A stretch of DNA of 64,000 bases from Leucoraja erinacea. Its lineage: Eukaryota. The stretch lies in assembly GCF_028641065.1 (NCBI RefSeq), contig NC_073377.1, positions 106,826,001 through 106,890,000 of the forward strand, in the 5' to 3' direction. The notes beneath the pieces were generated by a model. The model was given only the letters and a program-made list of their open reading frames with translations, searched no databases and had not been told where the DNA came from. Positions 1-64,000 of the stretch are shown here, piece by piece. Both the position numbers and the translations under genes were made by a program. Position 1 is the stretch's first letter, and every line of letters starts with the position of its first letter.

Positions 1-433
1 AGTACAGCAAGTGAAGATGTAAACAACTGAGCAATAGTTGAGCTGTTTGACTTCTCCAATACTTCCGATGTCAACAAATACTCCTTTGATAGTTGACCTG
101 CCTCCAGTGTACTGATTACCACATTGGCAACATAACTCCCCATCTATTGAGATCCATATTTTGTTGCATGCAACATTCATCTCTAATTTTCTGCACAACA
201 GTGTTGAAGTTGCTGTCAATATAGTGTTTCCATAATGATGACTCGCTTGGCCTATGTTCCTCTGTGTATTTCTCTAAAAAAATCCTCTGAGAGGTTTGTT
301 TTCCAATTTCCACAGTGGAATTCCAGCATCAATGAATGCCTTGCACAGATCACTCCAACTCAGATTTGCAACCGGAGCCAGCAGTAAATGTAGTGAGTAG
401 AGAAGCTTGGGTATTTCGCTTGGGTGGTCTGCA

Positions 434-590
434 CAATACAATACAATACAATTTATACAATACAATTTATTTGTCATTTGAACCCCATTGAGGTTCAAAC
501 GAAATGTTGTTTCTGCTGTCATACACACAAGAAAGAACCAAGACACAACACAATCTACACAAACATCCATCACAGCACACCCCAGTGGTA
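434..590 (-). mobile_element. 3' end of a Rex1/Babar-type LINE or derivative
   Basis: (CAATA)n tail; minus-strand stem-loop TTTGAACC..GGTTCAAA followed by TGACAAATAAA; shares ACAAACATCCATCACAG-like sequence with the element at 53468-54180. Confidence 0.55.
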
Positions 591-825
591 TCAACATTGA
601 CTTCTCTAATTTTAGATAGCGCTTGTCTTCTTCCTTCTCCCTCTTCCCAGCTCTCCTTCTAGTCCTACTGTCTCCGCCTCCCCCCCCCCCCACATCAGCC
701 TGAAGAAGGGCCTCGACCCGAAACATCGCCTATTCCTTCTCTCCATAGATGCTGCCTCACACGCTGAGTTTCTCCAGAATTTTTTGTCTACCTTCGATTT
801 TTCCGGCATCTGCAGTTCTTTCTTA
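590..825 (+). mobile_element. Penelope-like element 3' terminal (pLTR) fragment with a hammerhead-like core at 700-728
   Basis: CTGAAGAAGGGCCTCGACCCGAAACATC followed by the recurrent GATGCTGCCT..GCTGAGTT..TCCAG..CATCTGCAGTTC tail. Confidence 0.7.
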
Positions 826-1134
826 AATAGATCTTGGAGAAGACTGAACCAGCGGCAGCGGCACGAAAGAATGAATGACCGACGGTGGCACCCCCGGTTT
901 AGCCCCGGTGGTGGAAGTTTTCTTGTAAGTTATACTATGTTAACAATAACATTAATATTAATGTGTTATTATAGAATACGTCATTGTAACCACGGTACAA
1001 CTAGAGAAAATAGCACAACCTTTTAGCAAAATGGCAACAAAAGGCTGATTTAGGCACTCGATCATGAAAAAGGCATTATCCTGGTGAAATCGTCAAAAAA
1101 AGGCACATGGCATTTATGGCAAAACCCTGGCTCT

Positions 1135-1266
1135 ACTAATAAGAAAGAAAGGTGAAGTGCGGTATTAACAAATAAAGGAGGGAAGATGGGCAAATCGAGG
1201 GGGAGAGGATAGGGGATCCAGTAGGAAGAATGTGTGGATGATGGGCAGATGGAGATGGGAAGGGGT

Positions 1267-1298
<32 letters not shown>

Positions 1299-1595
1299 AA
1301 TCAGGGGCTGGGGAGGGTTTGGAAAGAAAGGTGTGTGTGAGAGGGCCTAGGTAGACCAGAGGCAGAGAGAAAGGTCATGGGGGAAGTAGATTACCCGCTA
1401 TAGGAAAATTCATTGTTATTAACATTGAGTTGTAGAGCAAGCACACAGAACATGAGATGGTGTTAATTTTAAGTTTGCATTGGCTGTCGAGGAGGTTGAG
1501 GCAAGACAGGTCAGTGTGGGAAGGGAAGGGGGGTTAAAATTGCTGGCAACTAGGTGGCAATGGTGGATAGACCTGTGTTTGGTAACTTGTAGCTT
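1135..1595 (-). mobile_element. Decayed Penelope-like fragment including a poly-G run (~1268-1297)
   Basis: Purine-rich 3' region plus ORF-end sequence similar to 19958-20352 and 39855-40455. Confidence 0.5.
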
Positions 1596-2699
1596 TTAAG
1601 TTTTAACTTCCCTTCTTTCCATTTGGACAATCAATATATTTTTTAAACATTTATAATCCTTATGTTCCCCTTTTTCTTTTGTTTCATGTTCTTTTTTGTC
1701 GTAGCTTTATTGTTCTTTATTAGATGTAGGTTAGATCCTAGCTGAATCATTGCATTTGGTTCTTAAAGATGTCAAAATGTATGATTTACTGGAACAGTAT
1801 GAGGGATAAAATTGGTCCATTACATGGTGATGCTCATGAAACTGGGATTGATTTTCATTAGAGGAGCGAGATTAAGAGGAGATTTCACAGTTTTGTTCAA
1901 AATCATGAGGAATAAATAAGGAGAAGATGTATCCCGTGGCAGAAAGGTTGATGATCAGAGGACACAGATTTAAGGTTACTATTTAAAGAACCAGAGGTGA
2001 CATGGGACAAACACTTTTGCACACTGCATTTTTATTATTCAAAGCATTCTTCTGAAAGGATGCTGAAAGCAAGATCAGTAATAACTTTCTTTGGGGGAGT
2101 TATATGAATGTTAGAAAGATCCATATTTGCAGGACTATTAGGAGAAAAAGCAGGGAAGCAGGCACTTGCACGATTATTCGGGACCTTTCGCTGCGCTGCA
2201 TTGTGCCCTAATTCCATGGTTACTTTATTGTTATTTATCTGCACTGCATTTTCATTAGGTCCTCTTGTTGTGCAGACCATGGTCTAAAAAATAAGTAGTT
2301 TTGGACATTGTTAAAAAATCTTTGGAATATTAGTCTTGATCTCTACATCAATATGGCACAGCATTAACCATTGTGTCACTATATGGCTAATATAGGCTTC
2401 ATCCTGATGTTCTTACTGCTGGATTGGTGGATAGCCAAGCACAGAAAGTGTTATTGTGATAATTCCCTTTCTTCAGCCTCGGTCCCATACACCACAGGCC
2501 ACGGTTGAATCACCCTGGCAATTCCATATTCCTAAACTTGTTGGAAATTGCAAGTTAAATCCCGAATGCTGGTCCTGATATTTTCCTGCTGGAACATCAG
2601 TTTTCAACAGCTTCCCAAGTCTGACTTTCACTGAAGAACCAATATTAGACCCAAGTATTTTCAGGACCTCATTTTGGAAATTATTATTTGAAGAAACTG

Positions 2700-3765
2700 A
2701 ATCTCCTCCAAGTGATAAAATAGGTAGTCCAGAGATAAGCTTGGATGCAATATAGAAGGTATAATTATTTGGGTGTGAATATAGAAGACATGAAAATTAA
2801 TTGTGCTGTGGATAACAAGGAAGGCTGTTTAGGATTACAGTAGGCTGCAACTCAGTTGAAATCTTCGGTGGAGCAGTACAGATAGAATTTAACAATGACA
2901 TGTGAGTTGATGCAATTCAGCTAAGGAATGTTGCTATACAAAAATACTTAAGGTTTGAGTCCATTGTTCCCTGAAAGAGGCAACGTAGGTTAACAGGGAG
3001 GTGAGAAAAGCATATGTCATATCTGCCTCTATAGGTCAGTACATAAAACATAAAGCTGGAATGTAATGTTGCAACTTTACATTGGACTGCGCTTGGAGTA
3101 TTGTGCGAAGTTTGGGTCGTCGCACAGTGGAAGGATGGGGTTACAATGGAGTGAGCTCAGAGGAGATTCACAGGGCCATTGCTCTGGATTGGAGAAGCTT
3201 TAGTTACGGGGAAAGATTGGATAGGGCTGGAGCAAAGGAGGCTGAGGTGACCTGAATGAGGTATAGAAGGTCTTCAACTAATAGTCAGCATATCAAAAAT
3301 AAGAGTAGGTTTAAAATGAGAAGTAGGAATTTGAAATTTATTTTCAAAGAGAATAGTTGATATCTGCAATTCACTGTCAGAGGAAGTGGTGGAGTCACAT
3401 ATAATTACTACTTTTAAGAGATGGACTCTTGCATTTAAGAGCGTGGCTTTTCTTCGGGAGCTCCGGTTTTCTCCCACACTCCAAAGACGTACATCTTTGT
3501 AGGCTTGTAAATTGTCCCCAGCATGGAGGATCGTGTTAATGTGCAGGGACCGCTGGTCACCGCAGACTCGGTGTGCCAAAGGGCCTGTTTCCACGCTGAA
3601 TTTCTAAACTAAATTGAACTAAACTAACAATACACTAAAATGAGGCAAGATATAGGACATAAATCTAATGTGGGCAAATGAGATCCATGTAAATGGGGAA
3701 AAAGGTCAGCATAAGCATGATGAACTGAAGAAACTGCTTCTGTGTTATACAACTATATGACTCCA
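2700..3765 (+). mobile_element. Old CR1 LINE 3' fragment with an HE1-type SINE piece inserted (~3445-3627)
   Basis: Degenerate TTGGAGTATTGTGCGAAGTTTGGGTC (LEYC.QFW motif) and CR1 3' UTR; SINE tail CTAAACTAAA. Confidence 0.65.
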
Positions 3766-4409
3766 CAAATCTAGAATCCTCCATTTTATACAGAAATACT
3801 GAATGTATAATCTACATTATTAAAATACACCTATACCTACTACATGGATATTGTTATTTAACATTTAAATACTACTATTCCACACTTTGGCAGTATTACG
3901 AGAGTTGCACAGGTCACATTCAGAATGCAATGAACAATTGTTACAGAATTAAAAGCTCCCACCAGCAAATCTACAGGATTTCTGACTGAACTGTCTTGTG
4001 CTAGCACAATGGCCACACTGGATGAATAATGTACTCTATTTTTGTCTTACTTTCCAGTCTGTTATCTGTTCTTCTCAAATAAAGTAATTTATCTATCAAC
4101 ATTTTAAATTTGTCACTTTAGACCTATTTATCCACATAGTAATACATTACAGCATGCATAGATCCTGAATTTCATTTACAAATGCATAACAAGTAAAAAT
4201 CAACATAAATCATGACTTTCAAATAACATTCTAAATCATGAATTTGGAACAAGGTGTTTATTTAGTTAGTTTGGTGTTTATTTATTTAGTTACATAGAAT
4301 ATGGAAACATTAAAAAATGCCGCATGGGTCCCAGGACCCACAATGTCTGTGCTGAACATGATGCCAAGATAAACTAATCTCATCTGCCTGCAGATGATCC
4401 ATAATTGCG

Positions 4410-4960
4410 ATTGAATTTACGAAGGGAATGAGTGGACATACCATGGTATGCATTGATGGTGACGAAATGGAGATGGTCTATAGTTTAATGTTCCTCGGAA
4501 TCAATATCTCCTGCAATTTGTCCTGGATCAGTCACATTGAAGCTGGGACCAATAAAGAGAAAGCACACCAAAGCCTCTACTTCTTTAGAAGGCTCAGGAA
4601 GTTTGACATTTTCCCAACAACCCTCATCAACTTCTACAGATGTGCTGTGGAAAGCATTTTATTGGGATGCATCACAGCACGGTTTGGGAACAGCTCCATC
4701 TAAGACCCCAAGAAACTGCAAAAGGTTGTGAACATAGCCCAGACCATCAAGCAAACCAATTTTCCTTCCATTGACTCCGTCTACACTTCATGCTGCCTCA
4801 GCAAGGCCACCAACATAATCACGAACCAGTCTCACCCTGGCCACCCCCTCCTTTCCCTTCTCCAATCAGTCAAGAGGTACAGAAGTTTAAAAACGCATAC
4901 CTCCAGATTCGGGGACAGTTTCTTCCCGACTGTTATCAGGCAACTGACAGTCCTCTCATC
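4410..4960 (+). mobile_element. Rex1/Babar LINE RT C-terminal fragment (decayed)
   Basis: ORFs FLGINISCNLSW..KAHQSLYFFRRLRKF..FYRCAVESIL and HPGHPLLSLLQSVKRYRSLKTHTSRF; homologous to the 30282 ORF. Confidence 0.8.
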
Positions 4961-4974
4961 AGCCATCTACTTAA

Positions 4975-6150
4975 TTGCATCTGCCTATTGTAGGCAGGCC
5001 TATTGTACGCTATTGTATCTGCCTTCATCACTACCCATAACACCACGTTCCAGGCATCTACTACTTTCTGTGTAAAACAAAACCTGCCCCACACATCTCC
5101 TTTAAACTTTGCCCATTTCTCCATAAAGCTATGTCATCCTGCCTTTGACATCTCCAGAGAAAGCAATCCAAGTTTGTCTAACCTCTCCCTGTAGTTAATC
5201 CCCTCAAATCCAGGTAGCATTGTGGTGATCCTCTTCTGCACCCATTCCCAAGCCTCCACATCCTTCCTGTAAATGGGGAAACCAGAACAATATGCTAATT
5301 CCATATGTGATGCAATCAAAGTCCTACAAAGCTAACTTCCTGGCTCTTATGCACAATGCCCCATCCAATGAAGACAAGCATACCTAATGCCTTCTTTACC
5401 TCTGTCTATTTGTGGTGCCCCTTTCAGGGAGTTACAGACTTGGACCCCAAGATCCCTCTGTACATTAATACTGTTAAAGGTCTTGCTATTAACTATATAT
5501 TTCCCTTGCAGTCAAACTCCCAAAGTGCAACCCCTCACACTTGCTCGGATTAAACTCATTCTACAATTTCTCCACCCATTTCTGTAGCTGATCTATATCC
5601 TGATGTACAGTTAGCAGCCTTCTTCACAGACTGCAACTCCAGCAATCTTATTGTCTCCTGCAAACCTAGCAGCCAATCAATTGACATTTATGTCCAAGTC
5701 ATTAATATTTATCTCTCTCTCTCTATATATATGTATATATCATAAACAGCAGGTTAGCCTACCATGGGGACTTTGTCAAATGTCTTACTAAAGTCCATGT
5801 AGACAACAACCACTGCACAACACTCATTGATCACCTTTGTCACCTGCGCAAAAAACTTGATCAAGTTAGTAAGACAAGACATGACCAGCAACATTTAAAG
5901 TCATGCTGCCTGTCCCTAATTAGCCCATTCTCTTCTAAATTAGAGTAAATCGTATCCCAAAGAAACCTCTGCAATAGCTACCTCACCATTGACATGAGAC
6001 TCACTGACCTATAATTCCCTGGAATCACTCCCCTTCCCTTCATAAACAAAGGAACAACATTGGCTCTCCAGTCCTACAGGATCTCGCCTATGGCTAGAGA
6101 AGATGCAACGATCTCCACCAATACTCCTGTTATCTCCTCTCTTAATAACC
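4975..6150 (-). mobile_element. Decayed CR1 LINE fragment
   Basis: Minus-strand ORFs FTQKVVDAWNVV and RITTMLPGFEGINYRERLDKLGL. Confidence 0.75.
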
Positions 6151-9100
6151 TAGAATTGACAAATCGATTTAAATTTTGATTCATTGACAATTAAGTACAA
6201 TGAGCATTTTCTAAAAAACAGAATCTGTATCAGCCAATATTGGTATTTTGCCACAAATTTAAGTGAACAAGCTTCAAGACTTTAACTTTGTTTTGCATTG
6301 ATTAATTGAACAAATCAAAGCTACTGTAATGGGTAGCTGACGAAAGGGATGGGTGTCCATACTAATACTGAAAATAACAACCAATGTAAACACCCTTGAA
6401 TTCAATATATAAAAACAATAAGTAAAATAATAATAGCATGATTGTGAATACACCAGCAAAACAATTCCTTAAAATTTAAAGAGAGATAGAAAGGTTACTT
6501 TTACAATTCAAAAGGACAGAGTTTTGTTCGAGGAATGAATAGAGACATAGTGCTAACATTTGTCTTTTTAAGGTAGTTTAATACTTCATATCTCCTCTGA
6601 TCTATACATTTTAAATAAACTGTCACATGTCATAACTTCAGCTACTGGTTTGGTAAACACATGAAATTGGAGTACGTTTGTCGGAAATAAGCAGAGTGAA
6701 TTAGACAAAGAAATTCATTTTTTGTTATTTAAAACAATCTACACAACATGCAGAAGATGCCAAAAGAAGTAATGCTCTGTCATATCTGCTAAATAACTCA
6801 AAAGAAAACAAAAGATTGCAGCATCTGGAGTTGCCCTATTTAAAATCTTTGCAATGCACAAAATAACAGCAGCTGACAAAAAAAACATTTCCCTGAGAAA
6901 GTTTTTTTCTCATTGCTCACTCTCATTCTCCACTGGGAAGAGCCACTTTGAAACTGATGAATTATTTCTGAATATCCTTACATCAGATGTGTAACAAATG
7001 CAAAATGTGTTCCCAGCTGTCAACAATTGTAGGATTCTCTGAAAAATATTGCCTCTCCGAATCATTTAATTTCTGGCACCACTCATTTTTTTTTAATTAA
7101 TTGAACTATCATAGAAAATGCAACACACATACGTGGAGTTCTAACCTCTTCTGACAAATGAGTTGTAAATGAACAAAACTCATATGTTCACATAAACAGC
7201 CCTTGAACTTAAGCAGGCTGGTAAGGATAATGTTGCTAGCATGCCACTGAAATCAGATTTTGACCAGTTGCATGCTGTTAGTGAGCAAGGTTAAAAAGGG
7301 CTTCCAAAATTCTCAGGCTGAGATCATGAGAATGGGAAATATTGTCAAAATTGGACAAACCCCTCCACCCAAAAATCAAGTTCTTACTGCAGCTACCTGT
7401 AGATAAATTCCTTGCTGTATGAATGCAGATGAAATATAACAGTCATGTCTACAGAGATTGACCAATTTGTGCCATGCCTACGGTCACAATTGCCTATTAC
7501 TTGTTTTCCTTGCAGAGGCAGCAATTGCCTTGCCTGTGTCTCAGCTTAACCCTGATGGGGTTTAGTCAGGCACAAACTGCTAAAAGCAAAACCGTGAAGA
7601 CTGATGGAAAATGACCTGCTGTAATGGCTTTTGAAAATCAGTGTCAATGGACTGAGTTAAGCTCAGAGAAATGTGATAGAACTCTAAAATCAGCAGGGAG
7701 CAAAGCAACAAATGGTTTCAAGCAAAACTCATGATGGCACATCAAATACTAATTGGCCTCAGGCAGGCCTTAGAGACAATTTCACGCATAATGAAAAGAA
7801 ATATTTAATGTGTTCGAAACTGACATCGCATTAGACAATATCAAATTTTACACAATGCGGGGGGAACATTTATCTATCCTTTAGACTTTACTTTAAACTT
7901 TAAACATACAGCGTGGAAACAGGCCCTTCGGCCCACCGAGTCCATCCTGACCAGTGATACACGTGCACTAACACTATCAGAGACAATTTGATCAAAACCT
8001 TTAACAAGAACAAGTCTGGCATTATCTCATTCCTGAATGTGGGGAAACTCCTAAGTTTTCTTGGACTTATGAGGTGAAATGCTTGAAGCTACATGTAGAA
8101 TTACCATTACTTTCTCCAATATCTGCCTAATTTTATAAGTAGATTTAATATTGAAAGAGGGTAACTAGAGAAAAAACAAAAATATTTAATAGGAATCTGA
8201 GGGTTAACTTTTTCATGCAAAGGGGTGTATGGAACAAGCTGCCAGAGGAGGAAGTTTAGGCTGGGACTATCCCAACATTTAAAAAACTGTTAGACAGGTA
8301 CATGGATAGGACCAAATGCAGGCAGATGGGATTGTTACCACCTTAGAGAATATTCATTTAATTCAGGTGGGACTAGTGTAGCTGGGACATGTTGGCTGGT
8401 GTTGGCAAGTTGGGCTGAAAGGCCTGTTTCCATACTGTACCACTCTATGACTCTAATAGATTTCAATATTATGTGTACCTTCAGCACATTCACATTTTAC
8501 ATAATACGTTCAGCTGGTAGATAGCAGTCAGTGCAAGTCAGGACTATTGAATGAGTCTAGTATCCAGAGAACACCCATATATTTTGGGTAAAAATGGACT
8601 TACATTTAACCATGTCATTGGATGTCAGATGTTCATACAATGATGCATCTGGAGCCCACTTCGGACAGGAATGCTGACTACCTATTATAAGCCTATATAT
8701 AAAATTACTGCGTGCATATCATTTTGCTTCTGCTGATGCTACCTCAGTCAAAAATCACAACCAAAAGGTCTGTTTTTTGCAAAGCACTGTTCTGTGAAGC
8801 TCTGCAGTTTTCCATTTCCTAATTACCTACTCCATATTTGTTTGTGGCTTAACGCAATGGGAAACAGTTCAAAACCTAATTTTGTTGACTATTCCAGACA
8901 GCTAATAGCCGTGTCAGGAAATGAAATGAATAGTCTCAAAGGCAGTAACAATGCCCGCTGACGGTTTCATTCACATGCAGACTGCATGCTACTAAATCCC
9001 ACTATAGTCCATTTTATCTAAAATCATATACCAGGACCATTAAAATTCACACAACGGCATTAAACAAAACAGGACGGCTCTAAGGAGTACATTATACAGT

Positions 9101-10209
9101 TTGTAATCAATTATTTACCAGGTCTGAAGCACAGAGGCTGAAAGGATGCCTATTAACTTAATGCGATTGTGGTATGTTTTGCATGGTCACTGAGATTTGA
9201 TAGTAAATTCAACAAAATAGTTTTATTATATACTAACATGAGCGACTAGTCAGTTTATTATTCACAAAAGCAGCAGAATATCTTATAAAGATTATGTATT
9301 GGTGAAAATCTTTCTAGTTTAGCACATAACAATGGCAGATTTCAACTATTACTCCAAATTGCTGCTTTCCACTTGTCCGGCTAATCTGATTCAACACGTT
9401 GCCATGAGAGCAATTGAGACAGGCAGAGCCTTGACATGCTTAAGATTCCCAGACTACTGTCACTAGAAATCTCATACCTGACCAACAAGGAAAAAAATAA
9501 CATTACAAATAGAATTATCATGTGGTAATATTGGGATCCAAGAGAAAATGAGGACTTCTTATGCAAAGAAAAATTAAAGTGCAAAGTGAATCAATTGAAA
9601 GATAGAATTCCTTGACCAGGAACAAAGGTTTTAACACTTAAATCATTATAGATAAAGTTACTTTGGCATCGCAATTGAAAAAGGTATTATGAAAATGACA
9701 TAAATCGTAGTCTATAAAGCACTTTTTCAGATCTCTAATGAGCAGTATTTTTTTTCGGATAGAAAATGGTTTAAAGACAAATTAGGATAGAAAATCATAC
9801 TTTGCCACTTGCTTTAATCTCACAATGTAGAATATCTGCTGTGCTTTGTCCTTTGCCTGAAAGTCAGTTCAATTGACTTAAAAAGCAGAGAAAAAGACAG
9901 GGTGAGGTGTAGGATTGGGAAATTGAAGGACTGTAAGAAATGACTGTATTGATCAAAGGTAATTGACTGGATCATGCTTAATCCAATGTTCACATTCGGC
10001 CTGGCCAGGGATGAAAGTAACTTGCGTTTCTTATTGATACTGTTGTGTGACTAACATCCTGATTTAACCTGCATCAGCCATTTTCTTGCTGTAAGGCTAT
10101 ATTGACCCACTTTCGCCTCTGGCCCCTACATCAATCCCATGGCTGCCTCTATCTATTGCAACATCCAGGAGATTCATTGAAAGGAAACCTCCACTTCACA
10201 GCCATTTGG

Positions 10210-10600
10210 CAAGATGGTGTAGAGTGCAGGCATTTAGCAGGCCTCGGGTATTTGACCTGAGGTGCTGACTGATACCTGAGGCATATTTCACAGTTATGTC
10301 CATGAACAACTCCTCACTGACCTCTTTAGGAAAATGGAGCTACAGCGAGACAACCTCAGGATCATCCAGGAGAATGAGAGCGTTATGGATAGTTATAGTG
10401 AAGTGGTCATGCCTAAGGTACAGGAAGAGAGTAGGTGGGTGAACACAAGGAAAGCAAAAAGACAACGAGTGCAGGAGACCCCTGTGGCCATTTCCCTTCA
10501 AAACAGGTATACTCTTTTGGACACTGTTGAGAGGGATGAGCGACAGTGGTAGTCAGGTCTGTGGCACCCAGCCTAGCTCTGAGACACAGTGGGGAAAGGT
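10210..10600 (+). mobile_element. CR1 ORF1 N-terminal fragment
   Basis: MELQRDNLRIIQENESVMDSYSEVVMPKVQ..TPVAISLQNRYTLLDTV resembles chondrichthyan CR1 ORF1; a related PLTNKYTLLDAVG occurs at ~32460. Confidence 0.6.
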
Positions 10601-12020
10601 ACTCTGGAATTTAGAAGGATTAGAGGGAATCTTATTGACATATATAAGATTATTAAGGGTTTGGACACGCTAGATGTAGGTATGTTACAAAACCTATCTA
10701 ATCGTCGTTGAGAATCTGCCCCCAGGCCGTGTGCGTGATTTTGGTGCTGTTTAGAGGGGGCGGGTTTAAAACGCGATTTTTACTAGGCTGTTGCAATCGA
10801 AAATGTTCAGCCTAGTAAATCATTAACGGAAAATCGCTGAAAGACCCCGTCGCAAAAGGTATTATTAGTTTTTATGGTCTTGTATAATAGTTATAGTAGT
10901 TTAAAAACCACTCTCTCAACCCGCAACCTCTCACAGCCCCAGGGTTTTATAAAGCAAATAATTAAAGGTATGTACCTTATTTTTACATTAAAAGGAGCTT
11001 CTTAAGAACCCTGTATATAAAGTTTTCTATAGCGAATAGTTCATTTTGGGCTCTTTATATCCCGCAGTATTTTCCTGGGCATTTGAGGGCACAAATCCAG
11101 CGCAATGTGAACGTTCTAAACCAGCGCGTTCACAGGAACCCACTAGAAAGCCGATTTAAATTGACTTTAATTTACAGCAATTGAACACTAAATTCCTTCC
11201 ATTTGGCCTATAAATTGATGTAAATGAGATTTTAAAATCATGTTTTATTGTGAATTATTTGTGAATATTATTTGGACACTTAGGCTATTTAAAAATGTTA
11301 ATCATTTATTAAGAAATGGATAGATGTTTAGATCTAGTAATTGAAGTTTGAAATTAGCTACAATTGGGTAACTAACTAATTTTATGTTTTAATTTCAGGT
11401 CCTCCAAGTAAGATTATTTTATATTTGTTTCAGAATGGTTCAATCTATGATAACTGAAAATTTCATTCAGTTCTCTTAATTTTTAAGAAGGTTATGGGCT
11501 TTTGACTGTCCTCGATCACAGCTTTTTTGTTATGTCCATAGAAAATCAATAGGGAACAAGATGCTAATTTCCGAGTATGAAAATGGCCATAACTTTTTTA
11601 TTACTTGAGATATGAAAGTGAATTAGATGTCAAATTAAACTTATTGTTATGCTTTATCTGATGGGATAAATTGCAGACTTGATTTTTTAAATCTCAAAAT
11701 TTTGTAACATTGCTACTAGATGCAGGAACATGTTCCCGATGTTGGGCGAATCCAGAACCAGGGGCCACAGTTTAAGAATAAGGGGTAATCCCTTCAGAAT
11801 GGAGATGAGGGAAAACTTTTTCACACAGAGAGTTGTGAATCTATGGAATTCTCTGCTTCAGAAGGAGTAGAGGCCAATTCTCTGGATGCTTTCAAGAGAG
11901 AGTTAGATAGAGCTCTTAAAGATAGCGGAGTCAGGAGATACTGATTGTGGATGATCAGCCATGATCACAGTGAATGGGGGTGCTGACTCGAAGGGCCAAA
12001 TGGCCTCCTCCTATTGTAGC
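10600..12020 (+). mobile_element. CR1 3' fragment split by the DNA transposon at 10677-11715
   Basis: ACTCTGGAATTTAGAAGG..GGACACGCTAGATG resumes as CTAGATGCAGGAACATGTTCCCGATG after the insertion. Confidence 0.85.
10677..11715. mobile_element. Non-autonomous DNA transposon (1039 bp) with 16-bp TIRs and a 7-bp TSD
   Basis: Left end TAGGTATGTTACAAAA versus reverse complement of the right end TAGCAATGTTACAAAA (14/16). TSD CTAGATG at 10670-10676 and 11716-11722. AT-rich interior with no ORF in the track. Confidence 0.85.
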
Positions 12021-12989
12021 ACTAGGTCCTGCTCCTCCTCACTCTCAGATTTCTTCCCCCGCCCTTCCCCAAAGGTGCATCAGACTGATGAAGGATTCTG
12101 ACCTGAAACATCACCTATCCATGTTCCCATGAGATACTGCCTGACCTCCAGCACTTTGTGTCTTTTTTTCCCCCATTTCATTTTAATCTGCTTCATTCTC
12201 CACAGATCATTCTTGACCTGCTGATGACCTTCCACCATTTTCGATTTCTCTTTCATATTTCCAGCATTTGATGAGTGCTGGATGTTTTCCGGGGGTCAGA
12301 ATGAAGACTTTGTCCTTTTTCTTACGCATAAATAATTGGGTTATAAATGCATAATTTCAAAGTCTACAAATAATGCAATATTTATGATGTAGAAATTAAT
12401 GAAAAGTATGGTAGTAGTGTTCAGGAGTACAGGTTGGTGAAAAATGAACAGACAAAAATGATTCCAAATAGTGAAATGAGCAGAAATTGCGTCACACAAA
12501 GATTTGATCATATTAAGAATACAGAATTGTCTGAAATCAGAATTGATCAGAAATTTATAAACACAGCTGCTCACTTGGATGAGAAAGTATAATCTAAGGA
12601 AAATGCTGTTGTGTTGTGGATGAAAAACTGGCACAGGTGCAATGAACTAAATATTCTGCTTGGCATAGCAAAATTCTGTAATTCAATGACGGACTATAAC
12701 TATTACTCAAATATACAACACAAAATAAATAGCCAGTTTTGTTTTCTGTTTTCTCTTAACAAGCATTCATGTGGAACTAATCTAATAGGACATGTAAGAT
12801 AAAATAGATACCCCTCAGCAACGTAATTTTGAAACGCATGTTTCCACAAGCAGAAGACACCCATCTCTTTCTCTCCACCTCTCTTGACCCCTTCACTGAT
12901 TTTGATTTATCAGGCTCTTTGAGTGACATCCAGTGGTGGAGGAACCGAAATAACAGCAGGCAGTATTGTGAACTGTGATGAAGAAAACT

Positions 12990-14300
12990 ATACATTTCCG
13001 CAGGATTTAAGCAGACTAATGGAATGGGCAAACACATGGCAGATGAGGTTTAATTTAGAGAATATGTGAGGGGATGCATTTTGGTAGGAAAATGAGCAGA
13101 GACAATATAGAATAAAGGATGTGTAGGGAGGAACTGCAGATGCTGCTTTAAACCCAATATAGACACAAAATGCTAGAGTAACTCAGTGGGACAGCAGTAT
13201 CTCTGGAAAGAAGGCAAAGATGACATTTCGGGACTAGAGTCTTCTTCAGAGTCTGGAGAAGGGCCTCGCCCAAAACGTCACCCATTCCTTCTCCCCAGAG
13301 ATGCTGCCTGTCCCACTGAGTTATTCTATCATTTTGTGTCAATCTATAGAATAAAGGATACTGTTCTAAAGGGGGTGCGGGAACAAAGGGAGCTGCGGTG
13401 TGGATACACGAGGCATTGAAAATGGCAGAGCTGGTTGCAAAGAATAAATAATAACAATATACTGTAGTCTTTGCCTTCAGAGAGGCATTGAGTATAAAAG
13501 CAGGGAGATTATGCTGAACCTTTATAAAACACTGGTCCAGCCTCAACTGAAGTATTGTGTTCAACTACGGTCACCATATTGTGGAAGATGTGATAGAAAT
13601 TGAGAGAGCCCAGAATTACAACATTGATTCCTGCAATGAGTATCTATACAAGGACAAATTATTGAGCGTGTGGCTATTTTCTTTAAAGAGAAAGTTGAAG
13701 GGAGATTTAGTAGCATATAAAATGATGAGTATTCTGGAAACAGTGGATAATGGGAGACTGTACTCTCAGTGGAAGGGGAGAGAGAGAGATCACAGATATA
13801 AATTGTGGAATTCTTTGCCACAGAAGGCTATGGAGGCCAAGTCAGTGGAAAATTTTAAGACAGTGATAGATCTAGTTTTGATCAGAATGGGTGCCAAAAG
13901 TTATGGGGAGAAAGCAGGAGAATGGAATAAAGAGGGAGAGATAGATCAGCCATCATTGAATGGCGGAGTAGACTTGGTGGGCTGAATTGCCTAATTCTAC
14001 TCCTATCACTCATGGCCTTATGACCTTATAAAGTGAAGATGAAGATAATTAAGAGTGAGTCTATTTTTATTTAACTCAGTGAGCATTTGGAATCTGAAAT
14101 GCATTGGCTTGCAAATGCCATAGAGGCTGGTTCCATCGTGGCCTTTGTAAGGAAATTGATAAATATGTGGTGAAAATAGGTTGCAAGATTATTGAAAAGT
14201 GGCCAAGCAGTGGAATGAATGAGTTGCTCTGGCAGAGAGCTGCTGTGGACCTGCATGGCTGAATGCCCCCCTGCTGCACTGTAACCAATGGTGAATGAAG
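12990..14300 (+). mobile_element. Decayed and composite CR1 3' fragments
   Basis: ORF 13557 with LWNSLPQKAMEAKS..SYGEKAGEW; CR1 3' UTR. Confidence 0.7.
13121..13344. mobile_element. Fold-back (inverted pair) Penelope terminal fragment inserted in an old CR1
   Basis: Minus copy followed by plus copy of the pLTR end; 15-bp TSD TATAGAATAAAGGAT at 13106-13120 and 13345-13359. Confidence 0.8.
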
Positions 14301-14371
14301 CTTTAGCCTTCAATCCGCAAAACAAAATCTAAGCCCGAGCCATTGACTTCATTTTTAGCCACTGCGACACT

Positions 14372-15152
14372 TAGAAACATAGAAACATAGAAACATAGAA
14401 ATGAGGTGCAGGAGTAGGCCATTCGGCCCTTCGAGCCTGCACCATTCCATTCAATATGATCATGGCTGATCATCCAACTCAGTATCCCGTACCTGCCTTC
14501 TCTCCATATCCCCTGATCCCCTTAGCCACAAGCGCCACATCTAACTCCCTCTTAAATATAGCCAATGAACTGGCCTCAACTACCCTCTGTGGCAGAGAGT
14601 TCCAGAGATTCACCACTCTCTGTGTGAAAAGAGTTCTTCTCATCTCGGTTTTAAAGGATTTCCCCTTTATCCTTAAGCTGTGACCCCTTGTCCTGGACTT
14701 CCCTAACATCGGGAGCAATCTTCCTGCATCTAGCCTGTCCAACCCCTTAAGAATTTTGTAAGTTTCTATAAGATCCCCTCTCAATCTTCTAAATTCTAGA
14801 GAGTATAAACCAAGTCTATCCAGTCTTTCTTCATAAGACAGTCCTGACACCCCAGGAATCAGTCTGGTGAACCGTCTCTGCACTCCCTCTATGGCAATAA
14901 TGTCCTTCCTCAGATTAGGAGACCAAAACTGTACGCAATACTCCAGGTGTGGTCTCACCAAGACCCTGTACAACTGCAGTAGAACCTCTCTGCTCCTATA
15001 CTCAAATCCTTTTGCAATGAAAGCTAACATACCATTCGCTTTCTTTACTGCCTGCTGCACCTGCATGCCTACCTTCAATGACTGGTGTACCATAACACCC
15101 AGGTCTCGCTGCATCTCCCCCTTTCCCAATCGGCCACCATTTAGATAATATT
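14372..15152 (-). mobile_element. Young 5'-truncated CR1 LINE
   Basis: Uninterrupted ORF2 C-terminus (VRPHLEYCVQFWSP..LWNSLPQ..GYGEKAGTGY), 3' UTR and (TTTCTATG)n tail. Confidence 0.92.
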
Positions 15153-15184
15153 GAATCACACTAATTTGGTGACACACGTCAGAG

Positions 15185-15530
15185 AAGATTCTCTTGAATT
15201 TCTACAGGTGTACAGTATAGAACATATTGACTGGTTGCATCACGGCCTGGTTCGGCAACTTGAATGCCCAGGAGCGAAGAAGTCTGGAAAAAGTTGTGAA
15301 CACTGCCCAGTCCATCACCGGCTCTGACCTCCCACCATCAAAGGGATTTACTGGAATCGCTGCCTCAAAAAGGCAGCCACCGAAATCAGAGACCCACACC
15401 ATGCTGGCCACACACTCATTTCACCCCTTCCATTGGGAAGAAGGTACAGAAGCCTGAGAATTGTAATGTCCAGGTTCAGGAAAAATTTGTTCCCTCCAAC
15501 CATTCGGTTATTAAACATTACAACCTCAAA
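15185..15530 (+). mobile_element. Rex1/Babar fragment
   Basis: TGCITAWFGNLNAQERRSLEKVVNTAQSITGSDLP. Confidence 0.8.
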
Positions 15531-16669
15531 TAAGCTCTGAATCACATAGACTATTATTGGTTTATTGTCATATGGGACACATGACAATAATACACCTTGA
15601 CTCCCTCTCTCTAATTTAAAGCTGGTTTTCAAGATGAATGTTTGATCCCATTGTGCTCCATCACCAATACCATCTTTTTCTGTCACATTTCCTTTCTTTT
15701 GATCCTGCCGTAACTTCCCTCCTCTTGTATAACTCTTCCAATCCTTTCTTGCCACTATAGTTCTAATATTATAAAATGCAAGGGAATGGTGAATTTCCAT
15801 CAAATCAAGATCCAGAGAAAGGAAGACAAATTGGATTGTTTTCTTTGGAATACAGAAGTTTGAAGGGAGACCTGAGAGAAGTATATAAAATAGGGTAGAC
15901 TGTCAGAACCTTTTTCCTACAGTGGAAATGCCAAGGATTAGAGAGGTTTAAGGAGTAAGGAGCAAGGAAATGCACAGGCAAGTTTTTTAACACTTGAAAT
16001 GCACTGCTGGTGGTGGTGCTGGAGACAGACATAATAGTGTCATTCAAGAGGCTTTGGCACGTGGATATGGATGGTATGGAGGCAAATAAAATAAGTTTAT
16101 TTTGGCATCATATTCAGCACAGACATTGTGGACTAAAGGCCCTGTTCCTGTGCTGTATCTTTCTGCATTCAATGTTCTATATAATAAGAATAGACATTAA
16201 TCTGGGACGAGTAAGAATAGTGGGGCCCCTTGGGTTAAGTAATATAAATTGACAGGACCCGGCCACAGCTGATATTTGTGATCTTGGAAAGTAGTGGGTG
16301 AACGCTCAACTCTCACTAGGCTGGTTATCTCAAGTTTTTAAAGTAGGTTGAGACTTCCAAACATTTTGTTTTTAACTCATGTCAGCTGGGTTTCCTGATG
16401 TTTAATCAGGAAAGTTGTATTTCTGGGTTCTCAATCATTTATCCTTCCTCATACTTCAAACTACATAAACGTCAAGTCTAATAAATCCTCAGCATGAAGT
16501 AACACAAACAAGAAGCTCTGAGGGAAGTTATTTTCTATTTGATTTAAACTATTTTTATAACACTGTACAGATTTTTACCCTTTTTATTTGCATCCATAGT
16601 AATTTTGGAAATGCTTTTTATTTAACAACATTTTATATCTTAGAATTAACTGACGGTGGCCCAATGATG

Positions 16670-16972
16670 CAGGGGCTGTCACATAGCGGCAGAGACCTGG
16701 GTTCAATCTTGACCTTGGGTGCTGGCTGTGTGGAGTTTGCATGTTCTCCCTGTGACCACGTGGGTTTCCTCCAGGTGCTCCTGTTTCCTCCCACATACCA
16801 AAGGCATGTGTGTTTATATGTTAATTGGCTTCTGTAAATTGCCTCAGGTGTAAAGGGAGTGGATGTGAAAGTGGGATAACATAGAACTAGTGTAAACGGA
16901 TGATCAATAGTCAGAGCGGACTTGGTGGCCACAGGACCTGTTTCCATGCTGTTTCTCTAAACTAACCTAAAT
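16670..16972 (+). mobile_element. HE1/V-SINE-type tRNA-derived SINE
   Basis: B-box-like GGTTCAATC, central TGTGGAGTTTGCATGTTCTCCC domain, CR1-like tail CCTGTTTCCATGCTG and CTAAACTAA. Confidence 0.75.
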
Positions 16973-17849
16973 GACCAGATTGTGGAAGATAATAGAACAG
17001 TGACATTAAAAATGAATATTTGTTATAAGTTTTATCTTGGAACAAGATAATGTTGAATTTTATAGATGCATCAAAATAATATATTGGTGACGGAGGGAGC
17101 TCAGCAAAGATTCTCCGTGCTGATTTCTGGGAAGGAAGGTTTGCCTTGTCAGGGGAGATTGAGACTTGTTGAGAGCTGTTGTCATGGAAACCTTTGAAAT
17201 ATTTATAGGACCTGAAAGGGTAGATACAGTTTAAGTTGTCCCTTTTCTAAACTTGGGGTTACAATATCAAAATGGGTTAACTATTTAGGACTGAGATGGG
17301 AAGAAATTTCTTTACGCAGAAGCCAGTAAAACTTTGCAATTCTCCGCCCAAAAATGCTGTGGAGGCTCAGTAGCTGAATGTATTTAAAGCAGAGATCAAT
17401 AGATTTTTAGATATTAGGGGACTCAAGGGATGTGGGGTTAGTGCAAGAATGTGATGCTGTGGTAAATGTTCAGCCATATTTTTATTAAATGACGGAGCAG
17501 ACACAAAAGGAGTCCAATGCCTGGCTCCTGCTTCTATTTCTTTTTTACTTAAGTGGTCTATTTAGCTGGGGTTGTGGTTACCCTGTGCTCACCACTGGCC
17601 TTTAAACAAATTGCAAGCTTATTTTTTCATATCACACAGCTGACTAGAACCACCAATGTCCCAACAGGTTCTAAACTGAAATACAGCCTTCACCGTGTAA
17701 CCCCCATCACACCAGGGAAGGAATAACAATGGTGAATTAGTCCTACCAACAGAACAGGCTGTTGACACCATCTGAAACATTAGAGAGTATTACAATACTA
17801 TTGTGTGTCTGACAAATTATTGACAATTTTAAGAAAAAAAACAAGAAAC

Positions 17850-18180
17850 AGCAGGCCACATAAGTCGAGCCACTGCCTTACAGCTGCAGTGACGGGTTCA
17901 ACCCTGACCTCTGGTGCTGCCAGCATGAAATTTGCACATTCTCCCTGTGGCCACACATGGATCTCCTGAGTCCTCTGGTTTCCTCCTTCGTCCTAAAAAT
18001 TTCCGAGTGGGTTGGCTAATTGGCTACTGAAAACTGTCCCTGGTGTGTGGGTGAATGGTAAAATCTGGTGGTAAATGAGGGGAATGTGGGGAGAATAACT
18101 GGGCTTAATGGATAACTGGGATTAATGGATACCTGCGAGGCTGGTTGAGGGGGTTTGTTTTTCTGCTGTAGGATTTAAAG
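17850..18180 (+). mobile_element. Older HE1/V-SINE-type SINE
   Basis: CTGCCTTACAG..GGGTTCAACCCTGACC..TTTGCACATTCTCCCTGTG. Confidence 0.6.
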
Positions 18181-18332
18181 ACTCAAATATCATTTTTAAC
18201 CATTTAAAAAATATATACATAGACAAACAATTTAAAAGTACATAATTACTTACACTGGCATTAAATCCAAGCAGCTTGCACCCCCCATTAAAATCAATGG
18301 AGATGTACTTCCCTGCCTGTTTCAGTGTGGTG

Positions 18333-18612
18333 CTTTACTTTAGAGATACAGTGCAGAAACAGGCCCTTTAGCCCACCGAGTCCACACTGACCAGCGATCA
18401 CCCCGTACACAGGGACAATTTACAATTTTTTTACCAAAGCCAATTAACCTACAAACCTGTACATCTTTGGAGTGTGGGAGGAAACAAAAGCACCTGGAAA
18501 AAACATGGTCACAGGGAGAATGCACATACTCCATACAGACAGTACCCATAGTCAGGATCGAACCCGGGTCTCTGGCGCTGGCCGCAACTCTACCGCTGCA
18601 CCACTGTGCCAT
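18333..18612 (-). mobile_element. HE1/V-SINE-type SINE
   Basis: Minus strand: GGCACAGTGGTGCAGCGGTAGAG (A box) and CCCGGGTTCGATCC (B box), V-type core and CR1-like tail. Confidence 0.85.
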
Positions 18613-19449
18613 GCATATTGTCTCCAGCCACAAGCCTGGCTTGGCTCCACGCTCATTTCCCTCGACAACTCCTACCCACTTCAGAGCTATGTTGGCTGTG
18701 CCTCTCCCTGACCCACTCTCTTTTCTGGAGTTTGAAGGCAAAACTCTTTTCCAATCCCAGATCTCAATCCAATCTCAACAGTCTCTTGCTCTGAATAATC
18801 TCCTGTAGCACGTCTTGGCATTTCCAATCTTTGCCTCCTCTTAAATTAGTCAGATCCTGGTAAAATGTTGATCACCCAATGAACTGACGATGTCATGGGC
18901 TGTGGTGTAGAACAGGACTCAGAGCAAAAACAAAGTCTAATTGCTCACTGATTAAAGCTACTTATAAAACAAAACAAATAACTTGCAACTACTTTCCCAG
19001 TAAAAGCAGCGCAATTACTCCAGGAAAGACGGTGAGAAGCTTGGTCAATCTTGGTCGCTTGCATGCATGTTAATGTTGGAAGTGCCTAAACTTCTCGAAT
19101 GTAGCTGGTGACAGCAATGTCACCACATGCAGGCTTTTTTCATTCTTGTTTCTGGCATAATTCTTGACAAAAGACTGGTCCACAGCTGTTTCAACATTCA
19201 AAACAAGCATCTGAAATCTTTATAAAGTATACATTTGGAAACCTGACATTCCAAGCGTAGCTTACTTGTCAGATAAAAGGATCCTTTGATGTTTGAACCA
19301 GTGTTTGCCAAGGCTTTTCACCATTGAAGATTCCATGACCTCTTTCCAAGTTTGGTGTTGACTAATTAATAACAGACCATTAACAATCATTAACCAAATT
19401 CCAAATATCTTTGCCTCCTGTAGTCACTACTTTTACATTAGACAAATGA

Positions 19450-19781
19450 GAGGGTTTTTAGACAACTGCCGGCGACCGTCATAGTCGGAGCAGGTCGCTG
19501 AAAAAACCGGCAACAACCTTCGTCATCCTGGCGACAACCTACGTCATCCTGGCGACAACCTACGACAGCACCTACGTCAGGAGAAGTCAAGCTACGCTCA
19601 TTGGCATCAACCCACTGTCGCCAAAACTGTTTCAACATGTTGAAAATTTAGCGGCGACCAGAAAGATGCTACGATTTTTTGCACGACTGAGGAGACTACT
19701 CTCGGCGACCACCAGTGAAAATGTGGCGACAAACTAGTTGCCTGTAGTTACCTAAAAAATCGCGTAAGTGGGACAGGCCCA
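19450..19781. mobile_element. PIF/Harbinger-like MITE, partial (one TIR retained)
   Basis: Ends AAGTGGGACAGGCCCA|TAA, the same terminus as 22266-23055. Internal 22-bp tandem GGCGACAACCTACGTCATCCTG-type repeats and palindrome TTTCAACATGTTGAAA. Confidence 0.7.
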
Positions 19782-19957
19782 TAATTCACCAAGCAATCCC
19801 TCCAGCCCCAATAAAGTTAATCCATTGCTCTTGAGGTTTGGTGTCCAGCTTCAACATTTTTTGAATATTTGTACATTTTCCACAACTACTCCGACATTAA
19901 TATAACTTCCGATAGACCAGTCAACTAGTTTACAACTAGGTTGCAACTAGATTAATA

Positions 19958-22045
19958 CTGAAGATAGACACAAAATGCTGAAGTAATTCAGAGGGACAGG
20001 AAGCTTTGGAGAGAAGAAATGGGTGGCGTTTTGAGTCAAGACCCTTCTTCAGGGAAGAGGGAGACATAAGGATATGGAAGGGTCAGGTGTGAAAATGACA
20101 GATCAAAGGGGACGATGCTCAAGAAAAATGTAGAATAGTTCGTTGTTAGCTGAGGGGAAGGAGACAACAAGGCATACAATCAATAAAATGTAATCAGGAG
20201 GATAGTGAAACTAGTCGCAGAACTAGGATTGGGAAGGGTCGGAGAGAGAAGGAAAGCAAGGGTTACTTGAAATTAGATAAATCAATATACATGCCACTCG
20301 GATGTAAGCTGCCCGTGCGAAATATGATTACTGTTCCTCCAATATGCACCGGGTTACTTTGTCCTCTTTCTTTCATAATAAACAAACATAATAAACTACT
20401 CCCGCCGACAAGGGAGGTGCCATGGTAGTTTGGCGCGTTGATCTCTACAAGGCTGAGGCCACACGCCAACTCTCAGACTCCTCCTCCTACTTATCCCTGG
20501 ACCATGACCTCACAGACGAGCACCGGGCCACTATCTCGTGCACCATCACCATCAACTCCGGCTCCCTGCCCCCCCCCCCCCCCCCCCCCCCTCCAACCTC
20601 ATAGTTTCCCAGCCCCGTATGGCCCTTTTTTACCTTCTCCCCGAAATCCACAAACCTGGCTGTCCTGGCAGACCTATTGTCCCTGCCTGTTCGTGCCCTA
20701 CCGAACTTATTTCCACATACCTCGACTCCATCCTATCCCCCTCGGTTAAATCCCTCCCGACCTATGTTCAAGACACCTCAGACACTCTCCGTCGTCTCCG
20801 AGAATTCCGTTCTCTAGGCCCCCATCCCCTCATCTTCACCATGGACGTCCAGTCACTCTACACCTCCATCCCCCACCAGGAGGGTCTCAAAGCCCTCTGT
20901 TTCTTCCTCGACCGGAGAACCAACCAATCCCTGTCTACAGATATTCTCTTCCGCCTAGCGGAGCTGATCCTTACCATTAATAACTCTTTGTTTGACTCCA
21001 CGCATTTCCTGCAAATACAAGGCATAGCTATGGGCACGCGCATGGACCCTAGCTATACCTGCCAATTTGTAGGGTACGTCGAACAATCCTTGCTCGAGAC
21101 GTACCAGGGCCCCATCCCCGTCCTCTACCTCCGCTACATCGATGACTGCATTGGTGCCACCTCCTGCACCCGCACACAACTGACTGACTTCATCCATTTC
21201 ACCACCAACTTCCATCCAGCACTCAAATACACCTGGACCATTTCCGACATTTCCCTACCATTTCTTGACCTCACTATCTCCATCTCAGGTGATAGACTTC
21301 TGACCGACATCCACTGACTCCCATGGCTATCTAGACTACACTTCTTCCCACCCTGCTTCATGTAAGGACTCCATCCCCTACTCCCACTTCCTCCGTCTAC
21401 GCCGCATCTGCTCCCAGGATGAGGTGTTCCACACTAGGGCATCGGAGATGCCCTCATTCTTCAGGAAACGGGGGTTCCCCTACTATAGATGAGGCTCTCA
21501 CCAGGGTTTCTTCAATACCCCGTAACACTGCTCTCTCTCCCCATCCCCCCACTCGTAAGAAGGGCAGAGTCCCCCTAGTCCTCACCTTCCACCCTACTAG
21601 CCGTCACATACAACAAATAGCCCTCCATCATTTTCGCCACCTCCAACGTGACCCCCCCCCACTCGCTACATCTTCCCATCTCCCCCTGTCTGCTTTCCAC
21701 AAAGACCGCTCCCTCCGTAACTCCCTGGTCAATTCTTCCCTTCCCACCCGTACCACCCCCTCCCCGGGCACTTTCCCCTGCAGCCGCAAGAAATGCTACA
21801 CTTGTCGTTTTACCTCCACCTCGACTCCATTCAAGGACCCAAGCAGTCGTTCCAGATGCGACAGAGGTTCACCTGCACCTCCTCCAACCTCATCTATTGC
21901 ATCCGCTGCTCTTGATGTCAGCTGAACTACATCGGTGAGACCAAGCGTAGGCTTGGCGATCGTTTTGCCGAACAACTCCGCTCGATCCACAATAACCTAC
22001 CTGATCTCCCGGTGGCTCAGCACTTCAACTCCCCCTCCCATTCTG
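19958..22045 (+). mobile_element. Penelope-like element: inverted terminal fragment (19958-~20352, -) followed by RT and GIY-YIG coding remnant (~20395-22045, +)
   Basis: HKPGCPGRPIV, FTMDVQSLYTSIPH, QGIAMGTRM, YLRYIDDC (RT); CSRKKCYTC and downstream YIGETKRRLGDRFAEQLRSI (GIY-YIG). Stops and frameshifts are present. Confidence 0.9.
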
Positions 22046-22265
22046 ATAAAATTTTATGATCATTAAAATAAATTTGTTCTTAAGATGCGAGTTATGCAGG
22101 AAATATGGCATTTCCCTGATAGTGAACCTCTTGTCTGAATTGTCACCCTTACATTTGTACATGTCCAGAGCAGAGGGAAGATCACAACATTCACTCACCA
22201 CCTACTAAGGGAAGCACTGGGTCAATATCTTGCAATTCCCTAATAGACGCAAAAAGCTGGACTTA

Positions 22266-23055
22266 TGGGCCTGTCCCACTTAGGCGACTTTTTAGGGGAC
22301 AGCAGGAGACTATGCAGTCACCACTTGGTTGCCACATATTCGTGGGTGATTGCCGGGGAGTCACCTTAATGGTCGTGAGAAGTTCCCGCATTCTGGGAAC
22401 TAGTCGCGGCCTCATTATGGTCGCCGCGAATTTTTCAACATGCTGAAAAATTAGTGGCGACTAGAATGAAGCCGCCATTGAGAGTAGCGAGAATTCTCGT
22501 GCCGTAAGTGGGTCGCCAGGAGGTCCTAGTGGGTTGCCAGGAGGTTGAAGGTTCTCATAGGTTCTCGTATGTTGCAGCCGGTGATGACTGGTGAATTTCA
22601 TTGGCTCGTTGGGAAACAAAAACGTAATCTGTAGATTTCAGAAGCAAGAATAACTGATCGGTAATGTTAAATGGCCGCCGAGCTTCGCAGCCGTGTATCT
22701 CTGACTTCTTAAACATTGTCTCCACTCCTTCTCCCCCCTTCTCCCCCCGCTCTCACCCTCTCTTTTAAAGGACTTACCGTACACTGTGCTTTAGCCGTCT
22801 TAATTAGAGCCCCAACCTTCCTGTTCATCGCAGTATCACCTTGACTTTGCACCGTGTGTATTTCACTCAGACAGCGCTCCCTCCGCTTGCCCTGTCCCCT
22901 GCTTGCATAACGGGCTGGTGAAGGAAGCGATGTGTGTGTGTGTATGTGTTCCACTCTGACAGTCGCCGTCCCAGTTGCCGGGTTTCCAGGCGACTGCCGG
23001 CAACTTGAGAGTTGCCGGCAGTCGCCTGAAAAATCACCTAAGTGGGACAGGCCCC
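22266..23055. mobile_element. PIF/Harbinger-like MITE (790 bp) inserted in a Penelope terminal fragment
   Basis: TIRs TGGGCCTGTCCCACTTAGGCGACTTTT and AAAAATCACCTAAGTGGGACAGGCCCC, flanked by TTA and TAA; the host GCTGGA..TAACTCAG is split. Confidence 0.85.
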
Positions 23056-23467
23056 TAACTCAGTTGGTCAGAAAGCATCTGTGGAGAAAAGGAATAGGTG
23101 ATGTTTTGGTTTCAGCTTTTTTTGTCTATCTTTCTGTTAAACCAGCATCTGCAGTTCCTTCCTACATTCATTTTGCTATTCCTCAATGCCTCTATAGTGG
23201 TGTTAGATAATGTGATCTATGGTTATTCACCTTAGTAACATAGATACGAGGTATTTTTCTATGTCAATATTATTTCTGAAAAGCATCTACAGATGCAGGG
23301 CAGAGAGTATTGTGACTGGTTTCATCATGGGCTGGTACAATAATTTTAACGCACAGGACTGCAAGAGAGTACAGGGAGTGATAGACTCATGCCGGTCCAT
23401 CATGGACTTGGCCCATCCTGCCATCAAAAGTACCTACTTGTGCCACTGCCTCAAGTTGGCAACATCA

Positions 23468-25560
23468 GCTAGATTTCAGATAGTTTTGGATAAAGATAGG
23501 GTTATAATTCTAAATTGGGACAATGCCAAATTTGAAGGTATTAGACAGGATCTCGCTCAAGAGGATTGGAGCAGGTTGTTTGTAGGAGCAGGAATGTCTG
23601 GAAAATAAAATATTTTTAAAGGTAGAAAGTTTTAAAATCCTGGTAAGAGTTCAGGGCATGCATGTTCCTGTTAGAGTCAAAGGCGAAGCAGGTCAGCATA
23701 AGGAAGTTTAGTTGACAAGAGAAATTGAGGCTCTGGACAAGAATTAGAAGGAGGCATGGGCCATGTATAGGCAGCTGGGATCAAGTGTATCCCTGGAAAG
23801 TTTCAGGAACTAAGGATGCGCTATAGAAGGAAATCAGAAGGGCAAAAATGTGGCAGGAAATAGCTCTAGCAGATAGTACGCAGGATAATCCCAAGAGATT
23901 TTATGTACACCAAAGAAAAAAGGGTAGCCAGAGAGAAAATGGGGCCCTTCGGGTATGAAAGTGGTCAATTCTGTGTGGAACCACTGGAGATGGACAAGGT
24001 CGTCAATTCGTTTTTCTCCTCCATTTTTAACATGGAGAAAGACATGAAGACAGGGGAACTTGGGACAAATGGAATGGAAGTGTCTTGAGGGCCATATATC
24101 GGTCGAGGAGGTGCTGAAGCTGCTAATGTGTATTAAGTTCGACAAATCTTATGGGCCAGATCAGATATATCCGAGGACACTGCGGGAAGCTAGAGAATAA
24201 ATTGCAGGCACTCTCGCTGAGATTTATGAGTCACCGTTGGATACTGGTGAGGTGACGGATGACTGGAGAGAGGCAAATGTTGTGCCTCTATTAAGATGGG
24301 CTGCAAGGAACTGCAGGCCAGTGGATCTAACATCTAACATCGGTGGATCTAACATCTGTGGCTGGAAGAGTATTCTGAGGGATAGGATATACATGCGTTT
24401 AGATCCACCAGGGCAGATTAAGGAAATCAGCACAGTTTTACATATATATGGGAGATCATACATCACGTATCTGAGTTTTTTGAATATGTAACCAAAAAGG
24501 TTGATGAGGGCAGAGCTGTAGACATTGTATAAATGGACTTCAGCAAGGCATGTTGCAAGGGTTCTGCATGATAGGCTGCTCTGGAAGGTTAGATCATGTG
24601 CCTTAGGGTTCGATGCTGGGCCCATTACTGTTTGCCATCTATATCAATATTTTGGATGAGAACGTACAAGGCATGATTAGTAAGGTTGCAAATGACAATA
24701 AAGTAGCTGGCATTGTAGATATCGAAGATGGTTGACAAACATTAGAGCAGGAACTTAATTAGTTGGGTAGGTGGGCTAAGGAATGGTTAATGTGGTTTAA
24801 TACAGATACGTGTGAAGGCGTTGCACTTTGGGAAATCTAACCAGGGCAAGACTTGCACAGTAAATGGCAGGTCTCTGGACAGTGTTGTAGAGCAGTGGGA
24901 TCTAGGAGTGCAGGTATATAGTTCCTTGAAAGTGGCATCACATGTAGATAGGCTGGTCAAAAAAGTGTTTGGCACATTGGTCATTAGTTTGAATATTGAG
25001 TGCAGAAGTTAGGAGATCATGTTGCAGTTATATAAGGCATTGGTGAGGCCACATTTCGAGTATTGTGTTCAGGTTTGGGTGCCGTGAAAGATGCTGTCAA
25101 GCTGAAGAGGGTGCAGTGAAGATTTACAAGGACATTGCCAGGTCTCCAGGGCTTAAGCTCTGGGGAGAGGTTTAGCAAGCCTGGACAATTTTCCTTGGAG
25201 CACAGAAGGGTGGAGAGTAATCTTAAAGAGGTTTATAAGATCATGAGAGGAATAGATAATGTAAATGCACAGTCTTTTACCAAGAATAGAAGAGTAGGGG
25301 AATCAAGAAACAAGCGGACAGGTTTAAGGGAAAGATTTAATTGGGACATGAGGGGCAGATGTTTTACACAAAGGATGATTGGTGTATGGAATGAGCTGCT
25401 AGAGGAGCTAGTGGAGACAGGTACTATCGAGACGTTTAAAAATCATTTGGACAACTACATGGATAGGATATGTTTAGAAGGATATGGTCCAAAAGCAGGC
25501 ATGTGGGACTAGTATAGATGGGGCATGTTGGTCAGCATGGGAAAGTTGGGCTGAAAATTC
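23468..25560 (+). mobile_element. Decayed CR1 LINE ORF2
   Basis: Broken ORFs DDWREANVVPLL..NCRPVDLTS, DLGVQVYSSLKV, FTQRMIGVWNEL; homologous to the 50023 ORF. Confidence 0.85.
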
Positions 25561-26130
25561 ATAACTCCTTGAAAGTAAAGAAGGCATATGATATTCTTGC
25601 CTTCATTGATCGAGGAATTGAATATAAGTCAGGAAGTCATGATGCAGGTTCAGAGGACTATAGTTAAACTGCATTTGGAGTATTGCATGTAGTTCTGGTT
25701 GCCCGAATACAGGAAGGATGTGGGGGTTTTGGAAAGGTTTGCAGATGAGATTTGCGAGAATGATGCCTGAATTAGAGGGTACTAGCTACGAGGACAGGTT
25801 TTTCAACCAGAAAGTTGTGAATCTGTGGAATTCTCTGCCTCAGGCGGCAGTGAAGGCCAATTCTCTGGAGGCTTTCAAGAGAGAGTTAGATAGAGCTCTT
25901 AAAGATAACGGAGTCAAGGGATATGGGGAGAAGGCAGGAAAGTGGATTGCGGATGATCAGCCATGATCACAGCGAATGACGATGCTGGCTCGAAGGGCCG
26001 AATGGCCTACTCCTGACCTATTGTCTATTGGCTATTGTTAGACAAACTTGGATTATTTTCTCTGGAACACCAGAGGTTACGGGAAGATCTGGGGTGGAAA
26101 TATTAAATACGAGATGGCATTGCTTTAAGG
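25560..26130 (+). mobile_element. Nested CR1 3' fragments
   Basis: FNQKVVNLWNSLPQ..GYGEKAGKW; 3' UTR with CTATTGT-like tail. Confidence 0.75.
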
Positions 26131-26373
26131 CAGGGATCTCCAAACTATGGCCCGTGGACCACATCCGGCCCGCCACGAGATTTTATCTTGTTCGCACGTT
26201 CACACGTTCTTAACACGTTCCGTGCGGCGGGCTATTTAGCGGGTTCTGTGGTAGCGCAGCTTTAGAGATCTCTCTCAGAGAGATATAGAGATAAGTGTGA
26301 GAGAGCCTGTATGTGTGAGTCTGTATGTGTGTCTGTGAGTGTGTGTGAGTGTGTGTGAGAGGGAGAGAGATAT
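26131..26373 (+). mobile_element. hAT-Charlie-like MITE terminus running into a GT/GA-rich microsatellite
   Basis: CAGGGATCTCCAAACTATGGCCCGTGGACCACATCCGGCCCGCC resembles Charlie/MER58-type termini; the other end is not visible. Confidence 0.6.
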
Positions 26374-26524
26374 NNNNNNNNNNNNNNNNNNNNNNNNNNN
26401 NNNNNNNNNNNNNNNNNNNNNNNNNNNNNNNNNNNNNNNNNNNNNNNNNNNNNNNNNNNNNNNNNNNNNNNNNNNNNNNNNNNNNNNNNNNNNNNNNNNN
26501 NNNNNNNNNNNNNNNNNNNNNNNN
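26374..26524. other. Assembly gap (151 N) within a (GT/GA)n microsatellite
   Basis: Run of N. Confidence 1.
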
Positions 26525-27659
26525 GAGAGAGCCTGTATGTGTGAGTCTGTATGTGTGTGTGTGTCGGTGTGCGGGTCTATGTGTCTGTGTGTTTGTGTAT
26601 GTGGGAGTCTTCTTAATCTTCTTAAATGCCACTATTGCATCTGCCTCCATCACATCCCCTGGCAGCGCACTCAAGGCACCCACCACTCTCTGTGCAAAAA
26701 CCATGTCCCGCACATCACATTTAAGTTTTGCCCCTCTCATCTTAAACTTATGCTCTACAATAATTGACATTTCCACCTTGGGAGAAGGTGCTTACTGACA
26801 ACCATATCTCATTATTTTATAGGCACCTTGAGATGAAACAGATATATAAATACAAATCTTTCTTCTTCCTGTACATGCATTGTGCAATTCAAGCTAATGA
26901 ATAACTTAAGTATGGCAGTACAAAAAAATACAATAAACCATCGTAAGTTGGCTGCTTGTGACCCACAGCACATTTTTGTGGATCGAACCTTACAATTAAA
27001 ATGTAAATCTTCTTGCTTAATAAACCTTATTGCACTAAAATGTTATGACCCTGTTGGTAATTTGTTAGGAGTGTTTTGTCACATGTGTAAAGATACATAA
27101 AGTAGCTAAAGATTGATTAATAAACTAAAAATGACCACAAACTAACTAAGTAAGCACTTGCCTGGCTGGCTGGCCCTCCAGCTAACAACAACCTATATTT
27201 CCAGACAATTTTCTACATACCAATATATTCCAAGATACTTCACAGGAGCATTATAAAAAATATATATAAACAGTAAAGAGACAGACAAGGATATATAAAG
27301 GGAGATCAATGAAAGTTTCGATAAAAATAGATTATGAGGAGTCTCAAAAAAAGAAAGCAACTTTGACAGAGAAAGAAACATGGGGAAGGAATTTCAAGGC
27401 ATGATGCCTGTGTAGTTGAAGGTACCATCAACAGTGAAACATATAAAAGTGAGAAAACCGAGACACCTCAGTAGGGCATGTGACTGGAGAAGATTAACGA
27501 GGTAGGGATGGGAGAAGCCAGCCAGGAATTTGAAAGCATGGATTTTAAAAGACGGTTCAGTGGCTGAGAGAATGTGGGGGAGGGGATTCTCCCCAAGGAG
27601 AGATTGTTGAAAGTTGACATATTCTCATGGAATTTTGGAAATTCTGGTGCCGGAAATTT

Positions 27660-27962
27660 CAGGCGGCATGGTGGTGCAGCGGTAGAGTTGCTGCCTTACA
27701 GCGTCAGAGGCCCGGATTCGATCCTGACTATGAGTGTTGTCTGTACAGAGTTTGTACATCCTCACTGTGATCTGCGTGGGTTTATCCTGGGTGCTCCCGT
27801 TTTGTCCCAGATGACTTGCAGGTTTGTAGGCTAATTGGCTTGGTAAAATTCTAAATTAGTGTGTGCAGGACTGTGTTAGTGTGTAGGGATCGCTGGTCAG
27901 CATGCACTCGGTGTGCTGAAGGGCCTGTTTCTGCTCTGTATCTCCAAACTAAACAAAACTAG
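27660..27962 (+). mobile_element. HE1/V-SINE-type SINE
   Basis: GGCGGCATGGTGGTGCAGCGGTAGAG..GGATTCGATCC..GGGCCTGTTTCTGCTCTGTATCTCCAAACTAAAC. Confidence 0.85.
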
Positions 27963-29574
27963 AGGAGGTGCACATGAATTATCTGGAAAGTGTTGCTGGG
28001 TCCCTGGAGGATGCGAATGAGGCAGTGTAGCCCTAATCTTACTCTGACAATGGAATACTGCAGGCAATCACTTGATCAACTATTGACTTGTTTTGTAATG
28101 GTATATTTTTGCACTGAAGTCTTGTTTCCCCGCTGTATCTCTAAACTAATTTAATTTCAGTAACATGTGCTTTCAAACAAACATCCTTAATGGGATTTAC
28201 AAGATAAAGGCACCTTCCTAATGCTGCAGAACATTGAATCAATGATTTTAGCCATGGGACAGACAACTCAGATGAGGATCAATTCATTTATTCAGAGAAT
28301 TGTAAATCATTGGAATTCCACATCCCACGGAGTTCTCAGTTGTTTGGTTTATTCAAAGCTGAGAATTAGAGATATTTGAAATCGAAGGATGTCAAGGGAT
28401 GTGGGGATCACATGGAAAAGTCGACTTGATGTATAGGATTTACCATAATCTAATGGAATGGCACAACAGGCTCAATTATAGCCCTCTCTTACTTACAATT
28501 CCTATGTTCTTAACCATTAGCAATTTCAGCTAATGTGAAAGCCAGAGGGGAACTGATGTTGGATTATAGTTGAGTGAGCAAGACTTGTGTGGAATGGGTG
28601 AAACAAGTTTGAAGATAGCATGAGGGGAAGCAATAGATAAAGTAGAAAATGATGCAAGCTCAGGGCTAGAGCAGTGAATTAAAACTAGTTCCAGCAATAC
28701 ATATCTTGATCTTGTTACAACTTAGTCTAGGGCTATCACTTTTTTGCAGAGTCGTTTCTACTCTTGATAATTTATGCCCAGGAAAACATTGCAATATCTG
28801 CTTTAAAGCAAAATAAAATGTATCACTCACTGATGTAGGACGTTCTGAAAAGTATAAGAAAAATTTGAAATATGTTTAACCCAAGAACTTACATACCAGG
28901 GAAGAATGATGGGAAAATAGTCCAACATAGTAAAGAGAACTTAAGGATCATGTTAGAAGAGACAATAAATAGATTTAGAAAGTGTTTAGATTCTAAAGTA
29001 TAGCATGAAGTAAAAACAAATATTTGAGGTTGTAAACCAGGCTGAGGGCAATAAAAATGATCAAGAAATAAGGGTATATTTTATTACACCCATTTGTTAG
29101 ACAAATGGGAGTATGGTTTTTCTCGGTGGTGGGAAAATAGAAGTTTAAAGATAACTCTGGGGAAAAAAACAAGGATGAAAGGCGACAGACATTGATCAAT
29201 GATGAATTATTTCAAAAGTGTACAATTCACATGTAATCATTGATTTCGAGAATTTAAAATGGTGTGGGTGCTTTGAATCATTGAAACACTTTGGGTTCTC
29301 TCAGAGTGTTTCCCTGTGCATATTATTATTACCTTGAATTAATCGACTTGTTTGAAAACCATGTTCTTAGTGTCTGTTCTGACCTGAGCCGTAATTAAGA
29401 AGTCAATTGTGACCCAAGTGAAAGCCAAATTCAGGGTATTGGTAAAACACAAAATTTCCTCCAACACTCACAAAGAACAACAGCGTATGTGACACTGATG
29501 ACTATATACAGTATATGCAGTACATGGGAGTGATTTTCTGCTTGATGTCAACTGAACAAATCAACTTTCCTATA

Positions 29575-29706
29575 GTGTAGGAAGGAACTGCAGATGCTGG
29601 TTTAAACCTAAGATAGACACAAAAAGCTGGAGTAACTGAGCGGGGCAGGCAGCATCTCTGGAAAGAAGGAATAGGTGATGTTTCGGGTCGAGACCTTTCT
29701 TCAGAT
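29575..29706 (-). mobile_element. Penelope terminal fragment with hammerhead-like core
   Basis: Reverse complement reads CTGAAGAAAGGTCTCGACCCGAAACATCACC followed by the standard tail. Confidence 0.75.
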
Positions 29707-30189
29707 CTTTCACTATAATTCACTATGTGTCACTGAGTCATACTTTCCTATAGGATTGACAGCTCAGGCTCCACAGCAGATTTCTCTCAATTTTTTACTG
29801 ATTCTTAGACCTGGGAAAACCAACAAAAGAACAATGTTTATTGAAAATTTAAAAAAACACATGAATAGAAAACAAACAAATCTGGAAAACGTCTTCAGTA
29901 CCTGAAGAAGGAGAAGGAATTAACATTTCAGGAGGAAAACCCTTTATGTAAACTGAGAAAAAGAGACAACATGTTAGTCCAAGGAGTAGAGAAGGTGGGG
30001 GTGGGCAGTGCGTGGAACAAAGAGAATGTTTATCACAGGGTGAAATAACGTAGTCATTACATGGGCAGTTAATCTCCTGGATGTAATGTGTTGCTGGCAA
30101 TTACATGCTCAGCAGACCAAATGAAAGGGAAAAAAAACGAGCAGCAACAAAAATCCTGAAACAAATGCGAAGAAATAGTACATTATCTA

Positions 30190-31845
30190 AGAATACTGAT
30201 GTGCCTTCCTGAACCCCTATTAGCTGTAATGGTATATCAGTCTGAGTCACAGAGGCTGACGTCAGGAAATCCTTCAGAGGGGTGAACCCCCGAAAAGCAC
30301 CTGGACCTGATGGTATACCCGGTCGTGTTCTAAAAACCTATGCGGACCAACTGGCAGGAGTTTTTACGGACATTTTCAACCTCTCCCTTCTGAGGTCTGA
30401 GGTCCCCATCTGCTTTAAAAGGGCATCAATTATACCAGTGCCCAAGAAGAGTAAGGTGTCATGCCTCAATGACTATCGACCAGTGGCACTAATGCTGGTA
30501 GTGATGAAGTGCTTTGAGAGGTTGATCATGGAGCAAATCAACTCCTACCTCGACAAAAACCTGGACCCACTGCAGTTCGCATACCGCCACAACAGATCGA
30601 CGGTGGATGCGATCTCGCTGGCCCTCCACTCAGCTCTGGACCACTTGGACAACAAAAACTCGTATGTCAGGCTGTTATTCATTGATTACAGCTCGGCATT
30701 TAACACAATCATCCCCTCCAAGCTGGTTACCAAACTCGTAGAACTGGGTCTCTGCGCATCCCTCTGCAATTGGATCCTCGACTTCCTCATTCACAGACCA
30801 CAGTCGGTTCGTATTGGTGGAAATGTGTCAGCCTCGATAACAATCAGCACAGGAGCACCTCAAGGCTGCTTGCTCAGTCCCCTGCTGTACTTACTCTATA
30901 CTCATGACTGTGTAGCCAGTCACAGTGCGAACTCCATCATCAAGTTCGCTGACGACACCACTGTGGTGGGACGTATCACTGATGGGCATGAGTCAGAGTA
31001 TAGAAGAGAGATCGAGCAACTGTCCATATGGTGCCAGCGCAATAACCTGGCCCTCAACACCAGCAAAACTAAGGAACTGATTGTGGACTTTGGAAGGAGT
31101 AGGAGGGGGACCCACAGCCCCATTTATATCAACGTGTCGATGGTTGAAAGGGTCAAGAGCTTCAAATTCTTGGGCGTGCATATCTCTGAAGATCTTTCCT
31201 GGTCTGAGAATACTGATGCAATTATCAAGAAAGCTCATCAGCGCCTCTACTTCCTGAGAAGATTACGGAGAGTCGGTTTGTCAAGGAGGACTCTCTCTAA
31301 CTTCTACAGGTGCACAGTAGAGAGTATGCTGACCGGTTGCATCGTGGCTTGGTTTGGCAACTTGAGCGCCCTGGAGGGGAAAAGACTTCAGAAAGTAGTA
31401 AACGCTGCCCAGTCCATCATCAGCTCTGACCTTCCTTCCATCGAGGGGATTTATCGCAGTCGCTTCTTCAAAAAGGCTGGCAGTATCATCAAAGACCCAT
31501 ACCATCCTGGCCACACACTCATCTCCCTGCTACCTTCAGGTAGAAGGTACAGGAGCCTGAAGACTGCAACAACCAGGTTCAGGAATAGCTACTTCCCCAC
31601 AGCCATCGGGCTATTAAACTTGGCTCGGACAAAACTGATTATTAATAACCCATTATCTGTTATTTGCACTTTATCAGTTTATTTATTCATGTGTGTATAT
31701 ATTTATATTATGGTATATGGACACGCTTATCTGTTTTGTAGTAAATGCCTACTATGTTCTGTGTGCTGAAGCAAAGCAAACATTTAATTGTCCTATACAG
31801 GGACACATGACAATAAACTCTCTTGAACTTGAACTTGAACTTGAT
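30190..31845 (+). mobile_element. Young 5'-truncated Rex1/Babar LINE with an uninterrupted RT ORF (30282-31769)
   Basis: [53 protein letters not shown] motifs; 3' stem-loop, TGACAATAAA and (CTTGAA)n tail. Confidence 0.92.
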
Positions 31846-31879
31846 CTAAAGATAGAGAATTACATTTTCAGTCCTGCAG

Positions 31880-32190
31880 GTTTAGTTTAGTTTAGCTTTA
31901 TTTTAGAGATACAGCGCGGAAACGCCCTTTGGCCCACCGGGTCCGCGCCGACCAGCCATCCCCACACATTAACACCACCCTACACCCACTTTTACATTGA
32001 GCAAGCCAATTAACCTACAAACCTGTACGTCTGGGAGTATTGGAGGAAACCAAAGATCTTGGGGAAAACCAGCGCAGGTCATGGGGAGAATGTACAAACT
32101 CTGTACAGACAGCTCCCGTAGTCGGGATCGAACCCGGGTCTCTGGCGCTGCATTCACTGTAAGGCAGCAACTCTACCGCTGAGCCACCGT
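31880..32190 (-). mobile_element. HE1/V-SINE-type SINE
   Basis: A/B-box tRNA head at 32190-32120; (TTTAG)n tail. Confidence 0.85.
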
Positions 32191-33754
32191 TACAAACATG
32201 CCGAGATGAAAAATGAGAGTTGTTGCCTGTTCTGACTGTGCAGGACAGAGATAGATAGGTCAGAGTGGAAATGGGTCAATTAAAACAACAGGAAACTGGA
32301 AGCTCAAGGTCACCACTGTAGATGGAGCACAGTTCCAACTCTTGTATTCAATGTGTGTGCCATATGTCTTCTTTACCACCTTGACCGTAACTGCACTTTC
32401 AGAGACCTTTCTTGTTACCAAAATTAACCTGGACTCATGCCAATCTCTCGCACCATTCCCCTTAACAAACAAGTACACTCTTTTGGATGCTGTTGGGGTA
32501 GAGGGATGGGGATTGGGAAATTACTGTCAGAGAAGACCAGCAGCAGCAGGCAAGTCTATGGCACCAACTTTTTTAACCACACACTTACCTGCATTAAACT
32601 CCATTAGCCACTCTTCAGAACACTTGCCCAGCGGGTCAAGATTCTGCTGTCATTGTTAATAACCATCTTCAATGTCTACGATACTACCTGCATTATTGTC
32701 AACAGTGAAGAAAATCAGGATGGCAAAAATAAGGCACGAGGTTGCTCTGGCAAAATGAGAATGCAGAGAGATTTGATAAGTATATTAAGGGAAAAGAAAG
32801 AGAGAATGAGGCCCCTCAGAAACCAACATGGTCATCATGTACGGGACACAGAAGATGGGTAAGGTCCTCAATGAATATGTCTCCTCTGTTTTTACTGTGG
32901 AGAATGACATGAATACAGGTGGTGTCTATACGGAGTTTGTACGTTCTCCATGTGACTGTGGGTTTTTTCCAGGTGCTCTGGTTTCCTCCCACATTCCAAA
33001 GATGTACAGTTTGAAGGTTAATTGGCTTTGGTAGGTTGTAAATTTTTTCCTAGTGTGTAGGATAGTTTTAGCATTTGGTGTGTTTGCTGGTTGCCACAGA
33101 CTCGGTGGGCTGAAGGGCCCCTTTCCACGCTGTATCTAAAGTGTCTTCAGGACAGTCTGTATCACGGTCAAGGAGTTGCTGAATGTCTGAAGACATATGA
33201 AGATCAATAATTCTCCTGGGTCTGATCAGATATATCTAAGAACACTGTGGGAAGCTAAAGAAGGAAATGCAGGAATCATGGCTGAGATATATAAATCATC
33301 ATTGTACACGAGTGAGGCTCCAGAAGACTGTAAAGAGGCTCTATTTGAGAATGGCTGCAAAGATGCAGCGTGCAGCAGCTCAGGTTAGTTTAGTTTAGTT
33401 TGGTTTTGTTTACATCACGTGTTCCAAGGTACAGTGAAAAACGCTTGTTGCGTGCTAACCAGTCAGCGGAAAGACTAAATATGATTCCAATTGAGCCATC
33501 CACAATGTACAGATACATGATGAAGGGAATAATGTTTACTACAAGATAAAGTCCAGTTGAGTTCAATTAAGATAATCTGAGATTCTCCAGCGAGGTAGAT
33601 AGTAGCTCAGGCCCACTCTCTAGTTGTTGAGAGGTTGGTTCAGTTGCCTGATAACAGCTGGGAAGATACTGTCTGGATCTGGAGGTGCGTTTTCACACTT
33701 CTTGCCTAATGGAGAGGGGGGGAAGAGGGAGTGACCCGGGTGAAACCTGTCCTT

Positions 33755-33889
33755 CTTCTTCTTCTTGTGAATGGCATGCACAGCCTAAAGTTGTAGATCA
33801 ACTTGTTCTATTTGATCTTGTTCATGCATGTCGGGTTGATTGCATTAGTCGAAACAGTGGACCATGTGAAAGTTGCAATCTCCCACCCC
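33755..33889 (-). mobile_element. Short non-autonomous retroposon with HDV-like ribozyme head and (AAG)n tail, copy 1
   Basis: Imperfect TSD AAACCTGTCCTT (33743-33754) and AGACCCGTCCTT (33890-33901); homologous to 36764-36892. Confidence 0.8.
33838..33889 (-). ncRNA. Putative minimal HDV-like ribozyme (degenerate copy)
   Basis: GGGGUGG-GA-GAUUGCA-ACU-UUCACAU-GGU-CCACU-G-UUUCGA-CUAA-UGCAAUC follows the P1/P2/P3/L3/P3'/P1'/J4-2/P2' order of a nested double pseudoknot; P1' lacks 2 nt. Confidence 0.7.
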
Positions 33890-33969
33890 AGACCCGTCCT
33901 TGATTATGCTGGTGACCTTGCCGAGGCAGCGTGAAGTGTAAATGAAAGGGAGGTTGGTTTGTGTGATGG

Positions 33970-34137
33970 CATCCCTGGAAAGAAGGAATGGGTGACATTT
34001 TAGGCAGAGACCCTTCTTCAGACCCGAAACATCACCTATTCCTTCTCTCCAGAGATGCTGCCTGTCCCGCTGAGTTACTCCAGCATTTTGTGTCTACCTT
34101 CGATTTAAACCAGCATCTGCAGTTCTTCCTTGCACAT
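33970..34137. mobile_element. Fold-back Penelope terminal fragment
   Basis: Inverted pair centred near 34020; flanked by duplicated GTTTGTGT(GATGG). Confidence 0.75.
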
Positions 34138-34146
34138 TAGTTTGTG

Positions 34147-34968
34147 TCAAGTCAAGTTACATTTATTTATATAGCACATTTAAAAAACAACTCTCGTTGG
34201 CCAAAGTGCTTTACATTTGTTATAAGAATAGCATAACAAAACAAGCTACATACATATATACATGTAGCCCTCACTCAGAGGACGTCAGGAAAGGCTTGGG
34301 AGTATAGATAAGTCTTTAGTCTTGACTTAAAAGAGTCGATGGAGGGGGCAGTTCTGATGGGAAGGGGATGCTGTTCCACAGTCTAGGAGCTGCAACCGCA
34401 AAGGCGCGGTCACCCCTGAGCTTATGCCTAGACCGCGGGATATTCAGCAGCCCCAAGTCGGCCGATCTGAGGGGCCTGGAGGTGGAGTGGTGGGTGAGAA
34501 GACTTTTTATGTAGGTGGGGGCAAGCCCATTGAGGGCTTTGTAGACATGGAGGAGGATCTTGAAGTTTATATGGAACCGCACAGGGAGCCAGTGGAGAGA
34601 GGCCTGGATTGGGGTGATGTGGTCCCTTTTTCGGGTGCCCGTCAGGAGCCTCGCTGCAGCGTTTTGGACCAGTTGCTGGCGGGACAGGGAAGATTGGCTG
34701 ATGCCAGTGTAAATGGAGTTGCAGTAATCTAGGTGGGAGGAGATGAATGTGTGGATGATCTTTTCCAGGTTATCAAACTGGAGGATTTTTATTTTAGCTA
34801 TCACCCGAAGCTGAAAGAAGCTAGCTTTTACCACGGCATTGACTTGTTTGTCAAATTTCAGTGCCGAGTCAAATATCACGCCAAGGTTTTTGACGTGAGG
34901 TTTGAGAAGTGGGTAAGGCTTCCAAGGCTGCCTGCTATCATTTTGATTGAGTCCGAAGGGCCGAAATT
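34147..34968 (-). mobile_element. L2-clade LINE, 5'-truncated
   Basis: SHLDYCNS..LVQNAAARLLTG..HITPI.ASLHWLPV..GDRAFAVAAPRLWNS; 3' end GTGCTATATAAATAAAT with a short (ACTTG)n tail; TSD GTTTGTGT. Confidence 0.9.
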
Positions 34969-35473
34969 GTTTGTGTGATGGTCTGGGCTGCGTCCACAAT
35001 TCTCTGCAATTTCTTGCGGTCTTGGATGGAGACGTATCTCACAAGAGTGTTTAAATGCAGAAATTCACACAACAATCTGTGGTAGATTTTGTAATTATAA
35101 TTGACAAATAATCCATGATCCAAATAATCAACATCATAAATGCCACTTTGCAGTAAAAATATTATTTTAATAAATGCTGTGTAACTAAGTCACAGGTCAA
35201 GTGGCAACGGTGGAAAGAGAAACAGAGTTTATGTCTTATGTCAATCTTCTGAATGCAAAATCTGTGCCAATGTTACTCTTTGTATGTATAGATAAATTTC
35301 AATTACATTTGGTACAATTAGAAAATGATTTTGACAGCCCTGGCCGTTGCTTGGTAAATTATACGACAGCTATGTAAGATGACTCTGTGGATGATTAAAT
35401 ACCTAAACTTGCTATTGACTAGCTGCCACTTCTTTTCTTTAAAATCCAGACAATCCAAACCTTGTAATCTGCA

Positions 35474-35781
35474 CAAGAAGGAACTGCAGATGCTGGAAGA
35501 TCGAAGGTACACAAAAATGCTGGAGAAACTCAGCTTGCGTCCGGATGGCATGAACGTTGAATTCTCCCAATTTTGCTAGCCTTTGCTGTCTCCTCCCCTT
35601 CCTTAACCCTCGAGCTGTCTCCTCCCATCCCCCCGCCCTCGGGCTCCTCCTCCTCCCTTTTTTCCTTCCTTCTCTCCCCCACCCCCCATCAGTCTGAAGA
35701 AGGGTTACAGCCCTTTGTCGCCTATTTCCTTCGCTCCATAGATGCTGCTGCACCCGCTGAGTTTCTCCAGCATTTTTGTGT
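35474..35781. mobile_element. Fold-back Penelope fragment
   Basis: Minus tail followed by plus 3' region; 15-bp TSD ACCTTGTAATCTGCA at 35459-35473 and 35782-35796. Confidence 0.8.
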
Positions 35782-35997
35782 ACCTTGTAATCTGCATCTA
35801 CTTTTGTATTTATGCATTATATACACTCTTCCATCCATTGACAGGTTATTCTAATCAATAAAATACAATGTTTTTCAATGAACAAAGTTACATTTTTTCT
35901 GAAGATTTTCATTTCAACATCAATCTAGTTTTTAAGTCCATCCACCAATTAAGAATGTAATCAGGATAGCCAAATAAAGGAATCTGCGATATCTCCG

Positions 35998-36130
35998 TTA
36001 GACACAAAATGCTGGAGTAACTCAACGGGACAGGCAGCATCTCTGGACCTGAAACGTCACCCATTCCTTCTATTCAGAGATGCTGCCTGTCCTGCTGAGT
36101 TTATCCAAAATCTGCATTTCCTTGCTATAC
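35998..36130. mobile_element. Short fold-back Penelope fragment
   Basis: ACTCAACGGGACAGGCAGCATCTCTG and CAGAGATGCTGCCTGTCCTGCTGAGT are inverted copies. Confidence 0.7.
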
Positions 36131-36763
36131 CGTATCAGTTTGTAAGTTTGTAACTTGCCTATTTTAACCAATTTAGATTTGCCAACTGTCCAAATTCATT
36201 ACAAAAAATATCCACTGGAAGGAATTGCTGTACTGCAGTGTTACATCCCTGGATTTTAATTTCTGTGTTAAAATGGAATCCTGGCATTAACAACAACACA
36301 ACCAACTTAATGATGGTGCTGAGGTGGTGAAGGTGGTGGAGCAGGTGTTAGGATGGTTTCATTCACACTGCAATCCTGTGCTGCTGTGCTAATGGCTAAA
36401 TTCCAGCATGGTAAAGATATCCGCAAGAGAGGTCAAGACTCAATTTAAGAAGCAAAACTGTGGCCTGATTGCATGTCATTCTCCTGATGGCTGACAGAAC
36501 ATTAGGGACAGGCAACTCTGGTTAATGTCATTTTTAATTCCTCACATTGGCTGAGTGTCAGTGTTGGAACAAATTAATTACTTCTAGGCAATAATCTGCC
36601 ATAATCACAAGTTCTGCATTTTACTTATATTCTCTCAATATTATAGCCTTAAATGTCCCACATCAAGAAACTGAAAGATTTTGAATGTTTCTTGGCAAAT
36701 AATTAAAAGATGCCAATGAATACATTTTCTCCAAAACCGAGGCACTAATTCAGTACTGCACAA

Positions 36764-36892
36764 GGGTGGGAGCTTGCAACCTTCACCCTGTTTTGACTAA
36801 TGCAATCAACCCGACGTGCACAAGCAAATAGATGTCGTTTTTCATGCCACTTGATCTACAACTTTAGGCTGTGCACACCATACCTAAGAAGA
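36764..36892 (+). mobile_element. Short non-autonomous retroposon with HDV-like ribozyme head and (AAG)n tail, copy 2
   Basis: TSD AGTACTGCACAA (36752-36763) and AGTACTGTACAA (36893-36904); head GGGTGGGAGCTTGCAACCTTCACCCTGTTTTGACTAATGCAATC; tail TTGATCTACAACTTTAGGCTGTGCA..AAGAAGAAG. Confidence 0.8.
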
Positions 36893-39854
36893 AGTACTGT
36901 ACAACTTATTACTGTCAATGAATGCTGCTGCAGTATGTTGTTTTTGGCTGTCATCTTAATGCTCTGAATGCTTAGTCTGTCCACAAGCAAAACTGCACAA
37001 GTCCCTATTGATCAGTTTTCAATTAATGTGCGGCTGCCAGCACCTAACAATGCAGCTACACTTCGTGATTCCAGCCCTCAAATTATCTCTTTCACTCTGA
37101 CATGCTAGTAATGATATTTGTACTTCTATAGCATAGAAAAAGGGAAGCTGTGGGTAGTGAGAAAACACCCATTTAAAAATAATAACTGAAATCCATGCAG
37201 ATGAGGCACACAGCAGCATGGGGGGGAGGGGGGGGGGGGGGGGGTTGTGCCAAGGAAATCAAGAGATCTTCCTGTGCTACAGCCAGAAGAAGCTGCAAGG
37301 TGGCAACGGAACCATTTTCTTCATGGAATTGCACAGCCAAAAATCTGCAGCGATGTTGTACAAAACATCACACCTGTAGAGATATGGCAAGGTATGAATT
37401 GTAATATTTCAAGTACATTTCACATGTGATGCCTTTAGTTGCAACTTCAAACCACCTCAGAGGTCTCTTTGTCTTTATCATTGCAGCATCTCCAGACCGA
37501 CCAGCACATCCTCACTCTATGTAGCAAATAAGATCAAAGGGAGAGTAGCAGAAGACAGCAGCATTAGAGGGTTGAATTTGAGGTGGAAGAACAAAATGCT
37601 CTGTTGTGCCTGACACTACAAGTTGAGTTTAGTTTATTGTCACATGTACCGAGGTACAGTGAAAAGCTTTGCACCTGAAACACCTGTACAATCACTTGCC
37701 AGTTCTAAAAATGTTAGCACCACACAGAGGGATTTCCAGGCAGGAAAACTTGGGAACTATAATGAAAGACATGACCAGGTTAAAACAATGCTGTCATGAG
37801 GAGAAACATCAAGCAGTAGAAAGCTGCAATTTTCAGATGCAGGATACACAATTCCCAGAGAGTTTAGTCATGGAGATGCACAACACAGAAACAGGCCCTT
37901 TGGCCCACCAGATCCATGCCAACCTTTTTGCCCACCTTCTTTCCCCTGCACTTTCTCATATCCTCATAAGCCTTGACTATTTGGAGTGCCTATACCAATG
38001 TCTCCTTAAACTTAAACACAGTAATTGCATTTGACTCCACTACCTGTGGCAGCAAGTTCCAGATAGCAACCACCCTGTGTAAAAGTTTTTCCCTTAAGTC
38101 TCCTTCGAAACATTTTCTCCCATCTTAAACCTATGTCCAATTATATATGATATCCCTACCATGGGAACATATTTGTGACTATCCATCCTTTCCATGACTC
38201 TTAAAATGTTTGTGACTATCCATCCTCTTCCTTAGGAAAAACAAACCCAGTTTTTCTAATCTCCCCCCACAACAAAAGTCCACAGTCTAGGCGACATCCC
38301 TGGTGAATCTCTCATGTGTATTGATATTCACAGTGGGAATGCATACACAGGAAGGTAAAGGTGGTACAAAACATGGAGAAGTGTATCTTAGTTTATTCAG
38401 AGCCATGTGCTGGACTTGGGGGGGGGGGGGGGGGGGCACACAATTCCACGTTGCAGTTGCTAATGGACCAGATTTCTGCTTCTACAGGAACACAAATCGT
38501 GGCCACTTGTAGTCCCTTTGCTACCGAACACATCAGGCTGTTCCCATCAATGCTTTGATGGCTACCATCCACAAGTAAGTTGCTTTTACTCATGATTGGG
38601 ATTATGTCATCTGGAAAAGAATGGTTTCCACTGAGAGAAGATTGTTGGTCCATTTTGTTACCGTAGGCACCAAGAGAGGTTTTAACAGCAAATTATCCAC
38701 ATGGGTCATAGTAAAGGCCCAGACTTTTGCCAGCCCAATTCTACATGATTCCTATTGGCACTCCAAACTTTAATTTTCCATTGTTAAAAGTGCCGGTACA
38801 ACAAAGGGGATTCTTGCTGGATAACTTTGGACTTTCACTATTAATGATTGTGTTAATCAAACTGTCATGAATCATTTGTTCTCTTTAGAATGTTTTCATC
38901 ATGAAGTTATAGTTGCTTATGAGCTTTATATTGTTGACCAGTTTCCAATCTCAGTCATAAATTAAGGATCAATAGTCATCACTAGAAAACTAAATGTAAA
39001 AGTGTGATTATTTAAGGTAGAGCCATTGATTAGTACAAAGATATGTATAGTCGATGTAGCTAAAATAGATTATAACCCAATCAATGAGGCAAAATTTAAT
39101 TTATTTCATGGCCACCTTTTTTTAATGTTTTTTATAAAACAGGCAAAAATCTACAGAGATAATATTTTTGATATGATTTGCTCATATCAAATTTTCGTCT
39201 TGATTAGTACAAAGCAAAACTTTAATTAATGGTAGAAGTGTCACTTGAAAGAAAACTCAAATGTTTCATGTGTAATAGAATAAGATATATATCTCATTCC
39301 TTACGTGGGAAACAAGAGTAGGGTGTAAATGGTTCCTGACCCAAAACTGATTTCTGTTAATATCCAATTACCATACACTCCCTTTTTTTGGCATTGAAAT
39401 ATATTAGCTCTCAACTTCAGCATTTTCTGCATCAGACTAAAATGAGGAAAAGTATTTTTGGAGTATGAGCATAACACAATTAAAAATGCTCAGATCATAG
39501 AATACCAAGATAAAATTAATTAACCGCTGTAATTTCTTACTGCATTTATAATGACTACACTCTGAGGTGGTACAACGTAACTTTGTGCAAATGCTTACAC
39601 ACACATTCAGAACACCAGCCATATTTAAAAGGAGAAAGAATTAAAGAGCGGATGACTTTCAATCAACGATATCTCCAACCTGCTACATCTTTTTGTATGT
39701 GAAGATAAGTAGTTGAGAGAAATGCACATAGAAGATAGTAAATCCATTTTTTCCCCCCTTTATTACTTTATGAATCCTGTTTTTAAAATAAGCTAAGAAA
39801 TAAACCCGTTTTACCTCCTGGCTAAAGTTTTGGGCTCAACATTTAAGTTTGCAG

Positions 39855-40455
39855 GAAAAACAGTGCTGAAGGATCTCAACAGGTCAGGAAGCATCTATAG
39901 AAGGAATGGAGAGAGGGCGTTTTGGGTTTGGAGTCTTCTTCAGACTGATGGAGAAAGGATGAGATAACGGGAGAAGTGAGGCGGGTATGTTGGGCAAAGT
40001 TTGGAAAGTGTTAGACGATGAGGTGAACGGTGGTGGGATTGGCAGATTGGTGCAGTAAGTGACTAAGGCTAGAAGAGAAAATAAGTCAAAATAGTGACAG
40101 ATAGGAAATGACGAGGATGTGTGAAATGTGAAGCAGAGGGTGAGCTATTAGTGAAATGGGGAGAGAGGGACGGAAAAGAGAGGGGTTAAAAGGGAAATAG
40201 GAAACAGTGTTGGAAGATGAGTATACAGAGGTGGGGAAAGGAGCAGAATGCGGGGGCAGTGGGTGATAGTGGGGGAAATGTTCACACATAGGGGTGGAGA
40301 TCTGGTGGGAAAAGAAAGGGGGTACTTTGGGAGGGAGGGGCATTACTTGAAATTGGATAATACAATGTTCATACCATTGGTTTATTAACTATGCAAGTGG
40401 AATAAGAGGTTCTATTGTATCAGTTTGCATGTGGCCTCACACTGCAATGGAGAAG
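39855..40455 (-). mobile_element. Decayed Penelope-like 3' fragment
   Basis: Reverse-oriented TCTTCTTCAGACTGATG core, purine-rich tract and ORF end as in 19958-20352. Confidence 0.6.
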
Positions 40456-40694
40456 TAGCCATGTTAATGTTTTCTTGTGCCTCCATTTAGGTTTGCAGGT
40501 TACACCTTGTAAATCTTCATAACATTTCAGGCCATCAAACATGATTTGGAAGACTATTTGTTGTATTAACAAACTGTCTACTCAGTGTTTACTTCCTCAA
40601 TCCTCAGAAATAAGAACTTGAATGAGCCTTCCTTATAAGAAGAGGGGATTGTGTGAAAAAGTTGCCCCTCAAAATTGAGTGATCTTCCAGAGTT

Positions 40695-40995
40695 CCGCAG
40701 CGGCAGAGTTGCTACCTAATAGTGCCAGAGACCCGGGTTCAATCCTGACGATGAGTGCTATCTATATGGAGTCTGTACGTTATCCCCGTAACCTGCCTGG
40801 GTTTTCTCCGGGAGATTTGGTTTTCTCCCGCACTCCAAAGACATGCAGGTTTGTAGGTTAGTTGGTTTGGTAAAATTGTAAATTGTCTCTAGTGTGTGTA
40901 GGATAGTGCTAATGTGTGGGGATTGCTGGGCGGCGCGGACTCGGTGGGCCGAAGGGCCTGTTTCTGCGCTGTAACTATAAACTAAACTAAACTTA
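40695..40995 (+). mobile_element. HE1/V-SINE-type SINE
   Basis: GCAGCGGCAGAGTTG..CCCGGGTTCAATCC..GGGCCGAAGGGCCTGTTTCTGCGCTG and (CTAAA)n. Confidence 0.85.
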
Positions 40996-41046
40996 ATGAG
41001 ACATGAAACCAATCCACCATCGACTATGGTACTGTATGAAAAAGAG

Positions 41047-41251
41047 ATAGAAACAAAAAGCTAGAGTAACTCAGCGGGACAGGCAGCATCTCTTGATAAA
41101 AGTAATGGATGACGTTTTGGGTGGAGACCCTTCTTCAGTCTGAAGGGCCACCCATTCCTTCTCTCCAGAGGTACTGCCTGTCCCACTGAGTTACTCCAGC
41201 ATGTTGTGCCTAACTTGGGTGCACACCAGCATCTGCAGTTCCTTCCTACAT
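41047..41251. mobile_element. Fold-back Penelope terminal fragment
   Basis: Inverted pair around CTTCAGTCTGAAG; flanks TGTATGAAAAAGA and TGTATGAAGAAGA. Confidence 0.75.
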
Positions 41252-42499
41252 TGTATGAAGAAGAATATGGGAGCATGCTTTAGTTTGCGGGACATCTACC
41301 ACCAAGATCACCTATTTTTCATCACCTCAGTGTTAGTTGGTGATTTGTTGTGGGCACTTGGTCTTAAAATTACTGCAGTTCACAAAGAACATTATTGGCT
41401 ATAAAATGCAGAACAAGACAAAAAGGCATATTCACAATTTGTAGCATCTTCCCATCCTTTCCTCAACAGGTTGGCAGGGAATTCATTTACTGGAAATTAG
41501 GGAAGAGTCTACGAATAAGACAGAAAGCACCTTTGCTTACATTTGTACATCACATTACATTCACCAGGCTTCCATTTGGTATGTACCCTCAGGCTGACCT
41601 TCTTGCAAGAAGCTTCAATTTATTTTCTCCATAGGATATTCTGCTACTTTCCCCGTGCTAGATCTAGAAGGATAAAGCCACAAATGGACAAATGAAATTT
41701 CTATTGAAGTAGCAGCAATATTTTCCTGTTACGGTACAGTTAGTTTTTTGGCCAACCATGTCATCTCTGGGTGCCCGCTCTACCACCCACCAAATGGAGC
41801 TCAGGGCCTGGCAGACATTGACGTAGAGACAACAACCTGGCCACTCAACACCCAGCTTGAGATCTAACTATTCCTTTGGTTTATGTTTCATTTGCAAGAA
41901 CAAGAAGCCGTTCAAAATTGTGATGATTTTCCAGAGTAAGAAAATTATCTCAATACCAAACTTCAGAAGGGATTCTGCCAATGATTATGATTTTTCAACA
42001 ATATTGAAGTTTCAGAGATTACGACGTGGCAACAGTTAGAGGTAGAAAATACTGTCGTGCAAAGGTAGCAAGACCAAAGCCATTGTTCACAGTAATTTGC
42101 TCCACAGATGTTTTGAGATGGAAGGTTTTACTTGAACAGTTCATCAGCCCGCATTCAATCTATGTTTCTGTCATCAATGATTGTCGGTAGCATTGAAGAC
42201 ATGGAGCCCATATTGTGTTACAGAGAGCAACAGTGGGGGATACATGGGCTGAACTGTCTGCCAGCTTGTTCCAAATGAAACAATTCAGAGCTTGGTAGAA
42301 ATCAGCGAAATGTGAAATAGAATGGTTATTGGCCGTAAAAAGGTAGATTACTCAATTTTAAGTGTACCAGTCATTACCCTTTGGAGAACATGATACAATT
42401 GCCAACTATTCACCAACCAATAATTTCAGCTTGACACTTATCACATTGAGCAATTTTCAACTAAGAATTATATGTCAATTTTTTTGGCAATATATTTTG

Positions 42500-42830
42500 T
42501 ACAGCTGGTCGAGCTGCTGCCTCATAGTTCCAATAACCCGAGTCCAACCCTGACATCAGGCGCTATCTGTGTGGAGTTTGCATGTTCTTTTAGACTATGC
42601 GGGTTTCCCCCAGGTGCCTCCCACAGACTTGTGACATGCTGGTTGGTAGGTTAATTGGCCACTGTGAATTATTCCCAGAGTGCAAGTAAGTGGTAGAATC
42701 TGGGAAGAGATGACAATGCAAGGAACATTTTTTTAAAGTGGGATAAATGTAGGTTGCTGGCAGTAGATGCAGATGCAATGGGTGGAAGGGCTATTTCTAT
42801 AAAATATATATTTTTGTCTCTATGACTATA
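42500..42830 (+). mobile_element. Older HE1/V-SINE-type SINE
   Basis: CTGTGTGGAGTTTGCATGTTC core and GTAGGTTAATTGGC. Confidence 0.6.
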
Positions 42831-43380
42831 ATGATATCTCAATAAGACCAGGACCAATTTAATTGACTATTGAATGAGAGAGAAATTAATTGAAGCATTT
42901 TGCCTGAATATATTCTACCCATGAAAGGTTGTAAATGTGCAGATGATGGATTGGGAAACATAACGCATGCAATAGACATTAATATAAATGTTGCAGCTGT
43001 GCGGTGCTACTGCTTCATTAGGTGGGAAAACCAGTCAATTATAAACACGGCAGAGCTTCTCTAATTAAACATATGTCCTCTTTAACAGAATGATCCAAGC
43101 ACATTTTATAAAAGTTAGTATTTTTTCAAGTGTCTTGCAAATCAGCATTTTGTAGTTTCTATAATAATAATGGTATTTTGAGAACAATGTCCTCTCCTAA
43201 AAACCAGCATTCAACATTGATTTGAACAGCGTAGCCCACAAAATTCACTCTTTAGACATCACAATATCAAAAAAGACTGATAAATTTAATTGAAGTCTGA
43301 TATTGGAACCATAAAGTCTTCTGCTGATGTGGGTGATGTTGGATAGGAAAAAGGAAATAGCTTGGAAGGTAAGGTAATGG

Positions 43381-43426
43381 TATTGGTATTGGTATTGGTA
43401 TTGGTATTGGTATTGGTATTGGTATT
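43381..43426. repeat. (TATTGG)n microsatellite
   Basis: About 7.5 perfect hexamer units. Confidence 0.95.
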
Positions 43427-43765
43427 GCTTACCAGCCAAAAATAATGTCCTCACCCTTCACAGAGATACTGGAAATGGTTGTGGTGACCCGACGGAGGAG
43501 TGGGCTGCTGGAAGCACTGCAACAGCCTGGCGTTTGGCTGGACTGGGCACCGCTCCAAGAGGCCGAGCATGTGGACTGGACGCAGCCTACAGTGGTGGAG
43601 CAGCAGCGGAGGACACCACGGCTATGCTCGACCAGGCCAGGAATTTGAACATGACAAAATGGCACCAAACACAGCAGCGCTGGCACATTATATGCAATAT
43701 GAATTTCACTATGTAATGTCTAATTGCATATGTGACCATAAATAAACATCCATCTATATCCATAT

Positions 43766-46700
43766 AGTTATGATATCGTGGCCATTACGGAGACATGGCT
43801 GCAAGGGGATCAGGACTGGGAGTTAAATATAGAGGGGTACTCGACAATTAGGAAAGATAGACAGGAAAGAAAGGGAGGAGGGGTGGCCCTTTTAATAAGG
43901 GAGGGAATAACGGCAATAGAGAGGAAGGATATTGCGTTGAAGGATCAGGATAGTGAAACAGCTTGGGTACAGATAGAGAATAATAAGGGGAAAAAAACAC
44001 TAGTGGGTGTAATTTATAGACCTCCAAATAGCTGTGACGCTGTTAGTCAGAACATAAATCTGCAAATAGTTGACGCATGTAAAAAGGGAACTGCTGTAAT
44101 CATGGGGGACTTCAATTTTCATATTAATTGGGCAAACCAAACTGGGCAGGGTAGACTAGAGGAAGAGTTTATAGAAAGTATTAGAGACGGGTTCCTAGAA
44201 CAGTATGTCACAGAACCGACAAGGGGGGAGGCAATCTTGGATCTGGTCCTGTGTAATCAAGCAGGATTAATTAAAAATGTCATAGTTAGGGACTCGTTGG
44301 GAACAAGTGACCACAATATGGTCGAATTCCATATTCAAATAGAAGGGGAGCAGGTTGAAACTCAGGCTAGGGTGCTTAGTCTAAATAAGGGGGATTATGA
44401 AGGTATGAGGACTGAGCTGATCAAAGTTGACTGGGATAGCAGACTCAAGAATAAGACGGTACATGAGCAGTGGTGTACGTTTAAGGGTATACTGTATAAC
44501 CTTCAAGAAAAATTTATTCCTATGAAGAAAAAAAGGGGTAAGGGTAAGAACAGTCAGCCATGGCTCAGTAAAACTATAAAGGATAGTATTCGGCTGAAGG
44601 CAAGGGCATATAAGGTAGCCAGAGATAGTGGGGGGGTAGAGGATTGGGAAGCATTTAAAGGTCAGCAAAAAATAACTAAGAGATTAATTAAGACGGGGAA
44701 AATAGACTATGAAAGGAATTTAGCGAACAACATAAAAACTAATAGTAAGAGTTTTTATAGCTATATAAAAAGAAAAAGGGTGGCTAAGGTGAACGTTGGT
44801 CCATTGGAGGGTGAGACTGGAGAGTTGTTGGTGGGGAACATGGAAATGGCAAAGGCATTAAACGAGTATTTTGTATCAGTCTTCACCATAGAAGACACAA
44901 AAAATATTCCAACGCTGGATATAAACAGGGGGCGGTAGGAATGGAGGAGCTAAATACTATTAAGATCACCAAGGAGGTGGTATTAGGGAAATTAATGAGA
45001 CTGAAGGAGGATAAATCCCCTGGGCCTGATGGATTACATCCAAGGGTCTTGAGGGAGATAGCGGTGGGGATTGTGGATGCATTGGTGATAATTTTCCAAA
45101 ACTCCCTGGAGGCAGGAACGGTCCCAGTGGATTGGAAAATGGCCAATGTAACACCTATATTTAAAAAAGGAAGTAAACAGAAGGCGGGTAACTATAGACC
45201 GGTTAGTCTAACATCGGTGGTGGGTAAAATGTTAGAGACAATTATTAAAGAAACACTAACGGGGCACTTGGATAAACATGACTTCATCGGACAGAACCAA
45301 CATGGTTTTGTGAAGGGGAAGTCCTGTTTAACGAATCTGCTCGAATTCTTTGAGGAAGTAACAACCCGGGTGGATAAAGGGGAACCGGTGGATGTGGTAT
45401 ACTTGGACTTCCAAAAGGCTTTTGACAAGGTGCCACATAAGAGACTATTGCTAAAAATAAAAAAAATTATGGGATTGGGGGTAATATATTAGCATGGGTA
45501 GAGGATTGGCTAACAAATAGGAAGCAGAGAGTGGGGATAAATGGTTCATACTCGGGATGGCAACCGGTAACTAGCGGGGTTCCGCAAGGGTCGGTGCTGG
45601 GACCCCAGTTGTTCACAATTTATATAAATGATTTGGAGGAGGGAACCAAGTGTAATATATCAAAATTTGCGGACGATACAAAAATGGGAGGAAAAGTAGG
45701 GGATGAGGAGGATAGGAAGAGTCTGCAAAAGGATATAGATAAGCTAGGTGAGTGGGCAACAACTTGGCAGATGAAATTTAATACTAATAAATGTGAAGTC
45801 ATTCACTTTGGGAAAAAAAATGATAGGGCAAGTTATTTTCTAAATGAGGAGGAGCTGCGTTGTAATGCAACGCAAAGGGATCTAGGGGCATTAGTACATG
45901 AATCACTGAAAGTTAGTATGCAGGTGCAGCAAGCAATCAGGAAGGCCAATGGAGTTTTGGCCTTTATTGCTAGGGGGATTGAGTATAAAAACACGGAGGT
46001 CTTGCTGCAGCTGTACACAGTATTAGTGAGACCACATTTGGAATACTGTGTACAGTTCTGGGGTCCATACTTAAGAAAGGATGTACTAGCCCTGGAGGCA
46101 GTGCAGCGAAGGTTTACAAGATTAATTCCTGCAATGAGGGGATTGACATATGAGGAAGGTTAAGTAGGCTGGAACTCTACTCTTTGGAGTTTAGAAGAAT
46201 GAGAGGCGATCTCATTGAAACATATAAGATCGTGAGGGGCCTTGATCGGGTGGATGCACCGAGGATGTTCCCAATGATCGGGGAAACTAGAACTAGGGGA
46301 CATAGTTGCAGAATAAGGGGGGGCTCTTTTAAAACTGAGATGAGGAAGAACTTCTTCACCCAGAGGGTGGTTAATTTATGGAATTCACTGCCCCAGGGAG
46401 CAGTGGAAGCAGAAACTTTAAATATATTTAAGACTAAAATAGATGTTTTTTTAGCTGCCAAGGGGATAAGGGGCTACGGGGAGAGGGCAGGGATATGGAC
46501 CTAGGTATGGTTAGTATAGTAAGACCTGAGTGATCTCCTGGACAAGTGTCGATCGCCTAGATTGGGGTCGGAGAGGAATTTCCCGGATTTTTTTCCCCGA
46601 ATTGGACCTGGGTTTTTATCCGGTTTTTTGCCTCCCCCAGGAGATCACGAGGTTCTTGGGGTGGAGAGGGGTGATAGCGGTATAAAGGGGAGGGTAGTGT

Positions 46701-46834
46701 CTTGTGTTCTGTGTCTTGTGTCTACTGTTTGTGGGTAAGTGTGTCTGTTTAGTGTTCAGCCATGAGCGAATGGCGGTGCGGGCTCGATGGACCTGGTGGT
46801 CTGCTCTCGCACCTACTTTCTATGTTTCTATGTT
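43766..46834 (+). mobile_element. Young CR1 LINE with nearly complete ORF2 (APE endonuclease and RT) and three frameshifts
   Basis: AITETWL, GDFNF, SDHNMV (APE); SPGPDG, YLDFQKAFDKVPH, GVPQGSVLGP, FADDTK (RT); (TTTCTATG)n tail; 13-bp TSD TCTATATCCATAT at 43753-43765 and 46835-46847. Confidence 0.95.
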
Positions 46835-48191
46835 TCTATATCCATATCTACTCATAGCCATGGTATTTATGGGATTTATTCAGATGAGTTTTTGGTCATT
46901 ATCTTTCCCCAGGGTGTTGATAGTGGGTGACTCAGTGACAGGAGTACCATTGACTATCAAGGACATGTTGCTGGACTCACCCTCATTGGAAATAGATATT
47001 GTGTAGCAATTGTATGGCAGCGATATTATTTGGCACTTTGTAGCCCATGCCTAAATGGTCTCGATGCATTCAGGCATGAACTAATTCATTTCCTGAGGAG
47101 TTAGGAATGGAATTGAAAATTATGCAATCATCAGGAAATATCCCCATCTCTGATCTTATAGAGTCAACATGCCCTTTGGCCCAGCTTGTCCATGCCGACC
47201 AAGGAGACTTTCAATAACCACACCAATCTACTTCTAAACAAGAAATGACCTAAACTATAGGTGTGTTTTCCTCTGGATGCCCGTTAACTTCAGTTTCATT
47301 GTTGGTCAAAGAGTACCTTTAGGTCAAGGACAGTCACTTTCCCGTCAATGCTGAAATTCAGTTATTTGAGTAATGTTTGGACAAAGCTATGATGACCCAA
47401 TGGTCTTGGGGAGACCCAGGCTAGGCATCGGAAAACCGGTGAGTACTTATAACTTAATGGTACTGTTGGCAGTACCTTCCATCACTTTACTGACGATTCA
47501 GAGTCAACTCAATCAGTAGTAATTAGCTAGGTTTAATTTGTCCTGCCTTTTGATTTATAGAAAATAACTATGTAATTATCCATATGGATGGGTAGATATC
47601 AGTGTTGAATCTCTACTGGACAATTTGGTAGAATCACAGCTAGTTCTAGTCTGCCATCATTCTGTACCACAGCCAGGATATTGTCAGATTCCAAATTTCT
47701 ATTTATTGCAGTGCTTTTGTTCCTTATTGACATCATATGGAGTGAATTGAATTGGCTGAAGTCCAACTTCTGCAGCAGTGTGAATCTCAGAAAGCAGTCA
47801 AAATTGATCATCTGTAATGCTTCTACTTAAATAGGATGGCTTCAGCAAAAGGCTACTAAGATGTAACAGTTTTAAATTTGCTCCTCTAACCTAGAATACC
47901 CATTTGTAAAATGCCATCCCTTTTATCTACCAAGGGAATTCATGACTACACGACTCCTGGCAATCTACATATCCACCAAAACTAATGCCAAGATGGCACT
48001 GGATAAATTATACTCAGTCATCAATTATTTTGAAACATCAAGCCCTGATGCCCTATTCATCATTGTTGGTCACTTCAATCAAGCTAACTTCAGGAATCTA
48101 CTCGCCAGCTACGATTAGCATAGCTCCTGCACCACATGGGTTGTTCACACTCGTGACCCCTGCTACAATATTGAGTCTGCCTATCGCTCTA

Positions 48192-48520
48192 TAGCCCTGT
48201 CTCACGGTGCGAGTCCACCCACGAGTGATCCCGAGTGAAAGAAAAAATCAAACTCGTGGTTGTCTACGAGATTCCAAGTTTATGTTCACGAGTTTAAACG
48301 AGTTCCCACGTGTATGTCTAAGTTTGCCGTTTACTTCTCATTTCTGCGATGTACCAAGTTCCTCTCCTGAGTTACTCTTGAGCCAACAACGACTACCGAC
48401 GTGTGGAAAAATGATCACATGGATAAATATGTCATGCAGTTTTTTTTTTAACTATAAAAAGCCTCCCATGACCATGGACAGAACTGCCCCGATGATCAAC
48501 TTCTCCGTGTCTCTTATGTA
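48192..48520. mobile_element. Partial Harbinger-like element, inserted next to a decayed LINE endonuclease fragment (~47950-48190)
   Basis: Starts GCCCTGTCTCAC, similar to the GGCCTGTCCCAC terminus; repeated ACGAGT/ACGAG motifs; second TIR not seen. Confidence 0.5.
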
Positions 48521-48915
48521 GCTGCATGCTTCTCTTGTCATGTAATTAACTGCTTTTATCAAATCCTTGCCTATCAGTGCTACAATGCAATAAATGGCAT
48601 TTAAAGTACTTGGCTGTCAAAAAAGCGCAAAACGTAAAGGTGTTTAAGAACTGGACTGCAGGGAGAACTTCAAAGCTTTTGTAAATCGATTAAATTCAAG
48701 TAGAAGTTAAACTCAAGATTTAAATCCCCTGAAAGTTAGGTTTCTTAACACAGGATAGATGTTCTGCTAGAACGGAGTTGCTGAATAAAATCGTCTCGCG
48801 GTTTCCTCCGTTTCTTGCATGATCTCGGCTTGCCAGCTTTATTTCACATTCCGTGATCTGTGTAATGTATATGTGTAAAATAATAAACTGACCAAGAAGG
48901 TCCAGTGTTCTCACC

Positions 48916-49206
48916 AGTTAGTATAGTTTAGAGATACAGAGAGGAAACAGGCCCTTCGGACCACCGGATCCACGCCGACCAGTGATCCCCGCACACTAAC
49001 ACCATCCTACACCCACTATGGACATTTTAACATTCATCAAGCCAATTAACCTACAAACCTGTACGTCTTTGGAGTGTGGGGTGATCTCGGAGAAAACCCA
49101 TACATGTCCCGGGGAGAACTACAAACTCAGTACAGACAGCACCCGTAGTCGGGATCGAACCCGGGTCTCCAACGCTGCATTCGCTGTCAGGCAGCTGCAC
49201 CACCGT
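48916..49206 (-). mobile_element. HE1/V-SINE-type SINE
   Basis: Near copy of 31880-32190. Confidence 0.85.
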
Positions 49207-49233
49207 GAATAAAGGCCTGTTTTAAGTATCAAA

Positions 49234-49818
49234 TAGAGGAGCAAGAAGGTGATCAAGGCGGAGAAAGTGTAGGGGCCAATGCCCAGGTAGTCCAACTCGC
49301 AGGAGTACAGGTCCACCATGACGATGCCGTGGCCGCGGTGAGCTTTGGGGGAGGTGCAGGTGACATTGGTGACCAGGCGAGGGATGTAGACCGTGGTCTG
49401 ATTGATCCACCACACGAACCACCTGGCGTCGCAGGTGCAGAGAAAGTGGTTGCCGCTTAGCCGCAGCTCCCGAAGGTGTTTGATGGCGCTGTCCGGGAAA
49501 CTGGAGGCCTGGATGGTCTTCAGGTTGTTGTAGCTGAGATCCAGGCACTGCAGGGAGGTCACATCCCGCAGGAAGTCCTTGGCCAGCTTGGAGATCTGCT
49601 TGCAGGTGAGGTTGAAGATACAGCGTCTGGGTGCAGTTGGACAGCATGCGAGGCACCGTGGTCAACAGGTTGCTACCAAGGTTCAGCAGCTCCAACCAGC
49701 CTAGCAGGTAAAGCCTGTCCCAGTTGAAGCTCCACAGCTGGTTACCGCTCAGCGCAAGCTCCTTGAGTAGCGGGGGCTGGTGGTCAAACATGTCGTGCGG
49801 CATGAACACGAGTTTCTT
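49234..49818 (-). pseudogene. TLR7: Toll-like receptor 7-like fragment: last LRRs, LRR-CT and start of the transmembrane helix; frameshifted
   Basis: LVFMPHDMFDHQPPLLKELALSGNQLWSFNWDRL..LTTVPRMLSNCTQTL [frameshift ~49620] QISKLAKDFLRDVTSLQCLDLSYNNLKTIQASSFP..NHFLCTCDARWFVWWINQTTVYIPRLVTNVTCTSPKAHRG..DLYSCELD closely parallels vertebrate TLR7 (LTTVPERLSNCSRSL..FLCTCDAVWFVWWVNHT..LDLYTCELD). No N-terminal LRRs or TIR domain in the window. Confidence 0.88.
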
Positions 49819-49855
49819 CCCCTAATCGGTGACCAGGAAATGAGATGGGTCATGG

Positions 49856-52188
49856 CTCCTGTTAGGAAATGAGACGGGACAGGTGGCGGAGGTATGCGTT
49901 GGGGAACAGTTCGGGTCCAGTGATCACAATACCATTAGTTTCAATATAATTATGGAGAGCAGAACGCCAGAACTGGACCTAGGGTTGAGATTTTCGATTG
50001 GAGAAAGACTAACTTTGAGGAGATGCGAAAGGATTTAAAAGGAGTAAATTGGGACAGTTTGTTTTATGGGAAAGATGTGGAAGAGAAATGGAGTACATTT
50101 AAAGGTGAAATTTTAAGAGTACAGAATCTTTATGTCCCTGTTCGGTTGAAAGGAAATCGTAAAAATTGTAAAGAGCCATGGTTTTCAAGGGAAATTGGAC
50201 ACTTGGTTCGGAAAAAGAGGGAGATCTACAATAATTATAGGCAGAATGGAGTAAATGAGGTGCTTGAGGCGTATAAAGAATGTAAAAAGAATCTTAAGAA
50301 AGAAATTAGAAAAGCTAAAAGAAGATATGAGGTTGCTTTGGCAAGTAAGGTAAAAGTAAATCCGAAGGGTTTCTACCGCTATATTAATAGCAAAAGGATA
50401 ACGAGGGATAAAATTGGTCCATTAGAGAGTCAGAGTGGCCAACTATCTGCAGAGCCAAAAGAGATGGGGGAGATATTGAACAGTTTCTTTTCTTCGGTAT
50501 TCACCAAGGAGAAGGATATTGAATTATGTGAGGTAAGGGAAACAAGTAGAGTAGCTATGGAAACTATGAGATTCAAAGAAGAGGAAGTACTGACACTTTT
50601 GAGAAATATAAAAGTGGATAAGTCTCCAGGTCCGGACAGGATATTCCCTAGGACATTGATGGAAGTTAGTGTAGAAATAGCAGGGGCTATGGCAGAAATA
50701 TTTCAAGTGTCATTAGAAACGGGAATAGTGCTGGGGGATTGGCGTACTGCTCATGTTGTTCCATTGTTTAAAAAGGGGTCTAAGAGTAAACCTAGCAATT
50801 ATAGACCTGTTAGTTTGACGTCAGTGGTGGGCAAATTAATGGAAAGAATACTTAGAGATAATATATATAAGCACCTGGATAAACAGGGTCTGATTAGGAA
50901 CAGTCAACATGGATTTGTACCTGGAAGGTCATGTTTGACTAATCTTCTTGAATTTTTTGAAGATGTTACTCAGGAAATTGATGAGGGTGAAGCAGTGGAT
51001 GTTGTGTATATGGACTTCAGTAAGGCCTTTGACAAGGTTCCTCATGGAAGTTCGGTTAAGAAGGTTCAATGGTTGGGTATTAATGGTGGAGTAGCAAGAT
51101 GGATTCAACAGTGGCTGAATGGGAGATGCCAGAGAGTAATGGTGGATGGTTGTTTGTCAGGTTGGAGGCCAGTGACGAGTGGGGTGCCACAGGGATCGGT
51201 GTTGAGTCCACTGTTGTTTGTCATGTACATCAATGATCTGGATGATGGTGTGGTAAATTGGATTAGTAAGTATGCAGATGATACTAAGATAGGTGGGGTA
51301 GCGGGTAATGTAGTAGAGTTTCAAAGTCTACAGAGAGATTTATGCCAGTTGGAAGAGTGGGCTGAAAGATGGCAGATGGAGTTTAATGCTGATAAGTGTG
51401 AGGTGCTACATCTTGGCAGGACAAATCAAAATAGGACGTACATGGTAAATGGTAGGGAATTGAAGAATGTAGGTGAACAGAGGGATCTGGGAATAACTGT
51501 GCACAGTTCCCTGAAAGTGGAATCTCATGTAGATAGGGTGGTAAAGAAAGCTTTTGGTGTGCTGGCCTTTATAAATCAGAGCATTGAGTATAGAAGTTGG
51601 GATGTAATGTTAAAATTGTACAAGGCATTGGTGAGGCCAATTCTGGAGTATGGTGTACAATTTTGGTTGCCTAATTATAGGAAGGATGTCAACAAAATAG
51701 AGAGAATACAGAGGAGATTTACTAGAATGTTGCCTGGGTTTCAGCAACTAAGTTACAGAGAAAGGTTGAACAAGTTAGGGCTTTATTCTTTGGAGCGCAG
51801 AAGGTTAAGGGGGGACTTGATAGAGGTTTTTAAAATGATGAGAGGGATAGACAGAGTTGACGTGGAAAAGCTTTTCCCACTGAGAGTAGGGAAGATTCAA
51901 ACAAGGGGACATGACTTGAGAATTAAGGGACTGAAGTTTAGGGGTAACATGAGGGGGAACTTCTTTACTCAGAGAGTGGTGGCTGTGTGGAATGAACTTC
52001 CAGTGAAGGTGGTGGAGGCAGTTTCGTTTTTATCATTTAAAAATAAATTGGATAGTTATATGGACGGGAAGGGAATGGAAGGTTATGGTCTGAGCGCAGG
52101 TATATGGGACTAGGGGAGAATATGTGTTTGGCACGGACTAGAAGGGTCGAGATGGCCTGTTTCCGTGCTGTAATTGTTATATGGTTAA
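49856..52188 (+). mobile_element. Young 5'-truncated CR1 LINE with an uninterrupted 696-aa RT ORF (50023-52113)
   Basis: SPGPDRI, NYRPVSLTS, MDFSKAFDKVPH, GVPQGSVLSP, YADDTK; end of the APE domain (GSSDHN) upstream; short 3' UTR. Confidence 0.95.
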
Positions 52189-52257
52189 TAATCTGCTGTT
52201 TGTGTTCGAGAGCGAAAACTTGCAAAGGGCACGCATGGTTCCTCGCCAGCGAAATTG

Positions 52258-52475
52258 GACACAGAATGCTGGAGTAACTCAGCAGGACAGGCAGCATCTC
52301 TGGGGAGAAGGAATGGGTGACGTTTCGGGTCGAGACCCATTACTTCTCTCCAAAGATACGGCAACAGCACAGCACAAAACCAGTCTGAAGAAGGGTCTCG
52401 ACCCGAAACGTCACCAATTCCTTTTCTCTAGAGATGCTGTCTGCCCCGCTGAGTTACTCCAGCATTTTGTGTCTA
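52258..52475. mobile_element. Fold-back Penelope terminal pair with the best-preserved hammerhead-like core (52385-52412, +)
   Basis: GGTGACGTTTCGGGTCGAGACCC and CTGAAGAAGGGTCTCGACCCGAAACGTCACC are inverted copies. Confidence 0.8.
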
Positions 52476-52675
52476 TATCCCATGGCTTATAATGTCACCT
52501 CACATTGTAAAATCATTATCTGAAGAAATATCTCCTCGCCTCTTATACGTGGGAATTCGTGATCGTGAAAAGTGACCATACTGAGGGAATTCCCACGTAT
52601 AAGAGGCGAGGAGATATTTCTTCAGATAATGATTTTACAATGTGAGGTGACATTATAAGCCATGGGATATAGACA
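52470..52675. repeat. Perfect 89-bp inverted repeat with a 28-bp spacer
   Basis: 52470-52558 is the exact reverse complement of 52587-52675. Confidence 0.95.
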
Positions 52676-53143
52676 GAGCTGAATTCCTTTGTTGTTTTCT
52701 GTAGTAGGCCACCCAGCATGCAGCAGGGAAAGTCAAGTGTATAGAAGGTATATTTTACTGTGGCTCGGGCTGCTTCCCCATTTCAGATCCAAAGGCCAGT
52801 GCATCAGTAGCATAAATGGAAAATCACATTATTCACAGTGCAGCAAACATAGGAGAGACAATCAGTACCTTTTTCTCAGGGTGGAAATGTCAAAGACTAG
52901 AGAGCATTGCTCTTAAGGTCAGAGGGGAAATGTTTCAAGGAAATGTTTGGGGCAAGCTTTTTATACAGAGTGGTGCGTGGCTGGAATGTATTGCCTGGGA
53001 TGGTGGTGGAGGCAGATATGATAGTGGTGTGGCGGTCCCTGGGGGGGGTAGGTCACTCCTTGGATCAACCCCCTCACCGATTGAGGGACAGGGGCGTTGG
53101 TCTGCCATGGGGTTTCCAGACGACCCTGGGTTTAGTGCTCTCG

Positions 53144-53145
<2 letters not shown>

Positions 53146-53190
<45 letters not shown>
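53146..53190. repeat. (GT)n microsatellite
   Basis: About 22 units. Confidence 0.95.
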
Positions 53191-53191
<1 letters not shown>

Positions 53192-53467
53192 TGTACTCTT
53201 GCTGTTGGTATTAAAAGACTACTGTTTGAACCCGCCTGGCGTCTGGTCTTTTCCTGACCTTGACCAGGCCACTACACTGGTGACCCCGACGTGATTTGAA
53301 CACGCAGCCTTAAGAGGCTTATAGATAGGCACACGGAATGGAGCAATATGGAGGCAGTGCAGGCATTTGTAATTCAGCCAACCTTCCATCCATATTATTA
53401 TCCTCGAGTTTAGAAACACCACCTATCCAAGTACTCCAGCGATGCTGCCTATCCCGCTCAGTTGTTC

Positions 53468-54180
53468 ACAATCAATCACAATAATACTTTATTACCCAAG
53501 TATGTTTTGCAACATACGAGGAATTTCATTTGCCAAGTCAGTCATACAAATAAAAAGCAACGGAACACACAAAACACATTTTAACATAAACATCCATCAC
53601 AGTGACTTTTTCACATTCTTCACTGTGATGGAAGGCAAAAAAAAGTTAAAATCTCTTCCCTTCATTCTTCTCCCGCAGTTGGGGGCCTCGAGCCCTCCAT
53701 TGACGGGATGATCTTGTATCCCATAGCCGGCGGTCAGGCCCTCCATATCGGGGCGATCAGCTCCTGCATTGGGGGGGGATCTCGGCTCCCCCGCGACGGC
53801 AATCGAACTTCTGTGTTGTTGGAGCTCCCGACATCCATGGACTGGGAGCTCACGATGGTACAGTCCACAGGCCACGGTTGGAGCGATCGCAGGCAAGGGA
53901 TCTGTTCCGATGGCAAGTCCATGCCCCATGGTGGGGCTCAACGTCAGTCCGAGGAGGCCTCCAGCTCCATCAATGGTAGGCCGCAGAGCGACCTGGGATG
54001 CGGTCCGGAAAATAATCGCATCTCCGGGAAGGTAAGAAACTGAAAAGAAAAGTTTCCCCCGACTCTCCCCCTCCCCCCACATAAAACAAACCAGAGAAAA
54101 TTTACACAAACTTTTAACACACGCTAAAAAAATTAAAAAAGACAACAAAAAAAAAGACTGTTGGCGGGGCAGGTAGTCGG
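53468..54180 (-). mobile_element. GC/CpG-rich non-coding retroposon with a Rex1-type 3' stem-loop and tail
   Basis: Minus-strand end GTATGTT-GCAA-AACATAC..AATAAAAG..(GATT)n; splits a Penelope tail (GCTCAGTTGTTC|..|GGCATTTTGTGTC). Confidence 0.6.
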
Positions 54181-54864
54181 CATTTTGTGTCCTTTTGTGT
54201 AAACCAGCATTTGCAGTAGCTTGTTTCACTTAAGGAGCCTCTACTTTGGAATTTAGTAATACATAAAATTTGAAAAAGACATAAAATCTGCATTTAATTC
54301 CAACTGTTTTGAAACAATGGCTCCGGGTGAAATATTTCTCGTCTGCAATCTGTTAATCATTATATTTCAGTGAAATCAAATCAAGAACCCAACAGTACCT
54401 GAGGGGACTCAAGAGTCATCAATTCAATATTTCATAAGGTAGAGGAAACTCTTAACTGGTCTCCTGGCCTTTTGAAAGTCTTTGTTCACAATACCTGTAC
54501 GAAAAGGTTATTTAGCCAATCTCAGAGAACTGTACGTCTGATGAGCACTTTGGAGCTCTGGTCTTTCACATTAACACTGGTGCTCCATGTTAGGTCTCCC
54601 ATGTGGACCAGAGTGAAGATGAGCAGCAGTCGGATGGCCAGACATACTAATACTCAACTGATGCCACATGCCTTCTTCTCTCATATACTTCAAATTCTGA
54701 AATAGGCCCCCTTGCGGAAACTTTCCTTCATATCTTCTCCTTCTTTGAGAGCAGAAGAAATCTCAAGGGCAGATGGATAGAGAGGGTTTTTTTTTTTATA
54801 GCTATGAGGGAAAGCAGACTGGGTGGGGATTAAAGTGCATAGACACAAACAGGCAGGTTCCTGG

Positions 54865-55290
54865 TTCGAGAACGCTGATGCAATCATAAAGAAAGCACAT
54901 TAGTGCCTCTACTTCCTGAGAAGATTACGGAGAGTTGGTATGTCAAGGAGGACTCTCTCTAACCTCTACGGGTGCACAGTGGAGAGCATGCCGACTGGTT
55001 GCATTGTGGCTTGGTTCGGAAACTTGAGCACCCTGGAGTGGAAAAGACTGCAAAAAATAGTAAACACTGCCCAGTCCAGGGCAAAACTCTGAACATTAAT
55101 AGCCCATAATCTGTTTATTTGCATTTTATCAGTTTATTTATTCATGTGTATATATTTATACAATGGTATATGGACACACTGATCTGTTCTGTATTTGTGC
55201 CTACTATGTTCTGGTGTGCTAAAGCAAAGCAAGAATTTCATTGTCTTATCAGGGACACATGACAATAAACTCTTGAACTCTTGAACTTGA
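54865..55290 (+). mobile_element. Internally deleted Rex1/Babar 3' fragment of the same family as 30190-31845
   Basis: Near-identical CTCTACTTCCTGAGAAGATTACGGAGAG and 3' UTR with (CTTGAA) tail. Confidence 0.85.
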
Positions 55291-55720
55291 GGTTTGTATC
55301 AGTGAAGTAAGTTGGTGAAACAGCACGACTTGAGAAATTTAGATGCGAGGATTGGCATCAGGATATAGGTTAATACAGGACTGTGCTCACCTTTCCTACC
55401 GTTCAAAGGTCAGTATAAATGTAGTTGTACTGAATGCAATAGCTTGGTGCTAACACAGGTTAATGGATGCAACACCGTGGGAGTTCAATGAGTTATTTGA
55501 GGCAACTTCTATTGTTTCACTTGCAAGCTTCATTCACCCACCAGTTGGGGCCAGCATCATCTTTCAGCTTCCAGGTAATTTATTCTGTGAAACATCACTA
55601 AGTCACACTGTGTGAAAAATGCATTATATTTCAAGATCAGCTGCAGGAAGTTACCAATGGGAACTTTGGCAAACAGAAGCGTAGGTGGCTGTAGGAAATG
55701 GGAGCCGGCATATTTACATT

Positions 55721-55831
55721 GGTGGCAGGTTGAGGTGTCGGTGAATTGGGCAGCAGGTGGCAGGTTGAGGTGTCGGTGCAGTGGGCAGCTGGTGGCAGGT
55801 TAAGGTGTCGGTGGAGTGGCCAGCTGGTGGC
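55721..55831. repeat. 35-bp minisatellite, 3 units
   Basis: GGTGGCAGGTT(G/A)AGGTGTCGGTG.. at 55721, 55756 and 55791. Confidence 0.9.
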
Positions 55832-56419
55832 CCCACAGAAGTCGGATGAGCATGTAGACTGGGCATGGCTTGCATGGAGTGCCGGTAGAAGGCATTGACT
55901 GTATCACCAGACCAAGCCAACCCTCTGAAGAAGCTTTCCGATCCGATACGTCATCTATTTCTTTTCTCCAGAGATGTTGCCTGACCCGTTGAGTTACTCC
56001 AGCATTTTGCGTCTATCTTCGGTATAAACCCGCAGTTGTACTTCCTTCCCATGCCCCACATCACCTATCCAGTGCTGCCATCAGATTAACAGGGCGTTGA
56101 CACTCAGACAAGACTCACTATTCATTAAGTACTTGATACTTCCATGGTAGAAGATGGTGCCAGAAATGTTGCGACTATTTGTGTGGTACCTCAGAAGGAA
56201 TTGACTGTTTTACACACTACAATCGGTGCATTCTTTTATTATACACGATTGTGTTTACGTATAATATGATTTTTCAGAGTCGTATGTAAAACAAAGCGTT
56301 TTGCTGTATCTCAGTACACGAGACGATAAAGGAACTATTAATTCATCAAGTTTTACATATGTGGTTGTTTAAAATGTTGATCTGTATTGAACTTCAATTG
56401 GTCAGAATTTTTGGACGAG

Positions 56420-56781
56420 GAAACATAGAAACATAGAAAATTGGTGCAGGAGTAGGCCATTCGGCTCTTCGAGCCTGCACCGTCATTCAATATGATCATG
56501 GCTGATCATCCAACTCAGTATCCTGTACCTGCCTTCTCTCCATACTCCCTGATCCCTTTAGCCACAAGGGCCACATCTAACTCCCTCTTAAATATAGCCA
56601 ACGAACTGGCCTCAACTACCTTCTGTGGCAGATAATTCTAGAGATTCACCACTGTGTGAAAAATGTTTTCCTCATCTCGGTCCTAAAAGATTTCTCCAAT
56701 ATCCTTAAACTGTGACCCCTTGTTCTCGACTTCCCCAACATCGGAAACAATCTTCCTGCATCTAGCCTGTCCAACCCCTTA
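56420..56781 (-). mobile_element. CR1 3' fragment of the same family as 14372-15152
   Basis: Near-identical 3' UTR and (TTTCTATG)n tail. Confidence 0.9.
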
Positions 56782-56986
56782 TAATGATGAAATAATGGTG
56801 CAAATGCTCCTGGTAAATGTCAGCAAGTTAGGGATTTTGAGATATGCATATGAAAATACAAACATCCCAAATGTGCTGGCAGAATCTTAAACGTGAGCTT
56901 GGGACAGATTAATTTTCTTGCATTTATTGTTAAATGTTCCTGCTCTGTCATCTGATCACTTGACTCGTCTGTTAAATTATTGGAGC

Positions 56987-59900
56987 TAAAATAGAAAGAT
57001 TAAACGATAACTTACCGTTTGAAGTTTGATCTTTATTTTATGAGGTTGAAGTGAGGAATTACGTGAAGAGCCCGCCAGCCCGCATGCGCGTCAATCTTCA
57101 AAGTAACTGTATGAAACCACAGAATAGTTGCTGACCCAAGCTATAGGAAGATTAACGATCTTAGAACTACCGATAGATCTTTGTGAGAAGTAGGGTTGGG
57201 AGTGGAGGGCACGTAATCCCTCACTTCAACTTCTCATTAAATAAAGGTCAAACTTCAAACGGTATGTTCTCGTTTAACCTTTCTATTTTATTCCGAAGTC
57301 ACGTGAGTGACTACGTGAAGACTTCAAAGCTCTATGGTTTCATGCAGTAACCCAATCTGTGTGTACAACACTTAAACCATTAATGGTAGGAAAAAACATG
57401 ATTTATTAATATCATGATGATAACTTGCATACATGGCCATTGTTCTTAACTGGACCGTAGTCGCAATAGACTGTTGAGTTAGACAATAACTCATGCAACA
57501 CTGTGCCGAATTCTATCTGCAAATACCCAGACATATTCAACCAAATTTTATAATGTATTAACCTGTACTATGCAAACCTCATGCTATATGATGAAAGGGA
57601 AAATCCATTCTATTGGCTGCTAATGAGCCATCAGCAATATATTGAGACTATTGAATAACAAAATAACTATTTTCCATTTCATAGGTACTTGCAAACTGAG
57701 TGCACTTGTATACCTAATGACATCCCCGATCTCTGCTCTGGTGGGTATGCTGTCAACTTCAAATGTATGCAATCCTGCTCATTTGCATATGAGATCAGGC
57801 CCATAAACAAGCTACCCTAATGTCAGTTATGACGTAGAGACCAAGCCAAAGATCGAGCAAAGGCTGTGTTCTTTATGCTGAGATCAGTTGCTGAAACATA
57901 ATCATCTTAAAATACTGGTCACATTAGGAAAAAGTAGAAGAATATTTGCATAATAATTTACTGATATACATTGCACACTACAATGAGTGTAGGCTATTAG
58001 AGTGATCAAATAAAAGACACCCTGCATAACGTTAGTGAACAGTGGGTGAACAACCAATCATTTATTATCCCACTTATGGTACTACAGAAAATTACAAAGC
58101 AGCACAAGCAATGGCAATTGTGCCATCACACAAACGCTAATCTAGGCTCAAACTGGAAGCCACACAAACCTGTTACTTCCGTATAGAATTGACTCACATA
58201 TGTTGTTCACAAGGTTCTCATACAATCGTGCAGAGCTAGCTGCCCGAGAAGGCAGGTTGCCCCAGCCGTCACTCGTGACTGAGCAAATAAGCTTCAGCTG
58301 CCCTAACATGGCGTGAATAAATAGGCAATTTGGCACTGTTAAGTTTCATGTTGCCTGATTTGTAATATCACAGAAGGCATCTACTGATAACCCATAAGCT
58401 ATATCAGCTGCAATTTTTGCATATTACCTAAAACTTGATGACACAATGCCCTTTAATCCGAGTAGGGCAGCATAGGCTTTCAGCACTGGCTTTGTTATCA
58501 AAACAGCAGAATATGTGCCTCATGTGTATAGATATGGCAGAGTATGCAACTACAATATCGATTCTCTGAATCAGTTAAATTGCAGAAACCCAATCATCCA
58601 TCTTAAACTGGGTAAGTAAACCCATAATCCGATTAGCCAAATGGTAACCCAATTTGGCCTGCACCATGTCTCTGTCATCTTGAGAAGCATCAGAAATATA
58701 CCCTTCTGGTCCTTGGCCAGACCACTCATCCTCGGATGAGCTGTCACTGATTACACTCGGAACCCCTGTTCCTCCATTGAACCTACAGATGGAAAATGTT
58801 TGGCTTTTCTTCCCGCGGAAGATGCATTATTTAGTTATTCATACATTTCGTTGATAACATACAATCAGAACCTTATGACTAGAGCTGAAAACCACAATCT
58901 CCCTTTGATGTTGGAACACGAGTTCCCTGACAACTCTTGACCAAGAGTCACCACGAATACTCAGCATTTTCCCTCAGAGTGGAAATTAGTATAATGCAAG
59001 GCTGAACCAGGAATTACCTCGCAGTCCTTTGACTGAAACCACATGTCTAAGTCGTCAGAGTGCACAACACAATCTCTTCGACCCGCCACTCAATCAGGAA
59101 TACTGGTATTGAGAGCCTATGGATTATTATAAATACATTGTTGATTCACAACATGAACCTGCAGGTCAGATAAAAATTATATTATATGCCAGACCAGCTT
59201 CCTGCTGGTAACTACCTATCCCAGAGAGGATGGCAATGATGGCAATGAACCAGCAACTCTACCAACTGAGGAGAAATAAACCATATGTTGAGAAAGACTT
59301 CAACTACTTCATTCTACTGAGCAGTCTGATAACCTCAATCACAGACGATGATGCAGTGCTTCCCTGGTCACTATGACTCTTATGACCAGCCAGTTCCATG
59401 ATGGTCTACCCTGAACCAGGGCAACCAAACTGTTCCTACTTGGAACCCACAGAGGTTACTAGGCAAGGCACCCTGCCAATGTCTGCATCAACCTGATCTA
59501 TCCCACAGGCATTGAAAATGACCAGGCAGCCCGGGCAGCCAGCAAACCCAAACCTGGGCCGACAGACTGCTCCATTTACGGAGCTCCAGTCTACGGAGGT
59601 TAATAACGAGACATTACTTACCAGCGTCTCTGACCCCGGGTCAATTTGCTCATTGGAGCTTCAGCGAGGCTCCACTCGCAGACCCTGTCTGTCATGCTTG
59701 TCATACCTGTTAGATAGCTGAAGCCACTGGCCAACTCCTCCTGTAGTGGCCCGTCCGTCCCCGAGGGAACAGCAAATTTAGACGCAAGAGCAGGCAGCTC
59801 TTCCCGATGCGAATTTCGCACGTCATGCATTAAAGCATGGGATTCAGGCACATAGATCATACTGATCTCTGACACTCTCTTAGAGTGGGAGAAATATTGC

Positions 59901-61179
59901 ACCCCGAACCAGGCGTAGCCACATGCGTATGCCTCGGACTGCCTGTGCATGCTTCCAGAACACAAAGCATATATTGTGTCACCATCTCCAATAGTCTTTC
60001 GGGTGGGAAGAATATTTCAACCCTGAAACTAGGGTAGTTACAGGCATATGACTTGAACTACCTGTGCATGCTTCCGTAATACAGAGCATAATATTTGGCA
60101 CCATCTCCATCACTTCATTCATGCGAGTGGGAGGATTTATGCAACCCTGAACCAGGAGCTGCCTCAGGAATGTGTGCATATACTTTGACACCGTCTCCAT
60201 CACTCCGTTCATCCGAGTGGGGGGAATATTGCAACCCTGAACCAGGAGCTGCTTCAGGCATATGTGCATATACTTTGGCACCATCTCCACCATTCCTTTC
60301 AGCTGAGTGGGAGGAATATTGCAACCCTGAACCAGGAGCTGCTGCCTGACATGCCTTTGTAACACGGAGCATTTCTTGTGCCACAATCTGATTCATCAGA
60401 TGTTCTAATGGAGACAAATGCCCAATCACATCTGCCATAGATGTCCCAAATCATCCGACAAGACTTGTCCCACAGACTTGGCTTGACTTTGCCCCGACTC
60501 GGGGTTGTCAGGCTGCTCCCTTCAGCAGCCGAACTGGGACTAGTTGTGCAGATCGGTTCTCTGTTGGTATCATCATTATACTTACCAGACAGGTTGCACC
60601 TGCTAGTGACTCCTAGTCCTTGCCCCCTTCTGGAGCCCAAGCGGAGTATTACAGGGAAGGACTGGAGCGCCTGTGGCCCCCATACGACTCGAATGCACCG
60701 GCATTATAATCGGAGTCACCTCTTCCAGTTAGTCCACTAGACAGAGTGGGAGAAATACTGCAACCCTGCCAGGTGTTGCCATAGGCAATATGATTAAAAG
60801 AAGCCTATCTCCATTAATTTGACTGCTTTATCGATATGCACATAGTTGGAGTCTCTTATAAAGGAATCTTCAACAGTCCCCTCTAATGAGTGGAAATTAC
60901 CATGATGCCACCAGGTGTAGTCCCACAGGTGTCTATAGGCACAGCTCCAAAAAGGCTTCCTAAGCCAGGAGCTCTGGACTGCAATGACAAGTCCAATTTC
61001 ACTATAACCATTGGTGTATGTGATAATAAATGTCCTTTGTAATTATCATTTTTAACATAAACTTTATTGGCATGATAAGATATATCGTTATATTGCCAAA
61101 GAACTAAACATGACCTTAGAATGCTATCGACCACGATAGTCACAAACGTGACCGAGTGGCAACCGCTATTAATGCCAAC
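56987..61179 (-). mobile_element. Decayed DIRS1-type tyrosine-recombinase retrotransposon (right ITR and ICR present; 5' end not seen)
   Basis: 56987-57065 is inverted at 57210-57290 and followed by a copy of the left-ITR start (ICR architecture). Degenerate minus-strand remnants LISA*RTQPL and LTAYPPEQR (YR-like) and VDAF..PNCLFI (MT-like). Confidence 0.7.
59883..60348 (-). repeat. Imperfect 90-120-bp tandem repeats inside the DIRS gag-side region
   Basis: GAGTGGGAGGAATATTGCAACCCTGAACCAGGAGCTGC recurs at ~59883, ~60001, 60125, 60215, 60305 and again at ~60745; ORF repeat QLLVQGCNIPPT. Confidence 0.85.
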
Positions 61180-64000
61180 TCTATTTTACGTCAGAGTCAC
61201 GTGAGTGACTACGTGAAGAAGCCCCGTTCAGCCGCACGTGCGTCATTACGTCAGACGCATTGGTGCAGGCGACCGGTTGGGGCAGCAGTAGCTCCCCAGC
61301 CCGGTAAAGTTTAAACTTCAGGTAAGCTTGTTTTCTTACCCGTTTTATTCCTTATAGAGGCTGGGGTTCCTGGGTAGGGGAATCCAGTAGTTATGTGGCT
61401 TTCACACAGCATGGGGTCCCCAGGAAAGGGGTTAAACCGACCGGAACGGTCAGCCCTGGTGCCGGTGGGGGTTTTCCCTCCGGTAATATATATATATTCC
61501 CCCGGGAATCCTAGTATATATATATATATATATATATCCGGGGGAGGGGAAATCCACCAGCAATGTGGTGCCCAGACCGAAGAGGTCCCCAAGATATGGG
61601 GTAAACCGACCCAAGTGGTCAATCCTGGTGCCGGGAGGGTTCCCTTCCGGTAAAATGGAAAATGTGGAGATTGACCCTATTGAGAGGAGGCTCAAGCTAC
61701 ATACATCCTAACATCAGGAGTTGTGTCAGTGGGGGACTATGGGAAAGTCCGCACCAGCAGCAGGGCTGCTTAAAGGGGGTGCTAAGTCTATGGCAGTGTT
61801 GGGCAGATGAGAGAGTCCGTGCCAGCAGCATCTTGTAACAGGGCTGCATAATGGGGATGCTGAGTCTATGGCAGTGCCAGCCTATTGCTCTAGGCCACGC
61901 CGGCAGTGCCTTGTAATATGGCAGCAGCATCTGTAGAAGGGCTGCATGATGTCTCCCTCATGGAGCAGGTGAGCTTACCGGGGCATTTTCTGACCCTGAA
62001 GGGTGGGCCTGTTGGAGAGGCTGCACCAGCAGCGCCTTGTAATAGGGCTGCTTAATGTTTCCCTTATGGAAGAGGAAAACATGCCGGGTCAGTGTAAATT
62101 TGATGCTGAGGCTGAGGGTATAGCACGGAGCATACCTCAAGGGATGAAGGGCACATGTCCGAGGTACGATTCCTGGCAGCAAGGTTGCCATCCCAACACA
62201 ATGCAATGAACACCACTATCAGGGGACGTTAGAGCCACCCGCCGAATCTTCTATTCAGGTAAGACATATTCCACAGGCAAAACCTAAAGGACGAGGCATA
62301 AAGTGTTGGACCAATTAGGCCAATAATGAGTAAGGATTCATAGTTAGGGGAAAACGCACCCCACGGCTTCATTGGCAGGAAGCGGTTCACTGAAGCTGGT
62401 AGCAGCATTAAAGTGGACTAGAGTTACCCTACAACTAAGTGACCACGAACAAGTTGGTATGATTTACAATTGGTTGTGCAATACACAAATGACTGATACA
62501 TTGTCATCTACTCAGAGGCATTTTAACCAGGTAAACTGGACAATACTAGTATTCCAAGAAGGTTGGAATTTGGCCAGAAGAGTGTTGAGCCAGGTCCAGT
62601 ATTTTAGCCAGGTTCGAGACAGGCTCGGAGATATGGGGAATTGTCTTTCAAGGCAAGGTCAGAATTATGGCAAGAGTTGTCGTGGGACATGTGAGAATTA
62701 TCAGAACTGGGCCAAAGTTGCCGTTCAGGGCAGACTCGAAATGATGGCAGGTGTGGCCTGTTCATTATGAAAGAAAGGTGATCAAACTGATTTCATAGGG
62801 TTTTCCAGGTGCAATGATCATCAGAGATGTTTGAAGGCATTGTTATGATGAGGCAATTTTAACAGTAGGATAACAATAAATCATTCAAAGGACTACTTAG
62901 AATTCAAAAACACTTGTGATGTATTGTCTGGATTATATTTTGACGCTGTGTTTGGCTAAAATCCACTCAGTCTCAAGCTACTTGAGAAATTGTTCTCTCC
63001 TATCCAGTAAGTTATCAAATGGATGGTTGGCCTGTGACTCCGCCCTGGGCAACAGATTGGAGTCAATAGAAACCTGGAACAGCCTTGTTGTTATAAAGCA
63101 GTTTCTATTCATTAGACTAACTGGCAATGTAATAAATGTGATGCAGCTGTGCAAGTGGGAGAACTGACAGCATGCTTAATGGAAAACTATAAGCGTCATG
63201 AAGGTCATTTATAATACAACTTTGCTATTACCAGCTGAAGCTAATAAAGTCACTATGATAGACAAACAGTATTCAGCATTGCTCCAGTAGTTGATCAATA
63301 AATATGTCATTATATTGCAGAAAGATGCTATGGCTTAAGGTGGGAACATGCAAATGTCACCTCTAGTTGGAGGAGCAGGAGATTTGCAATGAGTTATTAA
63401 CTCTTCAGTATTGGTATCAACTATCTATAGACCCTAAGTGTATTTTATGGGAAAAGAGTGATTGAGTGAATATGCATAGGTGCATGCTCAACGTCATGTT
63501 GATACACTATGATGTGGCATATGATAAGCACAAGGGTGCAATCAGGTAAAAGATCCGGTAAAAGGTACATAATCTCTTTGCCACTGGAGTATCATTAAGT
63601 ACAGATCAATGACAACACAGAATGCGTGTTGGACCACACAGTATTTATGAAATTCTGATTTAATGTAATACCAAATATGGATATGTTGTTTTCATGCTAA
63701 TTCAAAGGTTGCAAAATGTGTGGCATAACAGTGGCGAAAGATACATTCTCGCTACAAGCATGAGGAATGGTCTTTTATGTCTTCCTCCAATTTGCTTTAT
63801 GTCGGGTCTTGAAATAGTCATCAAGAGTCGCTTTAGGTTCCAACTGTTGAATTGGCCTATGCAGTTTGATTCCCGATTTGTCGGGAATAATAATAATGCA
63901 ACCTTATATGGTTATTTTAAACGTAACTTGCTGGTTCAGCCTGTGGCTTGAGAGATCAGCCGTTGCATGATCAAATCAATATATGTTCTACAGATTCTCA
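61180..64000 (+). mobile_element. Second decayed DIRS1-type element in the opposite orientation, running off the window end
   Basis: Starts with AGTCACGTGAGTGACTACGTGAAGA (61195-61219), identical to 57297-57321 in the ICR, followed by ITR-core similarity. Remnants INDNTECVLD (~63607), DTFSL, PPICF and NWPMQ resemble DIRS RNase H end and MT motifs. Confidence 0.7.

What the first reader, a model, noticed from the sequence alone, without database searches (positions are those of the whole stretch)
33755..33889. ~135-bp mini-retroposon headed by a minimal HDV-like ribozyme
Seen: a TSD-flanked, (AAG)n-tailed element with no tRNA, 5S or 7SL head. Its 5' end, merged with copy 2, gives the 54-nt consensus GGGGUGG GA GAUUGCA ACC UUCAC(A/G)U GGU CCACCCU G UUUCGA CUAA UGCAAUC. 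P1 is GGGGUGG/CCACCCU with the hallmark G1-U wobble, P2 is GAUUGCA/UGCAAUC and P3 is ACC/GGU with a 7-nt L3. There is a 1-bp P1.1, a vestigial P4 and a J4/2 CUAA carrying the catalytic C. The predicted cleavage site falls exactly at the element/TSD boundary. Known: HDV-like ribozymes head R2, RTE and ingi/L1Tc elements, and Ingi/Vingi LINEs spawn short internally deleted derivatives. Inference: this is a ribozyme-processed SINE-like parasite that cuts itself out of read-through transcripts and borrows an Ingi/Vingi-like RT through its 3' tail. I do not know of it being described in cartilaginous fish, but I cannot check that.
Basis: partly seen in the sequence, partly recalled or inferred. Interest (0 to 1): 0.88.

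Follow-up and report, generated by a model that had tools for sequence, protein, structure and literature searches.

The report
Decayed retroposon with HDV-like ribozyme head
This is a worn-out copy of a very abundant 138-base jumping element whose intact relatives begin with a stripped-down version of the self-cutting RNA fold known from hepatitis delta virus and the mammalian CPEB3 gene, which probably trims the element's own front end, though cutting has not been shown.

Summary
The element is real. Copy 1 (33752-33889, minus strand) and copy 2 (36763/4-36894, plus strand) are insertions flanked by target-site duplications and ending in (AAG)n tails. They have no tRNA, 5S or 7SL head.

Neither window copy carries the intact fold. 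Copy 1 lacks 2 bases in the 3' strand of P1 and has two substitutions. Copy 2 lacks about 9 bases, which removes part of L3 and the 3' strand of P3.

That form fits a P4-less HDV/CPEB3-type nested double pseudoknot starting at base 1 of the element. In shuffled sequence such a fit occurs about 4 times in 10 million start positions.

Related copies lose likeness to copy 1 at G1 or within 2 bases of it.

- Self-cleavage is untested.
- My one RNA run showed no cluster of 5' ends at G1.
- No Rfam ribozyme model matched.
- No partner LINE was found, so the Ingi/Vingi idea is unsupported.

The scan had already noted this family on other pieces of the same genome. The kind is known (R2 SIDEs, L1Tc/NARTc). 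I found no paper describing it in a shark or skate. I rate it a new variant of a known kind.

The parts
33752..33889 (-). Copy 1 of the retroposon, 138 bases, G1 at 33889. About 11 majority-letter differences plus indels from the family majority, so an old decayed copy.
33838..33889 (-). Remnant of the ribozyme head, 52 of the expected 54 nt. Segments: P1 5' 33883-33889; J1/2 33881-33882; P2 5' 33874-33880; P3 5' 33871-33873 (ACU here, ACC in the majority); L3 33864-33870 (UUCACAU here, UUCACGU in the majority); P3 3' 33861-33863; P1 3' remnant 33856-33860, with 2 bases missing between 33856 and 33857; G 33855; UUUCGA 33849-33854; J4/2 CUAA 33845-33848; P2 3' 33838-33844.
   Evidence: direct reading; pairs counted; majority letters
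33775..33830 (-). Predicted 3' hairpin of the body. Outer stem 33824-33830 with 33775-33781; inner stem 33812-33818 with 33795-33801. Inferred recognition element for the partner reverse transcriptase.
   Evidence: centroid; z-score not significant; inference
33752..33766 (-). (AAG)5 tail
33890..33899 (.). Target-site duplication on the 5' side of copy 1
33743..33752 (.). Target-site duplication on the 3' side of copy 1. It overlaps the last tail base; 8 of 10 places match the other copy.
36763..36894 (+). Copy 2 of the retroposon. The head at 36763-36807 has about 9 bases deleted (3' part of L3, the P3 3' strand, start of the P1 3' strand). (AAG)3 tail at 36886-36894. Flanks at 36752-36763 and 36893-36904 match at 11 of 12 places, so the element may start at 36764.

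Best explanation
**What it is.** Window 33752-33889 (minus strand) is a decayed copy, now surely inactive, of a very abundant ~138-base non-autonomous non-LTR retroposon. A second decayed copy lies at 36763/4-36894.

**The fold.** In the family's majority form the first 54 bases fit an HDV/CPEB3-type nested double pseudoknot without a real P4:
- P1 of 7 bp, opening with G1.U
- a 2-nt J1/2
- P2 of 7 bp
- P3 of 3 bp
- a 7-nt L3
- a 4-nt J4/2 beginning with C

**Likely mechanism (inferred, not shown).**
1. Master copies are transcribed passively as part of longer host or read-through transcripts.
2. The ribozyme cuts just 5' of G1, which gives every RNA the same 5' end.
3. A 3' hairpin plus the (AAG)n tail is recognised by the reverse transcriptase of an unidentified LINE.
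4. That enzyme copies the RNA into a nicked target, leaving 9-12 bp duplications.

**Shown here:** the insertion, its boundaries, the tail, the duplications, high copy number, the family-majority letters and the fit to the fold.
For: **Insertion and boundaries**
- Paralogous empty sites and target-site duplications fix the boundaries.
- There are two independent copies with different flanks.

**Family-majority letters**
- They restore P1, P3 and L3 exactly as predicted from merging the copies (33871, 33865, GG behind 33856, X5 loose end at 33857).
- P2 is 7/7 in copy 1, and CUAA is present in both copies.

**Chance**
- The strict descriptor is rare by chance: 2 hits with P2>=7 in 40 shuffles of 64 kb searched on both strands, and 0 in the real window.
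- Here the fit starts at base 1 of the element.

**5' ends of related copies**
- table 8 printed 24 contig pieces. Of these, 14 run into the head.
- 11 of the 14 stop being alike at 33889 (5), 33890 (5) or 33891 (1).
- The other 3 stop at 33881-33887.

**Match to CPEB3 core**
- The residues that passages of PMC4836649 name for CPEB3 fall on the same numbers in this head.
- These are the U20.G25 wobble, C22 in P1.1, A23 in L3, a P1.1 of one G-C plus one U-U, and a 4-nt J4/2 of C, G, A, A.
- A CGAA variant of J4/2 occurs at 33847, in 12% of X1 depth and in 121 of 315 RNA reads.

**Precedent**
- Ribozyme-headed non-autonomous retroposons are an established mechanism: R2 SIDEs with in vitro cleavage (PMC3414825, passages) and L1Tc/NARTc (PMC3383444, abstract).
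Against: - No cleavage assay has been done.
- The one RNA run laid (X22, polyA, about 6% of the run read) gave no place where many molecules begin or end. 89% of its 1949 laid reads ran on into unlike sequence. So most RNA carrying the element is read-through, and no 5' end at G1 was seen. The test is weak because the reference copy is damaged 33 bases from G1.
- No Rfam ribozyme family matched, even at E up to 10. These scans could only see the two damaged copies.
- The share of copies carrying the intact P1 3' strand could not be measured. By summed contig depth the GG insertion is only 2.5-3.7%, probably because contigs were clipped at 33857 (8 of the 24 listed pieces end there).
- Other variants occur at 33858.
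- No variant reaching the 10% cut was listed in P1 or P2 (15 rows were not shown), so this call shows no covariation for them.
- Nested folding of the damaged copies is no better than shuffles.
- No partner LINE was found.
Confidence: 0.65

Rival explanations
1. The head is a conserved structured 5' module that does not self-cleave, for example an internal promoter or a protein-binding element inherited from the partner LINE. In that case the uniform 5' end comes from transcription starting at G1.
For: - No RNA 5'-end cluster and no cleavage evidence in my data.
- No Rfam ribozyme hit.
- No covariation seen in the head.
- In trypanosomatids the same 77 nt act both as promoter and as ribozyme, so a promoter role is conceivable (PMC3383444, abstract).
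Against: - The fit covers all of P1, P2, P3, L3 and J4/2 with correct spacing and starts at base 1. That occurs about 4e-7 per position by chance.
- The unpaired core residues match those named for CPEB3.
- No tRNA, 5S or 7SL-type pol III head is present.
Confidence: 0.2
2. The HDV-like fold is a chance resemblance, produced by merging two damaged copies of an ordinary short retroposon.
For: - Neither window copy has the fold.
- The consensus was assembled after the fact.
- Relaxed descriptors hit 36 times in the window.
Against: - Independent reads and contigs carry the merged letters.
- Strict hits are rare in shuffles and absent from the real window.
- The position of the fit coincides with the element's first base.
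Confidence: 0.05
3. The element is a short internally deleted derivative (SIDE) of an Ingi/Vingi-clade LINE.
For: Only the analogy with L1Tc/NARTc and the R2 SIDEs. None of my calls adds evidence for it.
Against: - No LINE sharing head or tail is in the window.
- Public scans gave nothing related.
- The clade of the partner is entirely open. HDV-like ribozymes are also reported for R2, baggins and RTE elements (PMC6765202, passages).
Confidence: 0.1

Closest known systems
R2 SIDEs and R2/R1 hybrid SIDEs of Drosophila (PMC3414825; abstract and passages read)
   Same: Short non-autonomous non-LTR elements made of a 5' HDV-like ribozyme plus a LINE-type 3' end. They are not pol III SINEs. The ribozyme frees the 5' end from a co-transcript.
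   Different: - Those insert site-specifically into rDNA, are few in number, carry a full-size R2 ribozyme, and were shown to cleave in vitro.
- This family is dispersed and very abundant, has a 54-nt P4-less head, is untested, and has no known partner.
L1Tc / NARTc of Trypanosoma cruzi, Pr77/L1TcRz (PMC3383444 and PMC3185411; abstracts only)
   Same: An HDV-like ribozyme sits at the exact 5' end of a LINE and of its short non-autonomous derivative. The elements are dispersed and released from long co-transcripts.
   Different: Those are in a protist, with a 77-nt dual promoter/ribozyme. No sequence similarity was tested here, and no promoter activity is known for this head.
Mammalian CPEB3 ribozyme (PMC4836649; passages read)
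   Same: - The same residue identities fall at the same numbers in the core: U20, C22, A23, G25.
- P1.1 is one G-C plus one U-U.
- J4/2 is 4 nt beginning with the catalytic C. The minor family variant CGAA equals C57-G58-A59-A60.
   Different: - CPEB3 is a single-copy intronic sequence with a real P4 stem.
- This head has UUUCGA in place of P4 and heads a retroposon.
- Rfam's models found no match in the damaged window copies.
- Common descent was not tested.
Minimal HDV-like ribozymes of microbiomes and theta ribozymes of phages (10.1101/2023.06.13.544163, abstract only; the original minimal-ribozyme paper is recalled and was not seen)
   Same: HDV-type double pseudoknot with P4 reduced or missing.
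   Different: Those are bacterial or phage sequences, not retroposon heads in an animal genome.

Membership tests
HDV-like self-cleaving ribozyme | P1 helix of about 7 bp beginning at the base 3' of the cut site, opening with G1.U | tested here: met
   Met in the family-majority form, by reading the letters reported: GGGGUGG with CCACCCU. Copy 1 itself has 6/7 in a shifted register. Copy 2 has 7/7 with A1-U.
HDV-like self-cleaving ribozyme | P2 pairs the segment after J1/2 with the 3' end, making the outer pseudoknot | tested here: met
   Copy 1 7/7, copy 2 6/7. The nested fold also predicts P2 in copy 1.
HDV-like self-cleaving ribozyme | A 3-bp P3 closing a ~7-nt L3, directly followed by the 3' strand of P1 | tested here: met
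   Copy 1: A-U, C-G, U.G with a 7-nt L3. The majority has ACC/GGU. This part is deleted in copy 2.
HDV-like self-cleaving ribozyme | J4/2 with the catalytic C just before the 3' strand of P2 | tested here: met
   CUAA in both copies. A CGAA variant occurs in the family (place 33847). The role of the C was not tested.
HDV-like self-cleaving ribozyme | P1.1 mini-helix between L3 and the bases after P1 | tested here: inconclusive
   G after P1 could pair with C22, and U with U21, as described for CPEB3. This is a reading only, with no covariation.
HDV-like self-cleaving ribozyme | P4 stem | tested here: not met
   Only UUUCGA lies between P1 and J4/2. P4 length is said to vary greatly among HDV-like ribozymes (PMC4836649 passage), and P4-less active forms are recalled, so this does not exclude the family.
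HDV-like self-cleaving ribozyme | Divalent-ion-dependent self-cleavage 5' of G1 | not testable with these tools
   Needs a bench assay. RNA run X22 showed no 5'-end cluster.
Rfam HDV/CPEB3-type ribozyme families | A match to a curated covariance model | tested here: not met
   0 hits at gathering score. No ribozyme family at E<=10 over 33600-34000 or at E<=5 over the whole window. Only the two damaged, P4-less copies could be scanned.
SINE (pol III, tRNA/5S/7SL head) | A head derived from a pol III small RNA | tested here: not met
   No tRNA. No 5S, 7SL or tRNA model match.
SIDE (internally deleted LINE derivative) | Shares its 5' and 3' ends with an autonomous LINE of the same genome | not testable with these tools
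   No such LINE in the window, and the rest of the genome is not readable here.
Ingi/Vingi-derived element | Sequence shared with an Ingi/Vingi LINE | not tested
   No repeat library or Ingi/Vingi sequence was available.

The most novel reading that the evidence does not exclude
This genome holds on the order of ten thousand P4-less ribozymes with a CPEB3-type core as heads of active or recently active retroposons. Such retroposon heads would then be the ancestral pool from which the single-copy mammalian CPEB3 ribozyme was captured. That would make a vertebrate retroposon origin of CPEB3 directly testable.
Probability: 0.15. Interest if true: 0.85.

Novelty: new variant of a known kind. Interest (0 to 1): 0.6.

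Why it matters
- Ribozyme-headed retroposons are known from insects and trypanosomes. If this head cleaves, it would be a very compact (54-nt) natural HDV-type ribozyme amplified to high copy number in a vertebrate.
- It would show how a promoterless parasite can obtain a defined 5' end from any host transcript.
- It would give a natural series of thousands of variants for studying the minimal fold.
- Its core resembles that of the CPEB3 ribozyme, whose origin is unexplained. That question would become open to comparative tests.
- The two copies in this window are dead relics and matter only as witnesses of the family.

Tried and rejected
**Tried without useful result**
- **Rfam scans** at gathering score and at permissive E-values found no ribozyme family. 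The listed weak matches (miRNA, snoRNA and lncRNA models) are chance.
- **Nested folding** of the two heads and of both whole copies gave z-scores of 0.51, -0.10, 0.48 and -0.02. This is uninformative, because the fold is a pseudoknot and both copies are damaged.
- **Descriptor scan of the window** for further HDV-like heads gave 0 strict hits. The 36 relaxed hits look like chance.
- **blastn with word size 7**, using both copies against the window, found only the two copies. It found no LINE sharing either end.

**Public collection scans**
- Head pattern in metagenome contigs: 0.
- 3' pattern in metagenome contigs: 2 hits, both inside GC-rich Gly/Pro-type coding DNA and unrelated.
- Head pattern in viral contigs: 0.
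- Head pattern in bacterial/archaeal genomes: 2 hits that do not continue beyond the 18 letters.
- As a result I had no intact natural copy to fold, to scan with Rfam or to build a model from. I did not build or fold a consensus.

**Reads**
- I used 4 of the 24 runs listed (X1, X7, X5, X22).
- I laid only 361 bases around copy 1.
- No RNA 5'-end cluster was seen. Earlier notes of this scan report such ends on other copies; I could not reproduce that.

**Earlier findings**
- Searches by sequence and by three word sets returned nothing on a partner LINE.

**Literature**
- Searches found no description of this family.
- One search was badly posed and returned only fish papers.
- The library holds open-access papers and preprints only. 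Supplements were closed, and repeat libraries (Repbase/Dfam) could not be consulted, so 'not in print' is limited to those searches.
- The key papers by Webb, Ruminski, Riccitelli and Luptak were not held and are cited from recall or through the review PMC6765202.

**Organism**
- I did not identify it.

Full report
**1. What is at the coordinates**

Read on the minus strand, the element starts with GGGGTGGGAG at 33889. It ends in five AAG repeats at 33766-33752. The finding's start of 33755 cuts 3 bases off the tail.

The flanks are GGACGGGTCT upstream and GGACAGGTTT downstream. They agree at 8 of 10 places, and both differences are transitions.

A second copy lies on the plus strand at 36763/4-36894. 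It has three AAG repeats, and its flanks agree at 11 of 12 places. Depending on whether its first A is a changed G1 or part of the duplication, copy 2 starts at G1 or one base later.

blastn with 7-letter words found no further copy or fragment in the 64 kb. Neither ARAGORN nor Rfam sees a tRNA, 5S or 7SL head.

**2. It is an insertion, and the boundaries are right**

I laid three runs of DNA contigs (X1, X7, X5) and one run of polyA RNA raw reads (X22) on 33640-34000 at 80% likeness. These were 4 of the 24 runs listed.

Copy 1 sits inside another very high-copy repeat. Other copies of that host repeat join 33742/33743 directly to 33890-33897, skipping 147-154 bases. That equals the element plus one duplication.

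**3. The ribozyme consensus**

Neither window copy has the fold intact.

| Feature | Copy 1 | Copy 2 |
|---|---|---|
| P2 | 7/7 | 6/7 |
| P3 | A-U, C-G, U.G | 3' strand deleted |
| L3 | UUCACAU | 3' part deleted |
| J4/2 | CUAA | CUAA |
| P1 | 3' strand reads CCAC-UG; only 6/7 pairs, in a shifted register | 7/7, with A1-U |

One search tests the merge against the rest of the family.
- At 33871 the family reads G, not A. This holds for 98% of summed depth in X1 and for 87 of 89 plus 99 of 103 RNA reads. It gives ACC.
- At 33865 the family reads C, not T, in 84% of X1 depth. It gives UUCACGU. Copy 1's change is a CpG-type transition.
- GG is put in behind 33856 in 41, 38 and 40 contigs of the three DNA runs and in 72 of 272 RNA reads. 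It gives CCACCCUG.
- The X5 loose-end consensus behind 33857 (55 records, agreement 0.75) reads the same three changes in one piece.

With these letters all 7 P1 pairs form (G1.U, then six Watson-Crick pairs) and P3 is three Watson-Crick pairs.

One caveat applies. By summed depth the GG insertion is only 2.5-3.7% in the DNA runs. I attribute this to clipping of short contigs at the indel, since 8 of the 24 listed pieces end at 33857. I could not measure what share of copies is intact. Other variants at 33858 exist: T>G, and GC put in.

**4. More than chance?**

I wrote a descriptor with these rules:
- G1, then a 7-bp P1 ending in G1.U
- J1/2 of 0-6 nt
- P2 of 5-8 bp
- P3 of 3 Watson-Crick pairs
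- L3 of 6-9 nt
- the 3' strand of P1 directly after P3
- 1-69 nt, then C-N-R-A, then the 3' strand of P2

By hand check the merged form satisfies it, with P2 = 7.

The real window gives 0 strict hits. Forty dinucleotide shuffles give 9 hits with P2>=5 and 2 hits with P2>=7. That is about 0.05 per 64 kb searched on both strands, or about 4e-7 per start position. Such hits would not be rare across a whole genome, but a hit starting at the first base of a retroposon is very unlikely by chance.

**5. 5' ends**

table 8 printed 24 contig pieces. These are the longest ones plus some at joints, not a random sample. Fourteen of them run into the head.

| Likeness stops at | Pieces |
|---|---|
| 33889 | 5 |
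| 33890 | 5 |
| 33891 | 1 |
| 33881-33887 | 3 |

Several of these contigs continue for 80-630 further letters that do not match the stretch. Related copies therefore share the 5' boundary at G1 or within 2 bases of it. This is what a fixed RNA 5' end predicts.

**6. RNA**

X22 gave 1949 laid reads from about 6% of the run. Both orientations were present, and 89% of reads ran on into unlike sequence. The element is therefore mostly seen inside longer transcripts from many loci.

The tool listed no place where many molecules begin or end. I have no evidence of cleavage in vivo.

The test is weak for three reasons: the library is polyA-selected, the run is labelled as organism D and not the best holder's organism A, and the reference copy is damaged 33 bases from G1. 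Earlier notes of this scan (s1-877453, s1-878676) report RNA starts at G1 on other copies. I could not reproduce that here and do not count it as support.

**7. Abundance and age**

Summed word depth over the head is about 0.5 million in X1. The single contigs listed have depths of 12-50. Read roughly, this suggests on the order of 10^4 copies, but the tool warns that the figure is not a copy number.

The 3' 25 bases (33783-33808) have about three times the depth of the head. Their majority letters differ from both window copies at 33797/33798. That module is probably shared with a more abundant family or with the partner LINE.

Copy 1 differs from the majority at about 11 listed places plus indels, so it is old.

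**8. Mechanism**

*Shown:* a dispersed, abundant, short non-coding element with duplications of 9-12 bp and a simple-repeat tail. That is target-primed reverse transcription by a LINE enzyme, from established knowledge of non-LTR elements.

*Inferred:*
1. Passive co-transcription. No pol III head is present, and the RNA reads are read-through.
2. Self-cleavage 5' of G1.
3. Recognition of the 3' hairpin (centroid) and the (AAG)n tail by a 'stringent' LINE reverse transcriptase.

The partner is unknown, and the Ingi/Vingi suggestion has no support from my calls.

**9. Comparison with what is known**

The review PMC6765202 (passages) makes three relevant statements:
- HDV-like ribozymes head R2, L1Tc, baggins and RTE elements.
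- Hundreds of intergenic HDV-like copies lie between conserved downstream sequence and varying upstream sequence.

R2 SIDEs are the closest architecture (PMC3414825). NARTc is the closest dispersed case (PMC3383444, abstract). So the kind is known.

Three things are different here:
- the 54-nt head without P4;
- a core whose named residues coincide with those of the CPEB3 ribozyme (U20.G25, C22, A23, a P1.1 of G-C plus U-U, a 4-nt J4/2; PMC4836649 passages).

Membership in Rfam's ribozyme families was tested on the damaged copies only and was not met.

My searches for HDV-like with shark, HDV-like with skate, and self-cleaving with cartilaginous fish found nothing on this family. That library is open-access only.

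**10. Verdict**

- The ribozyme-head reading is well supported by sequence, but no biochemical or in vivo test has been done.
- The LINE-clade inference is unsupported.
- The two window copies are inactive relics.
- This scan has already noted the same family on other pieces of this genome.
Only single places were compared.

Noticed in passing
window 33640-33750 and 33890-34000: Copy 1 is inserted into another very high-copy repeat, with summed depth of 1-3 million. Many related copies lack the insert, and loose-end consensus sequences show its continuation.
   Followed up: partly
window 33783-33808: The 3' module of the element has about 3 times the summed depth of its head. Its majority letters differ from both window copies at 33797/33798. 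It may be shared with a more abundant family or with the partner LINE.
   Followed up: no
window 33847: A family variant changes J4/2 from CUAA to CGAA. It makes up 12% of X1 depth and 121 of 315 RNA reads in X22, so it is over-represented in RNA or in organism D.
   Followed up: no
window 60086-60342 and 55720-55831: A 90-bp tandem repeat (2.9 copies, 86% matches) and a 35-bp tandem repeat (3.2 copies, 90% matches).
   Followed up: no
window 14372-14401 and 46817-46839: Perfect 8-mer tandem arrays (TAGAAACA x3.8 and TTTCTATG x2.9). They look like the simple-repeat tails of CR1-type LINEs; that resemblance is recalled, not tested.
   Followed up: no
window 26374-26524: A run of 151 N, flanked on both sides by near-identical TG-rich repeats (26303-26361 and 26529-26603). 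It was left untouched.
   Followed up: no
L001 1085-1104; L002 6632-6651: Two metagenome contigs share a 20-letter match to the element's 3' module inside a GC-rich repetitive Gly/Pro-type coding region. This is chance and unrelated.
   Followed up: yes
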